The translations under genes were made by a program, and so were the position numbers. The notes beneath the pieces were generated by a model. That model saw only the letters and a list, made by a program, of their open reading frames with translations. It ran no database searches and was not told the DNA's origin. A stretch of DNA of 64,000 bases from Paramoeba atlantica (taxonomy: Eukaryota > Protista > Discosea), in contig CDRNVI010000070.1 in NCBI GenBank assembly GCA_977017575.1, positions 124,001 through 188,000 of the forward strand, given 5' to 3'. The stretch's first letter is position 1. Every line of letters begins with the position of its first letter. Shown here one piece after another: positions 1 through 64,000 of this stretch.

Positions 1-502
1 GGATGAAGAACTCTAGGTATCACGGAACAACTTCCCAGTATTGTGGGTAGACGCTTATTTTCCGCAGGAATAAAACATCAGTTTGATTAAGTGATCAGAT
101 AATATTTTTTGATGCATTATTTGTAATTTTGGGTAAAACTAATTTATTTGTGATCAAAATATTACATTCCTCAGAAGCTTTGAGATACAGGATTGAAGTT
201 TTTATAGTTTGCACGCAAACCAATTTGCTTTCTTCTGACTATGAGCTTTTATTATTGCAAGACAATCATTTTTTTTGAATTGCGTAGACTACTACGATAA
301 AAACGAAATATGCAATTTTTTATTTGCTGTTTGTGGAGGGTAAGATACCATACAACGATACGTTGCGCCTAAAGTTTTAAACTCTATGATGAGCTTATTG
401 GGCCACAATCTTTGGTTGCGTACATTGTTTTCTTAACTTTTGTTAGATTTCATTTGTTACATAGGAGTTTTAAGAGAAAGTCACTAGAACAACAATGCGC
501 CA

Positions 503-1786
503 ATGACCGATACTTTGAATGTGTCCCTGTACCGATCTTTGCTTAAGCTGGCTAGATGGTTTGATCGCTACCCACTAGCGAAGGCCTTCTTAACTCCACC
601 ACCACGAAAATACTATGATTGTCATAGCGGATCGTGGATATCATATAAGACTCCGGACGCGAGAAGTTTTCTCGGTGCTGCGGGAACTCTTTGGAAGGGA
701 GATGGTTCTTACTATCTTCCTGCTAGTGATTCGTCTTCAAAGGTATCTGATGCAGCAACTCGATTTTGTAGCCTACAGTGTATGATACGACAAGGCTACA
801 GAGTTGCGAGACGTACAAAAGAAGTTCAGGATAATCATCCCCTTCTATTTGAATTGCTTAAACGTTTGGCGAAAGTAAAGGTATTTCATGATAAGTACAG
901 TGCAAAAACCACAACTCTGCAGGAATCGAAGAGTACAGTGCAACCTAGAAGATTGACTCTATCAAAATTGGAGAAGAATATAAATGTTTATCACGGCGCG
1001 TTGCTTGTAGGTCACCCAGCCAACTTAGACTGGACATCTCAAAGCATTATTTTGCTTTACGTCTCGGAGGCATCGAGAAGCGGGGGGGTTGACAACAACA
1101 ATGAAATTTGTGGCCTGTTATTAAGCTGTCCGGTAGAAAAGGAAAGCGCTCGAAAATGGTTGTGGCAGAAGCATTATAAATTGAGACGCTTATCAAGTTT
1201 AAAGAATCTTGGTGACATTCCATTATACGACGGAGGACCTATACAGAAAGATCCAGTTCTGTTACAACGTAGTACAACAAAAAGAAAATTACTGCTTAAT
1301 GCCGGAAGGTTACCTTCCGACAGTTATCAAAAGCTACTCCACACGAAAGCACAACGTCCGACGCCTACGATTTTGTTACCAGGAAACATATCTTTCACCG
1401 ATATCAGGCATGTGCAAGGTGCTACGTCCCAATCGCATAATGTTGTCTCAAGTGGAAGTCGAATAATAATGAATCAGTGTTCTTGGACAGCGTCGCAGTT
1501 GATAGAAGAGATTAAGAACAACTGGTGGATACCTCTGCACAGTGGGTCGTACGTCGAAGATCTTTTGTTTCGGGATAAAACGTTACTCTCCACGCCTAAT
1601 TGCACTTGGCACAAAGTAATGCGAGACCTAGGTGGTGATTTTGCCGATTTTTCAAGAATGAACGTATTGGATGCTCATAAAGTTACGTCTGTGGCGAATG
1701 ATCACCAGTCTTCCTGGGTTGATCTGTCTCGCATGGAATGTATGACAGATGATGCATGGTTCGTATTCGAGAATGACTGCCCATAA
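503..1786 (+). CDS. DUF179 (YqgE/AlgH-like) domain protein with N-terminal extension
   Basis: 427-aa ORF; C-half shows the DUF179 pattern: GALLVGHP...SIILL...GLLLSCP...LYDGGPI...CSWTASQLIEEIKNNWW...WHKVMRDLGG. Confidence 0.7.
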   Translation: MTDTLNVSLYRSLLKLARWFDRYPLAKAFLTPPPRKYYDCHSGSWISYKTPDARSFLGAAGTLWKGDGSYYLPASDSSSKVSDAATRFCSLQCMIRQGYRVARRTKEVQDNHPLLFELLKRLAKVKVFHDKYSAKTTTLQESKSTVQPRRLTLSKLEKNINVYHGALLVGHPANLDWTSQSIILLYVSEASRSGGVDNNNEICGLLLSCPVEKESARKWLWQKHYKLRRLSSLKNLGDIPLYDGGPIQKDPVLLQRSTTKRKLLLNAGRLPSDSYQKLLHTKAQRPTPTILLPGNISFTDIRHVQGATSQSHNVVSSGSRIIMNQCSWTASQLIEEIKNNWWIPLHSGSYVEDLLFRDKTLLSTPNCTWHKVMRDLGGDFADFSRMNVLDAHKVTSVANDHQSSWVDLSRMECMTDDAWFVFENDCP

Positions 1787-2140
1787 ACGTTTATCCTGGA
1801 TCACGAGCCGTAGTGGTGAGGGGGGTTAGGTGTTACTGACAATGGTCAGTAACTACAACGGTGTTACTGACAAATAGTCATCGTTTAGCTGGGGTAGGGG
1901 TTAGGGGATGACATCGGTTTACTCTCCCCCAGGTGGGGGGGTGGAAAATCATCGCCGCGGCATACTCTAACACTTTCCTGCGCTCGATTTTGAAAAGTAA
2001 AAAATGCGAAAAAAAAATTCGCGACGTATGCCCCCCCCCGGACCCCCACATGGCCCCCCCCAATGGACCCCCCATTTTTTTGATTTTTTTTTTCAGTTTT
2101 GGACCACCGGAGCCCCCTTCTATATTTTTGTCTATTACCG

Positions 2141-2952
2141 CCCTAGTTATCTGTCACCCCCCACCCCCTCCTAGTTCTCTGTCGCTTTTCGGCCCTTCGA
2201 ATAGTGTTTTTCGTCGACCACACCCCCTAGTTATCTGTCGCTTTTTAAAAAAAAATTATATTTTTTTTTAGGCGAATGGACTTGCGTGGTGTTCTACGGA
2301 CGAAATAATAATAGAAATAATAATAGCCCCGTCGTTATCCCCTCCATCATCCCCTTCACTACCGTCTTCGCTGTCCCCTTTATCTTCCCTTTCTCAGCCA
2401 CCTATCGGCCCGCTTTCGTCTTGGACTAAATTTTCTGGAATGTGCAGACTGTGCTACTTATTATGGGACGAGTCAAATTTCCTTCTCAAGTCTCACATAG
2501 CACTCGCATATTTGCGTGCTTGTAGTACTCTCTAGTACTATGCACACCACTACGTTCTAATTCATGTGCGGCGCCATATTATTGTGATTTATGCCAGTTT
2601 CAATGGGTACGCGTCAAATTTTCTCAAATTTTCAATGATAATAAAGAAATTTAAATTTATAAAGAAATTTAAAGATCGTCTATGTGAACATTTGAAACTT
2701 GGGCTTCTTTTAACCCGTAGACGCATGTCTTCAGCTTATACTACCCCATTTTTCTACCCCATTGGGGTAGAAAGGAATCTTCTTAGGCAATAAAGATACC
2801 GTGTCTGTATCATTTTGCTCCCTCGCTTTTTTTGGCGACGGACCCCCCTAGATATCTGTCGCACTTTGACCCCCCTAGTTATCTGTCGCACCCCTACCCC
2901 CCTACTTATCTGTCACCTTTTCTCGAAAAGTAGCGACAGATAACTAGGGGAG
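2141..2952. repeat. Array of a 17-bp motif CCCTAGTTATCTGTCRC (6 direct, 1 inverted copy); MITE-like relic
   Basis: Copies at 2141, 2170, 2225, 2846, 2873 and 2900, with an inverted copy at 2933-2949; 2224-2242 and 2932-2950 form a perfect 19-bp inverted repeat. Confidence 0.75.
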
Positions 2953-3030
2953 TACAGTATATTACTGTGTTTCTCTTTATAAACCCCCCACAGCGAATAA
3001 GTCACCCCCCTCTTTTTTTTGTACAACGAG

Positions 3031-3680
3031 GCTTAGGGGGGTTGCGGCACCACTTTTTCGTTCAAAATTTTGAGATCTGCACGTTCCCACTGTTTTTAGA
3101 CCTCTTCACAGATAACAAATTAAAACTCATTTTTTTGATGACGCTTTTACATAGTCATGCCAATATTACCCGAAAAATCTCATGTTCCTCGACCAGGGGG
3201 GGAGAAGGGGGTCAACATGAAAATGGTGTCACAGATCTTCGCTAGGGGAACGAGATCTCTCGTTTGCAACAGAAATGATCAAAAACAGATAACAAACATT
3301 CAATTTGTCACGTGGTGGAATATTTGTCTTTGATTGGTTCTTTCTTGAAACGGTGATAAATCACCTTTTTTAAGCTGTCCCCTTTAGTTTTTGCTTGAAG
3401 GGGCCTAAGGGGGTTAAGATATCATTTTCTCGTTCAAAATTCTGAGATCTACACGTTCCCACCATTTTTAGATCATTTTAGAAACTGAAAAAGAAAATTG
3501 TTTTTAGGTTCTATTTTTTTGCATCGTCATACCACACTAATTTAAGAAAGCAAACACTCCGCGGCCAGGGGGCACAACTGGGTCAATATTAAAAAATAAC
3601 GGCAAAGATCTTTGCTAGGAGAACGAGATCTCTCGTTCGCAACAAAAATCAGCAAAAACGGACAAAAATAATTGAATTTC
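3031..3680. repeat. Diverged tandem duplication (period about 372 bp) with conserved AGATCT-containing blocks
   Basis: CGTTCAAAATT(T/C)TGAGATCT at 3059 and 3431; AGATCTT(C/T)GCTAGG(G/A)GAACGAGATCTCTCGTT at 3233 and 3606. Confidence 0.8.
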
Positions 3681-4038
3681 TCATGGGAGGAGAAGTTTAT
3701 TTTGTTAAAGTGTGAGAAATTGGTCTCTTGAAAAATGTGAAGAAAGTGATAATCCATCTATCGGATGCACGCATTTGAGAGCCTTGGTTCCATGCTATAA
3801 CACGCAAAGTCTTTGTGTTGGGAACAGCAAAATGCAACAAAAACGAGCTCAAACGGACGCTTGGCTGAAAAGTTAGAGGCGGGTGACTTTTCGCTGTGGG
3901 GGGTTTATTTTCACTGTTATTGTTCACTTTTTTTTCAATAATCGAGGGTAGAGCGGTAGTTATGCACCCCCCGCAATGTGCGTTATTTTATAGGTTGTGA
4001 TTAGCTCATACTTGGGATATAAATCATTTATTTTCCTT

Positions 4039-6207
4039 ATGGGCTACGATGAACTCGATAGGGAAGAATTTGATCCATACAGCTTCTTGGAGAGCTGCGT
4101 GGGCGACGCTAGCCGCTTAACTCTTGACAATGTGCATAATGAGATGCTAGAAATTACAAGATGCACACAACCGGATATTAAAACGCTTTTGTCTAAAATT
4201 TCTAATCTCGTAAAAGAAACCGAACTAGAAGGGTGGCAGAAAGGACTAGATAGAACTGCGACTACATTGCAGGCTCAAAACATTGAACTTTCTGAATGCT
4301 GCAAATCTATACAACACGAAGCCCAGAGTGTTGCGAACGATTTATTGCCTTACGTATCAGCAAAGAAAAATCTTGTGCACAGCATCCAACTGCTGCAAGA
4401 GTGGATAAAATTAAGAGAAGGAGTTGGAGCTTTGAGATTCGCACTCAATTGCCATAATGGCGAAGAAATTTGTACTTTTGCGATACTTTGCGAAGAAACA
4501 AGTAAATCCCTTGATTACGCGTCTAGTCCAGCTAAACTGAAGTGTCTGCTGGACGAATATCGTGGTTTAAGACCGTATATTGACACTTTTGCTTGCAGTA
4601 CGTTTGGGAAATGTATTGAAGGTCCCTCACTAGAATCACATTCCACATTGCAGGAACTTCGTACAGTTATTACTATGGTATCTACATTAGATTCCAGTTG
4701 TTTGCCCATCATAATAGCTCAGTTTGTAAATAGTCAGGTGGCCAAGCAGGCAGCTGATCTCAGTCGCACGAAACAGCTATCATCAATTTTTACTTTGGAA
4801 CGTCACTACGCGTGGATCAGAAAGTTTTTCGCCGATTATCAGCGCAAGTTCTCCGATCTATTCCCTGCGTCATGGAGATTACCCGAAAGAGTGTTGAATG
4901 AAGTACTCCAAGAGATACGAGAGGTCGCTTTGAGTGCTTTGACCCCTGAGAATATATCTAGACCTGATATCCTGAAGAGAGTGTATTCCAAGGCCAAAAC
5001 GTTCGAACTAGAGGTGGAAAAGTGGCTAATGGAGAATACATTCCCCTCCAGGTTCAAAGAAGAGTACGTTGCTATTGGAAAGTATAACGAAACACACATC
5101 CCTGACTGTCCTAATCTTCCGAATATCTCAGGATTTCTTACAGACATTTTTGAAGGTTATCTTCAAGGGCTCATTAGCGACGCGAAATATAAATTTGAAG
5201 AACATTTTGCAGCAATTAGTGCTTCGAAAGAAATCGCTGAAAAGTCGGATCCGAGTTCAGGGTGCTTATCTTTTGCTCTGGATACCTTTAATTTAATTAA
5301 TGTCCAATTGCAGTCATTCGTTGAATTGTCTGATTCACATGTATTGACTTCTTTAGCGTCCATATGGGAGAATGCAATCGTACAATGCTCGAACATAATG
5401 AGGGACAATCTTCTAGAAAGTACAGAGAGGAGAAGTCTAAGAAATTGGGTCGTTATCATGAACACAACTAGTGAATGTCGGAATTTGACCTTTGCACTCT
5501 GTAAAAAACTTGAAAAGTTCACGATAGACATTGACCGAACCTTTTCTAACGCGCAAAAATCCCTAAATGAAGTTTTGGACCGTGGCATAGAGCACGTTTT
5601 AGTTTTGTTGGACGCAACACTAGCACACGCATTGCGTATGTTTCGACAACAGAATTGGAACCGAGTAGCGTTTCCTGAATGTGTCCCGCAAGGCACCTCG
5701 TACATTGACCTTCTTATGGTTGAGGTGAACAAGTTACTCGAGCAAATCAGAACGTGTAATTTAACACTTTTTACCAAGGTGTGTCACGTGTTCGTTGAGC
5801 GGATGTTTGTACTTCTACGTGAGTCTCTTTTAAAAGTTAAACGTGTTTCATCTGATGGAGCCATGCAAATTCGAATTGACCTCCAGTCCCTTTTAAATAA
5901 ATTGGGCGATTTGTTTCAGAACCATCTAGCTTATCGTAAAGACACTCTGGAAACTAATTCTGAGACGAAAACACAGTTGGCGCGGAAGGAATTTGCGGCG
6001 CTTGATATTTTACTTAAACTTGCAACTGTTCCATCAACAGAAATTTTGAGTCTTTATGCTTTTGCGAACGAAAACAGCCAAATTACCCTGCCAGAATTTA
6101 TCACCCTTTTGAAAATGCGTGGTTTTTGCGAACTAGATAGAGAGGACATCTTGCGTCGATTAATCTCGGACAACAGTCTGCACAGTGGAAATTCAATACC
6201 AGATTGA
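4039..6207 (+). CDS. VPS53: GARP complex subunit Vps53
   Basis: EEFDPYSFLE N-terminus; TLERHYAWIRKFF...FPASWRLPER matches the Vps53 signature (RRYAW...FP..W); first ATG at 4039. Confidence 0.8.
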   Translation: MGYDELDREEFDPYSFLESCVGDASRLTLDNVHNEMLEITRCTQPDIKTLLSKISNLVKETELEGWQKGLDRTATTLQAQNIELSECCKSIQHEAQSVANDLLPYVSAKKNLVHSIQLLQEWIKLREGVGALRFALNCHNGEEICTFAILCEETSKSLDYASSPAKLKCLLDEYRGLRPYIDTFACSTFGKCIEGPSLESHSTLQELRTVITMVSTLDSSCLPIIIAQFVNSQVAKQAADLSRTKQLSSIFTLERHYAWIRKFFADYQRKFSDLFPASWRLPERVLNEVLQEIREVALSALTPENISRPDILKRVYSKAKTFELEVEKWLMENTFPSRFKEEYVAIGKYNETHIPDCPNLPNISGFLTDIFEGYLQGLISDAKYKFEEHFAAISASKEIAEKSDPSSGCLSFALDTFNLINVQLQSFVELSDSHVLTSLASIWENAIVQCSNIMRDNLLESTERRSLRNWVVIMNTTSECRNLTFALCKKLEKFTIDIDRTFSNAQKSLNEVLDRGIEHVLVLLDATLAHALRMFRQQNWNRVAFPECVPQGTSYIDLLMVEVNKLLEQIRTCNLTLFTKVCHVFVERMFVLLRESLLKVKRVSSDGAMQIRIDLQSLLNKLGDLFQNHLAYRKDTLETNSETKTQLARKEFAALDILLKLATVPSTEILSLYAFANENSQITLPEFITLLKMRGFCELDREDILRRLISDNSLHSGNSIPD

Positions 6208-6802
6208 CTGCGTGTATACTTCTGTGTACTTCTGTAGGTGGGTTGGTTACTTGGTTATGTAGTTGGTTCTTGAACCTCCTTCATTCAGGCAGGTAAAAAC
6301 TGTTTTTTCGACTCGCCGAACAGAAGGGAGGAAGTGTATCGCGGGGTGAACTTTTAGAAACTTTTTTTCCAGGTTCTCCCACCCAGAGTCACCCCTCTTA
6401 TTATACCTACTAGGTAGTGGGCATGGGCTTGGGTATACTATCCTGGAACATGGTTTAGTTTCATCATCTTTTCCAAGATTGAGATTGAGGAAAAAGTGCA
6501 ACTCTGACGAGAGAAAGACAACCAGTGTCGTGCATAAATAAGTGTCATACATCGGTAAGTACTGTTACTATAGGTACTGTTAATCAAAAAGATGCAAGAA
6601 TTCTCAGTCAAAAAATGTTTAATAATTGAGGAGATTGAGCAAATTCAACGATAAAAAGCACGTCGCATGTATTGAAGACACGCCGGTACGCACCAATATA
6701 TTAAAATTACGTTGAAAGTGATAATATGGATGTCACGGTTAGATTGCCTACTCTTGAGCAACAGTTTTTTATCAAGTATTACACGTGGTCCATTTTCATG
6801 AA

Positions 6803-8269
6803 ATGGGTGAAGAAACTGCATTTCAGTCTACATATCTCTCCCCAGATGAAGCAAACTTCACTATCGATGAAGCGGTCGAGCGTGTTGGATTTGGTTTATA
6901 TCAATGGCGATTACTCGTTTTGTGTGGCACAGCATTCATAGCCGATGCCATGGAAATTGTAATGTTAGCATTCATTGTCAATGTACTACAGAAGGAGTTA
7001 CACTGCAGCAGTTTCGTGATATCCATCGTGGCCTCAGCAGTTTTTGTGGGAATGTTTTTCGGATCCACCGTTCTTGGTCCGGTATCTGACGCGATCGGGA
7101 GACGCAAATCCTTTGCAATATGCATGGCCTTTACAGGCCTAGCGGGTCTTTTGAGTGCTGCGAGTCAGAATGTATGGATGTTCCTTGTCACCCGTGCTCT
7201 GGTAGGGGTCGGCGTTGGTGGACTTCATATCAGTGTGACACTATTTACAGACTTTCTACCGACGCGTCATCGTGCGCTACAGAACACCTTGCTGCAGGTT
7301 TTCTGGGCACTGGGCGTTGTGATTCAAACCTGTCTTGCGTGGGCGATGCGTGATGTCTCATGGAGATGGTACGTGGTGGTAAGCGCCTTCCCAGCTTTTA
7401 TTAGTGGTGCCACGTATTTTCTTATACCAGAAAGCCCACTATACTTACTCATACATGGACGCAAGCGTGAGGCGGTTGCAATCTTGCGCGCCGTTGCGCA
7501 AGTAAACGGTACCATTGCGAATCTTCCACATTCTTTTGATATTCACGTTCCACCGTCAATCGCCGCAAAGGATTCGTTTTATACAAGAGTCAAGTCAATG
7601 GTAGGGACTAAATCATTGCGTCGGCTCACACTTTGCTTACTTCTTGTTTGGTTCGTAGGATCATTTGTTTACTGCGGTTCCGTGTTTTTAACAGCACAGT
7701 TAACGTACGGTGATTGGAATCAATATTTAGCCATGTTTATTGTTTCTCTTGCGGAGCTCCCAGGAAAGCTACTATCCTATTGGTTTTTCGTCTATTGTGG
7801 CCGGCGTCACGGAATGACGGCTTCTTCCGCGCTAACTGCGCTCTCTCTTGTGTTTGTTGCCCTGCAAGAACATCTTCCCGCTTGGTGTGTCCTGGTTGCA
7901 ATGGTCATCTATCGTTTAGGTATTGCAGTGTTTCTCACGATGGCGGCACTCTACACGCCAGAAGCGTTCCCAACAGCCGTGCGCTCCACAGGATTCGGAA
8001 TCACGACTGCAGGAAGTCGTATCGCAGGAATGCTTACCCCATTTATTGCTTTGAAAATAAATTCAATCAGTCCCGCACTGTCGAGCTCACTGTACGCTGT
8101 GGTGACGATGCTTGGTCTTGTAGCGGCCTTTCTTTTGCCATTCGACACCTCAAAGATGAGTTTAGCGCACGACGGAACGGGCAGGGATACGGCGTCTGAG
8201 ATGAAGTTGTCGGAGTCAGAAGCGAACTCGAAGTACGTGACCTTAGAGAACACGATTTCGGTTTTATGA
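6803..8269 (+). CDS. MFS transporter, SV2/SVOP-like (paralog 1 of 4)
   Basis: About 12 hydrophobic segments; GFGLYQW, ADAMEIV, SDAIGRR, WRW, PESP, YTPEAFPTAVRSTGFG motifs; first ATG at 6803. Confidence 0.9.
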   Translation: MGEETAFQSTYLSPDEANFTIDEAVERVGFGLYQWRLLVLCGTAFIADAMEIVMLAFIVNVLQKELHCSSFVISIVASAVFVGMFFGSTVLGPVSDAIGRRKSFAICMAFTGLAGLLSAASQNVWMFLVTRALVGVGVGGLHISVTLFTDFLPTRHRALQNTLLQVFWALGVVIQTCLAWAMRDVSWRWYVVVSAFPAFISGATYFLIPESPLYLLIHGRKREAVAILRAVAQVNGTIANLPHSFDIHVPPSIAAKDSFYTRVKSMVGTKSLRRLTLCLLLVWFVGSFVYCGSVFLTAQLTYGDWNQYLAMFIVSLAELPGKLLSYWFFVYCGRRHGMTASSALTALSLVFVALQEHLPAWCVLVAMVIYRLGIAVFLTMAALYTPEAFPTAVRSTGFGITTAGSRIAGMLTPFIALKINSISPALSSSLYAVVTMLGLVAAFLLPFDTSKMSLAHDGTGRDTASEMKLSESEANSKYVTLENTISVL

Positions 8270-8563
8270 TAGTAGTACATGCAGTATTATCTATGTTGTG
8301 TGCATTCTCTTTTACATAATGCACCTAGGATCACCTTATACATCTACATTTAGCCGTTCTTAGTTTTCGAACCTTTTTTAGTTTTCTACAGTATATCTAA
8401 TCCTTAGTTTTTTGAACCTTTTTCCAACTGAGCGACGGACAGCAGTACGTTTGTACTGAGTTTGTACTTTTGAAGTATGGCGCAAGTTTTTTTTTGTATC
8501 TTTTTATAATCTCGCGTTTTTTTGCATACAACGTACGAGCATGATATTAGAACCATCTTGTAC

Positions 8564-9928
8564 ATGATGGAAACGTGTGACATTGAACATGGGAGTACGG
8601 ACACCCCGGAGCTTCCGCTTAACGAAGTAATTGAACGTGCAGGACTGGGTCTCTTTCAGTGGCGCTTATTATTTTTATGCGGTACTGCTTTTGTTGCCGA
8701 TGCAATGGAAATTGTTATGATGGCTTTTATCATACGAATTCTAGTGAAAGAGTTTTCTTGCAGTCATTTCACAGTATCTATAGTCGCAGCAGCTGCGTTT
8801 GTTGGTATGTTTTTTGGTTCGACAGTACTTGGGTCTGTATCAGACGTTGTTGGTAGGCGAAAGTCACTTGCGATATGTATGGCTTTTACAGGAGTTGCTG
8901 GTGTTCTAAGCGCGGTCAGTCCAAATGTTTGGGTATTTTTACTTTTTCGTGTTCTCGTTGGAGTTGGAGTCGGTGGACTGCATATCAGTATTACTCTGTT
9001 TACAGAGTTTCTTCCACGTAAGCATCGGGCTTTGATGCTTACGCTTATTCAGACCTTTTGGGCGATCGGTACTATCATGCAGTGCGGGATAGCATGGGCA
9101 ATGCAGGACGTCTCTTGGCGGTGGTACGTGGCAGTGAGTGCGCTTCCGTCGTTTTTTAGTGGTCTTACTTACTTTGCTGTTCCCGAGAGTCCGATATTTC
9201 TACATGTTAATGGTTTCCACAGGGAGGCACTGGCATTGCTTTGTCGCGTTGCAGCGGTGAATAAGTCAAGGTCGAATCTTCCGGAGTGTTTTACATTGAC
9301 AAAACAAACACAACATTCAACGGTTGGGTTCCGCGAAAGAATTTCTCTGCTTTCGAAGGAGGGTACACGCAGATTAGTCGGGTGCCTCTCTTTCATATGG
9401 TTTAGCGGATCTTTCGTCTATTATGGCTCAGTTTTTTTGACTGCGCTTCTGAGTTATGGACACTATAATCCCTACGTTGCTATGATGATTATTACTATTT
9501 CCGAATTTCCAGGAAAAATAGGGACGTATCTTTGCGCAGAATACATGGGGCGGCGTTCAGCTCTGATTGCGTCTTCGTGCGTCACAGCATTGAGTCTCTG
9601 TCTTTTGGGTGCTCAAGTACACTTGCCGCTGTGGCTCGTAGTTACCAGTATGGCTATCTATCGTCTTGCCATCTCAATATTCATTACTGTTACATGCATT
9701 TATTGCCCTGAAGCTTTTCCAGCTGATATCCGCTCAACAGGTTTCGGTTTTTCGATTGCCTTCGGTAGAGTTGCTGGAATGCTAACCCCTTTCGTTGCTA
9801 TTTTAGTAACGAATATTAACGTCTCGCTTAGCGCATCACTTTATGCCGTGGTCATGTGCATAGGACTTGGTTTCGCAATAGCTCTGCCCTTTGACACGAC
9901 TGAAATGTCTCTGACTAGAGTATCTTAA
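8564..9928 (+). CDS. MFS transporter, SV2/SVOP-like (paralog 2)
   Basis: Same motifs (GLGLFQW, ADAMEIV, SDVVGRR, PESP, PEAFPADIRSTGFG); first ATG at 8564. Confidence 0.9.
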   Translation: MMETCDIEHGSTDTPELPLNEVIERAGLGLFQWRLLFLCGTAFVADAMEIVMMAFIIRILVKEFSCSHFTVSIVAAAAFVGMFFGSTVLGSVSDVVGRRKSLAICMAFTGVAGVLSAVSPNVWVFLLFRVLVGVGVGGLHISITLFTEFLPRKHRALMLTLIQTFWAIGTIMQCGIAWAMQDVSWRWYVAVSALPSFFSGLTYFAVPESPIFLHVNGFHREALALLCRVAAVNKSRSNLPECFTLTKQTQHSTVGFRERISLLSKEGTRRLVGCLSFIWFSGSFVYYGSVFLTALLSYGHYNPYVAMMIITISEFPGKIGTYLCAEYMGRRSALIASSCVTALSLCLLGAQVHLPLWLVVTSMAIYRLAISIFITVTCIYCPEAFPADIRSTGFGFSIAFGRVAGMLTPFVAILVTNINVSLSASLYAVVMCIGLGFAIALPFDTTEMSLTRVS

Positions 9929-10340
9929 TTATCGGAGTAGAGAAACAGAATTTAGTCCTTTAAACACGAAATATTATGGAGTTTCGGTTTCTTTCTTAGG
10001 ACGCTTATTATACTGTACCCCTCCGTGCAGGTTCCCCCCTTAATAGGCTCTATTTTTTCGAGAACCGGTGAATTCTCGCATGGTACTCCATTATTGCCCT
10101 CTCACCTTTATAGGTTCACTTGGGCAAAAGCGAGGCTAATCTAAACCGGGGTACCTCATATTAGGAGAGGAAAAAACTTACTTCAAAGTTGTTTAGCTCG
10201 AACGACAGCGAAACAAACACTTATCGTATTGTTCTTAAGAAACAATTTATCTTCCATCGTTTCCCCCTTCCGATTGCACTTTATCTTTTCCATTCCTTCC
10301 TTCAGCTCCCCATTATTTTATTTTAAACCAAAACCCTGCA

Positions 10341-11831
10341 ATGGCGTCTTCCCTGCCTGAATCAGAGCAAGCCCCCGACCTACGCGAAACCCCGGTACCC
10401 CCACTCACCCCCGCACGCCCCGCGCTTACGGTGGAGCGCGTCGTCCACGACATCGGGTTTGGTCGGTTCCAGTGGCAACTGCTCGTGCTGTGTGGGATTC
10501 CCATGATGGCGGACTCCATGGAGGCGCTCCTGATGGCCTTCGTGACGGAGACCGCCCAGGCGGACTACGGCTGCTCCCCCACCCACATGTCCTTTGTGGC
10601 GCTCTGTGTGTTCCTGGGCATGGCCCTCGGCTCCACGTTCTTCGGGTACCTCTCCGACCGGTTTGGGCGAAAAAAAGGCCTGTTCTGGAGTATGGCCGCG
10701 ACGGCGGTGTTTGGTGCGCTCAGCGCGCTGAGTCCGAATGTCTGGTGGCTCATGCTGCTGCGTGCGCTCACGGGGATTGGTATTGGGGGGTTTCACACAG
10801 GGGTTACGCTGTACACGGAGCTGTTGCCGACCCACACCCGGTCGCTGCAGCTTACGATTATTCAGTCCTTCTGGGCACTTGGGGTGTTGCTGCAGTGTGT
10901 GCTGGCGTGGACGATGTGTGAGTTGTCCTGGCGCTGGCTCGTGCTGGCCACCGCGGTGCCCGCGGCTATTAGCTGTACCACGTATCTTCTGATCCCGGAG
11001 AGTCCGCGGTTCTTGGTTCTCCATGATCGTCCGGAGGAGGCGAAAAAGGTATTGCTGCGTGCAGCGGTGAAAAATAAAAAGCTAGATGTACTTCCTGAAG
11101 CGTTTGATTTACGCTCTGGGGAAACTGTTACGGAAAGGGCCGGTATACGAGACCGTTTTGCACCGCTGGTTCGTACGGCCGCGATGCGGCGTTTGACTGT
11201 TACAGTGTCGTTAGTCTGGTTTACTGCACTGTTTTCGTACTATGGAGTTGTGTTCCTTACTGCACAGAGTAGTTATGGTATTAGCAATCGTTATGTCGAG
11301 CACCTTGTTGTTTCCTTCGCGGAAGTTCCCGCCTATGTTGGTACCTTCTTTTTCTCCATCCGATTTGGTCGTAAGAAGGGAATGATTATCTCGTCCACGT
11401 GTACGGCGTGCTGTATGCTTGTTTTAGCCTTTCAGGAATCAATTCCCCGAGAAGCCAATTTCTGTCTCATGTTTTTTTGTAGATGGAGCATTGCGATCTT
11501 TTTTGCCCTTGCTGTTCTTTATACTCCGGAGGCCTTTCCAACCAGTGTCAGAGCCACTGGTTTTGGCATTGCAAGCACATGTGCTAGAATCGGGTGCATG
11601 CTGACACCATTTGTCGCGATAAAAGTGCGCTCAGTGAGCGTACTTGCTGCAGCTATGGTTTATGTAGGTGTGCTTTGCGTAGGAGTAATCTCTTCTTGCC
11701 TGCTTCCTTTTGATACATCAAACAAATCGCTTCGCGAAAACGATTTGTCATTACTTTCTCATAATGATTCGTCTCTTGGGGCCTCCTCCCCACAGGTGCC
11801 AGCGAATAGTGAAGACGAAATCAAGGCATAA
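10341..11831 (+). CDS. MFS transporter, SV2/SVOP-like (paralog 3)
   Basis: GFGRFQW, ADSMEAL, SDRFGRK, PESPRFL, YTPEAFPTSVRATGFG. Confidence 0.9.
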   Translation: MASSLPESEQAPDLRETPVPPLTPARPALTVERVVHDIGFGRFQWQLLVLCGIPMMADSMEALLMAFVTETAQADYGCSPTHMSFVALCVFLGMALGSTFFGYLSDRFGRKKGLFWSMAATAVFGALSALSPNVWWLMLLRALTGIGIGGFHTGVTLYTELLPTHTRSLQLTIIQSFWALGVLLQCVLAWTMCELSWRWLVLATAVPAAISCTTYLLIPESPRFLVLHDRPEEAKKVLLRAAVKNKKLDVLPEAFDLRSGETVTERAGIRDRFAPLVRTAAMRRLTVTVSLVWFTALFSYYGVVFLTAQSSYGISNRYVEHLVVSFAEVPAYVGTFFFSIRFGRKKGMIISSTCTACCMLVLAFQESIPREANFCLMFFCRWSIAIFFALAVLYTPEAFPTSVRATGFGIASTCARIGCMLTPFVAIKVRSVSVLAAAMVYVGVLCVGVISSCLLPFDTSNKSLRENDLSLLSHNDSSLGASSPQVPANSEDEIKA

Positions 11832-12547
11832 TAACAAGAGTTAGGATACTTCTGGAAATTAGGGTTGTGTGTGTGCGACAACTTTAGTTTATTTCTGGTT
11901 TACAGTTAATTTAAGTAATTGATTGTAAGTAATCACTGTCGTAAATCGGTTATCTCGACCAGTAAATAATAATTTTAACTTAAATTCAAATGATTTGAAT
12001 ATTTCGGATAATGTGGTCGTGTAGTGTGATATGATAAACACTAGTTACTTTTCATAACTTTCCATAAGTTCACCTGTACGTGAATATTTCACGTAATAGC
12101 ACAATAGAAGAATGAAAAAACTCCTCTATCAACAAGACTAACGCCAAACTAAATTGTATGAATCCTGTGTTCCTGTAGGATTCTGAAACAGACATTTTTC
12201 AATAGTCCCATTTGGAGAGGCTTTCTGTTTTGTAATGTCAATCATGTGTATAATGTTAATAATTGGCACCACACTGTTTTTGCGTCGAACTGCAAGGGTA
12301 ACATTATTGCAACCGTAATAGGCGATTAAAACTGAGTTGACTGTCTTGTGTACAAGGACACGTATACGAATGGGTATTTATTTGCACGGGAACTACAAGT
12401 CAAATGTACTACTGAATTTTTATTCCATGACAAGCCGCATTAGTATTAAAATTTAGCCTTCAATAACTACAAAATAACTACGAATATATTTGAGTAAGCA
12501 CGCACTATACGGAAACGGACTGTAGGCTGAATATATCTATCACTAGC

Positions 12548-14011
12548 ATGAATGAAGGCCTCAAGGAGACGAGAAATGGTCAAGACGATGGGAAGACCGA
12601 TGAGACATCCTTGTCGGGCGATGTTTCATTGGAACCGGTGGTCTGCGAGAAAAACATTACGATCGAGGAAGCGCTTAGCCTTGCTGGCTTAGGTTCATAT
12701 CAGTGGCGACTTTTAATATCTTGCGCCGTCCCTTGCATTGCAGATGCCATGGAAGTCCTGCTCATGGCCTTTATTACTAACGAAGCTCAGTCTGATCTAG
12801 GATGTTCATCATGGGAAATATCTCTTATTGCAGCAGCAATGTTTTTCGGACAATTTATTGGTTCTCCAACATTGGGGTATTTGGCAGACAGGATAGGCCG
12901 ACGCAGGACAATTTTTATAGCCATGGTGTTACAATTTCTGATGGGCGCTTTAAGTGCGCTCAGTACTCAAGTTTGGATGTTGCTCGTGACGAGAATGTTG
13001 GTAGGGTTTTCAATTGGTGGGCTGCATGTATGTGTTACCCTGTATTCTGAATTTCTCCCTACTTTGGAAAGAACCTTTCCACTCACTTTGCTCCAAGCTT
13101 TCTGGCCTTTAGGTTCTTTGCTTCAGTGTTGCTTAGCGTGGGCAGTATTGCCTCGCACGTCTTGGCGGTACCTAGTTGCGATTAGTTGTATACCTTCTTT
13201 TGTTGGAATTATATCTTGCTGGTTTCTTCCGGAGAGTCCAAGGTACCTGCTGGTTCAGGGGTCATGCACAAAGTCAAAAAATATAATTCTTAAAATTGCC
13301 TCAGTAAATCGGCGCGCAATGTGTCTTCCAACTCATTTCAATCTTGTTTTTCATGAATCATGTTCAGGTCATAAAAAGAATTCCTTGCCTTCATCACGTA
13401 GAGTTTATCAGCTCTTGCATAACCCAGAGATGCGTCGCCTGACTCTTTGTTTATGCACCATTTGGTTTGCCACGTCTTTCGTGTATTGTGGTCTCGTTTT
13501 TCTAACATCAAACTTGCGGTTTTCCGCGCGATCCCCTTACTTATCTATGCTACTTGTTGTGCTTGCCGAACTACCTGCTTATGTAATAACTTTTTTGTTT
13601 TCTATGCGTCTGGGACGACGCCGGGGAATGATTCTGTCTTCCGCAGGAGGGGTTCTGTGTACAGCCGCACTCAGTCTTCAGGACTACATTCCTTTTCCGG
13701 CGACAATTAGTTTTATGTGCGGTAGTCGCTTATGTCTTGCTGTATTATTTGCTTTGGCTGTGCTTTACACACCGGAGGCTTTTCCGACCCAAGCACGTTC
13801 CACTGGCGTGGGTCTTACCATGGCGTGTGCACGATTCGCTGGAATCTGGACTCCGTTTGTCGCGATATCGCTTCATTCAGTTCAAGTGATCGCCACTGCC
13901 TCCACGTATGCAGTAATCTTATGTATAGGAACGGCTGCTGCTGTATGTCTACCTTTTGATACCCACAATCGTCCTCTAGATGATGTTGTGGATGATTCTG
14001 ATAGTAACTAA
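12548..14011 (+). CDS. MFS transporter, SV2/SVOP-like (paralog 4)
   Basis: GLGSYQW, ADAMEVL, ADRIGRR, PESPRYL, YTPEAFPTQARSTGVG. Confidence 0.9.
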   Translation: MNEGLKETRNGQDDGKTDETSLSGDVSLEPVVCEKNITIEEALSLAGLGSYQWRLLISCAVPCIADAMEVLLMAFITNEAQSDLGCSSWEISLIAAAMFFGQFIGSPTLGYLADRIGRRRTIFIAMVLQFLMGALSALSTQVWMLLVTRMLVGFSIGGLHVCVTLYSEFLPTLERTFPLTLLQAFWPLGSLLQCCLAWAVLPRTSWRYLVAISCIPSFVGIISCWFLPESPRYLLVQGSCTKSKNIILKIASVNRRAMCLPTHFNLVFHESCSGHKKNSLPSSRRVYQLLHNPEMRRLTLCLCTIWFATSFVYCGLVFLTSNLRFSARSPYLSMLLVVLAELPAYVITFLFSMRLGRRRGMILSSAGGVLCTAALSLQDYIPFPATISFMCGSRLCLAVLFALAVLYTPEAFPTQARSTGVGLTMACARFAGIWTPFVAISLHSVQVIATASTYAVILCIGTAAAVCLPFDTHNRPLDDVVDDSDSN

Positions 14012-14465
14012 GAATTACGGTCATATCAATTCTTGTTTACATTGGTAATATTTAAGTTATTACCAAGTACTAAAGAGATTAAATTTAAGGTGCCAAAATA
14101 ATTTAACTGAGGTTTATCCACCGTTGCTGATTTCCAGATGTTGCTTAACATTGTTCGCGTAAATGAAAGTTTCGTTAATCAGACACTTCACCACATAATC
14201 GTAAATAAGGATTCTAAAATTTACATCTAAGCGCGCATTCAATAAAAGAATATACTGTAGAAGAGCATACTATAAAAGAATCGGTGGAATCTCCGATCGA
14301 TGGGTAGTCACGCACAAAGAGAAATACAAAAACAAACGAGGAGAGATTTGTTTCTAAAGAAATATATTTCAACCTACTTTTATACTTCCTGTTATACACG
14401 GAGTTCTTCGAATAACTACTGTACTTCGCAGTGGCTAGTTGGTATTTGCATGTATAAAGGTTTTT

Positions 14466-15191
14466 ATGTTTTCCCCCGAAGATGTGCGCAGAATATCACC
14501 AGAACGCGCTATTTTCCGAGAGCCTCTCGAGCTTGTGTGTGAATCAAAAGGAAGGCGTTTGCCCCGGGACAGTAAGAATCCACGATGGACACCTGGTGTC
14601 CACCGCTTTTCTTTTACAATAGTTCGTCCGGATCTAAAATCTTTAGAACCTCAGAAGGCGGATGGTGGTGATGAGTTTGCTACGCAATCGTTTAAAGATA
14701 GATGTAAGAAAGAGTCATGTTTAACTTTTTCTATGCTCCGTATGCGGTGCACAATCTTGCAACTCGAAGCTGCAGATAATAAACCTAAGAGGTCCAGGAA
14801 TGCGGCAGCGTCATCAAGGAGTTCGACGCTACCGCACTATATCAAAGCGCCTTGGGCTACTGATGCCTCGATAATGTTAAAAGCGGACGATGTTCTTTCA
14901 AAGTGTGTATCATCAAAGGCCTACAACCTGGGCAAACCAAGTTCGTATTCGTTTATGATGGCAGTTGATCTCAACACGAGATCCTATGGGAAGGAGAACA
15001 ATTATATGAAAACTGGTCATACGCTTTCCAATGTGTATTCGCTATTGTTTACCTTGGAACCGGTAGAAAATACGGAGACACACGTGCTATGGAAAATGTT
15101 TCTACGGACTGTGGATCTTGATTCCGATCTTTGTCCCCTTTTCCCATTTTGCTTGGGCTCCTATTGCACAAACCAGTTTCAGTTATACTAA
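14466..15191 (+). CDS. Hypothetical protein
   Basis: About 240-aa + strand ORF in the gene run; first ATG at 14466; no family recognised. Confidence 0.6.
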   Translation: MFSPEDVRRISPERAIFREPLELVCESKGRRLPRDSKNPRWTPGVHRFSFTIVRPDLKSLEPQKADGGDEFATQSFKDRCKKESCLTFSMLRMRCTILQLEAADNKPKRSRNAAASSRSSTLPHYIKAPWATDASIMLKADDVLSKCVSSKAYNLGKPSSYSFMMAVDLNTRSYGKENNYMKTGHTLSNVYSLLFTLEPVENTETHVLWKMFLRTVDLDSDLCPLFPFCLGSYCTNQFQLY

Positions 15192-15404
15192 ACTGTTTTT
15201 TCCGTTGTTTGAGTTTGATATTATACCGCTGGAGCTCTGTATAATGAGTGTATCTAAATGAGTGATAAATGAGTGTAACCAAATATTAAGATTGTTTTTT
15301 GAAACTTTTAAAGAAATGCTAAATTCGGGTAAAGTTTACTTAGTTTTCTTTGCTAATAAAGAGTATACTATGGATTGAACGTATAGCTGATTTATCTTAG
15401 AGCA

Positions 15405-18400
15405 ATGTCGTGTGACACTGGGGCACTTGGAGAGAACTCGCTTTTTCTACCACAAGACACGACAAGATCACGATCAAGATCGTTTGCGGCGGAACTCAAT
15501 TGGTGTGAGCTGCTTTACCAGGAGTTGTTGATTCTAGGAAAAGAATTGCAAATACATGACGATGCCGGAACTATGAGTAGGTATACATCTCTCATTAAGA
15601 CATCTCTAACAAAAGTATCTGTTATATCTCGCGGTTCCAGAATTCCAGTTATAAATTTCGAAATCTTAGATCCTTTATTTGCAATTGCGGAAGGTGAAGA
15701 AACATCCCATACAATGACAGCACGCGTTTTTTCTTGCTTTCTTGCTCTCCTGCGAATGTGTTCGTCAGACATCACTATAAGCAACTTAAGCGATATTATT
15801 GAATCAGTTTCGCGCTCCCGTTGGGAGTTAACTGATGCTGCTGATCACGAAAGTACCGTGGCTAATGGTATTGAAGTTTTAAGAGAATGTGTACGTCACA
15901 GAGCCTATATAAAGCTCGATAATGCTGTTCACGTTAATTTGCTTGCATACAGTTTATTCATGGCCATTCAAATGGAAAGTTCTAACCTTCTTCGGAATGC
16001 TGGAATGCAAACAATCCTTACGATTTGTGAGGTGGGGTTTATTAATGCTGCGAGCGCAGATGATGCAGATAAGATCTGCACAGTCATAAAACAGATCTCC
16101 GTTTGGATTTCATGCCGAAATGCGCAGGACGTTCAATCGCAACTTCTGAATGTGTCGGACACGCCTTATCACTGCACTCCTGATGACGCCGCTTCCTTGA
16201 GAGTTCAGTTAATTGGTCTACATGCAGCTCACCGATTGGTCTTTTCCATTCCTCACAGCTTGTTTTGTGTTCCAAACATAGAACATGCACTCTTCTATAA
16301 TGTGGGCAGAATGGTCTTAGAAGTTGTGAGCAATGTCAAACTAGGTGAGCAATCACGACAGTTGGCACGTCATGTTGTGCATACTTTATTTCGCATAAAT
16401 CCAGTAAAAGCTGCCCCACTCACATTGAGTGTAGCTGGTCTTTTACTGTTTCCTTCTTGCAGAAGTAGCAACAGTGCCTTTAATGTGTCGCGATGCCTTG
16501 CGGATGTTTCCTCAGAAGCGATGTGCAGCCCACCTATGGACGATACGTTACAGTGGATGTGTCAACTGTGTTCAGATCCAAGATTTGTTCTCCATTCATG
16601 TTCAGAATATGACCTTCATCGTTTTAAGCCCGACGTATTTGCCACTGTTTGTAGGCATATTTTATTTATGCTCTCCTCCAGTCAACCGGTGAAGGAGAAA
16701 GAACTAGCAATGCAAGCTATAGTGAACATTCTAACGAGCTTAGCTACTGTATTGTACAAGAATACAACGATAGAGTGTTCGCCTCACGTGCTCGACATTT
16801 ATGAGCAAGCCGCACTACGAAAAACAAAAGTGCAATCATTCCTGGAAACTTTTTCCGAATCCCCATTAGATGCGGTTTCACTGCTTGGGACCATATTTTC
16901 ATTCACTTCTGACGAACTACAAATAGAGGGTTTTCAAGTTGGAAAACAGTTTTATCTATTGCGTCATTCGCTGGATAAAACGAAACTAGGATGTTTTTTA
17001 ACAGATATCGGTTCGAAAAGCGATTCTGTGATCCGAAGTGCGGTCAAGGATCACGTCGAGTTTCACCGCACGCTTCTTCAGGGTTTTATTGAGAGCCACG
17101 ATTTTGAAGGAAAAGCGTTGATTACATCTCTTCGTGAAACGTTAGCAGGATTTCACATGCCAGGAGAAGCTCAGAAGATCGATCGTGTTATCGAGACATT
17201 TTCGCAGTCATGGTATTCCTTGAACCATACAAACGCTGCAGTGAATCCATTCCCTAGCGTTGAGTTGGCGTTTCTTTATACATTTAGTTGTGTCATATTG
17301 GCGACAAATTTGCACAACCCTTCTGTTTCTTCAAGAGAAAAAATGTCAGAAGAGACGTTTACGCAGATGATATCTGGTGCCAATGGGGCAGAATCAATTC
17401 CACAGGACTACATTGCAACGACATTCCGCGACATTTCTCATATGCCATTATCATTACGTGATCCCATTTATGAAATTCAGGTTGATAAAAATTGGTACGA
17501 AATGATTCTGGAACAACACACAAAAAGCTTATGGGATGAAACATCACCAGGTAGAGCAATTATTGACTCTACACTCGAAACTCCATCGACCTTAGTGGAT
17601 GCAGCATTACTTGCCTTTCTAGTAGCAAAAGACCACATTCTTACTGCACTTTCGGCAGGTTTGGCAACGGAATATGAAAACAAAATTAATTTGCAACAAA
17701 CTTCTCCTTCAGACTGTGGAGGTATTCTGTGCCCGAAAGTCCCTGTTCGTCTGGATGCAGAAATAGTATTGCACCAGTTAATGTCTGTTGAAGCATTATT
17801 ACCTCTTGACCATGTCTCGATAATAGGAGAATCTTACCGCTGGTTGGCTTTGCTGGCAAATAGATTGCAGGATACGGAGTTTATGAATAAAATATTGTTG
17901 TCGCTTTTTCCATATACTATGGACTACTCGCTTACACGCATTGACGTCTCTTCCGCTAGGCCAGATAGTGCAGTGAAAAATTTGTCTGTGAGCGTAATTC
18001 TTAACATAGTGCATTTGTATTCTTCACATATTCGCGAAACTTGGCCTGATGTGTTTGGACTAATGACTCGACTTTTTCTGTTAGGCATGTGGCCAGACCA
18101 GAAGGTCAAGTCGCTTGGTGCTGGGCAAGGAGGTGGCGCTCACACACTTGCCAGTATGAACTTCATCATGGACACGATGAGGTCCAACACGTTCAGCTTC
18201 ATCTTTTTTTCTTATATGCCTTCAAATGGTGTAAGACGGGAAAGTCATGAAGGCCAGACAAAAAACTCTGAGAATGATGGTTGGTTCGGACCTTTAGCCA
18301 AAGGATCTGAGCAGGGTGTTTCCACTGAGGAATCATCCACAAGATCAAATGATGATCGATCATTGCTTCAGGGATATAGTATTCCACAATTTTTTTGCAC

Positions 18401-20033
18401 CTGGGCAATTGCATTATCAGACACCGATCTGAACTGTTTAGCTCAACACATGCTATCTCAACTGCCTACGACATGGGAATGCCTTCCGCTTGAAATTACA
18501 ATTGCGGAATCAATCTGTTTTCATTTGCATAGTGTATCATTGTTGGCTGAGTACGCGTTTCATAGATTACCAAGCCTTTTGGACTTAGTGGCAAGCCGAC
18601 TCTTGAACATGTTATCTTTACTGTCATATGCTGCCGAGGAATCATGTAAGGAGAAAGAGGAACCTGCGGGACTTGTTCCCTTGAGCTGCGAGATTCTTGG
18701 AATACAAACTACGATCGCATTATTACACTTTTGTACAATAAGGCCTTATTCCAGTATTTGGTATGACGTATTCGATGCAATGTCGGCACTCAACGTTCAT
18801 GTTTGGAGGAAATGTATTTCAGTGCCCCTGTGTGGGTGGTTATCAGGTACTCATCTAAACAACACCTCTTTTGTGACTCCGCAGTCCAGACGAGATAGAG
18901 CATTTCTTCGATGCGCTCAGATAGCTATACTACATTGCGAGCACCGCGCAGCGCGGGAAGAACTATGGAAGTGGATGTGCCACTTTCTTGAGAAGAACGA
19001 ATTATCTCATCATATTGGTGACATACTACCAGAGATAATCTCTTTAATCGACTTGTCCAGCACGACGCAACAGTTGACGAGTTTTTCTCAATCAGGACCG
19101 AAGCATGTAGCTAGCAATGCTGCATACATAAATACTGAACTTGATGTGCAACATCCCTTGAAAAAAATTAAATGCAATGAGGAGGCGCAACTCAATTCGA
19201 AAGATAGTATAGATATTACTGCTATTTTGTCAGAACTCCTCATTTTTTTGAAGAAACTAACTTCTGCAGCAGGTTCTGACTCCATGTCATGGAAAAACAG
19301 TTGGTCGTCAGTAACAAAATGCTTGGTTATACTGCCCAGTTTACGAGGCGGCGATTACTGGGTAACCACGAAGGCAGTTTTGCATACTTTTGTCGAATTT
19401 GAGTCATTAGAAACCATCAACGTCTCTCCGGATATAATTTCCGAGGTTTTTGGAATTACGGTTGACTTTGTTCAAGAAATATTTACCGAAAAACGAGTTA
19501 TAGGCGTATCCGAATGTAGCACAGAAGATATAGAGAAGGGCTATCGCAGCGCTGACCAAACACAGGGAGGCTTTAGCTATATTTTTAGCAGACTTCTTTG
19601 GTCACCATCGACGGCTGAATCGAGTGCAACTGGGGCACCACAGCTTGTTGAGTCATTACCATCACCCTCGAGAATAGAAGCTGCGAGAGTCGGTATGAGC
19701 CTCATCACTAAACTCTTTGTAAAATGGGTATATCAACTTTCTCAAGCTCAAGTTGGGCTATTCAAGAGGTGGAAATCTGTTCTTGAGCTGTTAAACGACG
19801 CCTTTGTCAATTCGAAAACCGGTCTGTCTGAGGCTCTGCGTGCGGAGGCGTTGGAATGCTACAAGACTTTACTTTGGTCACTCCAACTTTCAACTAGCCT
19901 TAATCATAAAATCAAAGACCTTGAAAAAAACTCAGAATTCTGGACTCAGACAAAATTGTGGCTAATTGCAGAGTCTCGTATGCCCATACTTGAGGATTCA
20001 ATATTTAACATCAATTCTATGTCTGTGCCTTGA
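15405..20033 (+). CDS. GBF1: Large Sec7-domain Arf GEF, GBF1/Gea-like
   Basis: Sec7 motifs FHMPGEAQKIDRVIETFS (glutamate finger) and LATNLHNPSV; N-terminal DCB-like segment SRWELTDAADHE; 1542 aa. Confidence 0.8.
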   Translation: MSCDTGALGENSLFLPQDTTRSRSRSFAAELNWCELLYQELLILGKELQIHDDAGTMSRYTSLIKTSLTKVSVISRGSRIPVINFEILDPLFAIAEGEETSHTMTARVFSCFLALLRMCSSDITISNLSDIIESVSRSRWELTDAADHESTVANGIEVLRECVRHRAYIKLDNAVHVNLLAYSLFMAIQMESSNLLRNAGMQTILTICEVGFINAASADDADKICTVIKQISVWISCRNAQDVQSQLLNVSDTPYHCTPDDAASLRVQLIGLHAAHRLVFSIPHSLFCVPNIEHALFYNVGRMVLEVVSNVKLGEQSRQLARHVVHTLFRINPVKAAPLTLSVAGLLLFPSCRSSNSAFNVSRCLADVSSEAMCSPPMDDTLQWMCQLCSDPRFVLHSCSEYDLHRFKPDVFATVCRHILFMLSSSQPVKEKELAMQAIVNILTSLATVLYKNTTIECSPHVLDIYEQAALRKTKVQSFLETFSESPLDAVSLLGTIFSFTSDELQIEGFQVGKQFYLLRHSLDKTKLGCFLTDIGSKSDSVIRSAVKDHVEFHRTLLQGFIESHDFEGKALITSLRETLAGFHMPGEAQKIDRVIETFSQSWYSLNHTNAAVNPFPSVELAFLYTFSCVILATNLHNPSVSSREKMSEETFTQMISGANGAESIPQDYIATTFRDISHMPLSLRDPIYEIQVDKNWYEMILEQHTKSLWDETSPGRAIIDSTLETPSTLVDAALLAFLVAKDHILTALSAGLATEYENKINLQQTSPSDCGGILCPKVPVRLDAEIVLHQLMSVEALLPLDHVSIIGESYRWLALLANRLQDTEFMNKILLSLFPYTMDYSLTRIDVSSARPDSAVKNLSVSVILNIVHLYSSHIRETWPDVFGLMTRLFLLGMWPDQKVKSLGAGQGGGAHTLASMNFIMDTMRSNTFSFIFFSYMPSNGVRRESHEGQTKNSENDGWFGPLAKGSEQGVSTEESSTRSNDDRSLLQGYSIPQFFCTWAIALSDTDLNCLAQHMLSQLPTTWECLPLEITIAESICFHLHSVSLLAEYAFHRLPSLLDLVASRLLNMLSLLSYAAEESCKEKEEPAGLVPLSCEILGIQTTIALLHFCTIRPYSSIWYDVFDAMSALNVHVWRKCISVPLCGWLSGTHLNNTSFVTPQSRRDRAFLRCAQIAILHCEHRAAREELWKWMCHFLEKNELSHHIGDILPEIISLIDLSSTTQQLTSFSQSGPKHVASNAAYINTELDVQHPLKKIKCNEEAQLNSKDSIDITAILSELLIFLKKLTSAAGSDSMSWKNSWSSVTKCLVILPSLRGGDYWVTTKAVLHTFVEFESLETINVSPDIISEVFGITVDFVQEIFTEKRVIGVSECSTEDIEKGYRSADQTQGGFSYIFSRLLWSPSTAESSATGAPQLVESLPSPSRIEAARVGMSLITKLFVKWVYQLSQAQVGLFKRWKSVLELLNDAFVNSKTGLSEALRAEALECYKTLLWSLQLSTSLNHKIKDLEKNSEFWTQTKLWLIAESRMPILEDSIFNINSMSVP

Positions 20034-21090
20034 AGGATACTTTGTTAATGTATTTCTGTGTCCTGTTCTAGGAAATGTACACGTTCCCGGGCGTATTCTT
20101 ATTGCAAGTGATTCCCACTCGAATGACAATTTGACAGTACTCGAAAAGGTTCGAGGATAAGATCCTCGAAAAACGATTTATATTTTATGTGCCGATTTAG
20201 TTTCTTCTCTAAAAATCTTTTAATCGCTATGTTCTCAGTAATATTGCGCTAGATACTCCAGTAGTATGCGAACATACGATTGAAATTTCGATTGAAATAG
20301 CATTACGATTGAAATAGCGTAATGAGGAAAACCACAACCTTGTATTGCTAGACGTTCTGAAAGGAAGCAGTAAATTTCCGGCAAGGTGCACAATATGTGG
20401 TCCATTCGAAGAGGATTCTAAGAATTTCTACTCGGACTGGTACGTAGACAACCAGACCCCATACAATACGAGCCCAATGCAAGGCGTGTTGCATGGCACT
20501 TCAATACATAGAGGAACCGGTCATTCTTCTGAGGCTGGTCTGTAATTCTATTTGGCGTGGTCTCCTTACTACTATAGGCGCTTTCCCGAATGAGTTCACC
20601 GGTATCATTTACTATGCAACGCACCGTAATATAACGTCATAACAGCGACCTACAAGTGAACCTGAGAAGCGGTGTTGGCCTCTTACCTTACGAATCAATC
20701 GGTGAAGGGCCTGGCTTGCCAGTAGCCGCCAGTAGAGAGTATAGGCCTCGGCATGACGAATACTACCGAGCTTGCACTAGGTGAGAAAACAGGATCTAAA
20801 CTAAATATATAGATTGGTTGGCTAAATAAAAATCAATCGACTTACCAGATTTTAGACGGCACTCGTTGGATCTAGAAGTCTTGTACTCATCAAATGGAAA
20901 TTTTAGAAGCGGATATTAATCCTTGGAGCATAGCGCGCATCGGGCACTTGGGATATCATCGTCAATGTTGCAATGCGATACATGCTCTGAAACATACCGA
21001 CTTATTATTAAATATCAGCGCAACAGTTCTAATCGAATTGTGAAGTCTACATTTACTTACTTAGCTTCGTAACTTATTCATTAATAATTC

Positions 21091-21888
21091 ATGCGAATTC
21101 CGGACGAGCAGAAAGTATGCGTACGAGGTATGCCTGCCGGGGTGACGGAAGATGAGGTTCGCGATTTCTTCGGGTCATGTGGAACTATCGTTGACATCTA
21201 TCTCAAGGACAATGGTTTGGACACGTTCGGTTTTGTAGGTTTCGAGAGCCTTTCCAGCCAGGCTGATGCAATGCGTTTTGATGGGCGTGACTTCAAGGGA
21301 TCCAACATTCGTGTAGAGGCGAAAGGTCGCCCTCGCGGTGGAGGAGGAGGAGCCAGCGGTCGTGATGCGTTTAAGGTATTCGTTGGAGGACTGGCACGTG
21401 AACTTTCGGATGACGAGATTCGCTCCTTCTTTGAAAAGAAAGTTGGTTCAATTACGGACTTCTTTCGCAAGGAGGAGGGCCCATTCGCATTTGTCGGATT
21501 TGGGTCAGCCCGTGAACAAGCAGAAGCTATGCGAATGGATGGGCAGGATCTGGGTGGAAGTCGCATTCGTGTGCAACCGAAGGGTGGTGCACCACCTCCC
21601 CCTCCGAATGAGCGGTCGCGGAGCCCTGAACGCCGTCGCTTCAATTCTCGAAGCCCCCCTCGCCGTCGCTATGACTCTCGCAGCCCCCCACGCCGTCGCT
21701 ATGATTCTCGCAGCCCCCCACGCCGTCGCCAGGACTCTCGTAGTCCCCCACGTCGACGATACGATTCACGCAGCCCCCCTCGTGGACGATATGAACCCCG
21801 GGAACGGGCTTCGCGTTATTCACCCGCTCGTCGTGATGGTCGGGACGCCTCCAACTCTCCCAAACGTCGCCGACGAAGCCGATCTTAA
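21091..21888 (+). CDS. SR-type RNA-binding protein (2 RRM + RS domain), TSR1-like, copy 1
   Basis: Two RRMs (RNP1-like FGFVGF and FAFVGF); C-terminal RRRYDSRSPP decamer repeats. Confidence 0.85.
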   Translation: MRIPDEQKVCVRGMPAGVTEDEVRDFFGSCGTIVDIYLKDNGLDTFGFVGFESLSSQADAMRFDGRDFKGSNIRVEAKGRPRGGGGGASGRDAFKVFVGGLARELSDDEIRSFFEKKVGSITDFFRKEEGPFAFVGFGSAREQAEAMRMDGQDLGGSRIRVQPKGGAPPPPPNERSRSPERRRFNSRSPPRRRYDSRSPPRRRYDSRSPPRRRQDSRSPPRRRYDSRSPPRGRYEPRERASRYSPARRDGRDASNSPKRRRRSRS

Positions 21889-22615
21889 AGACAAAATCCT
21901 TTTTGAATTTTTGAAGCAAGAAGTTTTATAATAACATATGAAGCCCACCATGCTCGAATATAAACTAGCTTATACATCTTGTGCATGGAATTATTGCACG
22001 TAATACATATTGCATATTATAGGTTGTATACAACAAGAAATTAGTTTGATACAGTTTCTATTATTCGAAAATACTTTGTAAGAATAGCTTTTTCAAAGGG
22101 TGAGAGAGCGATAAGGAGTAGTTATTTACATTTGCTAAAGTTTCGAAACATTATTAATTTCCTACATTAAAGGACCTGGGCGACATTATCAATATCACTG
22201 CGTTTCATTATTTAGGGATTGCTGAGTATTGCTAGCGATTGGTATTTTTTGAAAATTCCAACAGTTTCATACGGTGAATGCAATCGCACTTGACATGCAT
22301 TATCTACAATGTATGTATTTGCTTCATCGCAACCGACGCACTTCTATTCTACTGTACTGTACCATCAGTATAATGTATACCAGTGGGTCAACTAGACCGC
22401 GCCTGAGCAGTGCTTTGCAACAATTATCGTATTATGCTGTGCCAAGATATATTTGACAATCCATTTAAAAAGTGTAAACTAAAATCAATAGTAGTGTACT
22501 GCGCCTTTAGGTCATTACCTATTCTAGACACTATTGGGGCAAATGAATTTTGCAAACATGTATAATTTTCAGCATTTCTTTTGACTAATCATAGTAATTA
22601 CCTGATTAATCATTT

Positions 22616-23665
22616 ATGCGAGTTCCGGACGAGCAGAAAGTATGCGTACGAGGTATGCCTGCCGGGGTGACAGAAGATGAGGTTCGCGATTTCTTCGGGT
22701 CATGTGGAACTATCGTTGACATCTATCTCAAGGACAATGGTTTGGACACGTTCGGTTTTGTAGGTTTCGAGAGCCTTTCCAGCCAGGCTGATGCAATGCG
22801 TTTTGATGGGCGTGACTTCAAGGGATCCAACATTCGTGTAGAGGCGAAAGGTCGCCCTCGCGGTGGAGGAGGAGGAGGAGCCAGCGGTCGTGATGCATTT
22901 AAGGTGTTCGTTGGAGGAATCTCTCGCGAAACGTCTGACGACGAGGTTCGCTCCTTCTTTGAAAAGAAAGTGGGGCCTGTCACCGATTACTACCGCAAGG
23001 AGGAGGGTCCATTCGCATTTGTCGGATTTGGCTCGGTCCGTGACCAGGCAGGAGCACTGCGCGCGAGTGGCTCCCAAGTGGGGAGTAGTCGTTTACGCGT
23101 AGAAATGAAGGGTGGCGCACCTCCTCCCGACTTAGGTGACCAATCTCCTTCTCGAAGCTCCCCACGTCGTCGCCATGACTCTCGCACCCCCCCTCGCCGT
23201 CGTCACGATTCTCGCAGCCCCCCACGCCGTCGCCAAGTTTCACACTCCCCTCCTCGACGCCGTCACGACTCGCGCAGCCCCCCACACCGGCGCCATGACT
23301 CTCGCAGTCCCCTACGTCGTCGCCGTGACTCCCGTACCCCGTCACGACGTCGCCACGACTCCCGTAGTCCCCCTCGTCGTGGTCGTCGTGAGCCCAGCAG
23401 CCCCCCTCCCCGTCGTGGTCGTCGTGAGCCCAGCAGCCCCCCTCCCCGTCGTCGTCGACACGACTCTCCCTCCCGCAGTCCCCCACGTGGACGCCGGGAA
23501 CGTTCCCGCAGTGACGGCCGCCGCCGCCGCCGTGACTCGCGCTCCCCCCCGCGCCGTCGCCCGGACTCCCGGGAGCGCGCGAGTCGCCACTCTCCACGAC
23601 GTGACCACGGCGCCCGCGGTCACTCCCACTCCCCGGCAAAGCGTCGTCGGGGGAGCCGCTCCTAA
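22616..23665 (+). CDS. SR-type RNA-binding protein (2 RRM + longer RS domain), copy 2
   Basis: RRM1 almost identical to copy 1; expanded RRRHDSRSPP-type repeats. Confidence 0.85.
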   Translation: MRVPDEQKVCVRGMPAGVTEDEVRDFFGSCGTIVDIYLKDNGLDTFGFVGFESLSSQADAMRFDGRDFKGSNIRVEAKGRPRGGGGGGASGRDAFKVFVGGISRETSDDEVRSFFEKKVGPVTDYYRKEEGPFAFVGFGSVRDQAGALRASGSQVGSSRLRVEMKGGAPPPDLGDQSPSRSSPRRRHDSRTPPRRRHDSRSPPRRRQVSHSPPRRRHDSRSPPHRRHDSRSPLRRRRDSRTPSRRRHDSRSPPRRGRREPSSPPPRRGRREPSSPPPRRRRHDSPSRSPPRGRRERSRSDGRRRRRDSRSPPRRRPDSRERASRHSPRRDHGARGHSHSPAKRRRGSRS

Positions 23666-24220
23666 AGGGGAAGGGGGGGGCTTTTTTGGAGGGTTGTATT
23701 TTTTTGGGGTATATTATGAAGGAAAGTATGAAAAAGAAAATGAGGGGGTTCAAAAAGGAAATGATGGGGAGATGTATTAGCCAAATTTGAAACGGTGGTT
23801 TTGAAGTAATGCAATAGAATGATTTTTTTTCTTTAAAGTTTTATTTGCCAATGTACGACCTGAATTTGTTTCGGATATTCACCTTACCGCTATGGCTAGT
23901 GTGGATTATATTTATTTTTGTATTGCATCTTGTGAATTTCATTTTTAAGAAAATGTGTACCTGGTGACTTATTTTCTTTATCAAGTTTTTTGTGCTATAA
24001 ATTTACATGATTTCTAATCAATACGCTCATTACTAGACGTGTTTTGCTGTTTGCACGCTGCTCTTTACTATGAAAAGAAGGAATTTTTATTGTTCGAATA
24101 GATTCTGTCTTTAAGGGTGTCGTAGATTTAAGTAAATGTATCAGAGTCGACTCGTATGCCAGTCAGTCTTCTGCGAGAGACACTACACTTGCTAGACTTT
24201 TCTAAGTCTAAGTTTTATGG

Positions 24221-25444
24221 ATGCAAAGTATAATTTCAAACTCTGTTAAGATAGAGCAGTCGACCGCATCAGCTTGTGAACCGTGCTCTATTTTCGGGTT
24301 CACCATTGTGAAATCTAGAGCCGCATATACCAAAGAAGAAATTATTTTACGAACTCATTACTACCTTCCTTTAAGAAGATTTGCGGAGGGTTTAACGCAG
24401 AATACACTCACCGATAAAATTCCATGTACACTTGCTGTTTGTATAGGGCGAAAGCCAAATTCACTCCTACTGTGGAATATGGATAATGCTACCTCCAGTA
24501 CTATATTCTCAGAGATGTATGTGGTGCTTCATTTGAGTACCTCGGAAGTGGATCGCGAATTTTGGAGCACAGATGTAGGATCAGTTCTCTTCATCGCAGG
24601 ACACGCTGCACGCGCACGACGAGCGGGGCATATATTCGTTAACAGAGAAATGGAGGTTAAGATTATGGGCCACAGTCCTGACCTGTCCCACTGCAATCAT
24701 ATTTCGCATGACGGTTCTTCATGCAAGCAATTCGTAAACAAAAAGAGCGGACTGTATTGTGTCCGACACATAGTCAAGCGTTTTCAAAGTGAGAAACCCT
24801 TAGAGAAATTCAGAGAGCATTCAGAGAGTCTCACTCAGAGAGTCAGAGAGCATTCAGTTCGTAATAATCCAGAGCCTTCCGCACTCTATGAACGAAAAAG
24901 ATGCCGAATAGAATCGACACCTTTAGGTGCGTCACACTCTTCTAGGACGAGTAACGGAAGAGAGATTACACCACAAAACAAATCTGCCATCCAGTCCTGT
25001 GCAGCTGCGACACCAAAAGCTCAATCTTTTTTGAGCGCTTTTAAAGTAACAAATCCTCCGACAAAAAATGATCTTCAGCACTCAATACGGAAAGCAACGT
25101 ACGAAATAGTTGCAGGCAAATTAGATCAGTATTCATACAAAGAAAATCTTCAGCAAGAACTCGAGAGTATCAAAGAAATAGAAGTTCAAGCTTTTCTGTG
25201 TCGCACTTGTCAGAAGTGGTACCAAAATTTGAGTGCAGCGTGTCAAGCCAAAGGACATCGAGTAGAACAGAAAACTACTAAGAAACGATTTTTCAGATGC
25301 GCATCCTCGAAATGCCAATTTCTGCTTCTTGTGCTTGGGATTCCTAAGCCGGACACTACATGCCCTAAATGCGGTATAATTCAATGGATACAGGTGGGGG
25401 CATTTTCCGAAAGAAGTCAAAGCTTACAGGACAAACATAGCTAA
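24221..25444 (+). CDS. MCM10: DNA replication factor Mcm10
   Basis: Zinc motif CNHISHDGSSCKQFVNKKSGLYCVRH; C-terminal CRTC...C...H...KKRFFRC...C...CPKC..QW. Confidence 0.8.
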   Translation: MQSIISNSVKIEQSTASACEPCSIFGFTIVKSRAAYTKEEIILRTHYYLPLRRFAEGLTQNTLTDKIPCTLAVCIGRKPNSLLLWNMDNATSSTIFSEMYVVLHLSTSEVDREFWSTDVGSVLFIAGHAARARRAGHIFVNREMEVKIMGHSPDLSHCNHISHDGSSCKQFVNKKSGLYCVRHIVKRFQSEKPLEKFREHSESLTQRVREHSVRNNPEPSALYERKRCRIESTPLGASHSSRTSNGREITPQNKSAIQSCAAATPKAQSFLSAFKVTNPPTKNDLQHSIRKATYEIVAGKLDQYSYKENLQQELESIKEIEVQAFLCRTCQKWYQNLSAACQAKGHRVEQKTTKKRFFRCASSKCQFLLLVLGIPKPDTTCPKCGIIQWIQVGAFSERSQSLQDKHS

Positions 25445-25915
25445 AGAGAAGGGCTTCGTATTTGAACTTTATAGTTTTGCACTCCCAATTGATTTTAGTA
25501 GGTACACGAACTGATTATTTAACTAGCTACAGCACAGTTTAGAATACAACGTGCTAGAAATTTACGGAATTATTAAGCTAATTATTCACTATTAGTTTTT
25601 GTATACGGATATATGCGACCGTCTGATTCGATAATACACGTATCTAAGATAATCTCAGATAACCTACTGCTCACACTCTGTGTAGATAGTACAATTTGTC
25701 GTGGAATATCTTTATTTTTAAGACCTTTCTTAGATTAATTTTTTGTTGACATATTAATTTAATATGTCAAAGTTTAAATTGTTTTAAAATTTTAAATTGT
25801 TTTAAATATGTTAATGTTTAAATTCCTTTAATTTAAAGGAATTTCTACTTTATGAGTATGCCTACTTCTCCGCACGTACTTCTCGATCGAAGTAGTGGCT
25901 AGAACATAAAGTAAC

Positions 25916-27232
25916 ATGAAGTGGTGTTCCGGATGGAAAAGGAGAATAGAGAAAATTGCTCGCAAAGTGACGTCGCAAAGGTTCTGGCGCAATGCGTGTA
26001 TCACTCCATGGAACGTAGAAGGCCTTTCTGGGTCGGGATTAAACTACGATCGCGTCAGAACACAATTTCGTTCACAGCCCATATCGAGCGATATCTTAGA
26101 TGTACTCCAACAGAGAGTCGCTACCAATGCAACCAGTAGAAATGCTGCACATACTCCAGACGAAGCAAACGCAGCTTGCTGTGAGAAACCAGTTTTACCT
26201 CATCATTATTTTACCCGATCCATTGCTTTTAGCCATCGAGACTTCGACGTAGCTCTGAAAAAAGATAGTTCAGTCTACATCTACACAGGTAGAGGTCCAA
26301 GTCAAAAATCTTTACATTTGGGACATATTGTACCACTGGAGCTTACGAAGTATCTAATGGAACATGTGTATCCACATGCTGCACTGGTTTTGCAGCTCAC
26401 AAACGACGAAAAATACCTCTTTCGGGATATCTCTCTTACCGAGTCCGAAAAATTAGCACGTGAAAATCTGAAAGATATACTTGCGGTGGGACTTGATCCT
26501 AGCAGAGTCTTTGCTTTCACAAACACATCGTACATTAAAAATCTTTACCCCACGGCGCTTCGTATACAAAAAAATCTCACCGTAAACACCGTGAGGAATA
26601 CGTTTGGTTTCACTGATAATGACAATGTCGGGAAACTAGCGTTTCCAGCTTTGCAGGCTGCGCCTTGCTTCCCAGAATGCTTTCCGGACGTCTTGCCACG
26701 CAATATTTCATCGGACCCCTCCGTTGTGGAGGAACCTATGGCCCTAGTAGCGTGTGCAATTGATCAAGACCCGTTTTTTGTGTTGACACGTCGAATATCG
26801 GGTTGCCTTGGAAAAAAGAAGCCCGGTGTTATTCATACTACCTTTGTCCCCGCTCTCAAAGGATGCCATTTGAAAATGAGTAGTAGCAATCCGGAGAATG
26901 GTGTTATCGAACTCATGGACAATGAGAATGCAGTTCAGAAAAAAATTAAAAGTGCCGTAAGTGGAGGATGTAAAACACTCTCCGATTTTCAGAGGAGCGG
27001 TGGCAATAAACATACCGATGTTTCTTACAATATTTTGAAATATGTCTTGCGGGATGAGGACACATATACTCAAATTGGAAAGGAGTATTGTGAAGGAGGA
27101 CTATCGTCCGGTGCTTTAAAAAATTATGTCTCAGATGCAATTAACAAATTTCTCAAAGAATGGAAGGAGAGGCGATCACAAATCACGGAAGATACAATCA
27201 CGCAAGTTATGACGCCCCGACGTTTGACATGA
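25916..27232 (+). CDS. WARS: Cytosolic tryptophanyl-tRNA synthetase
   Basis: YIYTGRGPS..SLHLGH (HIGH-like), AIDQDPFF, KMSSS. Confidence 0.95.
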   Translation: MKWCSGWKRRIEKIARKVTSQRFWRNACITPWNVEGLSGSGLNYDRVRTQFRSQPISSDILDVLQQRVATNATSRNAAHTPDEANAACCEKPVLPHHYFTRSIAFSHRDFDVALKKDSSVYIYTGRGPSQKSLHLGHIVPLELTKYLMEHVYPHAALVLQLTNDEKYLFRDISLTESEKLARENLKDILAVGLDPSRVFAFTNTSYIKNLYPTALRIQKNLTVNTVRNTFGFTDNDNVGKLAFPALQAAPCFPECFPDVLPRNISSDPSVVEEPMALVACAIDQDPFFVLTRRISGCLGKKKPGVIHTTFVPALKGCHLKMSSSNPENGVIELMDNENAVQKKIKSAVSGGCKTLSDFQRSGGNKHTDVSYNILKYVLRDEDTYTQIGKEYCEGGLSSGALKNYVSDAINKFLKEWKERRSQITEDTITQVMTPRRLT

Positions 27233-27569
27233 TAACAATCCGACACTTGAGTTTTAAGATTTCTTGCTTTCTCGAAGATGCTACGAATGGTTTTACTAAG
27301 CAGATGTTGTTAACACAGTGTGCAAATTAAACATGAATCGCCAAAAAATCTTCGGACCATATTTCTCAGACAGATTCTAAATCTGTCTTGTGCCGGAACC
27401 ACAACGTATATTTTAAATCGTTGTGCCGGAACCACAACGTATGGATTTATAGATGTCAACTGACTTATCCCTGTACGCCTTTCTTGATTCCTGTGTATTT
27501 AAGACTCTTGAATGCTGTATATTTTTCCTACATAATAGAATACATATTTCCATAGAAATTCCTTTAGCG

Positions 27570-28175
27570 ATGTCGTCACGGATTCGAAGAGTCGTGCTTC
27601 CTTACTCGTTAATCAATGGAAAAGGAAGACCACGTGCGCCGAAGCTAACAACTCCTTTATTTCATCTCACTAGAATACTTGATAGCCCACATCTCACAAT
27701 TCAGCGACGTTACAACAGTGAAAAAAATGTTTTTCCTCCCGTTGAGGCTGTAGCCGCTAGTCCTGCTGACCCTTCCTTGTCGATTCCTGTGAGCACGCCT
27801 CAAAATTCCTCATCTGAGGCGGAGATTAGTGAACCTGATCCAATTTATGACGATGTTCTGAACACCGTAAGCACAGAACCACTTGTTTTGTTCTTAAAAG
27901 GCTCCCCAGATGAGGCACGGTGTGGTTATTCCAAACGCGTAGTGGATATTTTAGACGCGATTCAAGTGGAGTACGTCGCTTTCAACGCATTGGCTCACCC
28001 AAGTGTACCAAAAGGGGCACGGAAGCTGAGTCAGTGGCACACATTTCCTCAACTATTTATCCATGGAGAGTTTGTTGGGGGAACAGATGTTATTATGGAA
28101 ATTGCTAGAAACGGTCAGCTGTACGAGGCATTAGACAAGCATAAAATCAAGTATCATAAGGTCAACTTTTCGTGA
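27570..28175 (+). CDS. Monothiol glutaredoxin (Grx5/1-C-Grx type), probably mitochondrial
   Basis: LFLKGSP..ARCGYS, WHTFPQLFIHGEFVGGTD; basic N-terminal presequence from the ATG at 27570. Confidence 0.9.
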   Translation: MSSRIRRVVLPYSLINGKGRPRAPKLTTPLFHLTRILDSPHLTIQRRYNSEKNVFPPVEAVAASPADPSLSIPVSTPQNSSSEAEISEPDPIYDDVLNTVSTEPLVLFLKGSPDEARCGYSKRVVDILDAIQVEYVAFNALAHPSVPKGARKLSQWHTFPQLFIHGEFVGGTDVIMEIARNGQLYEALDKHKIKYHKVNFS

Positions 28176-28441
28176 ATGTGGTTTTGCATACAAGAAAGAC
28201 GAATTGATGACCTGGCTACAATGTGGAATTTCATTTCTATCTGCTCTGTTCATGCATTCTATCTGCTCTGTACATCGTCAGCCTCGTGCAATCTCTCAAA
28301 GGTATAGATGAACTGAAATAATATGTAAATATAATAATATGTAAAATCAAATTGCGCGATATCACATTATCCGAGACTCCTAAGCTAGGCGTTTACTTTT
28401 TTATTTCATTTACGTGGTACATGTAATGGCCGAGTGAAGTT

Positions 28442-29902
28442 ATGAGCTTTGAAACGAAGTCAAAGACACGCTTATCGTTTTTATGGTCTTTCTTATCTGA
28501 TGTAAGATTGGTCGTGCCTCTAATCCTTTTTCTGGCTGGATGTTGGAATTCTAACCCACTCTATGGATTATTGAGACCCTTTTCTCCACAAAATTTAACA
28601 TCACCAAATACGTCGGCTCCATATACGCCGCATGAAGGAGTGGAGTTCTCGTGCCCTATCTCTCCGTTTGAAAAATCGTCCTACTCATTTTCCTCTCCAT
28701 CCTCGGGGTTCATTTACGAACGCTTAAACACTGCTCTTCCTACCAGCGAAATAGAAAGGGACATAATTGACCATTGCAGATGTTCTGTCCAAGACGTCCG
28801 AAGACATCACCGTGAAATTCTGGAAAGCCTCAACGTGATCGTCCGACACCCCTATTTTCGTTACTTTCGCGCCGACCTCAACCGTCCGTGTCCTTTCTGG
28901 GCGGTCCAGTTGATTTGTAGCGCCACCGTGAATGGCACCTCCCCATGTACTGTACGAAAGTGTGAGCCCGAGGCGATCCCTGCCTCGCTGCGCACCGATT
29001 GTGGAATGGACTTACCTCCCAGTGACGTCAGCGATATCCCGCTTAACCGTCGCGTCACGGCGTTTCGCAAAATTCCGTGGTCCAATGGCCTGGAGGACAC
29101 AACAGCTAGTCCGTGTCCCGAAAAAGCGGAGTACGTCGATCTGGTACTTAACCCAGAATCCAATACTTATTACACTGGGGCGCTCGCCAGTAATGTCTGG
29201 CGCACGATCTATGAGGACAATTGTTTTCGCTCCGAAATTTCCTCACAGTTATGCACACAAGAACTTTTGTACTACCAACTGCTCAGTGGGCTGCATACTT
29301 CGATTTCAGTCCATTTGTGCGGCAAGTATCATCCGCTGTGTCCCGCAACACAAAGAACGGATGAACCCGTTGTGATTGATCATGACACGGAGTGGGAATG
29401 GAACTTACAAGAATTTCGTCGTCGTGTGGGTGATCACACGGACCGCATCCGTAACCTTCACATACTTTACCTCTTTGTGATGCGTGCGGTAAGCAAATCC
29501 CGGACAGCCTTACTCTCGGCAAATTACAGTCAAGGTAGTATTCCGTGTTCAGAAGACATTCATGTGCTTCGTCAGATGGAAAGACTCTTATCTGCGCCCT
29601 TGCTTTGCATTGACCCGTTTAACGAAGTGGAAGTTTTGAAATCAAGTTCTCCATCTGTAGATTTCGTGAAAGAAATGAATTTGAAGCTACAAAATGTTAC
29701 ACGAATTATGGATTGTCTGAGCTGTGAAAAATGCAGACTGTGGGGAAAGGTTCAACTGCTAGGACTGAATGCGGCCGTTCGGATTGTGCTTTCGAATGAA
29801 GCCCCGCATCTTGGCAGATCGGAGCTAATATCTCTGATAAACCTTTTTCGTCAAATCAGCGATTCTATTCATCGGTCAGAGATGATGTCAGCTCAATTAT
29901 GA
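28442..29902 (+). CDS. ERO1: ER oxidoreductin 1
   Basis: YFRYF..L.RPCPFW, YVDLVLNPE, SGLHTSISVHL, MDCLSCEKCRLWGKVQ (CxxCxxC). Confidence 0.95.
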   Translation: MSFETKSKTRLSFLWSFLSDVRLVVPLILFLAGCWNSNPLYGLLRPFSPQNLTSPNTSAPYTPHEGVEFSCPISPFEKSSYSFSSPSSGFIYERLNTALPTSEIERDIIDHCRCSVQDVRRHHREILESLNVIVRHPYFRYFRADLNRPCPFWAVQLICSATVNGTSPCTVRKCEPEAIPASLRTDCGMDLPPSDVSDIPLNRRVTAFRKIPWSNGLEDTTASPCPEKAEYVDLVLNPESNTYYTGALASNVWRTIYEDNCFRSEISSQLCTQELLYYQLLSGLHTSISVHLCGKYHPLCPATQRTDEPVVIDHDTEWEWNLQEFRRRVGDHTDRIRNLHILYLFVMRAVSKSRTALLSANYSQGSIPCSEDIHVLRQMERLLSAPLLCIDPFNEVEVLKSSSPSVDFVKEMNLKLQNVTRIMDCLSCEKCRLWGKVQLLGLNAAVRIVLSNEAPHLGRSELISLINLFRQISDSIHRSEMMSAQL

Positions 29903-30129
29903 CTTTTTACAGTGGGCGGAGGGGGTTTATAGTCAATTTTCTATGGCGTGCTGATTGGTTGCTTTTTGTAGTCAATGGTTTGGTACGAAGTCGAACAAAT
30001 CGAAATACATGTGCACAATTACGCACATTATTAAGTCAGATAATCGTTCCTTTATGTGCTACACTCATGGTACACTTTATATGTTAGTATTCGGTGCATA
30101 TGAGTATCTATTCATTTCAATCTTAATTC

Positions 30130-31770
30130 ATGATTGGTGCAAAAGACACAGTATCGGAAGAGTTCCAATCGCTTCTAAACCATGAAGAATATGGAGAACT
30201 TAAATCCCGATTGACTTCGACAATTACGGAAACCTGTACTCCGTTTTTGAGATTCCAGACACAATATAACCTTTCCTTATGTGAATTCCGGAGTGGAGCT
30301 CATCTGGAAATATCTAGCCGACCTAATCGAATCGTTCCATTAAGCGTCTTTACCAAAGATGCTACAAACCTGCCCACTGTTCATAATGATTCGTGGTGTT
30401 GTATCGAATACCCAGGACATGAGCTTGTGCAGTACAATGAAGCCTTGATGTTATATGAGAATTTGTGGTACGACCTTGCGCTCGCCCGATTGCGACCTTT
30501 GTTTCATTTTAGAGAACACTTGCCCCCAGATTCGACTCTTCGTATTGCACTTCTCATGTTAGGGACTTTGATTGCTCAAAAAAATGTGAATCACGATGAC
30601 ACCGAAATTTTGTTACAGTTCTTAAGCTCTGAGCGGAAACGTATGAATGCACTTGACGAGAGTGAAGGTAGTGACATGTCCTTCACTTATCAGCTGCAAC
30701 TTAAAGCTGTAGCGCTGCTGCGTTCATACGGAAAGACGTCGAAGAGTGAAAAAGCTTCTTCTACATCTGAATTCACAGACGCACTAGCCTTATATTCCCG
30801 TTCACTGCACGCGGATCTGAAAGGCATCACTGCATCATCGAAAGGAAATAAATTGGCGGTCCTGTACTCTCATATAGCTACATCCTACACGATCTTGGGA
30901 ACACCAAATCTGGCTGAGACTTTTTTGTATCAAGCTCAAGCGCTTGCAAGTAGCGCATCGCTACGTGGCGTTATGCTGTTCGCACTGTCGCGCTTGCGCT
31001 ACGACAATCATGATTACAAGAATTGCCTGTCAATGCTTCGGCACTCGTCCGAGCTTTTGCCACTAAATGTACAAAATCTACTTTATGAGGCTCTACTTTG
31101 CTGTGATAGAGAGAAATGGGATCGAAGATCAAACACTTCCGCCGTTGAGATGAAGAGCGAAAAGTCAGCGTGCTTGAACAAAGCAAAGAAAATCACGGCT
31201 GTACTCGTAAACGAATTGGACCATAAAGAGTGTTGGCTAGAAGATGCGGAGTGTGCAATTGAAAGGAGTCATGAAAAAATTCGCCAACTCCAAACTCTTT
31301 ACAATCCAGACGTCTCCGCTCCTGAGTGGGCAAATATTTGTGTGTCGTATCAAAATGAGACTGCGCTGATATCAGCCTACATGGCTCTTCGGAAATCGAG
31401 CTTTACGTCGGCACTTTGGCATGCGAAACAAGTGCTTCATCAGAGAAATGTAAATATTAAACATACTTCACGAGCCTTGTTGTATTGTTCAGAAGCTCTA
31501 GTCATGATGTCTCGAATTCCAGAGGCCCTGGAAATGCTTTTGCAAGTTCCTATAGACACTTGGGTTAAAGGGTCTAAACAAGAAAAAGAATGGCTAGATT
31601 GTGATTCCGGACTTCTTCGGAGGGCTTTAGCCCTCCTTTCACTTTGTCTTGCATTTGAAGACGAGACAGAAAAAGCCAAGCTGCTGATTCAGGCTACAAA
31701 TTTTGAATTTAGTAAGCCTGTACAAAGGTTTATTGATCATTTCTTTCAGATAAATGAAAGTGCCATGTGA
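30130..31770 (+). CDS. CNOT10: CCR4-NOT subunit 10-like TPR protein
   Basis: SAYMALRKSSFTSALWHAKQVL...ALLYCSEALVMMSRIPEALEML resembles the CNOT10 C-terminal TPRs. Confidence 0.7.
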   Translation: MIGAKDTVSEEFQSLLNHEEYGELKSRLTSTITETCTPFLRFQTQYNLSLCEFRSGAHLEISSRPNRIVPLSVFTKDATNLPTVHNDSWCCIEYPGHELVQYNEALMLYENLWYDLALARLRPLFHFREHLPPDSTLRIALLMLGTLIAQKNVNHDDTEILLQFLSSERKRMNALDESEGSDMSFTYQLQLKAVALLRSYGKTSKSEKASSTSEFTDALALYSRSLHADLKGITASSKGNKLAVLYSHIATSYTILGTPNLAETFLYQAQALASSASLRGVMLFALSRLRYDNHDYKNCLSMLRHSSELLPLNVQNLLYEALLCCDREKWDRRSNTSAVEMKSEKSACLNKAKKITAVLVNELDHKECWLEDAECAIERSHEKIRQLQTLYNPDVSAPEWANICVSYQNETALISAYMALRKSSFTSALWHAKQVLHQRNVNIKHTSRALLYCSEALVMMSRIPEALEMLLQVPIDTWVKGSKQEKEWLDCDSGLLRRALALLSLCLAFEDETEKAKLLIQATNFEFSKPVQRFIDHFFQINESAM

Positions 31771-32216
31771 CGTACTTGATTTTCTACTTGAAACGTAATC
31801 TCCACCGCCGCTCGAAAATCATTCGTGGTCATTTTTTCACACTATATGCCGCAACACCTAGATCAGATGAGAAATATTAGTATATAAAAGTAATTAAAGT
31901 CATTATCAAAAGTTATGACATGCAATACATTTCGCTTCAGATTTCTTTCTCGTTTTTTTTTCTTTTCTCGTTAACTTCAGATTTTTTTCCCGTTAGTTTT
32001 TTTGGCGGAGGTCGCGGTATTAAAAATATTACCTAATCGCGTTTACATGGATAAACGTAGTACATACTGTGAAAATATTAGTATATTTTTTATTATATTA
32101 GCCGCAGAATAACTATAGTAAGAACTGCTATAGTAAGTAGTACTATAGTAAGAACGTGGAACACGACACTTTTTTTTACAAAAGATTCTCTTCTAAAAGA
32201 TTTTCTCTATTACACA

Positions 32217-33386
32217 ATGAAAGGCACATTGCAACTTTTAAAAACATTAGCGGGTCCAAAAGCAAGGTGCACCGGAGGAGCACACAGCCTAGAATGTACT
32301 CCAAAGGCAACTTCACGCGTTGTTTCCGCCAATTCTGACAAAATACGAGTCCCGCTCAAATCTGACACGACAAAGCTGCGACCAAATAAAAGTGATAAAT
32401 CCACCGAAAGAGACACGAACGCCAGTTCAGCAGCCTCGTCCACAGAAATAGCTGCTACACGGCGTCACTTTGTCTGGACACCGCGCAGCCGCATTGATTA
32501 CAGCGTGTTTATTTCCAGTTCAAACTCAAAACGCCAAGATCGCTCCGCGAATCGTACTGGCTCAGCAAGGGAAGATAATGAAGCGGTCCAAGACGCTGCA
32601 AACTCCACATCAGGTGAGGAGGCAAGACCTGATAGTCAAGTTGAAGTTTATCAGTCGCATCAGGAGACGCCACCCCCAGTTGCATTGTCTCGTTTACCTA
32701 CCTTTGAAGCTTTCGACGAGAAGACTGTTAAACTGGGCACTCAGAATACTTGTTTATCATTGGCGATGACCAAAGAGAAAGAAAAGAAACAGATGGAGGT
32801 CAGAAAAGCGTACCTAAGGGGTGCCGAGGCTTTACGAGATAGTCAAGACCTTTATATTTCGATTGTCAATGAGGTACGATCCCGACCGTGGGTCACACTC
32901 TTTGGAGAACTTCCGGCTAGTAAGTTCGCTGTTTTCGCAAAGGAGATGCAGCAGCACGGAGATTACTCACAGCATTACCTCCGCACGCTTTGGAGACAGT
33001 TGCCACCAATACAACGTAAGCCATATGTACTTGTGTACGCTTCTGCACAGAAGAAAAAGCTTTACTCTTCGAGACTTGTGCGAGGGTCCAGAATAACGGC
33101 GAAAGCACTTTTTCTGCGAAGCGGGATCGTTCATGTCTCTCAGCAACCGGAGTTTAAACGAACGGGATTGAAAGTCCGCATCATGATGCTTCAGCAAGCA
33201 TGGTCCTACGGTGAAGTGCCGCGAAAGGTTGTGGAGCACTTCGAAACATTAGCAAAGAGTCATAGAGAGCTCATCACTAGGAATATTCATGAATTGGTTC
33301 GCATAAGAATCGGTCAGGTACTAGAGATTCGCAAACAAGAAGAGATGGCAAGCGAACGTGAATGCGACAGAAAAGAGTTATCGTAA
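32217..33386 (+). CDS. Basic protein with degenerate HMG-box-like repeats; possible kinetoplast/mitochondrial DNA-binding protein
   Basis: PASKFAVFAKE...LRTLWRQLPPIQRKPY fits an HMG-box pattern; second weaker box; presequence-like N-terminus. Confidence 0.55.
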   Translation: MKGTLQLLKTLAGPKARCTGGAHSLECTPKATSRVVSANSDKIRVPLKSDTTKLRPNKSDKSTERDTNASSAASSTEIAATRRHFVWTPRSRIDYSVFISSSNSKRQDRSANRTGSAREDNEAVQDAANSTSGEEARPDSQVEVYQSHQETPPPVALSRLPTFEAFDEKTVKLGTQNTCLSLAMTKEKEKKQMEVRKAYLRGAEALRDSQDLYISIVNEVRSRPWVTLFGELPASKFAVFAKEMQQHGDYSQHYLRTLWRQLPPIQRKPYVLVYASAQKKKLYSSRLVRGSRITAKALFLRSGIVHVSQQPEFKRTGLKVRIMMLQQAWSYGEVPRKVVEHFETLAKSHRELITRNIHELVRIRIGQVLEIRKQEEMASERECDRKELS

Positions 33387-33824
33387 AAAAAAATCAACTC
33401 TTTTTTTACCTTTGCGTGCCCTGTTCTGTATGCATTTCAGGTGCATTCAGTTATGATATCACGAACTAATATTGCCCGAAATTAATATGCATATTTAAGA
33501 ATACAAGCATCTCCTTTTACAGCTACTATCCTCCGCTCTACTTTGAAATAGTGTAGATGATAATGAGCGATCACTGTTTGTTGCTTCGCTTAAAATTTAA
33601 GGGAGTAAGAGGGACAAAATGATTCGGTGGTAAATAGAACAAATTTTCATTCTTCATCTCAATTATACTTTACTGTGCACATATTTTGCGATGCAAAAAT
33701 ATCCAAATTCATGGAAAGCTTTGACGAAACACCGATTGTAGGCATGACAGGTGAGGCATGTACAATGCTCGCGCATGTTATTGTTGGAATTGCGATGGAC
33801 ACGGTCGAATTGTCTGCCAAACTT

Positions 33825-33847
33825 CATAGCTGTCATTCGACGTCGAA
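33825..33847 (+). repeat. Left terminal inverted repeat
   Basis: Exact reverse complement of 37291-37313. Confidence 0.95.
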
Positions 33848-34006
33848 TTCGACGTCGTTCGACGGTCGAAAGGTCGAAACATTTTGAGTGCTTGTGTGGT
33901 TTCTGAAAGAATTTTTTTCAACAGAATATATGTTTATAAAATGTTTAAAAAATGTATTTGCAACCAGTCTTCTACTTTTTTGTGTTAATTTACTTCTTTT
34001 TTCACA

Positions 34007-36631
34007 ATGCACACCTCTGTTCGAGGAAGAGGGCGCATGATTCCTATCCGCATACCTTCTCCCCCAGCTCTTTCATCAGATGCAATCGTGCCAACTTTAG
34101 CTGAAGCAAATTCTTCCGAATCTGTTTCATCTACTACTCCTTCAGTTACTTCGGTTCGTGCCAAGAGAACCAATTCGGCGAAGAAGAATAGAACTGCCAT
34201 GCAGCGAGATGCTTCCACGGAAGCAGCAGATGGTCCTACCCAGAGCAGATTTGAAATTTCCGATAACGTTCCGTCAGGGAGTTATGTTCCTGTCTCAGTA
34301 CGACGAGAGTGTACCGCGAGGCTTGAAGAGGAAATGTCGTCCTCTCCATCACAACAGGCAAGCTCTGTAAGGCAAGTAGTTCGAAAACAGCTTGTACAGG
34401 ACCCAATGCGGTTTCCCCGTATTTCGACAAAATTCTTTCGTGAACGCTGCTTGGGAATGGATACCCCGCCTGGTAGAACGAAAGATTTGGAGAAGAAAAA
34501 CAAAGAGTGTCGCGAATACGCCGAGAAATATCCTCGGCCCCATCTCGTGAATACCATGGGCCAGCGGACTCACATAAAGTGTCGCGACTGTCCGTGGTGG
34601 AGTCATTCGCTCCATAACAACCATTACTATCACCATATCAATCACACTTGTTTAGTGCGCGAGGGACAGAGAATCGCAAACGAACCGGAACTTTTTTCAC
34701 TGACCCCGAACGACAATTCAATGAGTGTAAATGTTTTTGTTCGTCGCTGCGTTCCCTGTCTTGTGGCAAAGACGAACTTGTCATGCAAAGCTGCACACGC
34801 TTTACTTCGTAACTATGAAGAATTACGCCCCAAGCGAGCAAATACTGAAGAAATTCTCAATGCACTCGGCAACAATCACAGGGTCATGCGTGATTGGGAG
34901 AAGGACTTGGCCAACGAAATATGGGAAAAAATGATTTCAAAAATCGATATTCATCCTTTCTTCGGGGTAGCTGTGGATGCTGGGGTTGATTCCGTGCTCA
35001 ACGAGCACGTATTAGTAGGGGTGGTGTATGTTTCAGATGAGCAATATCTATTACCACCCATGTATCATCCGAAGCGGAAGGCATTCAACGGCAAAGAAAC
35101 AGCTGAGAGTTTGGTTAATACATTGAATTCTATTCTCGGCATTACCCTGGTACGAAAAATGAGGTTTTTAATGGTGGATGGCTGTGCCGTTAACCACGTG
35201 GCCCGTGATGAGGCAGAAGGAGAATTAAAAAGAATATATGATCGCGTTCAAAGAATTGGGGAGTCGGACTGGATAAACTTCGGAAACCGGGCCGTGGACA
35301 TGATGCCACACGTCTCCTTACTATCTTGCTTTGGTCATTTTCTCAATAACCTCGCGATGGATGCGATGAAACCCTTTCAGGAAACACCCCTTTTTGAACT
35401 TAAAAAGCTCTTCAGACAAACATTTTATGGACATGACAAGATCTGTACGAAGAAGGGGCGGTATCGTGGTGTGGCCCTAGACGTTCTTCTTGGATCTTTC
35501 GACGAAGAAACTAACAAAGCGGAACAATTTTTCACTCAATGGTATGGGGGGCTGTCTAGCAATAAACTGGACGATGAATATCAGACAGAGCTGGTGTGTC
35601 AGCTTCGCAGCAGCGTACAAATTTTGAAACAATATGCGCCCGATGAAGCTGATATAATTTTGGCGGAACTGAACGCTCAGCATGAAAATATTCCTCGCTG
35701 TCGTGACGCACTTTCATTGTATGGACCTCAAGTAATTGAAGCTGTTCGTAGAGCAAAGGATGTACACGGCATTACGGCTCCTAAGTTAGGGGGAGTTACT
35801 CGCTGGTGCCATGATAAGTTCAGCAGCATTTCCTTCTTTTCTACTCAGTTACCTACTGTTGTCGCGTTCCTGAAGCAAGAACTGGAAAACCCCCGAGTTT
35901 GTCAGTCTGTACGTAAGTGTGCGGATCTTATTGCTCGGGAAGGGGTAGATAACCTGGCGACTTCCGCAAAATATTTTCTTGAAGAACTAGCTCCTATCCA
36001 GAAAGCGTTACAAAAATTTTCGGATTTAGACGGTACGCCTTTAGCAACGGGAGTTTGGCCAACTTTAGAAAGATTACGGAAGGCTAGTCGGGTGGGAAGC
36101 TGCAGTGAAGCTTTTGAATGTGCCCTCAAGCATCACATAAATCGACTTTCAGTTCATCACAATATGAAATATTGGGAAGACGTCATGTGGTTTGCACCGG
36201 ATTTCATTGCACTACGCGCCCGGAAAGCCGGTCTCGAACCAATTCATTTCAGTCGTGCTAACGACCTTTTTCGAGGCGGTTCTCCCATTTTTCAAATTAC
36301 GGAAAATGAATGGAATGAATATGTGAATTGCGTCGACTACGAATGGGATTCGCGAGTGCACAAGTGCGAATTGCATTGGTGGCAAACAGTTGGAGTCTAC
36401 AAATACCCAGGTATACATCAAGCGGCGATACATTATTTATGGGTACCCCCTTTAGTGACGAAATGTGATTCTTGGATGTCGGTTATGAACACCAAGTACA
36501 ACTCCCGTCAATCATCCATGGGCACTCAAACAGTACAAAACTCTATGCTGTTACGGGGGAACTACGACAAACTCGGGTATCTTGACAATTTGGAACAGTT
36601 AGGATCAGCGGGAAATGGGGATTCGGTGTAA
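34007..36631 (+). CDS. hAT-family transposase, 874 aa
   Basis: BED-like CRDC...HHINHTC; VAVD324; LMVD391G; C441FGH; TR599W; C-terminal HWW..VGVYKYPGIHQAAIHYLWVPPLVTKCD821SWMS (hAT dimerisation-domain pattern). Confidence 0.85.
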   Translation: MHTSVRGRGRMIPIRIPSPPALSSDAIVPTLAEANSSESVSSTTPSVTSVRAKRTNSAKKNRTAMQRDASTEAADGPTQSRFEISDNVPSGSYVPVSVRRECTARLEEEMSSSPSQQASSVRQVVRKQLVQDPMRFPRISTKFFRERCLGMDTPPGRTKDLEKKNKECREYAEKYPRPHLVNTMGQRTHIKCRDCPWWSHSLHNNHYYHHINHTCLVREGQRIANEPELFSLTPNDNSMSVNVFVRRCVPCLVAKTNLSCKAAHALLRNYEELRPKRANTEEILNALGNNHRVMRDWEKDLANEIWEKMISKIDIHPFFGVAVDAGVDSVLNEHVLVGVVYVSDEQYLLPPMYHPKRKAFNGKETAESLVNTLNSILGITLVRKMRFLMVDGCAVNHVARDEAEGELKRIYDRVQRIGESDWINFGNRAVDMMPHVSLLSCFGHFLNNLAMDAMKPFQETPLFELKKLFRQTFYGHDKICTKKGRYRGVALDVLLGSFDEETNKAEQFFTQWYGGLSSNKLDDEYQTELVCQLRSSVQILKQYAPDEADIILAELNAQHENIPRCRDALSLYGPQVIEAVRRAKDVHGITAPKLGGVTRWCHDKFSSISFFSTQLPTVVAFLKQELENPRVCQSVRKCADLIAREGVDNLATSAKYFLEELAPIQKALQKFSDLDGTPLATGVWPTLERLRKASRVGSCSEAFECALKHHINRLSVHHNMKYWEDVMWFAPDFIALRARKAGLEPIHFSRANDLFRGGSPIFQITENEWNEYVNCVDYEWDSRVHKCELHWWQTVGVYKYPGIHQAAIHYLWVPPLVTKCDSWMSVMNTKYNSRQSSMGTQTVQNSMLLRGNYDKLGYLDNLEQLGSAGNGDSV

Positions 36632-37290
36632 CTTCTTTCAAGCTTCCGAATTACTTAATGGCTCCTGATGCGAGTCTGCTTTTTTTCTGATACGTCATAA
36701 ATTCATAACCCATTATAATATTGTTATATTGTATTACTGTATAATTATTTATGTATGGATGTTTCATGTATTGTTCGGAAACTGGTATTTTCTGGGGTTT
36801 TTTCCATGTTTTGTCTCATACTTCAGGACCATTAAGGCTAAACTTTTTCCCCACACTTAAATTTTTCTTGTATTATTGCAACGCGAGATATTTTGTGCTT
36901 AGCTATACGGCAACAGTAAACGTCATAAGCTTATACTATGATAATGACTAGTACAGTCATAATTTTCCGTATCTTTTTATTAAACTTCATTAATTACGTA
37001 TTTGAACATGTTTCAAATAAAAGGTGACGCATTTAACACGGTTAGAACTTCCTAGCGGTCTGACGAACAATCTGACGACAACCATACGTTGCTACTTTCT
37101 TATTCTCTGGTAGTCATCTATTCGTCCGAATACCATAGCAAATTACTGTAGTGAAAAGAATCCGTCGATCGAAACATTTTTTCAAGTGCTGCACATGAAC
37201 ACAAGAATCCCCCATTTTTTTCCTTCGTTCGACGTCGAAAGACCCATTTTTTCGACGTCGAAAGGCATTCGAAGACGTCGAATTGCAATT

Positions 37291-37313
37291 TTCGACGTCG
37301 AATGACAGCTATG
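37291..37313 (-). repeat. Right terminal inverted repeat
   Basis: Exact reverse complement of 33825-33847. Confidence 0.95.
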
Positions 37314-38000
37314 AAACTTAGTGTAAGTTTCAAAAGGAATAAACGAGCCAAAAATTCAAGACCTTTACAGCGTCGTGATGCTACAGAGACGCAGACATTC
37401 CCTTTACAAGTGTCAAAAGCAATAGAACAACCGGCGAAAAGTGCAAAAGGCGGAACATACCCATGAGCTGAGGGATGGCAAGAACGAAGAAAAAGCCAAG
37501 TGGAATATAAAATCAATTTACTAAATATGCGTGCGCACAATATGTATCAGCCACAATTCAAAAGTCAAATGATACATTTAGTAAAAGAGCACAAAAAGTA
37601 TCCCCCTAGCATTGAAAATATCTGTGCATCCTCAAAGCGGATCAGACTTGTTGGCGGTACGGAACAACCTGCAACGCAGCATCAGAATTTAGAAGAAGTA
37701 ATCATAAACGTCATTACGCTTGAAGATATTCGAATTTCTCATAAAGTTTTGCAACAAAGAAGGAATTTCTTTAGACAATTATAAAGTTTCGCATAGAGGA
37801 GACGTCAAAAAATAGAGGAATGCCTACTAGAGGCTAAGTTTTCTTGCTATTCTGTGATATACAGAATATATACAGTATGATAGTATCCGTGCATCGGTAA
37901 GGTTAATGCTCTACGATTTCCCATGGATATAATTTTGAAAATCATGGCCTATGTTCCCTCACAGTCCAATAGCTCTTTCCTCCTCATTTTTTTTATCTTA

Positions 38001-41000
38001 ATGGCCGACAGTCCGAAAACATTACTGAATTCGAATGAAGATCTGGGAGAGATGTGGAAACTAGTGCCTGCCTTCATAAGATCAAAAGGCCTGATCCGTC
38101 AGCATCTCTCAAGCTTTAATCACTTCATTGAACATGAGATTGCAAAAATTTTGGATGCAAACAGGGAAGTTCGACCTACTAAGAACGACAAAATTTTTCT
38201 TCGTTACTCGAAGATTCGAGTAGACCCCCCGACGGAACTTGGAAACAATACAACCCGACCAGTAACACCGCAGGAATGTCGCTTGCGTGACCTGACCTAT
38301 CTTGGTGGGATTCGAGTACTATACACGTACACTAAGCAAAGTCCTGACGGGAAGATTATAACAAAAACGGGATCCAGCCGTATTGGAGGAATTCCAATTA
38401 TGGTACGGTCACACAAATGTTGTCTCCATGGTAAACCGGCAGAACACCTTGTGCGCGCTCAAGAATGTCCTCATGACCCGGGTGGCTACTTCATAGTAAG
38501 TGGTACAGAAAAGGTGATCGTGGTGCAGGAACAACAAAGCAAGAATAGAATAATGGTCGAAAAAGATGGGTTCAACCGCATCTTTGCTACAGTGCATTCC
38601 AGCACTCACTTTAGTAAAGGTAGAGCGACAATAGTGGAAAGGAATAGACACCTGTACGTGAAGCACAACAGTCTTGATGGTTTAATACCAGTTCTTGTCC
38701 TACTGAAGGCGTTCGGTATGGTATGGGAACAAGAGATAGTTCTTAGTGTAGGAACAGCACCCGAATTCTTAGAATTTTTCGGAAATTGTATCCATGATTG
38801 CCACCAGTTAGGAATATTTACTCAAGATCAGGCGCTCAATTATCTAGGCGGTCGTTACACTCGACGTCGTGATTTGGACGAGAGAGGGTTTCCTATATCG
38901 ACAGGAGACTGCGCTGCAGAGTTTCTAGCGAAAGTCTTTCTATGTCACATTCAGGAAGGTGAGGTGTCACGCCACTGGAACTTTCGATACAAAGCAGTCT
39001 ACGTGTGTCTTATGATTAGACGCCTCATCAGTGCTATGCATGATGAAAAACTTGTAGACGATAAAGACTTTTTCGGAAATAAACGTTTCGAACTTGCCGG
39101 TACACTGCTGAGCTACTTATTTGAGGACCAGTTCAAGTTTTACAACAAGTCACTGAGAGATGAAGCTGATCGAGTACTCTCGAAGCCCAATACAGCAGGT
39201 ACGTGGGACTTTCCCCGGCATATGGAAAAATGCGACATGGAAAAAGCATTTTGCCGTGCCATATCTTCTGGCCAGTGGAAGGTTTCTCGCTTCAGTATTG
39301 ATGTATCCGGAGTGACACAGATTTTAACACGTCAATCCTACATTCATACCGTAGGGATGTTGACTAAGCTTACTTCAACGTTTGATAAAACCAGAAAAGT
39401 TACTACACCGCGTGCACTGCACGGCAGTCAGTGGGGCTTGATGTGCCCGAGTGACACCCCTGAGGGCGAAAGCATAGGTATTGTTAAGAACTTTGCTCTT
39501 CTTTGTGAGGTCACAAACGATAATGATGAGTTGAAAAACAAGGTTGTTCAGCTGTGTCAGTACCTTGGTGTCGAACTCTTAGAGTCGGTATCACCAGTGG
39601 ATGTGAATCAAGAGTGGACTGTCTTCTGCGACGGAGAAGTGATTGGAATTCACCGCTATCCAACTTATCTCATAGATCAGATCCGAGAGCTCCGACGTCG
39701 TGGACGCCTAGACTCCTTCCTTTCCATTTACCGTCAACAGAGTCAACGGGCTGTTCACGTGTCGTGTGATGGTGGACGTCTCTGTCGACCTGTTTTAATT
39801 GTAAAAGAGGGAGTGCCGGTTTTGCAGCCGTACCACTTGCAGCAACTGTCACAACGGCTACGTTCGTTTGACGATTTCGTTCTTGAAGGCATTATTGAAT
39901 ATCTTGATGCAAACGAAGAGAACGACGCACTGATTGCGGTAAATTTGGCTGATGTGACTACACGACACACCCATCTCGAAATCGCAAGTTTTCCCTTGCT
40001 TGGTACAGTTGCTGGCCTTATTCCCTTTCCTCATCACAATCAAAGTCCTCGTAACACTTATCAGTGTGCAATGGGGAAGCAAGCACTTGGAGCTCTCGCC
40101 TACAATCAACACAAGCGGATAGACACCAACGCCCTTCTCCTTGTCTACCCCCAACGTCCCCTTTGCACCACCCGAACCCTTGAGCTCACCTCCTTCCACG
40201 AACTCGGGGCCGGGATCAACGCCATGGTCGCCGTCATGTCCTACTCCGGCTACGACCTCGAGGACGCCCAAATCCACAACGGTACCGCCATCGATCGCGG
40301 CTTCATGCGGTGTGTCTCCCTACGAAAAGCCGTCACCCTGGTCCAAGAAAACGAAACCCTTCGTGTCGTCCCCCCCACCCACCCGGTACAATCCACCACC
40401 CCCGAGGTTGTGACCCCCCCGGACCACGACGACGGGGTCGTGCATGCCGGCACCCGGGTCAAACCCGGAGCCCTGCTTGCGCAGAAACTGCTCCCCACCT
40501 CCACAAGCGCGAACCCCATCGCCTCCCCGCTCCGTTTCGAGGGCCCGCAGCCCGCGGTGGTGGACCGCGTGCTGCGGGCCCCCACGGAGCCCTGTGGCTC
40601 GGTGCTCAAGGTGTTACTCCGGGACACCCGGCGCCCCGAGGTCGGGGACAAGTTCAGCTCCCGGCACGGGCAGAAAGGGGTGTGCGGGCTGATTGCGTTC
40701 CAGCCCGATCTCCCCTTTAATGATCAAGGGATGGCCCCGGATATTATCATGAACCCCCACGGGTTCCCCTCCCGTATGACGGTGGGGAAGATGCTGGAGA
40801 TGCTGTCCGGGAAGGCCGCGGTGCTGAAAGGGGGCGCCGGGGATGGGACCGCGTTCGGGGGGGATACGCTGCAGGACATGGGGAAGGACCTGGTGAGGTA
40901 CGGGTTTAGCTACCATGGGAAGGATGTGTTTTATAGCGGGATTACGGGGGAGGTGTTGCCGGGTTATGTGTTTTACGGACCGATTTACTATCAGAAATTG

Positions 41001-41375
41001 AAGCATATGGTGATTGATAAGGTGCATGCGCGCGCCCATGGTCCAACCTCGACGTTGACACGGCAACCGATGCAGGGACGGAATCGGAATGGGGGGCAAC
41101 GGCTGGGTGAGATGGAACGGGACTGTTTCGTTGGATACGGTGCCTCCATGTTGCTGCACGAACGAATGTTACTCTCCAGCGATGCTACTGTGGTGAGTGT
41201 GTGTCGTGAGTGTGGTTTTATCGGAGCTCCCGATGCCCCGTGCCCCTACTGCCACAAGACATCGAAATCGGGGAAAATCACGATTCCGTATGCATGTAAA
41301 CTTTTGTTTCAAGAATTGCAAGGCATGGGTATTCGTCCTCGCATTAAGGTCAGAAGTGCTGTTCATGGAATGTGA
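38001..41375 (+). CDS. RPC2: RNA polymerase III second-largest subunit
   Basis: KGLIRQHLSSFNHF, ECPHDPGGYFIV.GTEKVI.VQEQ.SKNRI, GDKFSSRHGQKG, MNPHGFPSRMT, IPYACKLLFQELQ; likely start at ATG 38001. Confidence 0.93.
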   Translation: MADSPKTLLNSNEDLGEMWKLVPAFIRSKGLIRQHLSSFNHFIEHEIAKILDANREVRPTKNDKIFLRYSKIRVDPPTELGNNTTRPVTPQECRLRDLTYLGGIRVLYTYTKQSPDGKIITKTGSSRIGGIPIMVRSHKCCLHGKPAEHLVRAQECPHDPGGYFIVSGTEKVIVVQEQQSKNRIMVEKDGFNRIFATVHSSTHFSKGRATIVERNRHLYVKHNSLDGLIPVLVLLKAFGMVWEQEIVLSVGTAPEFLEFFGNCIHDCHQLGIFTQDQALNYLGGRYTRRRDLDERGFPISTGDCAAEFLAKVFLCHIQEGEVSRHWNFRYKAVYVCLMIRRLISAMHDEKLVDDKDFFGNKRFELAGTLLSYLFEDQFKFYNKSLRDEADRVLSKPNTAGTWDFPRHMEKCDMEKAFCRAISSGQWKVSRFSIDVSGVTQILTRQSYIHTVGMLTKLTSTFDKTRKVTTPRALHGSQWGLMCPSDTPEGESIGIVKNFALLCEVTNDNDELKNKVVQLCQYLGVELLESVSPVDVNQEWTVFCDGEVIGIHRYPTYLIDQIRELRRRGRLDSFLSIYRQQSQRAVHVSCDGGRLCRPVLIVKEGVPVLQPYHLQQLSQRLRSFDDFVLEGIIEYLDANEENDALIAVNLADVTTRHTHLEIASFPLLGTVAGLIPFPHHNQSPRNTYQCAMGKQALGALAYNQHKRIDTNALLLVYPQRPLCTTRTLELTSFHELGAGINAMVAVMSYSGYDLEDAQIHNGTAIDRGFMRCVSLRKAVTLVQENETLRVVPPTHPVQSTTPEVVTPPDHDDGVVHAGTRVKPGALLAQKLLPTSTSANPIASPLRFEGPQPAVVDRVLRAPTEPCGSVLKVLLRDTRRPEVGDKFSSRHGQKGVCGLIAFQPDLPFNDQGMAPDIIMNPHGFPSRMTVGKMLEMLSGKAAVLKGGAGDGTAFGGDTLQDMGKDLVRYGFSYHGKDVFYSGITGEVLPGYVFYGPIYYQKLKHMVIDKVHARAHGPTSTLTRQPMQGRNRNGGQRLGEMERDCFVGYGASMLLHERMLLSSDATVVSVCRECGFIGAPDAPCPYCHKTSKSGKITIPYACKLLFQELQGMGIRPRIKVRSAVHGM
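40120..41110. other. GC-rich island with a C-to-G strand-skew switch, inside RPC2
   Basis: 35 of 50 codons end in C at 40131-40280; 33 of 50 end in G at 40776-40925 (hand count). Confidence 0.85.
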
Positions 41376-41543
41376 ATGATGTACCCTGTAACAGGATTCA
41401 AAGATCTGTCGTTGTTGTTTTGTTTGTTGGTTGGTCGTTGATATTAATATTTAGTGAGAACAATAGTCATTTGCATCACTATTCTATTTGTTTTAAGTCT
41501 AAGAGATACTTCGTCTTTGCTTTTGTTTTGTATAAAGTTTTGA

Positions 41544-41882
41544 ATGGATCCCGACCATGAGAAGTGTGTATTGGAATTCTTGAATTCTGTCCGAGATCTT
41601 TCATCTGTTACGATTCCCCTCGTGGAGTGCAAAAAAATAGATTACGATGCGCTATCAGCATCTACTCGCGCCCGCTTGGAGGCACTTAAGGCATACACAA
41701 CAGTTGTTGTATTTTTTTCATACCTTTCTGCTCGGAATATTCCTCCCGATGAATCTTTTGTGAAAGCGATGACCACTGTTAGAGAATATTTAGCACGTGC
41801 TTACGAGGCTGTAACTGCGCCACGCATGAAACTTAACCCCGATGCAGTAAAACGGTTAACGAAGGCACATATAGCAAGATAA
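41544..41882 (+). CDS. C1D: C1D/Rrp47 exosome cofactor-like
   Basis: RARLEALKAY..VFFSYLSAR...VREYL...KLNPDAVKR matches the Sas10/C1D family pattern. Confidence 0.7.
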   Translation: MDPDHEKCVLEFLNSVRDLSSVTIPLVECKKIDYDALSASTRARLEALKAYTTVVVFFSYLSARNIPPDESFVKAMTTVREYLARAYEAVTAPRMKLNPDAVKRLTKAHIAR

Positions 41883-42208
41883 GTGTAATGATGCTGAATT
41901 AAAGATAATTCTGTGCCTTACGTCAACTTGTAAGATATTTATGACAATTTTTTGAACCGCCGATTTTATTCGTTTCAATTATCCGCGTGAAAACATTGAC
42001 TGTAGTCCTGTTTTGGAGAAAATTTTATCTGAGCTTTCTTGTGGTATTTTGGGGGGAACTCTGGAAAATGATCATGGGAAGACAACTACTTTAATAATCA
42101 GTGAAGTCTAGCTCAAAGCTTGAGCTGCATACTCAATATGTAGAACTTCTATTGCATAATATAGTTTTCATGTTTGGAATCTAATTCTTCAGAGGAACGT
42201 TGTCATAC

Positions 42209-42988
42209 ATGAGTTTTGCGCGATCTTATATTAAAAGAGGGCGAGTCAATCGTTTCCTGGAAAATTGGAGCCAACGGTGGCTTACGGAAGAACTTAACCA
42301 CTTGGCACGAAATCGCGGATGGGAAGAAGCAATAGAAACGTTTTGTTCATCCACAAAAAATGGTTTTGTACAACCTAACGTGTACCATTATACAACTTTG
42401 CTCTCTGCTTGCGTGAAAGCAGGACATTGGCAAAAAGCTTTGGCATTTCACACTGAACAAATATTAAAGGGGGTTAACGATAACGAGCGCTCGTATGCCG
42501 TCGCTTTAGAGGCCTGTCGCGCAGGAAAACGTCCTGATCTTGCTCTTCGATTGTTCTATACAGCCAAAGTGTGTGGAAAGCCAGAACTTAATGCTTATTG
42601 TTTCACCGCTATTATGTCCTCATTAGCAGAGAAACAAGATTGGGAAACTGCGCTATCGATTTTAAACGATATAGATACTCCGCGCGCTTGCTTGAATGTT
42701 TTCGTTTATACTGCAGCGATTCATGCTTGCTCCCGCGGAAACCAGTGGAAAGCGGCTATGTCAGTCTTCCGAAGCATGAGAATGAAGAAAATAGAACCGA
42801 CCACAGTTTGTTTCGGAGCTATCGTGCAATGCTGTGTGAATTCTCTTCACGTCGAAAAAGCTTTGCACGTAGTCGCTCATATGGTCGCTCGTGGTTTTCC
42901 TCTCACCACCCATATCCAGCAAATTCTGCGAGATGGTATGCATTTAGACGAGTGCCAGTCCAAGGAGCAAGATCGATTGCGATGCTGA
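42209..42988 (+). CDS. Pentatricopeptide-repeat protein
   Basis: 35-aa repeats: PNVYHYTTLLSAC, NERSYAVALEAC, NAYCFTAIMSSL, NVFVYTAAIHAC, PTTVCFGAIVQC. Confidence 0.9.
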   Translation: MSFARSYIKRGRVNRFLENWSQRWLTEELNHLARNRGWEEAIETFCSSTKNGFVQPNVYHYTTLLSACVKAGHWQKALAFHTEQILKGVNDNERSYAVALEACRAGKRPDLALRLFYTAKVCGKPELNAYCFTAIMSSLAEKQDWETALSILNDIDTPRACLNVFVYTAAIHACSRGNQWKAAMSVFRSMRMKKIEPTTVCFGAIVQCCVNSLHVEKALHVVAHMVARGFPLTTHIQQILRDGMHLDECQSKEQDRLRC

Positions 42989-43310
42989 CAAAGTATCAGG
43001 AAAGGATCATATTTCTATTTAGCAAATGATTTGTCGACGCATTCGTTCTGCGAGTATGATTTTGATTGAGTACTATCGCGAGTATTATTTGTGTGTTATA
43101 GGACGTCTTTCTTTACTGAAAAGAATAGCGGACGGAATTTGCACACAAATTCATAAAGCATTTGTTTTATAGAATGTCATGTCTGCTGAATGTTTTTTCT
43201 CTGGCTTCATTACACGATAAGCATGAGGCCTTCACGCTCCATGATCAATACAACTTGAAGATATTGAGTGTTGAGCATCCTGATTATTTGGTCATGAATT
43301 GCTTCAGTGA

Positions 43311-45206
43311 ATGACGTTGCCCATGAATGTTTTGCATTTTTTAGGTGTTCGGAATGCATCTATCAAGGCAATGCTGCCAAACAGGATAGTGAAACATTTT
43401 CCATGCAGGTTTCTGTCTTACGACTCCTCTCAACCACCGGACAGCTCAAGCTGTGATGATGAATCAGCTGGAAAAAGCAAAGTATTTTATGATATTGCAA
43501 CAGGGGAATGTCTGCTGTGTCATGTTCGCTGCCCGCAGAATCTTCCGGAACACCTTTCGGAAACGAGTCATGGTGCAGCAATCGTACTGTTTCGTATACT
43601 ACTCCAACATTGTCAAAGGAATTATGAGGAATGGTTCCTTGCTGAAGTAGAGTACAACTTTAGAAAGGCTTTTCCCAACAGCATATTTTCTCGGAATGCT
43701 TCAATGGGGGATATTGATTCGCGAGCTGAATCTTTGAGAGCTGCAATCAAGTTTCTTAAACAGTGTGGCGTACTAGACTATAGCTTGCGTTTGCTTGCGG
43801 TCAATGAGTTTCAAAAAGCGTTTATGTTCTCCGGCACAAGCCAGCTGGATCGTTTTGAATGGGTTGGAGACGTTGTCTCTCGTCGACTCTACAGAAAAAT
43901 GACAGATGCAACACTATTTTCGTATACGGGGAGAGGGATAGGAGCTTTGCTTGATTACTTGCAGTCTAATGAGGGGCTTCAAAAAACGTATTCTTTATTA
44001 GATTTAACATCTTTGATTCTACACGGACACAAGCGCGATCGCGACGCGCCAGTGAAATTTCCTACTGGAAAATTGATGGCTGATGCCGTTGAAGCACTTC
44101 ATGGCGAACTCACTACCTACTTGTATAGCACTGAAATGCAACCACTTCATTTTTCACATCTCCCTTCTTTGCTCTTGGAAGACCGAGTCCTGCACACTAT
44201 CGCCTGTCATGTATTGCATGAGCTTGTCTTTATGGTTTTGCTGTTACACCTAAGGTCACTTATGGTGAAGGTACAACCTTTCTTTAGATATTATCGATCA
44301 CTATGTACTGCTTCAGTTTCTACTGTGGAAAAACGACTACGTATCTTAAAGCCAAACATTGGAGCCCCACAGATTGTTCCCGTATGCAAACTTTTACATC
44401 GATTAGCAGCTGCATGTTGCGAATATAGAAACGCCACACGTACCTTACTTGAAAGAAGCATCTCATGGTTCTACACCTTGAGAAGAAGAACACATCTTTC
44501 ATTGAATGGCTCACCCCCAGATAATACTTTGGACACATTGGAAGATCCTATAGTTCGTACGGCAATAACGCAACACCGGCGGCTGCAAAACGAGCTATCC
44601 CTTTTAACCCCTGTGGCCGATGTTGCCTATGCTCTCTCTATGCGTAGCGTCCCTAGAAAACAGGGAACGAACACCCGACGTTTCGGTGAAACCTTCGAAC
44701 CTCTTGGGTGGCACCAAAGTTTTTCTGTACCACACTTTATTGCCGTAGTCTTCTACAATCCTGCGACGGAGAGCAATAAATCCCAACCGGTGTATGGCAT
44801 ACAAAAGTCATCGTATCGAGCAGTAACGGACGTTATTCATTCATCTCCAGAATTCCCCATTTGGCGCGTTATTTATAGATCGCACCTTGTATGCCATAAA
44901 CGTATTTATCCCTTACTAGTTCCCTCACGCTATATTTCAACCCGACGATTTTCTGTTTTTGCCTCTGAAAAAGCAGATCTATACACACGTTTTGAGGAAA
45001 TCAAAGGCGCTGGAAATAATTTTCCTTTTCGTTGGGCATGCTTTCAGCGGCGTCCGTGTAGCGCGCGCAAATTCATCTTGAATAGTATGGTACCATTTAC
45101 CACTTGTGCCGCCAATTCTCATTTATTGAAACTGCCACATATTGACTCAATCTCTCCACTTTTGAGGCATCGTACCGTGTACGGTGTCAGCAAGAACGTG
45201 GACTAG
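43311..45206 (+). CDS. U1-like zinc finger + RNase III protein (KREN/mRPN1-like), paralog 1
   Basis: CLLC...EHLSETSH; DRFEWVGD; MADAVEALHGEL. Confidence 0.8.
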   Translation: MTLPMNVLHFLGVRNASIKAMLPNRIVKHFPCRFLSYDSSQPPDSSSCDDESAGKSKVFYDIATGECLLCHVRCPQNLPEHLSETSHGAAIVLFRILLQHCQRNYEEWFLAEVEYNFRKAFPNSIFSRNASMGDIDSRAESLRAAIKFLKQCGVLDYSLRLLAVNEFQKAFMFSGTSQLDRFEWVGDVVSRRLYRKMTDATLFSYTGRGIGALLDYLQSNEGLQKTYSLLDLTSLILHGHKRDRDAPVKFPTGKLMADAVEALHGELTTYLYSTEMQPLHFSHLPSLLLEDRVLHTIACHVLHELVFMVLLLHLRSLMVKVQPFFRYYRSLCTASVSTVEKRLRILKPNIGAPQIVPVCKLLHRLAAACCEYRNATRTLLERSISWFYTLRRRTHLSLNGSPPDNTLDTLEDPIVRTAITQHRRLQNELSLLTPVADVAYALSMRSVPRKQGTNTRRFGETFEPLGWHQSFSVPHFIAVVFYNPATESNKSQPVYGIQKSSYRAVTDVIHSSPEFPIWRVIYRSHLVCHKRIYPLLVPSRYISTRRFSVFASEKADLYTRFEEIKGAGNNFPFRWACFQRRPCSARKFILNSMVPFTTCAANSHLLKLPHIDSISPLLRHRTVYGVSKNVD

Positions 45207-45636
45207 ATCGCTGTGAGAATTATAGGAGTTCCTTAAAAGAGTTCGTAACGCAAATGTGTATGTAAACAAACAAGAACTGAAAGTGTTGAGTGTAAAATAC
45301 TAGAAAAGGATACCCAATAATATTACGAAGCAAAACTAATAGAAAACCGTAAAAAATAATATATTTTTTTATTTGTTCAATATTGGGTCAATGCCCATCA
45401 CTGTAGGTAATCAAAGAAGACAGCCTTAGATCATTACCAATCCATTACCATTGCAAACTTAACAACAGGTTCTTTGCTCATTAAAAGGTTATTTTAACGA
45501 TTTATAATTTTTGACCTTTGCCCGCTGATTTCTATCGCTATGCTATGGCTATTTGCAACGAGCATACCTACATGTATACCCTGAGAGTCTCGGAGCATTA
45601 CGTTCACAAAATGAAGAAACCATAAGTCTTAGAACA

Positions 45637-47403
45637 ATGAACATGCGCGCTCTGTGCATACAGCGAGCATTGTCGATTACGCGTCCCGTTTTACAACCCT
45701 CCGAGATGTACATCGTTCGAGTTTTGCCTTTTTTTTCGAACGTTCGACATTATGCGTCACCTAAAACAACGAGTGAAGCCCGTCCAAAGTTCGATATCCC
45801 AGATTACATGCTTGAAAACGACACGTCATTCGAAGGGTATCGAGCCAATATTCAACCCCGCCGTGAATATGAAGATAAAGAAAAAGGTTTCTGCCGACTT
45901 TGCCAAGAAGCGGCTCCGGACTATACAGAACACACATCCTTCAATGTTTTTCATATCGTGAGACAAAGTTTAGTTCAATCTATTATGAACGTGAATCATC
46001 AGTATCCATGGGTGAATCCAGAAGATATCATAGAATCGTGGTGGCCTCCGATTCGTGATTGTAAGAATTTCTTTCGAATACCACATCTTAGTTCAGAGCT
46101 ACAAAGTGAGAGGAAGAAGAAGCTATTTAAACTCCTTCGCTTCATGAAGAGGCAAGGTGTGCTTAAAAGTTGTTTTTCTGTTATGGAAGCTCGGGGCTCG
46201 GAGAGGGGTGGCTCGGGGTACGGGATAACATTTCAAGCATCACGTAGTACAGCTTTTGAACGTTTTGAGTGGATAGGTGACAACGTGATGAAGTCTTTAT
46301 TTTACAACCGTTTAGCCGAGTTAAGCACTAAAGGCAAGTACCGTATTAGCTACTACCAGCACTGCATCTTGCTTCAAGGCAACGAACCTCTACGTGATGC
46401 TTATGATTATTTAAGTTTTGAAAAAATTGTACTAGATGGCATACCGCGGGATGCGAAGTTTGCGCCTCCAGTGAGTAAGACAAAAGCTGACATTATGGAG
46501 GCGCTTTTTGGGGAGCTTCAGGCTTATTTGTGGTCTACTCACAGCGCCATAGGCGTTGATGCTTTATTTCATCCCGTATCCGTCGAAATACGAGCGTTAT
46601 ATTTTATTGCGCTGCATGCAATGCACGAATTGTGCACGGTTATGATTTTAGAGATGTTATACAGTATTGCAGACAAAGTTATGCCATTTCTGCATAAACT
46701 CAGGCGAGGAAAACAAAGCGTGCGATTTCTTTCCTTGGACAAACATACGGATATAAACAAATTAACAAGGAATGTAGGGAAGGATATAGTGATAAGGTAC
46801 CCAGAGCCGGTGTCGCGTCCTGAAAGATTCATAAGACCACAATACTGGAAGGATCCGATAGCAGGTTTAATAATTTTTTATCATGGGAGGACCGCTAATA
46901 CAATTCTACGGTATACGCAAGACGTACACCCACGTCGTAATCCTGTAGCGAAAAAACGCTCCGTGAACACTATTCTACTACGAAAAATGACGGAAAAATA
47001 TCCCCAAAAGGTCAATCTAGCTAAGCCTTGTTCCACACGACCGGTGTTAACCAACTTTCCTCGATTGAGATTCATTTCTCATGTTTCACTGCGCTTGAGT
47101 AGTGCACAGTGTAATTCACACAGTGGAAGGAGAATCCCGTATGCATGCGGTGAGCCTTATAAAATGGAACCTAGTTGCAGGCTACGGGCGCCATTCATTT
47201 TGTTCCATGAGATCATATTACCTTCTGATGTTTCGAAAGCGTGTAAAATAAGAAACATACAACATACCTCTGGTCTTCATCCCTATGGAAAGTTTGTCCA
47301 CGCTTCTCTTAGTGTTTTGCCAATTCCTCGTTGTATGGCTCCATCGGTATCGAGTCTAAATCTATCTGGAACACATCATGCCCAGTACGACATCAGAGCT
47401 TAG
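45637..47403 (+). CDS. U1-like zinc finger + RNase III protein (KREN/mRPN1-like), paralog 2
   Basis: Presequence-like N-terminus from ATG 45637; CRLC...EHTSFNVFH; ERFEWIGD; KADIMEALFGEL. Confidence 0.8.
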   Translation: MNMRALCIQRALSITRPVLQPSEMYIVRVLPFFSNVRHYASPKTTSEARPKFDIPDYMLENDTSFEGYRANIQPRREYEDKEKGFCRLCQEAAPDYTEHTSFNVFHIVRQSLVQSIMNVNHQYPWVNPEDIIESWWPPIRDCKNFFRIPHLSSELQSERKKKLFKLLRFMKRQGVLKSCFSVMEARGSERGGSGYGITFQASRSTAFERFEWIGDNVMKSLFYNRLAELSTKGKYRISYYQHCILLQGNEPLRDAYDYLSFEKIVLDGIPRDAKFAPPVSKTKADIMEALFGELQAYLWSTHSAIGVDALFHPVSVEIRALYFIALHAMHELCTVMILEMLYSIADKVMPFLHKLRRGKQSVRFLSLDKHTDINKLTRNVGKDIVIRYPEPVSRPERFIRPQYWKDPIAGLIIFYHGRTANTILRYTQDVHPRRNPVAKKRSVNTILLRKMTEKYPQKVNLAKPCSTRPVLTNFPRLRFISHVSLRLSSAQCNSHSGRRIPYACGEPYKMEPSCRLRAPFILFHEIILPSDVSKACKIRNIQHTSGLHPYGKFVHASLSVLPIPRCMAPSVSSLNLSGTHHAQYDIRA

Positions 47404-47821
47404 TAGCTGAAAAGGATGTTGGCCAGTATTTTTCGAAGTTTCCGGAATACAGTCGCAAAAACCCCACATTACCGTCTGATCTTCACACTGCGCATATTGT
47501 CTTTAGGTCTAGTGTTTTACTTTGATTATTCCCCGATGCTTCATCCGTTCTCAGATCTATCTTTTGATAGACTAAAAGGCGTAATCGTAAAAAGACGTAA
47601 TCGTGAGTGCCTTTATATTCCATGATTTTAGAAACGGCTACATGTAACAATATTTTCGGCTTCTTTCTTACGAATAGTATGTGAAAAACATTCAGTGAAT
47701 GATCCACGTTCTTTGCTCTATCAATATTATGCTCTAGACGGTAAGAAACACTAGCTGACATTTTAATGTACATGTAATTCATAATTTTATTCCCACAAGG
47801 TGTTACAAAAATGAAAAGCAA

Positions 47822-48844
47822 ATGGAAGCAGACCCAAGTTGGTTCTTTCCTACTATAAGGACCACAGAGTTGAGAAATAATGATTCCCAATCGGAAGGTA
47901 CTTCAGAAAACCGGACAAGTGGTATTCTCATCTACGGGCCTCGTGGAATAGGAAAAACTTCGCTAGCGTTTCAGCTAGCCTTGCATCACGCTGTTCGGGG
48001 CCAACGCGTAATCTATTTCTGTAACCAACAAAGGCTACACGACAATCCCCCTAGGTGGTCCGCACCGCTGGGCGTGAAGGTGGATGAGAGCGCGCTCTCA
48101 CGTATCAAATTTAAATACGTAGCGAGTTACCGGCAGATTCGAACTGACTTAGCCAGTTTGTTGCTAACTGACCATTTAAGTTCGTCGCCTTTAGATCACA
48201 GTCTGGAAGAATGTGTATCAGACAACGAGTCTTCGGTCCGTGAGCACGACTCAAATTTTCCACTAAGAGACTCTAGCCTGCCGACCCTTATAATTTTAGA
48301 TCACATTGATTCTTTAGAAAATGATTCTAGCCAAGAAAACGTGAGTTATCCCACCAAAAATAGAGAGCTAGTGCGAACAGTTTCTCAATTGTATCATTTA
48401 TCCCATTCACTGTGTCGTCTCGAAGAAAAAAATATGTGTTTCGTCGTTTGTGAGGACAGTCCAAAATTAAAATATACTCGTGATCTGAATCCTGAATCTG
48501 GTAGCAGGATAGCGGACTCAAAGTCTTCTTTGCACTCTCGCCTGATTCATTTGCCCTGCATAACGCACATACTGCTCTGTGAACACGCATCCATGAGTCA
48601 CTGTCCATCCAAGGTATCACGTGAGGCAAGAGAACCCAAGAATACTTTTATCGAAGATATTTCTACCAATTGGGTGGTAAACATGAGCTTTCTTTCTATC
48701 AGAGTTCCACCGTGGGAACCAGGAGAAGAGTTTGTGAGGAAAGATTTCTCTGAACGTAGAACCAAAAAAGCATTTCATGGTTTATTGTTTCGCGCCAGAT
48801 ACGAAATACTAGCACAGTCTTTGAAATTACTATCACTTGACTGA
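47822..48844 (+). CDS. RecA/RAD51-paralog-like ATPase, SWSAP1-like
   Basis: Walker A GPRGIGKT followed by SLAFQLA...VIYFC; Walker B-like LIILD; short single-domain protein. Confidence 0.6.
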   Translation: MEADPSWFFPTIRTTELRNNDSQSEGTSENRTSGILIYGPRGIGKTSLAFQLALHHAVRGQRVIYFCNQQRLHDNPPRWSAPLGVKVDESALSRIKFKYVASYRQIRTDLASLLLTDHLSSSPLDHSLEECVSDNESSVREHDSNFPLRDSSLPTLIILDHIDSLENDSSQENVSYPTKNRELVRTVSQLYHLSHSLCRLEEKNMCFVVCEDSPKLKYTRDLNPESGSRIADSKSSLHSRLIHLPCITHILLCEHASMSHCPSKVSREAREPKNTFIEDISTNWVVNMSFLSIRVPPWEPGEEFVRKDFSERRTKKAFHGLLFRARYEILAQSLKLLSLD

Positions 48845-49230
48845 TGGAAAACGTCTTTTTCTACGTACTCCTTTGTTTTACCTTTCAAACGCTGGCTGCT
48901 ATTCACTACTACCCCCCTGGCCCGATTCTGTCAAAATCTAGCCCCTTGTATGTTCTCTCCTTCTAAATGTTCACCTATGTTCACCTATCCTTAAAAACGT
49001 GTATTGTAAAAACAACCTGTGTCCCCTTCATCTACCCAACACCCTCTTCCACCCTCACCTTACCCCTCTACCCCACACCCTTTCCCTACTCTTTATTAAC
49101 CCCATTATTGAAATTAAAAATAAAAAAAATACGTAAAGTATTCTTTATTAACCCCCTTCCCGCCCCCCTCCCTCTCTCTCCATGACACCTTCCCGCTAAC
49201 CCATCACCCCCTACCCCCTCCCCCTCCCCC

Positions 49231-50913
49231 ATGCCACCCTCCACCACTCTCCACTCCCCCTCCCCGGACCCCTGCCTGTGGTCCCCCCTCCCCCCCGCTC
49301 CCCCCGGAACCCCTACTACTACCCCCTCCTGTCGCTACCACCCCGCGACCTGTGCCACCGACGCCTTACCCCTTCCCCTTCCCCCTCCCCTCTTCTTCTT
49401 CTTCCTCTATGGGGGAAGGGACCCGAGACACGGACGCCTGCTCGGGGACGGCTGGTGTTTTGCGGGGGCCACCCAGCACTGGCATCGACTGGGGCAAGCA
49501 AGACACCGGTGGAACCCCTCCCCCCGGGCGCTGGCCGCGATGTGTTACCACGGCCCGAGGGGAGGGGGTGGGGGGGAGACGGAGACGACGGAAGAAGATC
49601 GAGGTGGGAGAAACCGAGTTAAGGAAACCTCAGGGTCTCCTCGATTCCCGGAGGGTGCGGTGGTTTATTTGTTTGGTGGGCTGTCGGAGCTTCAAGTGGG
49701 GCTGTCGGATTTTTTTGAGCTGATTTTGCCGACGGAGGAGGAGGGGGAGAGTGGAGCAACGGATGGGGAAGGCGTAAGCAGGAGAGATTCTGGGGTAGGA
49801 GAGTGGATGCCGATTCGTACGTTTGGGAGGTCTCCGCCTGCCATGACGGGGCACTCGTTGACCTCATGTGAGGTTGATGGTTGTGTGTATCTGTTTGGTG
49901 GGATTTGCCTTTCCGCGGTCAGAGGACGTAACAAGGCGCGTAGGAGTCATGGGTCGTGCTATAGCTATAAGTGGACGCCTGCCCGGTGCTGGGAGGAGTT
50001 GTCCCCACGAAAAGCGCAGTCCGATCCTTGTCGACGAATGGGGCATGCTGTGACATTTCATGCAGACTGTATGCTCATGTTCGGGGGTGTTTCTGAAACG
50101 CACGAGGTACTGAATGATTTGTGGCAGTATAATGTTACTAGTTGTTGTTGGACACCCTTGGGTGGCATAGGTCCATCGGGGCCTCCTCGCGCGTTCGCAG
50201 GCTCTTTCGTTCTGGAATCTCGCTTGTTGGTCATGCTCGGGGGTGTTAATACTGTGACTCACGATAACTACCCCAGGGCCGCATCACGAGGGAATGTGAA
50301 GGGGCGAGAAAAGGTGCACGCTACCATGACATACTTTGATCTAGAAAAAGAAGAGTGGTTGGGCACGTGTGGCTCAGTTGTGCTCGCGGAGCCAAAAACG
50401 TCTGTATTTTGTTATCCCCAGTCAATTAGATGTTTTTCGCGAAATGAAGCACGAGGTTTCACTCCAATGTTCTCTTCTAATACTGGTTCGCCTACGTACA
50501 TACTGGTTGGATTGCTTGTTGGCAAGAATTTAACTGCCTGCGGGGCGGTAGCATTTGCTCCACATATCTCGTTGGATAGTCTGCTTCATCTGCTTGATCA
50601 ACACATCCAATCGAAACATGTGGATAGTGTGACAGAAAATCAAAGAGTTCGAGTCAAAGAGAGTTGCTCGGAGGATACTACATTTGACAAGTCAGCAAAG
50701 AAACCGCGTGTTACCATGAAAATACTAACAACTTCGCCACAACTTGATTCAAACAATTTCTTCGAGGAAAATAAGACAGAAATTCCCCCTTTTAAGGATA
50801 CAACTTTATCTCGCTCTTCAAAACAAATTAATAATAGAGAGCAAAAAATTCCCAACAAAATTACTACAGAAAATGAATCAACCAACGTAGACATACTTAG
50901 TACTCTGTTGTAG
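49231..50913 (+). CDS. Kelch-repeat protein (true start uncertain)
   Basis: VYLFGG, GHSLT..VYLFGG, GHAVT..MLMFGG...NDLWQY, LVMLGG repeats. Confidence 0.8.
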   Translation: MPPSTTLHSPSPDPCLWSPLPPAPPGTPTTTPSCRYHPATCATDALPLPLPPPLFFFFLYGGRDPRHGRLLGDGWCFAGATQHWHRLGQARHRWNPSPRALAAMCYHGPRGGGGGETETTEEDRGGRNRVKETSGSPRFPEGAVVYLFGGLSELQVGLSDFFELILPTEEEGESGATDGEGVSRRDSGVGEWMPIRTFGRSPPAMTGHSLTSCEVDGCVYLFGGICLSAVRGRNKARRSHGSCYSYKWTPARCWEELSPRKAQSDPCRRMGHAVTFHADCMLMFGGVSETHEVLNDLWQYNVTSCCWTPLGGIGPSGPPRAFAGSFVLESRLLVMLGGVNTVTHDNYPRAASRGNVKGREKVHATMTYFDLEKEEWLGTCGSVVLAEPKTSVFCYPQSIRCFSRNEARGFTPMFSSNTGSPTYILVGLLVGKNLTACGAVAFAPHISLDSLLHLLDQHIQSKHVDSVTENQRVRVKESCSEDTTFDKSAKKPRVTMKILTTSPQLDSNNFFEENKTEIPPFKDTTLSRSSKQINNREQKIPNKITTENESTNVDILSTLL

Positions 50914-51814
50914 TAGTTTGGTCTTGTCACCAACGTAATCTTTGGAAAACCAGGTAAAAATTTTGCACTACCATTTTTACCTTCTCTACACAGCATCCTC
51001 CGGATGAACATGTGGAGCCTTTTCTTTTTTGCGATATGTCATTTAAGGCGAGAACGATGAATCTATAGACGGGCAATTAGTGGTGCTTGAAGTCTGAACG
51101 TGGAAGTAAGGTGACGCATGTATTGGAAAATGATTCGCGGGTGCACAGATTCAGCTCCGGGTTGCAGTGGAAGTACAGTGAAGTATCTTTTAGTGAAGTA
51201 ATCTTTTTCCAATTTATCTGTGTCGTTGCTATGTTGAAATAACACAGGTACGGCTCGCGTGCTGCAGCAATCGTGCTATACTCGAGCTTCTTATGGAGAC
51301 TTTCGTTCGTGCTAATTTCGCTTCGTGTTCATTTCCAAATTTGCGCGCGGCGAGGCAAGATGCAATTCTGGTGCGGTATCATTCTGGTGCTGCCAGTATC
51401 ATTTTTAGTGTATTGAAAATACTATATCTGGTCCCTCTCATGGCCTATGCCATCCCGTATTAATTGGTATGACATCACCCTTATTTTTCCCAATTATAGT
51501 ATCTTCCGGTGCTTTTAATGTATGTAAACAACGAATCGCATGTTGACACTCTTCTAATTTACTCTTCCTTTTAGCAAGACAAGAAAACCAAAGTCCTTAA
51601 TTATGCCCTCAAAATTTGAACCATTGATTCCGTTTAGAAAAATAACAAAACCTAGGACACTGATCTTTTCTCCCTCTTTTCATCTTCCTTCTCGCTCCCA
51701 CCCTCCATGCCCCATCCCCCCACCCTCATTCCGCTGACCACCACATTGACCATGACCCCACCCTCCCCATCGTAACCCAACCAACCACCCCCTCTCTCTG
51801 CTTCGTACCCCTCC

Positions 51815-53131
51815 ATGCCCCTTCCCTCCACATTCTTCTTCTTCTTCTTCTTCTCCCTTATCACTTTCACCCCTCCCCCCTCCCTCGCGGCCAGCCGTGC
51901 CCCCACCCGTGTCCAGTGCGGCCGCGACTTCACCTGCAGCCGTTACTTCCCCATATGCTGCGGCACCGAGGAGCCCAACAGCCAGCCCTACTGCCTTCGC
52001 GGGGGCTACTTCTGCTGTGACCACACCGGGGGCTCCGCGCGCCTGGGGTGTCCCCTCGGCACGAGCTGTTGTATCGCCACCGACGGCAGCGATCGCTCCT
52101 GTTGCGGTCCCGGGCAGAGCTGCACGGGCGCGGGGCGCTGTGTCGGGGACAACTGCACGGTGTGGGGGGACCCGAAGGCTTGTGTGGCCCACCGACATTG
52201 TGGGTGGTGCTGTGCCACGGGAAAGTGTCAAGCCAGGGGGAATGAAACGAGGTGTGGGGGAAAGTTTTTGGTGGCAGAGGGTACGGAGGAGGGGAAGGAG
52301 GAGAGTGGGGGGCGTACATTGCTCGTCAATGAATGCCCCGATCGCTGTACGTTTTATCATAACTGTACCTCCTGCCGTGCGGAGGGGTGTGAGTGGTGTT
52401 GTAGCCAGGCGAGATGTGGGTCGCCCGGGAGCACGGGGTGCTCCCCGTTTAGTATTCCACAGGGTGACACCTCGTGTAGTGTGTGCGAGCGAAATGGCAA
52501 GGGGGTTGTGGTCGTACGCCGCGATTCTCCTACCCCGAGCTCGTTTTGGTGGTTTGTGACGCTAGTGGCCATGTTTTGGCTATTTCATTCGCTTGCGGGG
52601 CTGTTCTTGTCACGATTTTTACGACGTCGATTGATAAGAAGGTGGTGGGAGAATGACAACGGGCCTTCCGATCCAGGAGGCGAACACGAGCCCTCTGTCG
52701 TGGATTTTTCAGATCATCCGAATCCATCCTCTCGGCTGGACCTCAGCGCGACGTTTGCCAGGGAATACGGTGCGACGCCTCCCTTTACTCCACGCGGGAG
52801 TATTCCACACTCTTTTGCTCGATTCTGGGACGAAATCCATGATGACCCGATTTGTGTCGTATGTTTGGAAGATCCGGCTGGGGTGTGGTGTGCTCCTTGT
52901 GGTCATGTGGTGCTGTGCGTATCATGCTGGAAAAAATTACAGCAAAATCACATCTCGCAGAGTCGTACGCGGATTGCACAACACCGTGGCTCTACCGCAC
53001 GTGGCATAGCTTTGGGACCACCTCCCTGCGTGGTTTGTCGTGAGCCTATTGTGGGGGCCATTTACCTGCGGTCGTATTTGGAAACCGGAAAGGAATCGGA
53101 AGTTCCCGGACGGAAAACCGAAACTACGTAG
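51815..53131 (+). CDS. Type I membrane protein: Cys-rich PSI-like ectodomain, one TM, cytosolic RING finger
   Basis: Hydrophobic leader; C..C...C.WC..C repeats; TM FWWFVTLVAMFWLFHSLAGLFL; CVVCLE...CAPCGHVVLCVSC...CVVCREPI. Confidence 0.8.
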   Translation: MPLPSTFFFFFFFSLITFTPPPSLAASRAPTRVQCGRDFTCSRYFPICCGTEEPNSQPYCLRGGYFCCDHTGGSARLGCPLGTSCCIATDGSDRSCCGPGQSCTGAGRCVGDNCTVWGDPKACVAHRHCGWCCATGKCQARGNETRCGGKFLVAEGTEEGKEESGGRTLLVNECPDRCTFYHNCTSCRAEGCEWCCSQARCGSPGSTGCSPFSIPQGDTSCSVCERNGKGVVVVRRDSPTPSSFWWFVTLVAMFWLFHSLAGLFLSRFLRRRLIRRWWENDNGPSDPGGEHEPSVVDFSDHPNPSSRLDLSATFAREYGATPPFTPRGSIPHSFARFWDEIHDDPICVVCLEDPAGVWCAPCGHVVLCVSCWKKLQQNHISQSRTRIAQHRGSTARGIALGPPPCVVCREPIVGAIYLRSYLETGKESEVPGRKTETT

Positions 53132-53380
53132 GTTTTACCTCATTTGTGATGTAATAGTGGAGTATCCACTAGATCTTGGACCTTTAGGAGGCTTGCTTTG
53201 GTTGTATAAAGTCAAGGTTATAGGTTTATGTTTTAGCATGTTTTGTAGAGTGGATTTGAACATTGCTTCGTCGCAGGATAACTGATACTTGGACATATTT
53301 TTAGGATACTTGACGATAATTGTTTCCCTACCGATGAGAGAGTTATCTCTTATTCTACAACGTTCCTCAGCGAAGTGCAA

Positions 53381-53767
53381 ATGATTTTCTGGAATATGGC
53401 TTGTCTTACGATGTGTCACGGCTTTCTTGCCTTTTTTTCCTTTACCACACGTGCTCGGCTTGATACCTTGTGTGAATCTACGAACAGCGCTACTGGTGAT
53501 TATCCTACAGTACAAGCCATGGTATCACTTCTGCATCAGCTTTTTCTGCCATGTACGACTGGATGGGTAGTGATCGCCTGGGTCTCGTGGCACTTTGAGT
53601 GGTCACTTTACAAATTGTGGTTTGCGCTTCCTTTTGCTCACGCAGCGTTGTTCCTTCTTGTTCTGTTCGCTACTAGAAACGACTTCACAAATGAAATGGA
53701 GCACGCCCGCCGTGCTAGAAGCGCATTGCCAACATTGACTATACATGACGTGGACCAATACGACTGA
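53381..53767 (+). CDS. Small hypothetical membrane protein
   Basis: Frame open from 53282, first ATG at 53381; 2-3 hydrophobic segments; lies on the coding strand. Confidence 0.4.
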   Translation: MIFWNMACLTMCHGFLAFFSFTTRARLDTLCESTNSATGDYPTVQAMVSLLHQLFLPCTTGWVVIAWVSWHFEWSLYKLWFALPFAHAALFLLVLFATRNDFTNEMEHARRARSALPTLTIHDVDQYD

Positions 53768-54053
53768 CTTGTTTGAACGCTTGTGTTACGGTCTGCAAAC
53801 CGAATGGTTGCTTTGTGATTCCAAACACTTACAGTTAATGTATCCTGCTTAAAAGATTACTTCTTTTTAAAGTTAATTTTTTGTACTATGGCTGCTACAA
53901 AAAAAGGACAGGGATTTATGTGACAAAATGTTTGCTAGGGCATGGCTTTATCAACTAGATTAATAGTAATTTTTGTATGCGTGATTATGAGCAGATTCGA
54001 CTGCTTATTAGAATAACTGAAATTAGAATATATTCATACTGGATCTAGACAAT

Positions 54054-55199
54054 ATGGGGGATATCTCAGGGTGGTGGCTACCACCTCAGGACTTGAATCA
54101 AACTCCAACGTTGCCATTGGAAGCTATGTCTATGGAAACCATACAGGGTAATCAAGAACAGAGTACATCTTTTAAAATACCATCCGCATCGTCTTGCTCT
54201 TCTCAAGAAGCGCCGCGTTGGAAGGATGGCTCATGGACCCCGTGGATGACAAAGCCGGACAGTCGCCCCCCGCCCCTTATTCCCGAAGACAAGGTTGGTC
54301 GATTCGTTGTGTGTGAAAAACACAACAAAATGCGCATCGCTGCGGTGTGCGAAAAAGTCAAAGACGCTGACGGGAAGTTCAAACTACAATGCAAACCATC
54401 TGACCAATGTTTCATGGGGGATCCTGGCGTGGAGAACCCTACACCTAGTAGTGTACCGAACAGCCGACGTTACTTTGCATTCAAGTTTCGTGATAATGAA
54501 CCCCCACGAGTGTGCTGGAGTTGTGGAAGTCTCGCACACGAGGCTCCACAGTGTCCGGTTAATATTTGCCAGCGTTGCTTCACCCCCACCAAAGATCACG
54601 TGGGGGCACTAAAGCTGTGCACAGATGTTGCGGAGTTCGACGTTTGCAAACTTGTGAAGGAACTCGATGCTGGGCACCTTCTGGATCTCGCTTGTATCTA
54701 CTGTGGTGAGTCAGGTCATGCGGACTGTTCGAAGCCTCTGCCGGCGGGTCGCAAGTATTGTATCTCATGCGGGAATATTGGTCATCATGGCTTTGAATGC
54801 TCGATACGACTGCGTATTCTACGTCAGCGTCGTGAGCGAGCAGCCAAACAAGCCACGGGAGATTTTAGCTCCCCTGTTGGGTATCGTAGTGAGAGCTCCC
54901 CGGGTCGTGGGTGTTGTTTCCGATGTGGGCAGTCAGGGCACATTGCACGGGACTGTCCCGAGGTCCAAGGCAGACTAGCGTTTGAATCGGGTTACGTCTT
55001 GCCCTCACGGAATGATCGTAATGATTTGTACCGCACGGTTCCCAGATCAGAAAATAAACCGCAGGATACTGAACCTGAGGTACATAAGCGCAGCAGGCGC
55101 AATCGCGGTTCTCGAGCAAAAAAATTGTCTGTAGAAGATGGTCAAACCAAGGGTAAACGGTCGTTGCAAAAGGAGGCAAGAAAAAATGAAGGACGATGA
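54054..55199 (+). CDS. Multi-CCHC zinc-knuckle protein, Air1/2 (ZCCHC7)-like
   Basis: CWSCGSLAHEAPQC, CIYCGESGH, CISCGNIGHHGFEC, CFRCGQSGHIARDC, plus a degenerate knuckle. Confidence 0.75.
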   Translation: MGDISGWWLPPQDLNQTPTLPLEAMSMETIQGNQEQSTSFKIPSASSCSSQEAPRWKDGSWTPWMTKPDSRPPPLIPEDKVGRFVVCEKHNKMRIAAVCEKVKDADGKFKLQCKPSDQCFMGDPGVENPTPSSVPNSRRYFAFKFRDNEPPRVCWSCGSLAHEAPQCPVNICQRCFTPTKDHVGALKLCTDVAEFDVCKLVKELDAGHLLDLACIYCGESGHADCSKPLPAGRKYCISCGNIGHHGFECSIRLRILRQRRERAAKQATGDFSSPVGYRSESSPGRGCCFRCGQSGHIARDCPEVQGRLAFESGYVLPSRNDRNDLYRTVPRSENKPQDTEPEVHKRSRRNRGSRAKKLSVEDGQTKGKRSLQKEARKNEGR

Positions 55200-56404
55200 G
55201 GGGAACAATTGTATATACAATATGCAATATTGTACTAAGTGGTATCGATCGCGCCTCATTCCTTTTTATGCACGTAGTAAGTGCAGCAATAGTAGTCCAC
55301 ATTGTAGTAATAGCAGTTATTGTGTACGTATTTAGATGGTTCTTTGAAACACTTTCGATAATAATATCGATTACCACTAGGCTGAGCGGCAGCATAGCTA
55401 AAATATGCTGTGTACAATACACATTCTCAGCTCTAGATTTGTTTTTTTTTATCTTGTGCTCATTACTACCCCTAGAGTCCCTGTATTTTTCATTTATCTA
55501 TATCATTTTCTGTTAAACGCATGCCTATTTCTTTTGAAACATCGAAGGTCGAGAGGATCAGGCCCGATGATACCCTGGAATGCCTCACATTGCTTGGCAG
55601 GAGCGCTCGGTTCCGCGCAGGTTACCGCAACGTTCAGGTATGATTTTCGATGGAAAAGATGCGGTTCTTGCTTTGTGGGAACAGGCTTAGATGGGAGGCG
55701 GCTGCTCGATCTGTCATATTCTGCCTATCATACATGTAGGTGATTCTTCATGTGTAATACCTTTTCTTTTCCTCCTTGGATAGAGTTGTCCGGTGGTAAC
55801 AGAACGAAACACCAAACCACTAGGACAATGTCCACTGACAGGCGTGTGGAGGCCGACCCTCACTGAGTTGGTAATAACTTACGACCGTGTTGCCGAGCTA
55901 CTCATATTTCTTTAACAATTTCCTACCTACTTAACCCATTTGAGTACCACTAACATTTGTGGTACTTGTGTGCATTTGTGTAACTTATCCCAGGGGCAGA
56001 GAAGTCATTGATACAGTCATGGATACAGCTTCTCTACCTTGTTGCTATTTAACCTTAGTTCATCTTTTCTTTCCCCAGCAAACCCACGGCTGCCTCGACA
56101 ATCGTGTACACCTTCATTTTGGTCCCTACGTGGTTAAGGGAGTAGGGCGTCGCCTGAGTAGAAAGGAACTTGGAACGGGAACGATTGGTACGAAAAACGG
56201 TGGTATGCAAAATACTTCCGAAATCGGCCAGAATACATGACCTGTAGGGGGGGGTACATATTGTTGCCTATCACTGTAGACTGGATGGCCCAGACTTGTG
56301 TAGCTTGAATAATCTTGAAGCGTATGTACCTGTATAGTAGTACCTGTATACTTTGCTTTTGTGAGAAAATAAGGTTTCGAATATTTTTTCCCTGATACAA
56401 AGAT

Positions 56405-56746
56405 ATGAAGGCTTTGTGTAAGTTGAGCGTTTGCTGGATAACTGCGCCGAATAGCGTAACGGCCGAAAAGATTGCCAAAATGCTAGTAGAAAGAAATTTA
56501 GCTGCATGCGTTAATATCATTCCACAAGTAACTTCCGTTTATCGATGGGAAGACAAGGTTCAGAGCGATTGCGAGGTTTTAATGATGGTTAAGACGCGTA
56601 CTACGCTTGTAAATCAGCTTTGTTCGTCAGTTCGAGACATTCACCCATACGATGTGCCTGAAGTTATTTCTGTATCGGTTGATCAAGGCTTGCCCGAATA
56701 CCTAAAATGGGCAGAAGAATGTACTTCAGATTCTGAAAAAAAGTAG
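56405..56746 (+). CDS. CUTA: CutA divalent-cation tolerance protein
   Basis: LVERNLAACVNIIP..TSVYRWE...MMVKT...HPYDVPE. Confidence 0.95.
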   Translation: MKALCKLSVCWITAPNSVTAEKIAKMLVERNLAACVNIIPQVTSVYRWEDKVQSDCEVLMMVKTRTTLVNQLCSSVRDIHPYDVPEVISVSVDQGLPEYLKWAEECTSDSEKK

Positions 56747-56770
56747 AACACTGGCGTAGTTAAATTTTAG

Positions 56771-56897
56771 GTACGAAATTGGCTTCGATAAAACAACTAA
56801 GTACGGATAGTACGGTACTTAGTACGTACGAAATATGGGGTCCGTACTACGTTTAGTACGAGGTACCGCGGAGACGCAGTACGAGGTACTGCGGAGA
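56771..56897. repeat. GTAC-dense tract ending in a 20-bp direct repeat (period 23)
   Basis: 11 GTAC sites in about 120 bp; AGTACGAGGTAC(C/T)GCGGAGA at 56855 and 56878. Confidence 0.75.
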
Positions 56898-56901
56898 TAT
56901 A

Positions 56902-57675
56902 CAGGGGTGCAAATCAGATGCTGGAGGGGGGTCTAAAATTAGCAATGTTTGCGCAATTTTGGAAAATAATAGCGCATTCGAGAGCTCTCGCAGAGATCTA
57001 TGTTTTGGCGCTATTATCACGTTAAAAGAAAACAAATTTGAAAAAATAATTTTTTAAAGGGTTTTTACCCCCCCAAAACTTGCAGACTTCTCAATTTTTG
57101 CAGTTTTTTCCGTGCTTTTTTTGTTTTTCAGCTCACTATTATGCCGCAAAAGCGATCCCGCTCTAAGCAAAACAGTAAAAGCTTATCTGATAGATCACGT
57201 GAACCCCCGGGGAACACAAAATATTCACACAGGATGCTTCTCGTTAAAGATTACGAGAATACAAACTCCTACAGTGCCACTTGCCAAAGACAAGGCGTCC
57301 ACGACAGCAAGTTAAGTTGTGGGTTAAGCGATTTGAGGAAACCGGGGATGTTCTATTGAAAAGGCGGTTGATTACATTAAAACAGATGGTCATGACATGC
57401 TCATGAACACTTTGAACAGCATGCCGCGGCGTTTCGACATAGTAGTAGAGAAAAAATGGGAAACTTGTAATTATTGAACGTACAAAACTTTTCATTCATT
57501 TTTTGCATTTTGACGTTTTTGGGCTTCTCCTCAGTTGACCACACCCTTACACCCGGGGAAACCGCCTATCCAAATACATAGATCTCTGCGAGAGCTCTCG
57601 AATGCGCTATTATTTTCCAAAATTGCGCAAACATTGCTAATTTTAGACCCCCCCAGCATCTGATTTGCACCCCTG
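56902..57675. mobile_element. MITE-like non-autonomous element, 774 bp, with about 106-bp TIRs
   Basis: 56902-57008 (CAGGGGTGCAAATCAGATGCTGG...) is the reverse complement of 57570-57675 apart from two small indels; no coding capacity inside. Confidence 0.8.
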
Positions 57676-58074
57676 CAAAATCTACGTTAAAAAGTGCGTC
57701 ACCGGTAGTTGCGTTTTTATTATATTCTCCTGCATATCAATGGTCATATTCTGAATATTTATGACATTGTTTTTGAACATGCCTCAGTAGCACGTCAGGC
57801 TAACGTCCTAGACAGACTTTTTCTCACTTAGAAATACGCTCAAAGGATCCTTACTTGATGTATTTTGCTAAATGCCCTCAGCAAATGCCTGACGAAAATA
57901 CGTGCGGACTACAATGAAAGTCACAATTTTGAGAATGGTCAGTTGCACATTGCCCCGTAAAAAAGCACGTTTTTGCAAATTTTTGTGACAATTCTCAGAA
58001 TTGACCTGTTGAACGTTGGAAGCACTTTATTTGTAGAAATTGAATGGATTCTCATTTTTTCTGATTTTCTTTTT

Positions 58075-58347
58075 TCGAAAAAAATGGTAGTCATAAAAAG
58101 GGGAGGTACATGGAAAAATAACACCCGGGGTGAAGTGGACGAGGGAGATACCAATAGTGTAGTTGCGGCAGTTTCCCACAGGAAAAATGGCATCTCCACC
58201 TTTTTAGGCACCTGTCTTCATGCCATGAGGGAGATGCCGTTTTTCCTGTGGGAAACTACCACACCTACTCCATTGGTATCTCCCTCATCCACTTTACCCC
58301 GGGTTACACAGTAAAACCATGTTAAAAAAAATACCACTTTTTTTGAC
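58075..58347. repeat. Foldback (long hairpin) element
   Basis: 58123-58197 pairs with 58230-58304 (67 of 75 matches, 32-nt loop); weaker outer arms. Confidence 0.85.
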
Positions 58348-59123
58348 CCGGCTAATTATGCGCAATTTTATTCCAAATCCGGGTTTCATTTAAGTGGGGG
58401 AGACAGTATACCCTCCGACTTTTTGATGACTCCCCTGCATATCCTATGTTTGAAGTGGCTCCGGGATATAAAGATTTCGGGGACGGGTCTTTGCAGTTTT
58501 TACAGTTTTTTCAAGGCTGGATCGAATTATGGGCGATCTGGTCCCTTTTTTAACCAGTCGTCTCTTGGCAACACGATGAGCACGGCTAGAACAGTACTGA
58601 GCGCCTCTTTTCCTATTGCGTGCCAGCTGATGACATACACTGTACTGTACTTGTCGACTTGTCGATCGGCCGTGCAATTTCCCTCTTCGTGTCACCACTT
58701 TCAAACATCGTTTGAATGTCTTTGCGATCGTTCTGGGTTAATCTTCTGTACTTTGCCATGAATGAAGTGAAAAAAGTAAGGACCTGAATCTTATCTACTA
58801 TTATGTAGAAACAAAACTAGCCTTTTGTTGCGCTGATTATGACAATTTTTTAATTATACTGAGTATGCTAATTTGTTGCACTGACGTTGACAATCCACCA
58901 GGTCTCTCGGAGCGGATTAGGCTCGGGAAGGTGGCTGAACGATCTCAAAACGAGATCACGTGAGATCATACCCGTAGTCCCTTATACAGAGTATGAGTTA
59001 TATACATCAGAGTATCATTTAGAGTATGAGCTGTATATATCTCATACAAGAACGGCAATTTACCGAAATAGTTTTACTGAAATATTTCGATTACCAAACC
59101 ATAAAAGAATTCATGTGAAAACA

Positions 59124-60071
59124 ATGTATAATAATGAATCGAGTGAAGAAAGTGCCGCCGTTGCGTACGAGAAATTACACGTTCATAATGTTTATCAGGA
59201 TATTGCACATCATTTTAGCAACACACGATACAAAACTTGGCCTTTGGTTGAAAAGTTTATAGTTCACAACTTTTTCATCGAGAAACCGGAAAAGTTCTCT
59301 GTGCAAAAAACCAAAATAGGCATCCCTTCTGAGTCTGGAGCTAAGTGCTCGGACGAGACGTTTTGCGAATCACCATTGTGGATTGATATAGGCTGTGGAA
59401 ATGGTAAGAACATACCACATTTTGATTCTCACTATATCAGCAACGTCTGTGCGGATTCAATTAAGTTTGGAGCCCGATTTCCAGAATCATTCTCAAAATA
59501 TGAAGAACAGAATTCACGCACGCCCCGTGTGATTGGGGTTGATTATTGTTCAAACTTGCTTAGCATGGCTTCCAAGCAAGACATCCGAAGAGAGCTATGT
59601 GTTGGCAATGCGTTACACCTTCCTTTTCGCAGCGGTACATTTGAAGGCGGAATTTGTATTGCGGTTCTGCACCACATCAGCACGAAAGCACGTCGCTTGC
59701 AACTACTACGTGAAGCTGGCCGGGTGTTACGTAAGGGGTCAGCTCTGTTGCTCTATGCATGGGCTTTCGAACAGAAAAAGCGAATCACTGAAGATCAGGA
59801 TACATTTATTCCCTGGATGGCTAGTCAAAAGCAGCTAGGTAACAACAGTAATAAGGAAGAAGCGCCTTTGATTTCAGGAGAGAACGTTACGCACAAAGTT
59901 CGTAAGGAACCTGATAAAGGCCCCCCCTTTCTTAAGAAGTACCTCAGGTATTGCCACCTCTATAAGAAAGGGGAACTTGATTCGTTACTTGCCATGTGTG
60001 GTGATCTTTTTATCGTGGAAAAGACTTACTATGATAACGACAATTGGTGTGCTGTTGTTCGTCGAATATAG
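59124..60071 (+). CDS. TRM9: tRNA wobble-uridine methyltransferase, Trm9/ALKBH8-MT-like
   Basis: EKLHVHNVY..IAHHFSNTRYKTWP, DIGCGNGK, IAVLHH, RYCHLYKKGEL; first ATG at 59124. Confidence 0.85.
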   Translation: MYNNESSEESAAVAYEKLHVHNVYQDIAHHFSNTRYKTWPLVEKFIVHNFFIEKPEKFSVQKTKIGIPSESGAKCSDETFCESPLWIDIGCGNGKNIPHFDSHYISNVCADSIKFGARFPESFSKYEEQNSRTPRVIGVDYCSNLLSMASKQDIRRELCVGNALHLPFRSGTFEGGICIAVLHHISTKARRLQLLREAGRVLRKGSALLLYAWAFEQKKRITEDQDTFIPWMASQKQLGNNSNKEEAPLISGENVTHKVRKEPDKGPPFLKKYLRYCHLYKKGELDSLLAMCGDLFIVEKTYYDNDNWCAVVRRI

Positions 60072-60443
60072 CGCTTTAATGGTCCGTATTGCCCTACAGT
60101 AGCTATAGCTCCGCTAGGCATGCTTTCGCACCGAGACATACACGAAAATTCCCGGTTCCTGCACGTACCGTCGTTCCCTTAGAAATATCAATCCACTTTT
60201 TCGGCGTAAAGATGGATATAAACATCAGTTGAATTTTAAATTCCATATTTAAATTTCCTACTTTAAAGGGGGACACGTCTGGAAAGCAAGTCGTCCAATT
60301 TGTGGGTGGACCTTAGGGTCCCTTATGATAAACTTAACGATATAACAAGAGTTGTTATGAGCGACCTTTTTGCTATAATAACTTTCTCGTTCGTACATGT
60401 AAACTTTCTTATGTGACTTTCTTATGTAAACTGTATAGCTGGC

Positions 60444-60728
60444 ATGTCCATTCATGTGGTAATTAAAAGACGCAGGCAAACAGTTTTTCTGCAATGTCAA
60501 TTAAGCGACACAGTTGCTCATGTAAAGGAACGCATTTCAACTATACTTGGTTTTCAAGTAAATCATCAAGAACTATTCCACAAAGAAGTTCTATTATCGG
60601 ACTGTGCTCATTTAGAACAATTTGCTACGTTTACTGATAATGCAGAGGGGCTAGAGGATTTGCGATTCGAATTGTCGCCGAATAATATACACGACGAAGA
60701 ATGGCAGGAGTCCCATCACGAGAATTAG
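60444..60728 (+). CDS. Ubiquitin-like protein, Elongin B-like
   Basis: MSIHVVIKRRRQTVFL...TVAHVKERI..IL...Q.LF...LL.D parallels the Elongin B N-terminus. Confidence 0.65.
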   Translation: MSIHVVIKRRRQTVFLQCQLSDTVAHVKERISTILGFQVNHQELFHKEVLLSDCAHLEQFATFTDNAEGLEDLRFELSPNNIHDEEWQESHHEN

Positions 60729-60813
60729 AGGACCCTGCAATAAAATGCAAGGCTTGATTTGGGTTCACAATGCGCTTGCTCATTTAGGAATAAAATAAAT
60801 CTATTGAACAAGT

Positions 60814-62409
60814 ATGATACGAAAAGTTGCACTACGTTTTATAGCTCACCTTCGAGTTGCCGCATTATGGACTCTAATACTGTTGCTTTTCTCATTACTC
60901 TACCTCGGACCCATTTTCTTTGCACGTGCGTGGTATTCAGATGAAAATGCACTACTTCCTGGGGGTGCCACATCATTGAGCACGGATCCTAAGCACATTA
61001 CTGTGTACGGAATGTACGAACAAGAACGTGAAAAATCTTTAGCACATAACGTGGAACGTGATGCGCAACAGTCGACGATTCGTTTAAACAAGAGAAACCA
61101 CGTGAACACGAAGTCTCATGCTTCCGTTCCCCATCAAGGTTCATGTCAATTACACGAGCAACTTTTAGATGCCCCCGTTGAATCATTCACTTCATACGAA
61201 AAAGATAGCAAATTCAATTTTGCTGATCGCCTTGATTTGTACAGTGCAGCCGTACTACAGTTTTCAGCTATTTGCTCGAACTGTGAATACGAAAATATTC
61301 ACTCAGATCACGGAATCGAATCTTTGCGATTGGTAATTTTTACTCTTCGCGCGACACGACTGAACAGTAACGAAATTATTTTAATACACCTCTTCCACGA
61401 CACTGCGAGTAGTTTGCTTCCTAGTGTTATAAGGTTTATGGACGTCTGTGCTACTGCAGGATGGCTTAGTCGTGACTTGGTCATTGCCTTAACTGCACCA
61501 TCGCTCGGATCTGGCTTTTCGTTAAAGGAACATCTCGCAAGGCAAGGACTTTATACGTTTTGCATGATTTCACTTGATCGAAACCAAGTTCAAGACTCCA
61601 GTCAGCCGCAAATACAGTTTCGTGGCTTTAGTACGCAAGTACCAAATTTAGATTTTGTGAATTTAGCTGTAAAAATGGGTGATATATCTCGTTTACTTCC
61701 GCTTTTGCACCGGGACGAATTGTTTGCTCCTGATTTCTCTAGTTTGATGTACTACTGGATGTTCTTATTTTCTACATTGAAAAAACTTCCAGATAGGGAG
61801 CACTTACGAGCAGAATTTATAGCGCAGGATGTACCCAGTGTTTCTTTGATTATGCCGTCCTACCGTTGTTCAAGGAACATATCAAGAATAGAGGGCGTCG
61901 ATTCTAACACTACTGAAGACGCGAAGTTGACTTTGTGGCTTGAGCATTTCGTTCATTCTATCAGTAATTTAGAAGAGCGACTACATCACTCCACCAACCT
62001 TTGGTTTCCGATTTCTGCCAAATATTTCCTCCCCGGGAGCATTGTTCTAATATCAATTTACGGCGCTTTTGCCGTAATGATACTTTGTATATCGAACACG
62101 AGAGGCCTACGATTGAATTGGTTGGCGCTTCCATTGCTGTGTTTTTCGATCCATATCAATGACGGCTTGCGATTCGATTTCCTATTTGGATATTTCTCAA
62201 TAGGTATTATGATTTGGTCTACCAATATTTTGCTTAGTAGTTATATTGTGAACTCTTCACATGTACTTTCATTACGCTCCCCTACCCACTATGTGTACGC
62301 AATCACCGTTACACAAATGCTAATCGTGAACCCCGTTGCATCTTTCGTTTGGGCATCTTTAATTGCTCTTGTTTACGTTTTTGTCGGGTCAAATACCAAG
62401 AAGAGCTAA
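60814..62409 (+). CDS. GAA1: GPI transamidase subunit Gaa1
   Basis: N-terminal TM then WYSDENALLPG; PNLDFVN; ISNLEERLHHS; multiple C-terminal TMs. Confidence 0.85.
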   Translation: MIRKVALRFIAHLRVAALWTLILLLFSLLYLGPIFFARAWYSDENALLPGGATSLSTDPKHITVYGMYEQEREKSLAHNVERDAQQSTIRLNKRNHVNTKSHASVPHQGSCQLHEQLLDAPVESFTSYEKDSKFNFADRLDLYSAAVLQFSAICSNCEYENIHSDHGIESLRLVIFTLRATRLNSNEIILIHLFHDTASSLLPSVIRFMDVCATAGWLSRDLVIALTAPSLGSGFSLKEHLARQGLYTFCMISLDRNQVQDSSQPQIQFRGFSTQVPNLDFVNLAVKMGDISRLLPLLHRDELFAPDFSSLMYYWMFLFSTLKKLPDREHLRAEFIAQDVPSVSLIMPSYRCSRNISRIEGVDSNTTEDAKLTLWLEHFVHSISNLEERLHHSTNLWFPISAKYFLPGSIVLISIYGAFAVMILCISNTRGLRLNWLALPLLCFSIHINDGLRFDFLFGYFSIGIMIWSTNILLSSYIVNSSHVLSLRSPTHYVYAITVTQMLIVNPVASFVWASLIALVYVFVGSNTKKS

Positions 62410-62750
62410 CCACTTCGTCCGAGTTTGATCACGTGTCTAACAGCTTGTATATTTTTGCAATTTAACGAACTTATTGAAGGGATGACTACACCCAACGTAT
62501 TGTCCTTTGTTTATTTATATTCAGTTAGATTTGGGAAAGCATGCTGCAAATATTTAAGGCACAAAATACAGTGAAGTCCCAGTAGGTGTATACATAGAAC
62601 AACTAATTTCTACTACGCACGTCAAGGACTTATTATACCGGTGGAAAGATTTGGAAAATTACATACAAATTGTTTTGAGCAATTACGTCGTTATTTGTTT
62701 TGTCAACCTACGTGTTTTTTGAGCTACTATATAATTCACATTTTCTTAAA

Positions 62751-63119
62751 ATGTCTTCTTATACAACCGACTCCGGAGGAGGTCCTGTCAATAACAATAT
62801 TCCATCACCGGCCGCACTTCAAGCCGAGAAGGAAAAAGAGGCTCAACAAATAGAGAAAGCTGATACGTTCATGCGTGCCATGTTAAGCGCAGAAGCAAGA
62901 GAGCGCTTAAAGCGCATTGAGGTGGTAAAACCGGAGAGAGCTCGTTTGGTGTCTCAGCACATTGCTAAATCCGTCCAAACACGGCGATTGTTACCGCCAG
63001 TGTCGGATGACACTCTTAAAAGCATCTTATCATCGTTATCCCAACAGGAAAATGAGTCTAATGGACTTCGTAATCAAATTACATTTCTCCGTAAGACGAG
63101 AGACGATGATGATTGGTAG
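62751..63119 (+). CDS. PDCD5: Programmed cell death protein 5
   Basis: MLSAEARERLKRIEVVKPERA..V...I; ITFLRK..DDDW. Confidence 0.9.
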   Translation: MSSYTTDSGGGPVNNNIPSPAALQAEKEKEAQQIEKADTFMRAMLSAEARERLKRIEVVKPERARLVSQHIAKSVQTRRLLPPVSDDTLKSILSSLSQQENESNGLRNQITFLRKTRDDDDW

Positions 63120-63308
63120 TTCGTTCCAGAACCGTCGCATGCAGCAATAGAGGATACAAAGGTGCAACATATTCTTTTCCGGAAATTTTGAGGGTTTATT
63201 TTGGAGTTGGAGTAAGTTAATACAATGCATTACCGCTCTACATCTCTATTCACGAATTACAGTAATGTAAATTTCACTTTATTTTCTGCCATCTAAGACC
63301 TTTTATTA

Positions 63309-64000
63309 ATGAGCCGCAAGAAAGCTTTGGTTTGTGTGACTAGCCTAGTCACACCCGCGAATTCATGGACGACTTCTCCTATCTGCGCGAGGTCCCACAT
63401 TCCCCGTGTTTTTTCTTGCTATGAAAACAGGACAGATTCTGGAATTAACATTGGTTATTCGAACATTTTGGTAAGAACCCAGAGGAGGATCTTTTGCTAT
63501 ACTCGGATGTTATTTGGTATGGACGAAAGTGCATCTTTTGTTGAGCCACATACATTTCAAAACGTTATGGATCTTGGGTCTCTTCACAGTACTCCCGAGA
63601 AAATAGACTCTAAAACGGGTGATGGTACGTTGGACCAACTGAACTCCAGGACTGAATCGTCGAACTCTAATACAGAATCAGTTCTAACCTTTCAAGACCT
63701 TGCAGATCGTAGAGTACTTCAGGAAGAGACTCCACCAGAAATTAATGTAGCCTTGCACTTAACTGACGAACTGCATACTATGCGACAATTTGATCTGGCG
63801 CGCTTTATTCGATCCAAACGGAATGCACGAGTAACGCCAATGGAAGAATTCGTATGTACCCCGGGTACCCGTAAACAAACACAACTGTTGCTTGAACTAA
63901 TTCACCATGCCGAGGAAGAAGCTGAAGGAACCTATGGCTTCTCGAGTGTCACCCAAAAGTTCGGACAAATTGAAGAAGAAACTAAGAAGGCACTTCGGTC
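63309..64000 (+). CDS. Hypothetical protein, truncated by the window end
   Basis: Frame from ATG 63309 stays open for 230 codons to the window edge. Confidence 0.6.
   Translation, partial: MSRKKALVCVTSLVTPANSWTTSPICARSHIPRVFSCYENRTDSGINIGYSNILVRTQRRIFCYTRMLFGMDESASFVEPHTFQNVMDLGSLHSTPEKIDSKTGDGTLDQLNSRTESSNSNTESVLTFQDLADRRVLQEETPPEINVALHLTDELHTMRQFDLARFIRSKRNARVTPMEEFVCTPGTRKQTQLLLELIHHAEEEAEGTYGFSSVTQKFGQIEEETKKALR

What the first reader, a model, noticed from the sequence alone, without database searches (positions are those of the whole stretch)
33819..37319. Apparently intact, young hAT-like cut-and-paste transposon in a kinetoplastid-type genome
Seen: perfect 23-bp TIRs, an exact target duplication (AAACTT), and an uninterrupted 874-codon ORF with BED-like finger, acidic residues, CxxH, RW and hAT C-terminal motifs. 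Established: well-studied trypanosomatid genomes carry retroelements (ingi/L1Tc, SIDER, VIPER, SLACS/CZAR, TATE) and are regarded as lacking class II DNA transposons. Inference: unmutated ends plus an intact ORF imply a recent and possibly active element. If the organism is Perkinsela-like, horizontal acquisition (e.g. from an amoeba host) is plausible.
Basis: partly seen in the sequence, partly recalled or inferred. Interest (0 to 1): 0.9.

Follow-up and report, generated by a model that had tools for sequence, protein, structure and literature searches.

The report
Active hAT-type transposon in a kinetoplastid
This is a complete, very recently mobile cut-and-paste "jumping gene" of the hAT type in a relative of trypanosomes, a group in which the papers I could search report only decayed Merlin elements among DNA transposons.

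Summary
Window 33819-37319 is a 3,489-bp element with perfect 23-bp inverted ends, an AAACTT duplication on both sides and an open 874-codon gene.

**What the protein is.** It is a very divergent hAT transposase. Pfam alone misses it, but a family profile hits Hermes at E 2.6e-13. The alignment-based model superposes on Hermes at Z 25.5 over 402 residues. The clade differs from classical hAT in two ways: the third catalytic residue is Asp (D-D-D), and the target duplication is 6 bp.

**How young it is.**
- Five intact copies differ by 0-14 bases and have different 6-bp duplications.
- The window's insertion and the C23 copy are each absent from the matching contig of the other haplotype, which carries a precise empty site.
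- Contigs from two sequencing runs also hold the empty form of the window's site.
- A frameshifted subfamily and a copy with an internal deletion have moved too.

**Host.** The genome is kinetoplastid. RPC2 groups with the Papus ankaliazontas dataset, beside Bodo and the trypanosomatids.

**Origin.** The amoeba-transfer idea gains no support. The genome holds many older hAT lineages, and the Papus dataset has a member of the same subclade.

The scan met related hAT copies before on other DNA of this genome (s1-369916, s1-370228).

The parts
33819..33824 (.). Left target-site duplication, AAACTT
   Evidence: The empty allele on contig C44 carries this hexamer once.
33825..33847 (+). Left 23-bp terminal inverted repeat, starting CATAG. 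Its inner 12 nt are the palindrome TTCGACGTCGAA.
33848..33880 (+). Left subterminal repeats of the TCGACGTCGAA-like motif; presumed transposase binding sites
   Evidence: Nine of the 10 motif matches in the window lie in the element's ends; about 1 match is expected by chance.
34007..36631 (+). Transposase gene, 874 codons. An alternative start at Met11 was used by a public gene call (P0152).
34580..34651 (+). BED-like zinc finger, residues 192-215 (C-x2-C-x14-H-x3-5-C/H)
   Evidence: C192 in 22 of 22, C195 in 28 of 28, H210 in 19 of 21. There is no Pfam zf-BED hit.
34976..35338 (+). First half of the RNase H-like catalytic core: D324, D391, N396 and C441-x2-H444
   Evidence: for conservation. 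for the strand and helix order b1-b2-b3-a1-b4-a2-b5.
35801..35806 (+). R599-W600, the hAT 'RW' motif; it aligns with Hermes 'TRW'
36467..36469 (+). D821, the third catalytic residue; it aligns without gaps to Hermes E572
   Evidence: for the alignment. Asp in 32 of 34 relatives.
36632..37221 (+). AT-rich 3' non-coding part. About 36782-36983 is shared with other repeats of the genome.
   Evidence: 84-86% hits on C87 and C157; loose ends at 36782 and 36814.
37222..37290 (+). Right subterminal repeats of the TCGACGTCGAA motif
37291..37313 (-). Right 23-bp terminal inverted repeat
37314..37319 (.). Right target-site duplication, AAACTT

Best explanation
This is an autonomous cut-and-paste DNA transposon of the hAT superfamily. 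It belongs to a divergent clade with a D-D-D active site and 6-bp target duplications, and it has transposed so recently in this kinetoplastid that most tested insertions are present on only one of the two haplotypes.

Inferred mechanism: the 874-aa transposase binds the palindromic TTCGACGTCGAA motifs inside and next to the 23-bp ends through its N-terminal BED-like zinc finger. It pairs the two ends as a multimer through the C-terminal hAT domain. Its RNase H-like site (D324, D391, D821, helped by C441/H444 and R599-W600) cuts the element out through hairpins on the flanking DNA, as Hermes does. It then joins the 3'-OH ends into a new target cut with a 6-bp stagger.

Shown here: the anatomy, the homology and fold, the conserved residues, the copy identity, the different duplications at different sites, the empty alleles, and mobilised defective derivatives.

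Inferred only: the chemistry, the binding sites, and expression by read-through of the one-directional gene array plus trans-splicing.
For: - **Homology.** A profile of 54 relatives hits Hermes transposase at E 2.6e-13. The TRW motif and the C-terminal block align without gaps.
- **Fold.** The alignment-based AlphaFold model has pLDDT 79.6. The top 12 Foldseek hits are all Hermes at probability 1.0. VIA-align gives Z 25.5, rmsd 3.4 A, 402 residues, model 280-858 against Hermes 135-609. The next fold scores Z 11.2 and the P element 8.8.
- **Pfam.** 21 of 54 relatives hit Dimer_Tnp_hAT at E <= 0.01, and three of the ten scanned one by one score above the cut-off.
- **Mobility.** Nine genomic places hold the element with both ends (eight full-length, one with an internal deletion). 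Eight of them have exact 6-bp duplications, seven different ones because two places are one locus.
- **Youth.** The window copy and the C23 copy are identical over 3,489 bp. C3 differs by 1 base, C38 by 9 and C69 by 11. All five keep the 874-codon ORF.
- **Empty alleles.** The window's flanks abut on C44 and share one AAACTT. The C23 flanks abut on C14 and share one ACACAT. The left-flank matches of the C69 and C10 copies on C34 and C58 stop at the insertion point.
- **Reads.** Contigs of runs X1 and X2 hold a 33818->37314 joint with 6 shared letters. Its depth is 2 against a flank depth of about 5 in X1, and 50 against 55-113 in X2.
- **Defective relatives moved too.** A shared-frameshift subfamily has only 3 differences between two loci. 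A copy with a 1,077-bp internal deletion keeps both ends and a 6-bp duplication.
Against: - The protein alone fails Pfam's cut-off: 13.2 against 21.4 bits.
- The duplication is 6 bp, not the usual 8.
- The third catalytic residue is Asp, not Glu.
- The end starts CATAG, which fits the usual hAT start (YARNG, from my own knowledge) at only 4 of 5 positions.
- No transposition or excision event was observed directly.
- Evidence for transcription is thin: one 236-nt contig in a run only guessed to be RNA, and an identical 169-aa N-terminal peptide in EukProt.
- I could not inspect the model's coordinates, so I could not check that the three Asp residues sit together.
- Which copy, or which related family, supplies the working enzyme is unknown.
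Confidence: 0.85

Rival explanations
1. The family arrived recently by horizontal transfer, for example from an amoeba host or from prey. That would explain the near-identical copies.
For: The five intact copies differ by 0-14 bases over 3.5 kb. Among 1.84 billion representatives only 127 proteins match, most from unnamed metagenome contigs. The donor therefore cannot be excluded.
Against: The same genome holds a 97% subfamily, copies at 56-58% identity, and many lineages at 36-43% identity, several with open frames. The Papus ankaliazontas dataset has a member of the same strongly supported subclade. No amoebozoan relative turned up. A burst from a resident lineage explains the data without any transfer.
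Confidence: 0.1
2. The element is a recently mobile hAT but does not move itself. Its D-D-D protein is inactive or regulatory, and another hAT family in the genome moves the copies.
For: Frameshifted and internally deleted copies have clearly been moved by an enzyme they do not encode. The genome has many other intact hAT genes. Asp in place of the canonical Glu is untested.
Against: All catalytic and hairpin motifs are kept across the whole clade. Asp at the third site is in 32 of 34 relatives, so it is under selection rather than a lesion. Five copies keep the full ORF without a single stop. The defective copies share this family's ends, not those of another family.
Confidence: 0.08
3. It belongs to another superfamily with an RNase H-like transposase (P, Kolobok, MULE, IS-derived), and the hAT resemblance is superficial.
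For: The 6-bp duplication and the D-D-D triad are atypical for hAT. The Pfam hit on the protein alone is below the cut-off.
Against: Hermes is the only strong structural match, at Z 25.5 against 11.2 or less for all others, and the match includes the all-helical insertion domain and the C-terminal domain. The sequence profile hits Hermes at E 2.6e-13 and nothing else below E 0.1. hAT groups with 5-, 6- and 7-bp duplications are already described (PMC12730594).
Confidence: 0.03
4. It is a domesticated, transposase-derived host gene, or a fixed single-copy ortholog.
For: None beyond the intact ORF and its sense orientation within the gene array.
Against: The element is multi-copy, with ends and duplications at unrelated sites. 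It is absent from the allelic contig. It is absent from the syntenic site in two related metagenome genomes.
Confidence: 0.01

Closest known systems
Hermes (Musca domestica), the only hAT transposase with solved structures; also Ac, hobo and Tol2 (from my own knowledge)
   Same: The fold matches over the catalytic core, the helical insertion domain and the C-terminal domain (Z 25.5). The two Asp residues, CxxH, RW and the C-terminal block align. Both have an N-terminal BED-type finger, short ends with subterminal repeats, and internal-deletion derivatives like Ds.
   Different: Only about 11% identity. The third catalytic residue is Asp, not Glu. The duplication is 6 bp, not 8. There is a long disordered N-terminal region of about 130 aa. 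The host is a kinetoplastid with polycistronic transcription.
hAT6 group (Kapitonov and Jurka 2007, Repbase Reports, as cited in PMC12730594)
   Same: hAT elements that make 6-bp target duplications.
   Different: PMC12730594 places hAT6 inside an animal lineage with Blackjack. I could not obtain hAT6 sequences, so kinship and the nature of their third catalytic residue are untested.
Merlin elements of Bodo saltans and Perkinsela (PMC8101967)
   Same: DNA transposons in non-trypanosomatid kinetoplastids.
   Different: Merlin is a different superfamily (IS1595-like). The paper describes its Bodo saltans copies as very degenerate and its Perkinsela transposase as preserved yet inactive. This hAT family has identical intact copies and insertion polymorphism.

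Membership tests
hAT superfamily | RNase H-like catalytic core interrupted by a large all-helical insertion domain, as in Hermes | tested here: met
   Model pLDDT 79.6. Hermes matches at Z 25.5 with 402 residues aligned; all other folds score 11.2 or less.
hAT superfamily | C-terminal hAT dimerisation domain (Pfam PF05699) | tested here: inconclusive
   The protein itself scores 13.2 bits against the 21.4 cut-off. 21 of 54 relatives hit the family at E <= 0.01, three of the ten scanned one by one score above the cut-off, and the family profile aligns this block to Hermes.
hAT superfamily | D-D-E catalytic triad | tested here: not met
   D324 and D391 are conserved. The third position, aligned to Hermes E572, is Asp in 32 of 34 relatives. 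The change is chemically conservative and holds across the clade.
hAT superfamily | CxxH and RW motifs tied to hairpin formation on flanking DNA | tested here: met
   C441 is kept in 30 of 31, H444 in 31 of 32, R599 in 33 of 34 and W600 in 31 of 34 relatives. TRW aligns to Hermes TRW. The link to hairpin formation is from my own knowledge of Hermes, not tested here.
hAT superfamily | 8-bp target-site duplication | tested here: not met
   Eight places with both ends show exact 6-bp duplications, seven of them different because two places are one locus. 5-, 6- and 7-bp hAT groups are described (PMC12730594).
hAT superfamily | Short terminal inverted repeats (about 10-25 bp) with subterminal repeats | tested here: met
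   23-bp perfect ends. TCGACGTCGAA motifs cluster in both ends, with 9 of the window's 10 matches there. The CATAG start fits YARNG at 4 of 5 positions; the YARNG consensus is from my own knowledge.
hAT superfamily | N-terminal BED zinc finger | tested here: inconclusive
   The conserved pattern C-x2-C-x14-H-x3-5-C/H is present, and the model shows strands followed by a helix there. There is no Pfam zf-BED hit.
Active (autonomous) transposon | Intact gene, identical copies at different sites, and insertion polymorphism | tested here: met
Active (autonomous) transposon | Observed excision or new insertion, and enzyme activity | not testable with these tools
   This needs time-series sequencing of clonal lines or a transposition assay.
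Kinetoplastid host | One-directional intronless gene arrays, and placement among kinetoplastids | tested here: met
   28 of the 33 ORFs of 200 aa or more are on the + strand, and all 5 minus-strand ones overlap longer + strand ORFs. RPC2 is 59% identical to the Papus dataset sequence and 49% to Bodo saltans and Trypanosoma rangeli. A quick tree puts this clade next to Bodo and the trypanosomatids, apart from the diplonemid and the euglenids, with SH-aLRT 99. This is one gene and a quick tree only.

The most novel reading that the evidence does not exclude
A living D-D-D branch of the hAT superfamily has persisted and diversified in early-branching kinetoplastids and is transposing now. It may be expressed simply by riding the host's polycistronic transcription and trans-splicing. 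It would be the first active endogenous DNA transposon known in Kinetoplastea, and a natural starting point for a transposon tool in a group whose parasitic members have lost all class II elements.
Probability: 0.5. Interest if true: 0.75.

Novelty: new variant of a known kind. Interest (0 to 1): 0.66.

Why it matters
Reviews up to 2025 state that trypanosomatids carry no DNA transposons. For kinetoplastids as a whole they report only Merlin elements, described as degenerate in Bodo saltans and inactive in Perkinsela (PMC8101967, PMC12278014).

An intact hAT family that is still polymorphic between haplotypes changes that picture. It shows that class II elements can thrive in a genome with polycistronic, promoter-poor transcription. 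The loss in trypanosomatids then looks like a real event rather than an incompatibility.

It also gives a testable model for how a transposase gets expressed without its own promoter.

The clade-wide Asp at the third catalytic site, together with 6-bp duplications, widens the known chemistry and geometry of hAT enzymes. An enzyme that works in a kinetoplastid nucleus could be useful for insertional mutagenesis.

Tried and rejected
- **Single-sequence AlphaFold** gave pLDDT 33 and was useless.
- **phmmer of the protein alone against PDB** gave only a chance spastin hit.
- **Rfam on the window** found nothing.
- **The word-indexed search with the family alignment** added almost nothing.
- **Paraflagellar-rod family PF05149 in the genome** found nothing, but the controls did not ring either, so this is uninformative.
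- **A search with a neighbouring 631-aa protein**, meant to place the host, returned only the protein itself.
- **The feature search on RPC2** was useless for taxonomy.
The rebuilt empty site has only a 120-codon open frame. The 431-aa gene that sits at this position in two related genomes has no detectable remnant here. I found no evidence of gene disruption.
- **Sense-orientation bias.** 6 of 8 assessable loci are in the sense orientation. I judged this from the 8 kb on one side of each copy only, and the count is too small to be significant.
- **C3 and C38 copies** sit inside other repeats, so their allelic state is unclear.
Full report
**1. Observation**

The stretch 33819-37319 reads AAACTT, then a 23-bp end starting CATAG, then 3,443 bp of interior, then the exact reverse complement of that end, then AAACTT. 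The repeat finder reports 25 complementary bases. The extra two come from the duplication itself, because AAACTT ends in TT and starts with AA.

The + strand carries one uninterrupted ORF, 34007-36631, of 874 codons.

The end sequence occurs 25 times in the 45.7-Mb genome at up to two mismatches. The reversed control occurs 0 times.

The palindrome TTCGACGTCGAA forms the inner half of each end and recurs just inside both ends. Nine of the window's ten matches to TCGACGTCGAA lie there, against about one expected by chance.

**2. What the protein is**

Tests on the protein alone fail:
- Pfam gives only Dimer_Tnp_hAT, at E 0.081 and below the cut-off.
- phmmer against PDB sequences finds nothing real.
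- A single-sequence fold fails.

An exhaustive HMMER search of 1.84 billion representatives finds only 127 relatives, mostly fragments from metagenome contigs. Of ten full-length relatives, three score above Pfam's cut-off for the hAT C-terminal domain. Across a 54-sequence alignment, 21 members hit it at E <= 0.01.

A profile of that alignment hits Hermes transposase at E 2.6e-13, and nothing else below E 0.1. The TRW motif and the C-terminal block align without gaps.

With the alignment, AlphaFold gives pLDDT 79.6 and the expected order of strands and helices. The top 12 Foldseek hits are all Hermes, at probability 1.0. VIA-align gives Z 25.5, rmsd 3.4 A and 402 aligned residues, spanning model 280-858 against Hermes 135-609. 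The next fold (ISCth4) scores 11.2, retroviral integrase cores score about 10, and the P element scores 8.8.

The language-model neighbours are hAT, DUF659 and ZBED clusters. I treat these as leads only.

Residues conserved across the clade:

| Feature | Conservation |
|---|---|
| Zinc finger C192-x2-C195-x14-H210-x3-5-C/H | C192 22/22, C195 28/28, H210 19/21 |
| D324 | 31/31 |
| D391 | 29/30 |
| N396 | 28/29 |
| C441-x2-H444 | C441 30/31, H444 31/32 |
| T598-R599-W600 | R599 33/34, W600 31/34 |
| W792 | 36/38 |
| D821 | 32/34 |
| S825 | 31/32 |

D821 aligns to Hermes E572. So the whole clade, including distant members that pass the Pfam hAT model, has Asp where classical hAT enzymes have Glu.

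I found no paper describing a D-D-D hAT. The library is incomplete, and Repbase was not available.

**3. Copies and their age**

The genome holds the following copies:
- Five full-length copies with the intact 874-codon ORF, on C70 (this window), C23, C3, C38 and C69.
- A subfamily about 98% identical in aligned bases (97% by BLAST, which counts its seven small gaps), with a shared frameshift. It is on C10 and on C39/C40. C39 and C40 are the same locus assembled twice.
- One copy with a 1,077-bp internal deletion that keeps both ends.
- Several truncated copies.

The window copy and the C23 copy are identical over all 3,489 bp. C3 differs by one base, C38 by 9 and C69 by 11. The two frameshifted loci differ by only 3 bases, so a defective element was moved by an enzyme supplied from elsewhere.

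Eight genomic places with both ends have exact 6-bp duplications. Seven are different, because C39 and C40 are one locus. In locus orientation they read AAACTT, ACACAT, AAGAAT, GATCGA, ACCCCC, GCCTTT and TGTATC. The C69 copy has a mutated end base and an imperfect duplication.

Six base pairs is therefore the family's rule. hAT groups with 5-, 6- and 7-bp duplications are already named (PMC12730594, citing Kapitonov and Jurka 2007).

**4. Empty sites**

The assembly is partly haplotype-resolved.

- **Window locus.** The left flank, up to and including AAACTT, matches C44:844420-845138 at 98%. The right flank, starting with AAACTT, matches C44:843737-844425 at 99%. The two matches overlap by exactly those six bases. 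C44 is therefore a precise empty site.
- **C23 copy.** The same holds on C14, with a single ACACAT.
- **C69 and C10 copies.** The left-flank match on the partner contig stops at the insertion point and does not run into the 30 element bases I had included. The partners are C34 at 95% and C58 at 100%.
- **C3 and C38 copies.** These sit inside other repeats, so their state is unclear.

Independent support comes from Logan contigs of two runs of the same organism. They hold a joint from 33818 to 37314 with six letters that fit either side and 24 letters on the shorter side. By my own reasoning, this is what a k=31 assembly graph would produce for an empty-allele bubble. The flank contigs break exactly at 33824 and 37314. 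The joint's depth is 2 against a flank depth of about 5 in X1, and 50 against 55-113 in X2.

The empty site is clean, with one copy of the hexamer and no footprint. It is therefore most simply the never-occupied allele.

Two related genomes from metagenomes share the gene order around RPC2 and have no element at this site.

**5. Host**

28 of the 33 ORFs of 200 aa or more in the window lie on the + strand, and none shows an intron. All five minus-strand ORFs overlap longer + strand ones. Neighbouring genes include ERO1, a Sec7 protein, a PPR protein and RNA polymerase III subunit 2.

| RPC2 compared with | Identity |
|---|---|
| Two unnamed long-read metagenome contigs | 65% and 62% |
| Papus ankaliazontas (PhM-4) dataset | 59% |
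| Bodo saltans, Trypanosoma rangeli | 49% |
| Leishmania infantum | 48% |

A quick tree groups the window, the two metagenome contigs and the Papus sequence with SH-aLRT 99. It places them next to Bodo and the trypanosomatids, on the far side of a 99-supported branch from the diplonemid, the euglenids and other eukaryotes.

The host is therefore a kinetoplastid, probably near Prokinetoplastina, and it is not Bodo saltans. Two caveats apply. This is one gene and a quick tree. From memory, Papus is grown on a kinetoplastid prey, so the dataset sequence could belong to that prey.

**6. Origin**

The genome holds many other hAT-like genes at 36-58% identity, several with open frames. The first look raised 484 candidates, of which 52 were scored.

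In a quick tree of the clade, the query sits in a strongly supported subclade. That subclade also contains a second family from a long-read assembly that probably represents the same or a close organism, a family from a freshwater-type metagenome, two Logan contigs, and the Papus sequence.

Long residence and repeated bursts explain this better than a recent arrival from an amoeba. No amoebozoan relative turned up, but I could not run a test against curated amoebozoan hATs.

**7. Expression**

In eight loci where neighbouring genes could be judged, six copies lie in the sense orientation. The count is too small to be significant.

An identical 169-aa N-terminal peptide is in EukProt. A 236-nt contig inside the ORF is in a 2015 run that is only guessed to be RNA.

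Read-through transcription plus trans-splicing is a reasonable inference for a kinetoplastid. It was not shown here.

**8. Comparison and novelty**

The element works like Hermes or Ac, and by fold and sequence profile it belongs to the hAT superfamily. Two textbook features are not met: Glu at the third catalytic site and the 8-bp duplication. The first appears unreported in the papers I could search. The second has precedents.

In the papers I could search, only Merlin has been reported among DNA transposons in kinetoplastids. A 2025 survey of 57 trypanosomatid genomes found none (PMC8101967, PMC12278014).

Other agents of this scan have already met hAT remnants, and also Tc1 and IS30-type elements, elsewhere in this genome. 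This report is therefore not the scan's first sighting of a hAT here. It is the report that documents an intact master-type copy and its hemizygous state.

**9. Verdict**

The finding is real and was correctly read. I rate it an interesting new variant of a known kind. My confidence is 0.85 that it is an autonomous hAT-superfamily element that has been active very recently.

Noticed in passing
G000 contig pairs C70/C44, C23/C14, C69/C34, C10/C58, C39/C40: The 45.7-Mb assembly is partly haplotype-resolved. Partner contigs are 95-100% identical, so copy counts of any repeat in this genome may be inflated, and insertions can be scored as hemizygous or homozygous.
   Followed up: partly
window 33387-33824 plus 37320-37922; L035:6590-7885; L036:6506-7795: Two related metagenome genomes have a 429-431-aa gene between the ortholog of the 389-aa gene and RPC2. 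The window has only about 1 kb of non-coding DNA there, with no detectable remnant. ERO1 and a 546-aa gene (28442-31770) are extra relative to those relatives.
   Followed up: partly
window 36782-36983; G000 C87:260615-275394, C157: Part of the element's 3' non-coding region is 84-86% similar to a tandem array with a period of about 2.9 kb on C87 and to copies on C157. Read contigs branch at 36782 and 36814. The element may have captured, or shares, another repeat.
   Followed up: no
G000 C45:135727-137778, C26:229489-231540, C71:200998-203049, C51:383195-385246, C42:85477-88050 and others: There are many further hAT-like genes at 36-43% identity, several with open frames of 700-900 codons, and two at 56-58% identity (C56, C79). 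The hAT population in this genome is diversified.
   Followed up: partly
L034:83-101 and 3015-3033 (Logan contig of SRR22388331): A 3,044-bp contig from an unknown organism carries an 812-aa D-D-D-type hAT gene that passes Pfam's hAT model. It lies between 19-nt inverted repeats made of GTATAC-type palindromes, so it is probably a whole element of a distant family.
   Followed up: no
L038:3257-4249 (ENA ERZ24900291 contig): An IS30-like gene (HTH_38 plus rve, weak hits) lies 1.7 kb from a hAT fragment that is 54% identical to the query. This echoes the IS30-type elements that other agents reported in this genome.
   Followed up: no
window 34007-34039: A public gene call (P0152, 864 aa) starts at Met11 rather than Met1. 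Downstream of the pyrimidine tract that runs up to the first ATG, the first AG lies between the two ATGs, so the real start codon depends on where the spliced leader is added.
   Followed up: no
G000 C3:618839-620040 and C38:26655-27855: The C3 and C38 copies are inserted into other abundant repeats, with flank hits at 76-99% identity in dozens of places, including long arrays on C87.
   Followed up: no

What the first reader, a model, noticed from the sequence alone, without database searches (positions are those of the whole stretch)
34976..37319. Non-canonical hAT chemistry: D-D-D triad and 6-bp TSD
Seen: VPPLVTKCD821SWMS aligns gap-free with the hAT consensus IPATSASSERVFS, putting Asp (codon at 36467) at the catalytic Glu position and Ser at the following Arg. 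D324 and D391 fit the first two acids. The TSD is 6 bp, whereas most hATs make 8 bp. An alternative parse is a 25-bp TIR with a 2-bp AC duplication. Inference: this may be a divergent lineage with altered target spacing; perfect TIRs argue against long-term inactivation.
Basis: partly seen in the sequence, partly recalled or inferred. Interest (0 to 1): 0.75.

Follow-up and report, generated by a model that had tools for sequence, protein, structure and literature searches.

The report
hAT transposon with Asp-Asp-Asp site
This is an intact, very recently mobile cut-and-paste hAT-type jumping gene in a trypanosome-related protist; its whole lineage has aspartate where hAT enzymes normally have their catalytic glutamate and duplicates 6 rather than 8 target bases, which is an unusual variant of a well-known element type.

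Summary
Both observations hold. The element is window 33825-37313. It has perfect 23-bp inverted ends (CATAGCTG...), a 6-bp target duplication (AAACTT) and one 874-aa ORF.

Twelve independent insertions from three subfamilies (36-40% protein identity) all have perfect 6-bp duplications and none has 8.

The protein is a hAT transposase:
- Hermes is by far the best structural match (Z 22.5; next unrelated match 10.8).
- A family profile matches Hermes at E 1.8e-13.
- 20 of 33 clade members match Pfam's hAT dimerisation domain.

D821 aligns without gaps to the Glu of the hAT SER motif, both in Hermes (E572) and in a ZBED1-like hAT. In an exhaustive search, 50 of 52 relatives covering that column have Asp. 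These include Diplonema papillatum proteins.

The window copy is 100% identical over 3489 bp to a copy on another contig that has a different duplication, so Asp-type enzymes were active very recently.

Caveats:
- hATs with 6-bp duplications are already named in Repbase (hAT6).
- I found no paper describing a D-D-D hAT.
- I had no residue-level 3D superposition.

The scan had already noted this family on other DNA of the same genome (s1-403570), with the same reading.

The parts
33819..33824 (.). left copy of the 6-bp target-site duplication, AAACTT
33825..33847 (+). left terminal inverted repeat, 23 bp, CATAGCTGTCATTCGACGTCGAA
   Evidence: 24 such ends in the genome, none for the reversed control pattern
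33836..33880 (.). left subterminal repeats of the TTCGACGTCGAA type; likely transposase-binding sites (inferred)
   Evidence: (the TCGACGTCGA core occurs 4 times in the window, all in the element's ends, against 0.08 expected)
34007..36631 (+). transposase ORF, 874 aa, no intron
34580..34651 (+). N-terminal zinc-finger-like motif C192-x2-C195-x14-H210-x3/4-(C/H), BED-like
   Evidence: Cys, Cys and His are conserved in the clade members that have an N-terminus; Pfam zf-BED was not detected
34976..34978 (+). D324, first catalytic Asp, in strand beta-1
35177..35179 (+). D391, second catalytic Asp, at the end of strand beta-4
35327..35338 (+). hAT CxxH motif (C441, H444)
   Evidence: aligned to Hermes INCSSHLL
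35801..35806 (+). R599-W600 of the hAT TRW motif (counterpart of Hermes PTRW)
36467..36469 (+). D821, Asp at the position of the catalytic Glu of the hAT SER motif
37222..37290 (.). right subterminal repeats (TTCGACGTCGAA-type units)
37291..37313 (-). right terminal inverted repeat, 23 bp, a perfect complement of the left one
37314..37319 (.). right copy of the 6-bp target-site duplication, AAACTT

Best explanation
Window 33825-37313 is an autonomous cut-and-paste DNA transposon of the hAT superfamily that was mobile very recently.

Inferred mechanism: the 874-aa transposase binds the TTCGACGTCGAA-type repeats near both ends, probably through its N-terminal Cx2C...H zinc finger. It cuts and joins DNA with an RNase-H-type active site made of D324, D391 and D821. 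It inserts with a 6-bp stagger, which repair turns into the 6-bp duplication.

The element belongs to a distinct clade of hAT transposases. The clade occurs in kinetoplastid-related protists, in Diplonema papillatum and in environmental sequences. In this clade the conserved hAT motif S-E-R-x-F-S reads (C/V)-D-S-x-x-S, so the third metal-binding residue is Asp.

Shown here: the anatomy, the hAT fold, the homology of the motif, the conservation of Asp, the 6-bp duplication and the recent copy gain. Inferred: which domain binds the repeats, the two-metal chemistry with Asp, and hairpin formation as in Hermes.
For: Structure of the element:
- Perfect 23-bp ends and a 6-bp duplication.
- 12 independent insertions in 3 subfamilies, all with a perfect 6-bp duplication.

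hAT membership:
- AlphaFold2 model with mean pLDDT 76 and the core mostly above 85.
- Hermes chains are the ten best of the 12 Foldseek hits with E <= 1e-3, all at probability 1.00.
- VIA-align Z 22.5, rmsd 3.6 A over 399 residues, model 281-860 against Hermes 136-609. The next matches are ISCth4 at 10.8, integrases near 10 and the P element at 8.5.
- The clade profile matches Hermes at E 1.8e-13, with the DxW-type first Asp, CxxH, TRW and the C-terminal block aligned.
- PF05699 is matched by 20 of 33 clade members, and above Pfam's cut-off in same-genome paralogues.

Asp at the Glu position:
- Gap-free alignments to Hermes and to a ZBED1-like hAT.
- 50 of 52 relatives have Asp. One exception, P0002 (His), has a near-identical fragment, P0068, with Asp.
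- The Diplonema proteins have D, D, CxxH and Asp.
- Both Asp codons are used among paralogues.

Recent activity:
- The C70 (window) and C23 copies are 100% identical over 3489 bp but have different duplications. A third copy differs by 1 nt.
- An internally deleted copy and a frameshifted subfamily also have perfect duplications.

The Hermes catalytic residues D180, D248 and E572 are taken from PMC2533014.
Against: - The window protein itself scores only 13.2 bits on PF05699, below the 21.4 cut-off.
- No model coordinates were available, so I could not measure whether the D821 carboxylate reaches the metal site.
- D391 was not aligned to Hermes D248 residue by residue. Its assignment rests on strand order and conservation.
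- The D324-to-D180 alignment comes from a weak stretch (i-Evalue 0.39).
- No transposition assay exists.
- Other ORFs carrying PF05699 exist in the genome.
Confidence: 0.85

Rival explanations
1. The element is simply a member of the Repbase hAT6 group (hAT elements with 6-bp duplications, Kapitonov and Jurka 2007). In that case nothing about it, possibly including the Asp, would be new.
For: PMC12730594 states that hAT families with 5-bp and 6-bp duplications are named hAT5 and hAT6. This element's duplication is 6 bp.
Against: - The same paper places hAT5 and hAT6 inside a lineage with Blackjack and other animal hATs.
- This clade's profile retrieved only 254 proteins at E <= 1e-3 out of 1.84 billion. 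Every listed hit that covers the motif lacks the canonical SER motif, and nearly all have Asp there. It therefore lies far from the mainstream hATs.
- The relatives whose source organism I could name are euglenozoan, not animal.
Confidence: 0.15
2. D821 is not a working catalytic residue. On this view the family's proteins are inactive, and the copies are moved in trans by another, Glu-type hAT transposase of the same genome.
For: Other PF05699-bearing ORFs of unread type exist in the genome. Earlier scan notes report hAT-like elements with 8-bp duplications in this genome (not checked here).
Against: - Three subfamilies, each with its own end sequences, keep long open ORFs, the Asp, and all the other hAT motifs at 36-40% identity.
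- Asp is kept across 50 of 52 distant relatives, with synonymous codon changes.
- A helper enzyme that makes 8-bp duplications would not leave 6-bp ones.
Confidence: 0.04
3. The element belongs to another superfamily whose duplications are about 6 bp or whose fold is related (Dada, P, Kolobok or Transib), and the hAT resemblance is only the shared RNase-H fold.
For: Dada elements make 6-7-bp duplications (my own knowledge). The window protein's own Pfam hit is below the cut-off.
Against: - Hermes matches over 399 residues, including the all-helical insertion domain, at Z 22.5, against 8.5 for the P element.
- The sequence profile matches Hermes at E 1.8e-13.
- The CxxH and TRW motifs and the hAT dimerisation domain are present.
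Confidence: 0.02

Closest known systems
Hermes transposase (hAT superfamily; PDB 2BW3, 4D1Q, 6DWW, 8EDG)
   Same: - Same fold: an RNase-H core split by a large helical insertion domain.
- Same C-terminal dimerisation region, CxxH and TRW motifs, and first two Asp residues.
- Short inverted ends with subterminal repeats, and an N-terminal zinc finger.

   Different: - Only about 12% identity.
- Asp-Ser replaces the Glu-Arg of the SER motif.
- A 6-bp rather than 8-bp duplication.
- About 50 extra residues between the second Asp and CxxH.
- A long disordered N-terminus (residues 1-129).
Repbase hAT6 group (and hAT5, hAT7): hAT elements with shorter duplications
   Same: Classed as hAT by the transposase, but with a 6-bp duplication (PMC12730594).
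   Different: hAT6 is reported inside an animal, Blackjack-related lineage. This clade is very distant from mainstream hATs and is found in Euglenozoa and in environmental data. The residue hAT6 carries at the SER position is unknown to me and was not testable here.
mariner versus Tc1 (DDD versus DDE within one superfamily) and piggyBac (DDD)
   Same: These are precedents for Asp serving as the third metal ligand of an RNase-H-type transposase, and for D/E differences between sister lineages (PMC2533014; otherwise my own knowledge).
   Different: They belong to different superfamilies. No comparable D/E split within hAT turned up in my searches.

Membership tests
hAT superfamily | RNase-H-like catalytic core interrupted by a large all-helical insertion domain, as in Hermes | tested here: met
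   Model strands 319-328, 333-342, 345-348, 385-391 and 437-439, then helices 442-810, then helix 818-830. Hermes Z 22.5, rmsd 3.6 A over 399 residues. Hermes chains are the ten best Foldseek hits, all at probability 1.00.
hAT superfamily | C-terminal hAT dimerisation domain (Pfam PF05699) | tested here: met
   The window protein is below the cut-off (13.2 against 21.4 bits). However, 20 of 33 clade members match, up to 33.4 bits. Same-genome paralogues score 33.8-34.9 bits. The profile matches the Hermes C-terminus at i-Evalue 3.7e-8.
hAT superfamily | D-D-E catalytic triad, with the Glu in the S-E-R-x-F-S motif | tested here: not met
   The first two Asp residues are present and conserved. 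The third position is Asp ((C/V)-D-S) in 50 of 52 relatives. This departs from the residue's identity, not from its position.
hAT superfamily | CxxH motif after the second Asp, and a TRW motif in the insertion domain | tested here: met
   C441/H444 and R599/W600 are conserved across the clade and aligned to Hermes INCSSH and PTRW.
hAT superfamily | 8-bp target-site duplication | tested here: not met
   12 of 12 independent insertions have a perfect 6-bp duplication; none of the ten tested for 8 bp matches. Named hAT subgroups with 5, 6 and 7 bp exist (PMC12730594), so this does not exclude membership.
hAT superfamily | Short terminal inverted repeats with subterminal transposase-binding repeats | tested here: met
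   23-bp perfect ends. The TCGACGTCGA core occurs 4 times, all in the ends, against 0.08 expected. Binding itself was not tested.
hAT superfamily | N-terminal BED-type zinc finger | tested here: inconclusive
   Cx2Cx14Hx3-4(C/H) is conserved and overlaps a predicted strand-helix unit. Pfam zf-BED gives no hit.
hAT superfamily | Excision through a hairpin on the flanking DNA | not testable with these tools
   This needs biochemistry or excision footprints.
Repbase hAT6 group | hAT transposase with a 6-bp duplication | tested here: met
Repbase hAT6 group | Phylogenetic grouping with the named hAT6 families | not testable with these tools
   No Repbase sequences were on hand. PMC12730594 places hAT6 among animal, Blackjack-like hATs.
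P element / THAP9 transposases | P-type fold with a GTP-binding insertion domain | tested here: not met
   Z 8.5 at rmsd 7.4 A, against 22.5 for Hermes.

The most novel reading that the evidence does not exclude
This is a deep, so far unnamed branch of the hAT superfamily. It is centred on Euglenozoa (prokinetoplastid-like flagellates, diplonemids) and marine or environmental protists. It switched its third catalytic residue from Glu to Asp, inserts with a 6-bp stagger, and is still transposing in this genome. It would be the first active DNA transposon family described for the kinetoplastid lineage. It would also be a natural test of how the hAT active site tolerates the shorter acid.
Probability: 0.55. 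Interest if true: 0.6.

Novelty: new variant of a known kind. Interest (0 to 1): 0.5.

Why it matters
- The D-D-E triad is treated as a constant of hAT transposases, and in Hermes E572 is indispensable (PMC2533014). A whole, evidently active clade with Asp shows that the hAT active site can be built with the shorter acid. It offers ready-made natural enzymes for D-to-E swap experiments.
- The clade adds an independent case of a shortened target stagger within hAT.
- The kinetoplastid papers I could search report only Merlin relics among DNA transposons and none in trypanosomatids (PMC8101967, PMC12278014). An intact, compact, intron-less element that has just moved in a kinetoplastid relative could become a candidate genetic tool for this group.

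Tried and rejected
Readings rejected:
- The parse with a 25-bp inverted repeat and a 2-bp AC duplication. Flanks of other copies do not share AC; they share 6 bp.
- An 8-bp duplication: none of the ten insertions tested for 8 bp matches.
- E768 (the EW motif) as an alternative third acid. It aligns to Hermes' own DEFEFY stretch in the dimerisation region, which is not the catalytic residue.

Searches that gave little:
- Single-sequence search of the PDB found nothing.
- Pfam on the window protein gave only a sub-threshold hit.
- The word-indexed protein search gave 3 hits with the single protein and 4 with the alignment.
- The metagenome scan failed with alignment A2. With A3 it gave one locus, L055, whose CATACC... 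ends are only 80% complementary and which has no clean duplication. It is uninformative.
- Literature searches for a D-D-D hAT found nothing.

Tools unavailable:
Further subfamilies and the other PF05699 loci could therefore not be read.
Full report
**Anatomy**

The flagged span runs from the D324 codon to the right-hand duplication of one element, which occupies window 33825-37313. Its ends are a perfect 23-bp inverted repeat, CATAGCTGTCATTCGACGTCGAA (33825-33847 and 37291-37313). AAACTT flanks it on both sides.

One search reports a 25-nt inverted repeat. This arises only because the duplication begins with AA and ends with TT.

Inside the ends lie TTCGACGTCGAA-type palindromic units. The 10-nt core occurs four times in the 64-kb window, all within the element's ends, against 0.08 expected.

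A single open frame, 34007-36631 (+), encodes 874 aa. The element sits between two + strand genes, about 600 bp upstream of an RNA polymerase III second-largest subunit gene.

**Host**

The genome has 45.7 Mb in 248 contigs. Its RPC2 protein is closest to:
- two unnamed ENA proteins (65% and 62% identity);
- the EukProt transcriptome PhM_4 (59%);
- Bodo and trypanosomatids (about 49%).

I read this as a deep-branching relative of kinetoplastids. That PhM_4 and PhF_6 are prokinetoplastid isolates is my own recollection.

**Target duplication**

The genome holds 24 ends of this family and many related ORFs. I located ends and flanks in three subfamilies:
- the window's family, including a 95% variant and an internally deleted copy;
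- a family at about 40% protein identity, with ends CATACCCCTGCC...;
- a family at about 36%, with ends CATACCCTGGTGG....

Twelve independent insertions have identical 6-bp flanks: ACACAT, AAACTT, AAGAAT, GATCGA, TGTATC, GGGGGT, GCCTTT, AAAATA, GTGATC, TAGAAT, TATTTA and TAATAT. None of the ten tested for 8 bp matches.

The C39 and C40 copies are the same insertion inside an inverted duplicated segment, and I counted them once. One copy (L004) has a mutated terminal base and an imperfect duplication. One copy (L029) has a damaged right end.

The 6-bp duplication is therefore a property of the clade in this genome. The alternative parse with a 2-bp duplication is wrong.

**Superfamily**

Taken alone, the protein gives only a sub-threshold Pfam hit to the hAT dimerisation domain (13.2 bits) and nothing in the PDB by sequence. 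Three further lines of evidence settle the question.

1. Relatives. An exhaustive profile search of 1.84 billion representative proteins found 254 relatives at E <= 1e-3. Of 33 aligned clade members, 20 match PF05699 at E <= 0.01, four of ten distant ones above Pfam's cut-off. Same-genome paralogues score 33.8-34.9 bits.
2. Sequence homology to Hermes. A profile of 33 members matches Hermes transposase at E 1.8e-13.
3. Structure. An AlphaFold2 model (mean pLDDT 76, core mostly above 85) has Hermes as its outstanding match:
   - Foldseek E about 1e-7, probability 1.00;
   - VIA-align Z 22.5, rmsd 3.6 A over 399 residues, model 281-860 against Hermes 136-609;
   - ISCth4 follows at 10.8, retroviral integrases at about 10 and the P element at 8.5.

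**Catalytic residues**

PMC2533014 names D180, D248 and E572 as the Hermes residues whose change abolishes or alters activity. E572A and E572C are dead at every step.

- **First Asp.** In one search the profile aligns D324 (FFGVAVDAGVD) to the first Asp of Hermes ATIDLWTD. The stretch is weak, but D324 lies in the middle of predicted strand 319-328.
- **Second Asp.** D391 ends strand 385-391 in the motif MVDGCAVNH. I did not obtain a residue-level alignment of D391 to Hermes D248, so its assignment rests on strand order and conservation.
- **Other hAT motifs.** C441/H444 align to Hermes INCSSH, and R599/W600 align to Hermes PTRW.
- **Third acid.** WW...YP...A..YLWVPPLVTKCDSWMS aligns without a gap to Hermes WW...YP...A..LLSIPASSAASERTFS. 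This puts D821 on the Glu and S822 on the Arg. hhalign against a canonical ZBED1-like hAT (P0302) gives the same register, IPATSTESERIFS. D821 lies near the start of helix 818-830, the element that carries the third acid in this fold.

Conservation across the clade:
- Among 52 relatives covering this column, 50 have Asp, one has His and one has Gly.
- The His protein (P0002, EukProt PhF_6) has a near-identical fragment, P0068, with Asp, so its His is a private change.
- D324, D391, C441, H444, R599 and W600 are conserved in the same set.
- Diplonema papillatum proteins (KAJ9438132.1 and others) belong to the clade and carry D, D, CxxH and AADS.
- Paralogues in this genome encode the Asp with both GAT and GAC, with synonymous changes in the neighbouring codons. 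The residue itself is therefore under selection.

The only other conserved acid nearby, E768, aligns to Hermes' own DEFEFY stretch and is not a substitute for the catalytic residue.

**Activity**

- The window copy (C70) and the C23 copy are identical at all 3489 positions but sit at different sites with different duplications.
- The C3 copy differs by one base, and two others differ by 10-14.
- An internally deleted 2417-bp copy and a frameshifted 95% subfamily also have perfect duplications at independent sites.
- Three subfamilies with different ends each keep long ORFs.

The simplest reading is that Asp-type transposases are functional and were active very recently. This is an inference, because no assay exists.

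**Comparison with what is known**

- hAT elements usually make 8-bp duplications. Repbase already names hAT5 and hAT6 for families with 5 and 6 bp, and a 2025 paper adds hAT7. That paper places hAT5 and hAT6 within an animal, Blackjack-related lineage (PMC12730594). The 6-bp duplication alone is therefore not new.
- I found no paper describing a hAT lineage with Asp at the Glu position. I could not inspect Repbase proteins, so I cannot exclude that hAT6 shares it.
- D/E variation in the third position is known in other superfamilies (Tc1 versus mariner, and piggyBac).
- For kinetoplastids, the papers I could search report only Merlin relics in Bodo and Perkinsela and no DNA transposons in trypanosomatids (PMC8101967, PMC12278014). 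The Diplonema genome paper does not mention hAT.

**Earlier notes of this scan**

After forming my reading I found that another copy of this family in the same genome had been reported with the same conclusion (s1-403570). Other notes mention hAT-like non-coding elements with 8-bp duplications in this genome (s1-369953; not checked by me).

**Limits**

- No coordinates of the model were available, so the geometry of the three acids was not measured.
- The one metagenomic relative with flanks (L055) was too decayed to show a duplication.

**Verdict**

The element is a new variant of a known kind: a hAT lineage with a D-D-D site and a 6-bp stagger. It is of moderate interest.

Noticed in passing
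L010-L015 (G000 C39:500627-504087, C40:345299-348759, C10:207342-210802): A 95%-identical subfamily has its transposase split into two overlapping frames (residues 1-516 and 498-873). The same split occurs in copies at two independent sites, each with a perfect 6-bp duplication. So either the broken version was mobilised in trans or the frame change is tolerated. One base of the inverted end differs (GTCGTTCG).
   Followed up: partly
L014/L010 (C39) versus L011/L015 (C40): The two loci have reverse-complementary flanks around the same insertion. They are an inverted segmental duplication or an assembly duplicate, not two transposition events. L021 and L026 are likewise 99.4% identical over 5 kb, flanks included.
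   Followed up: partly
L008 (G000 C40:894188-896604): An internally deleted 2417-bp copy of the window's element, with perfect ends and the duplication TGTATC. It is a non-autonomous derivative.
   Followed up: partly
window 33837-33846, 37229-37238, 37252-37261, 37292-37301: The subterminal repeat core TCGACGTCGA is a perfect palindrome. It occurs only in the element's ends, one exact copy on the left and three on the right, so the two ends are asymmetric.
   Followed up: partly
window 32217-33386, 34007-36631, 37923-41375: The transposase ORF has the same orientation as both flanking genes and has no intron. It could be expressed by read-through of a kinetoplastid-style polycistronic unit. 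No processing signals were examined.
   Followed up: no
G000 loci (e.g. C56:30817-31029, C30:921185-921379, C47:203153-203344, C37:321917-322087): Some thirty further stretches match the hAT dimerisation domain above Pfam's cut-off, outside the loci listed for this family. I could not read whether they carry Glu or Asp.
   Followed up: no
L055:1638-4342 (metagenome contig Ga0169931_10047381): A distant clade member (21-28% identity to other distant members). Its ends begin with CATACC like two subfamilies here, and it has GGTACCG-type subterminal repeats. The ends are only 80% complementary and there is no clean duplication.
   Followed up: partly
window 37923-41375: The RPC2 gene next to the element is 59% identical to the EukProt PhM_4 transcriptome protein and 62-65% identical to two unnamed ENA proteins, against about 49% to Bodo and trypanosomatids. 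This places the host near the base of the kinetoplastids.
   Followed up: partly
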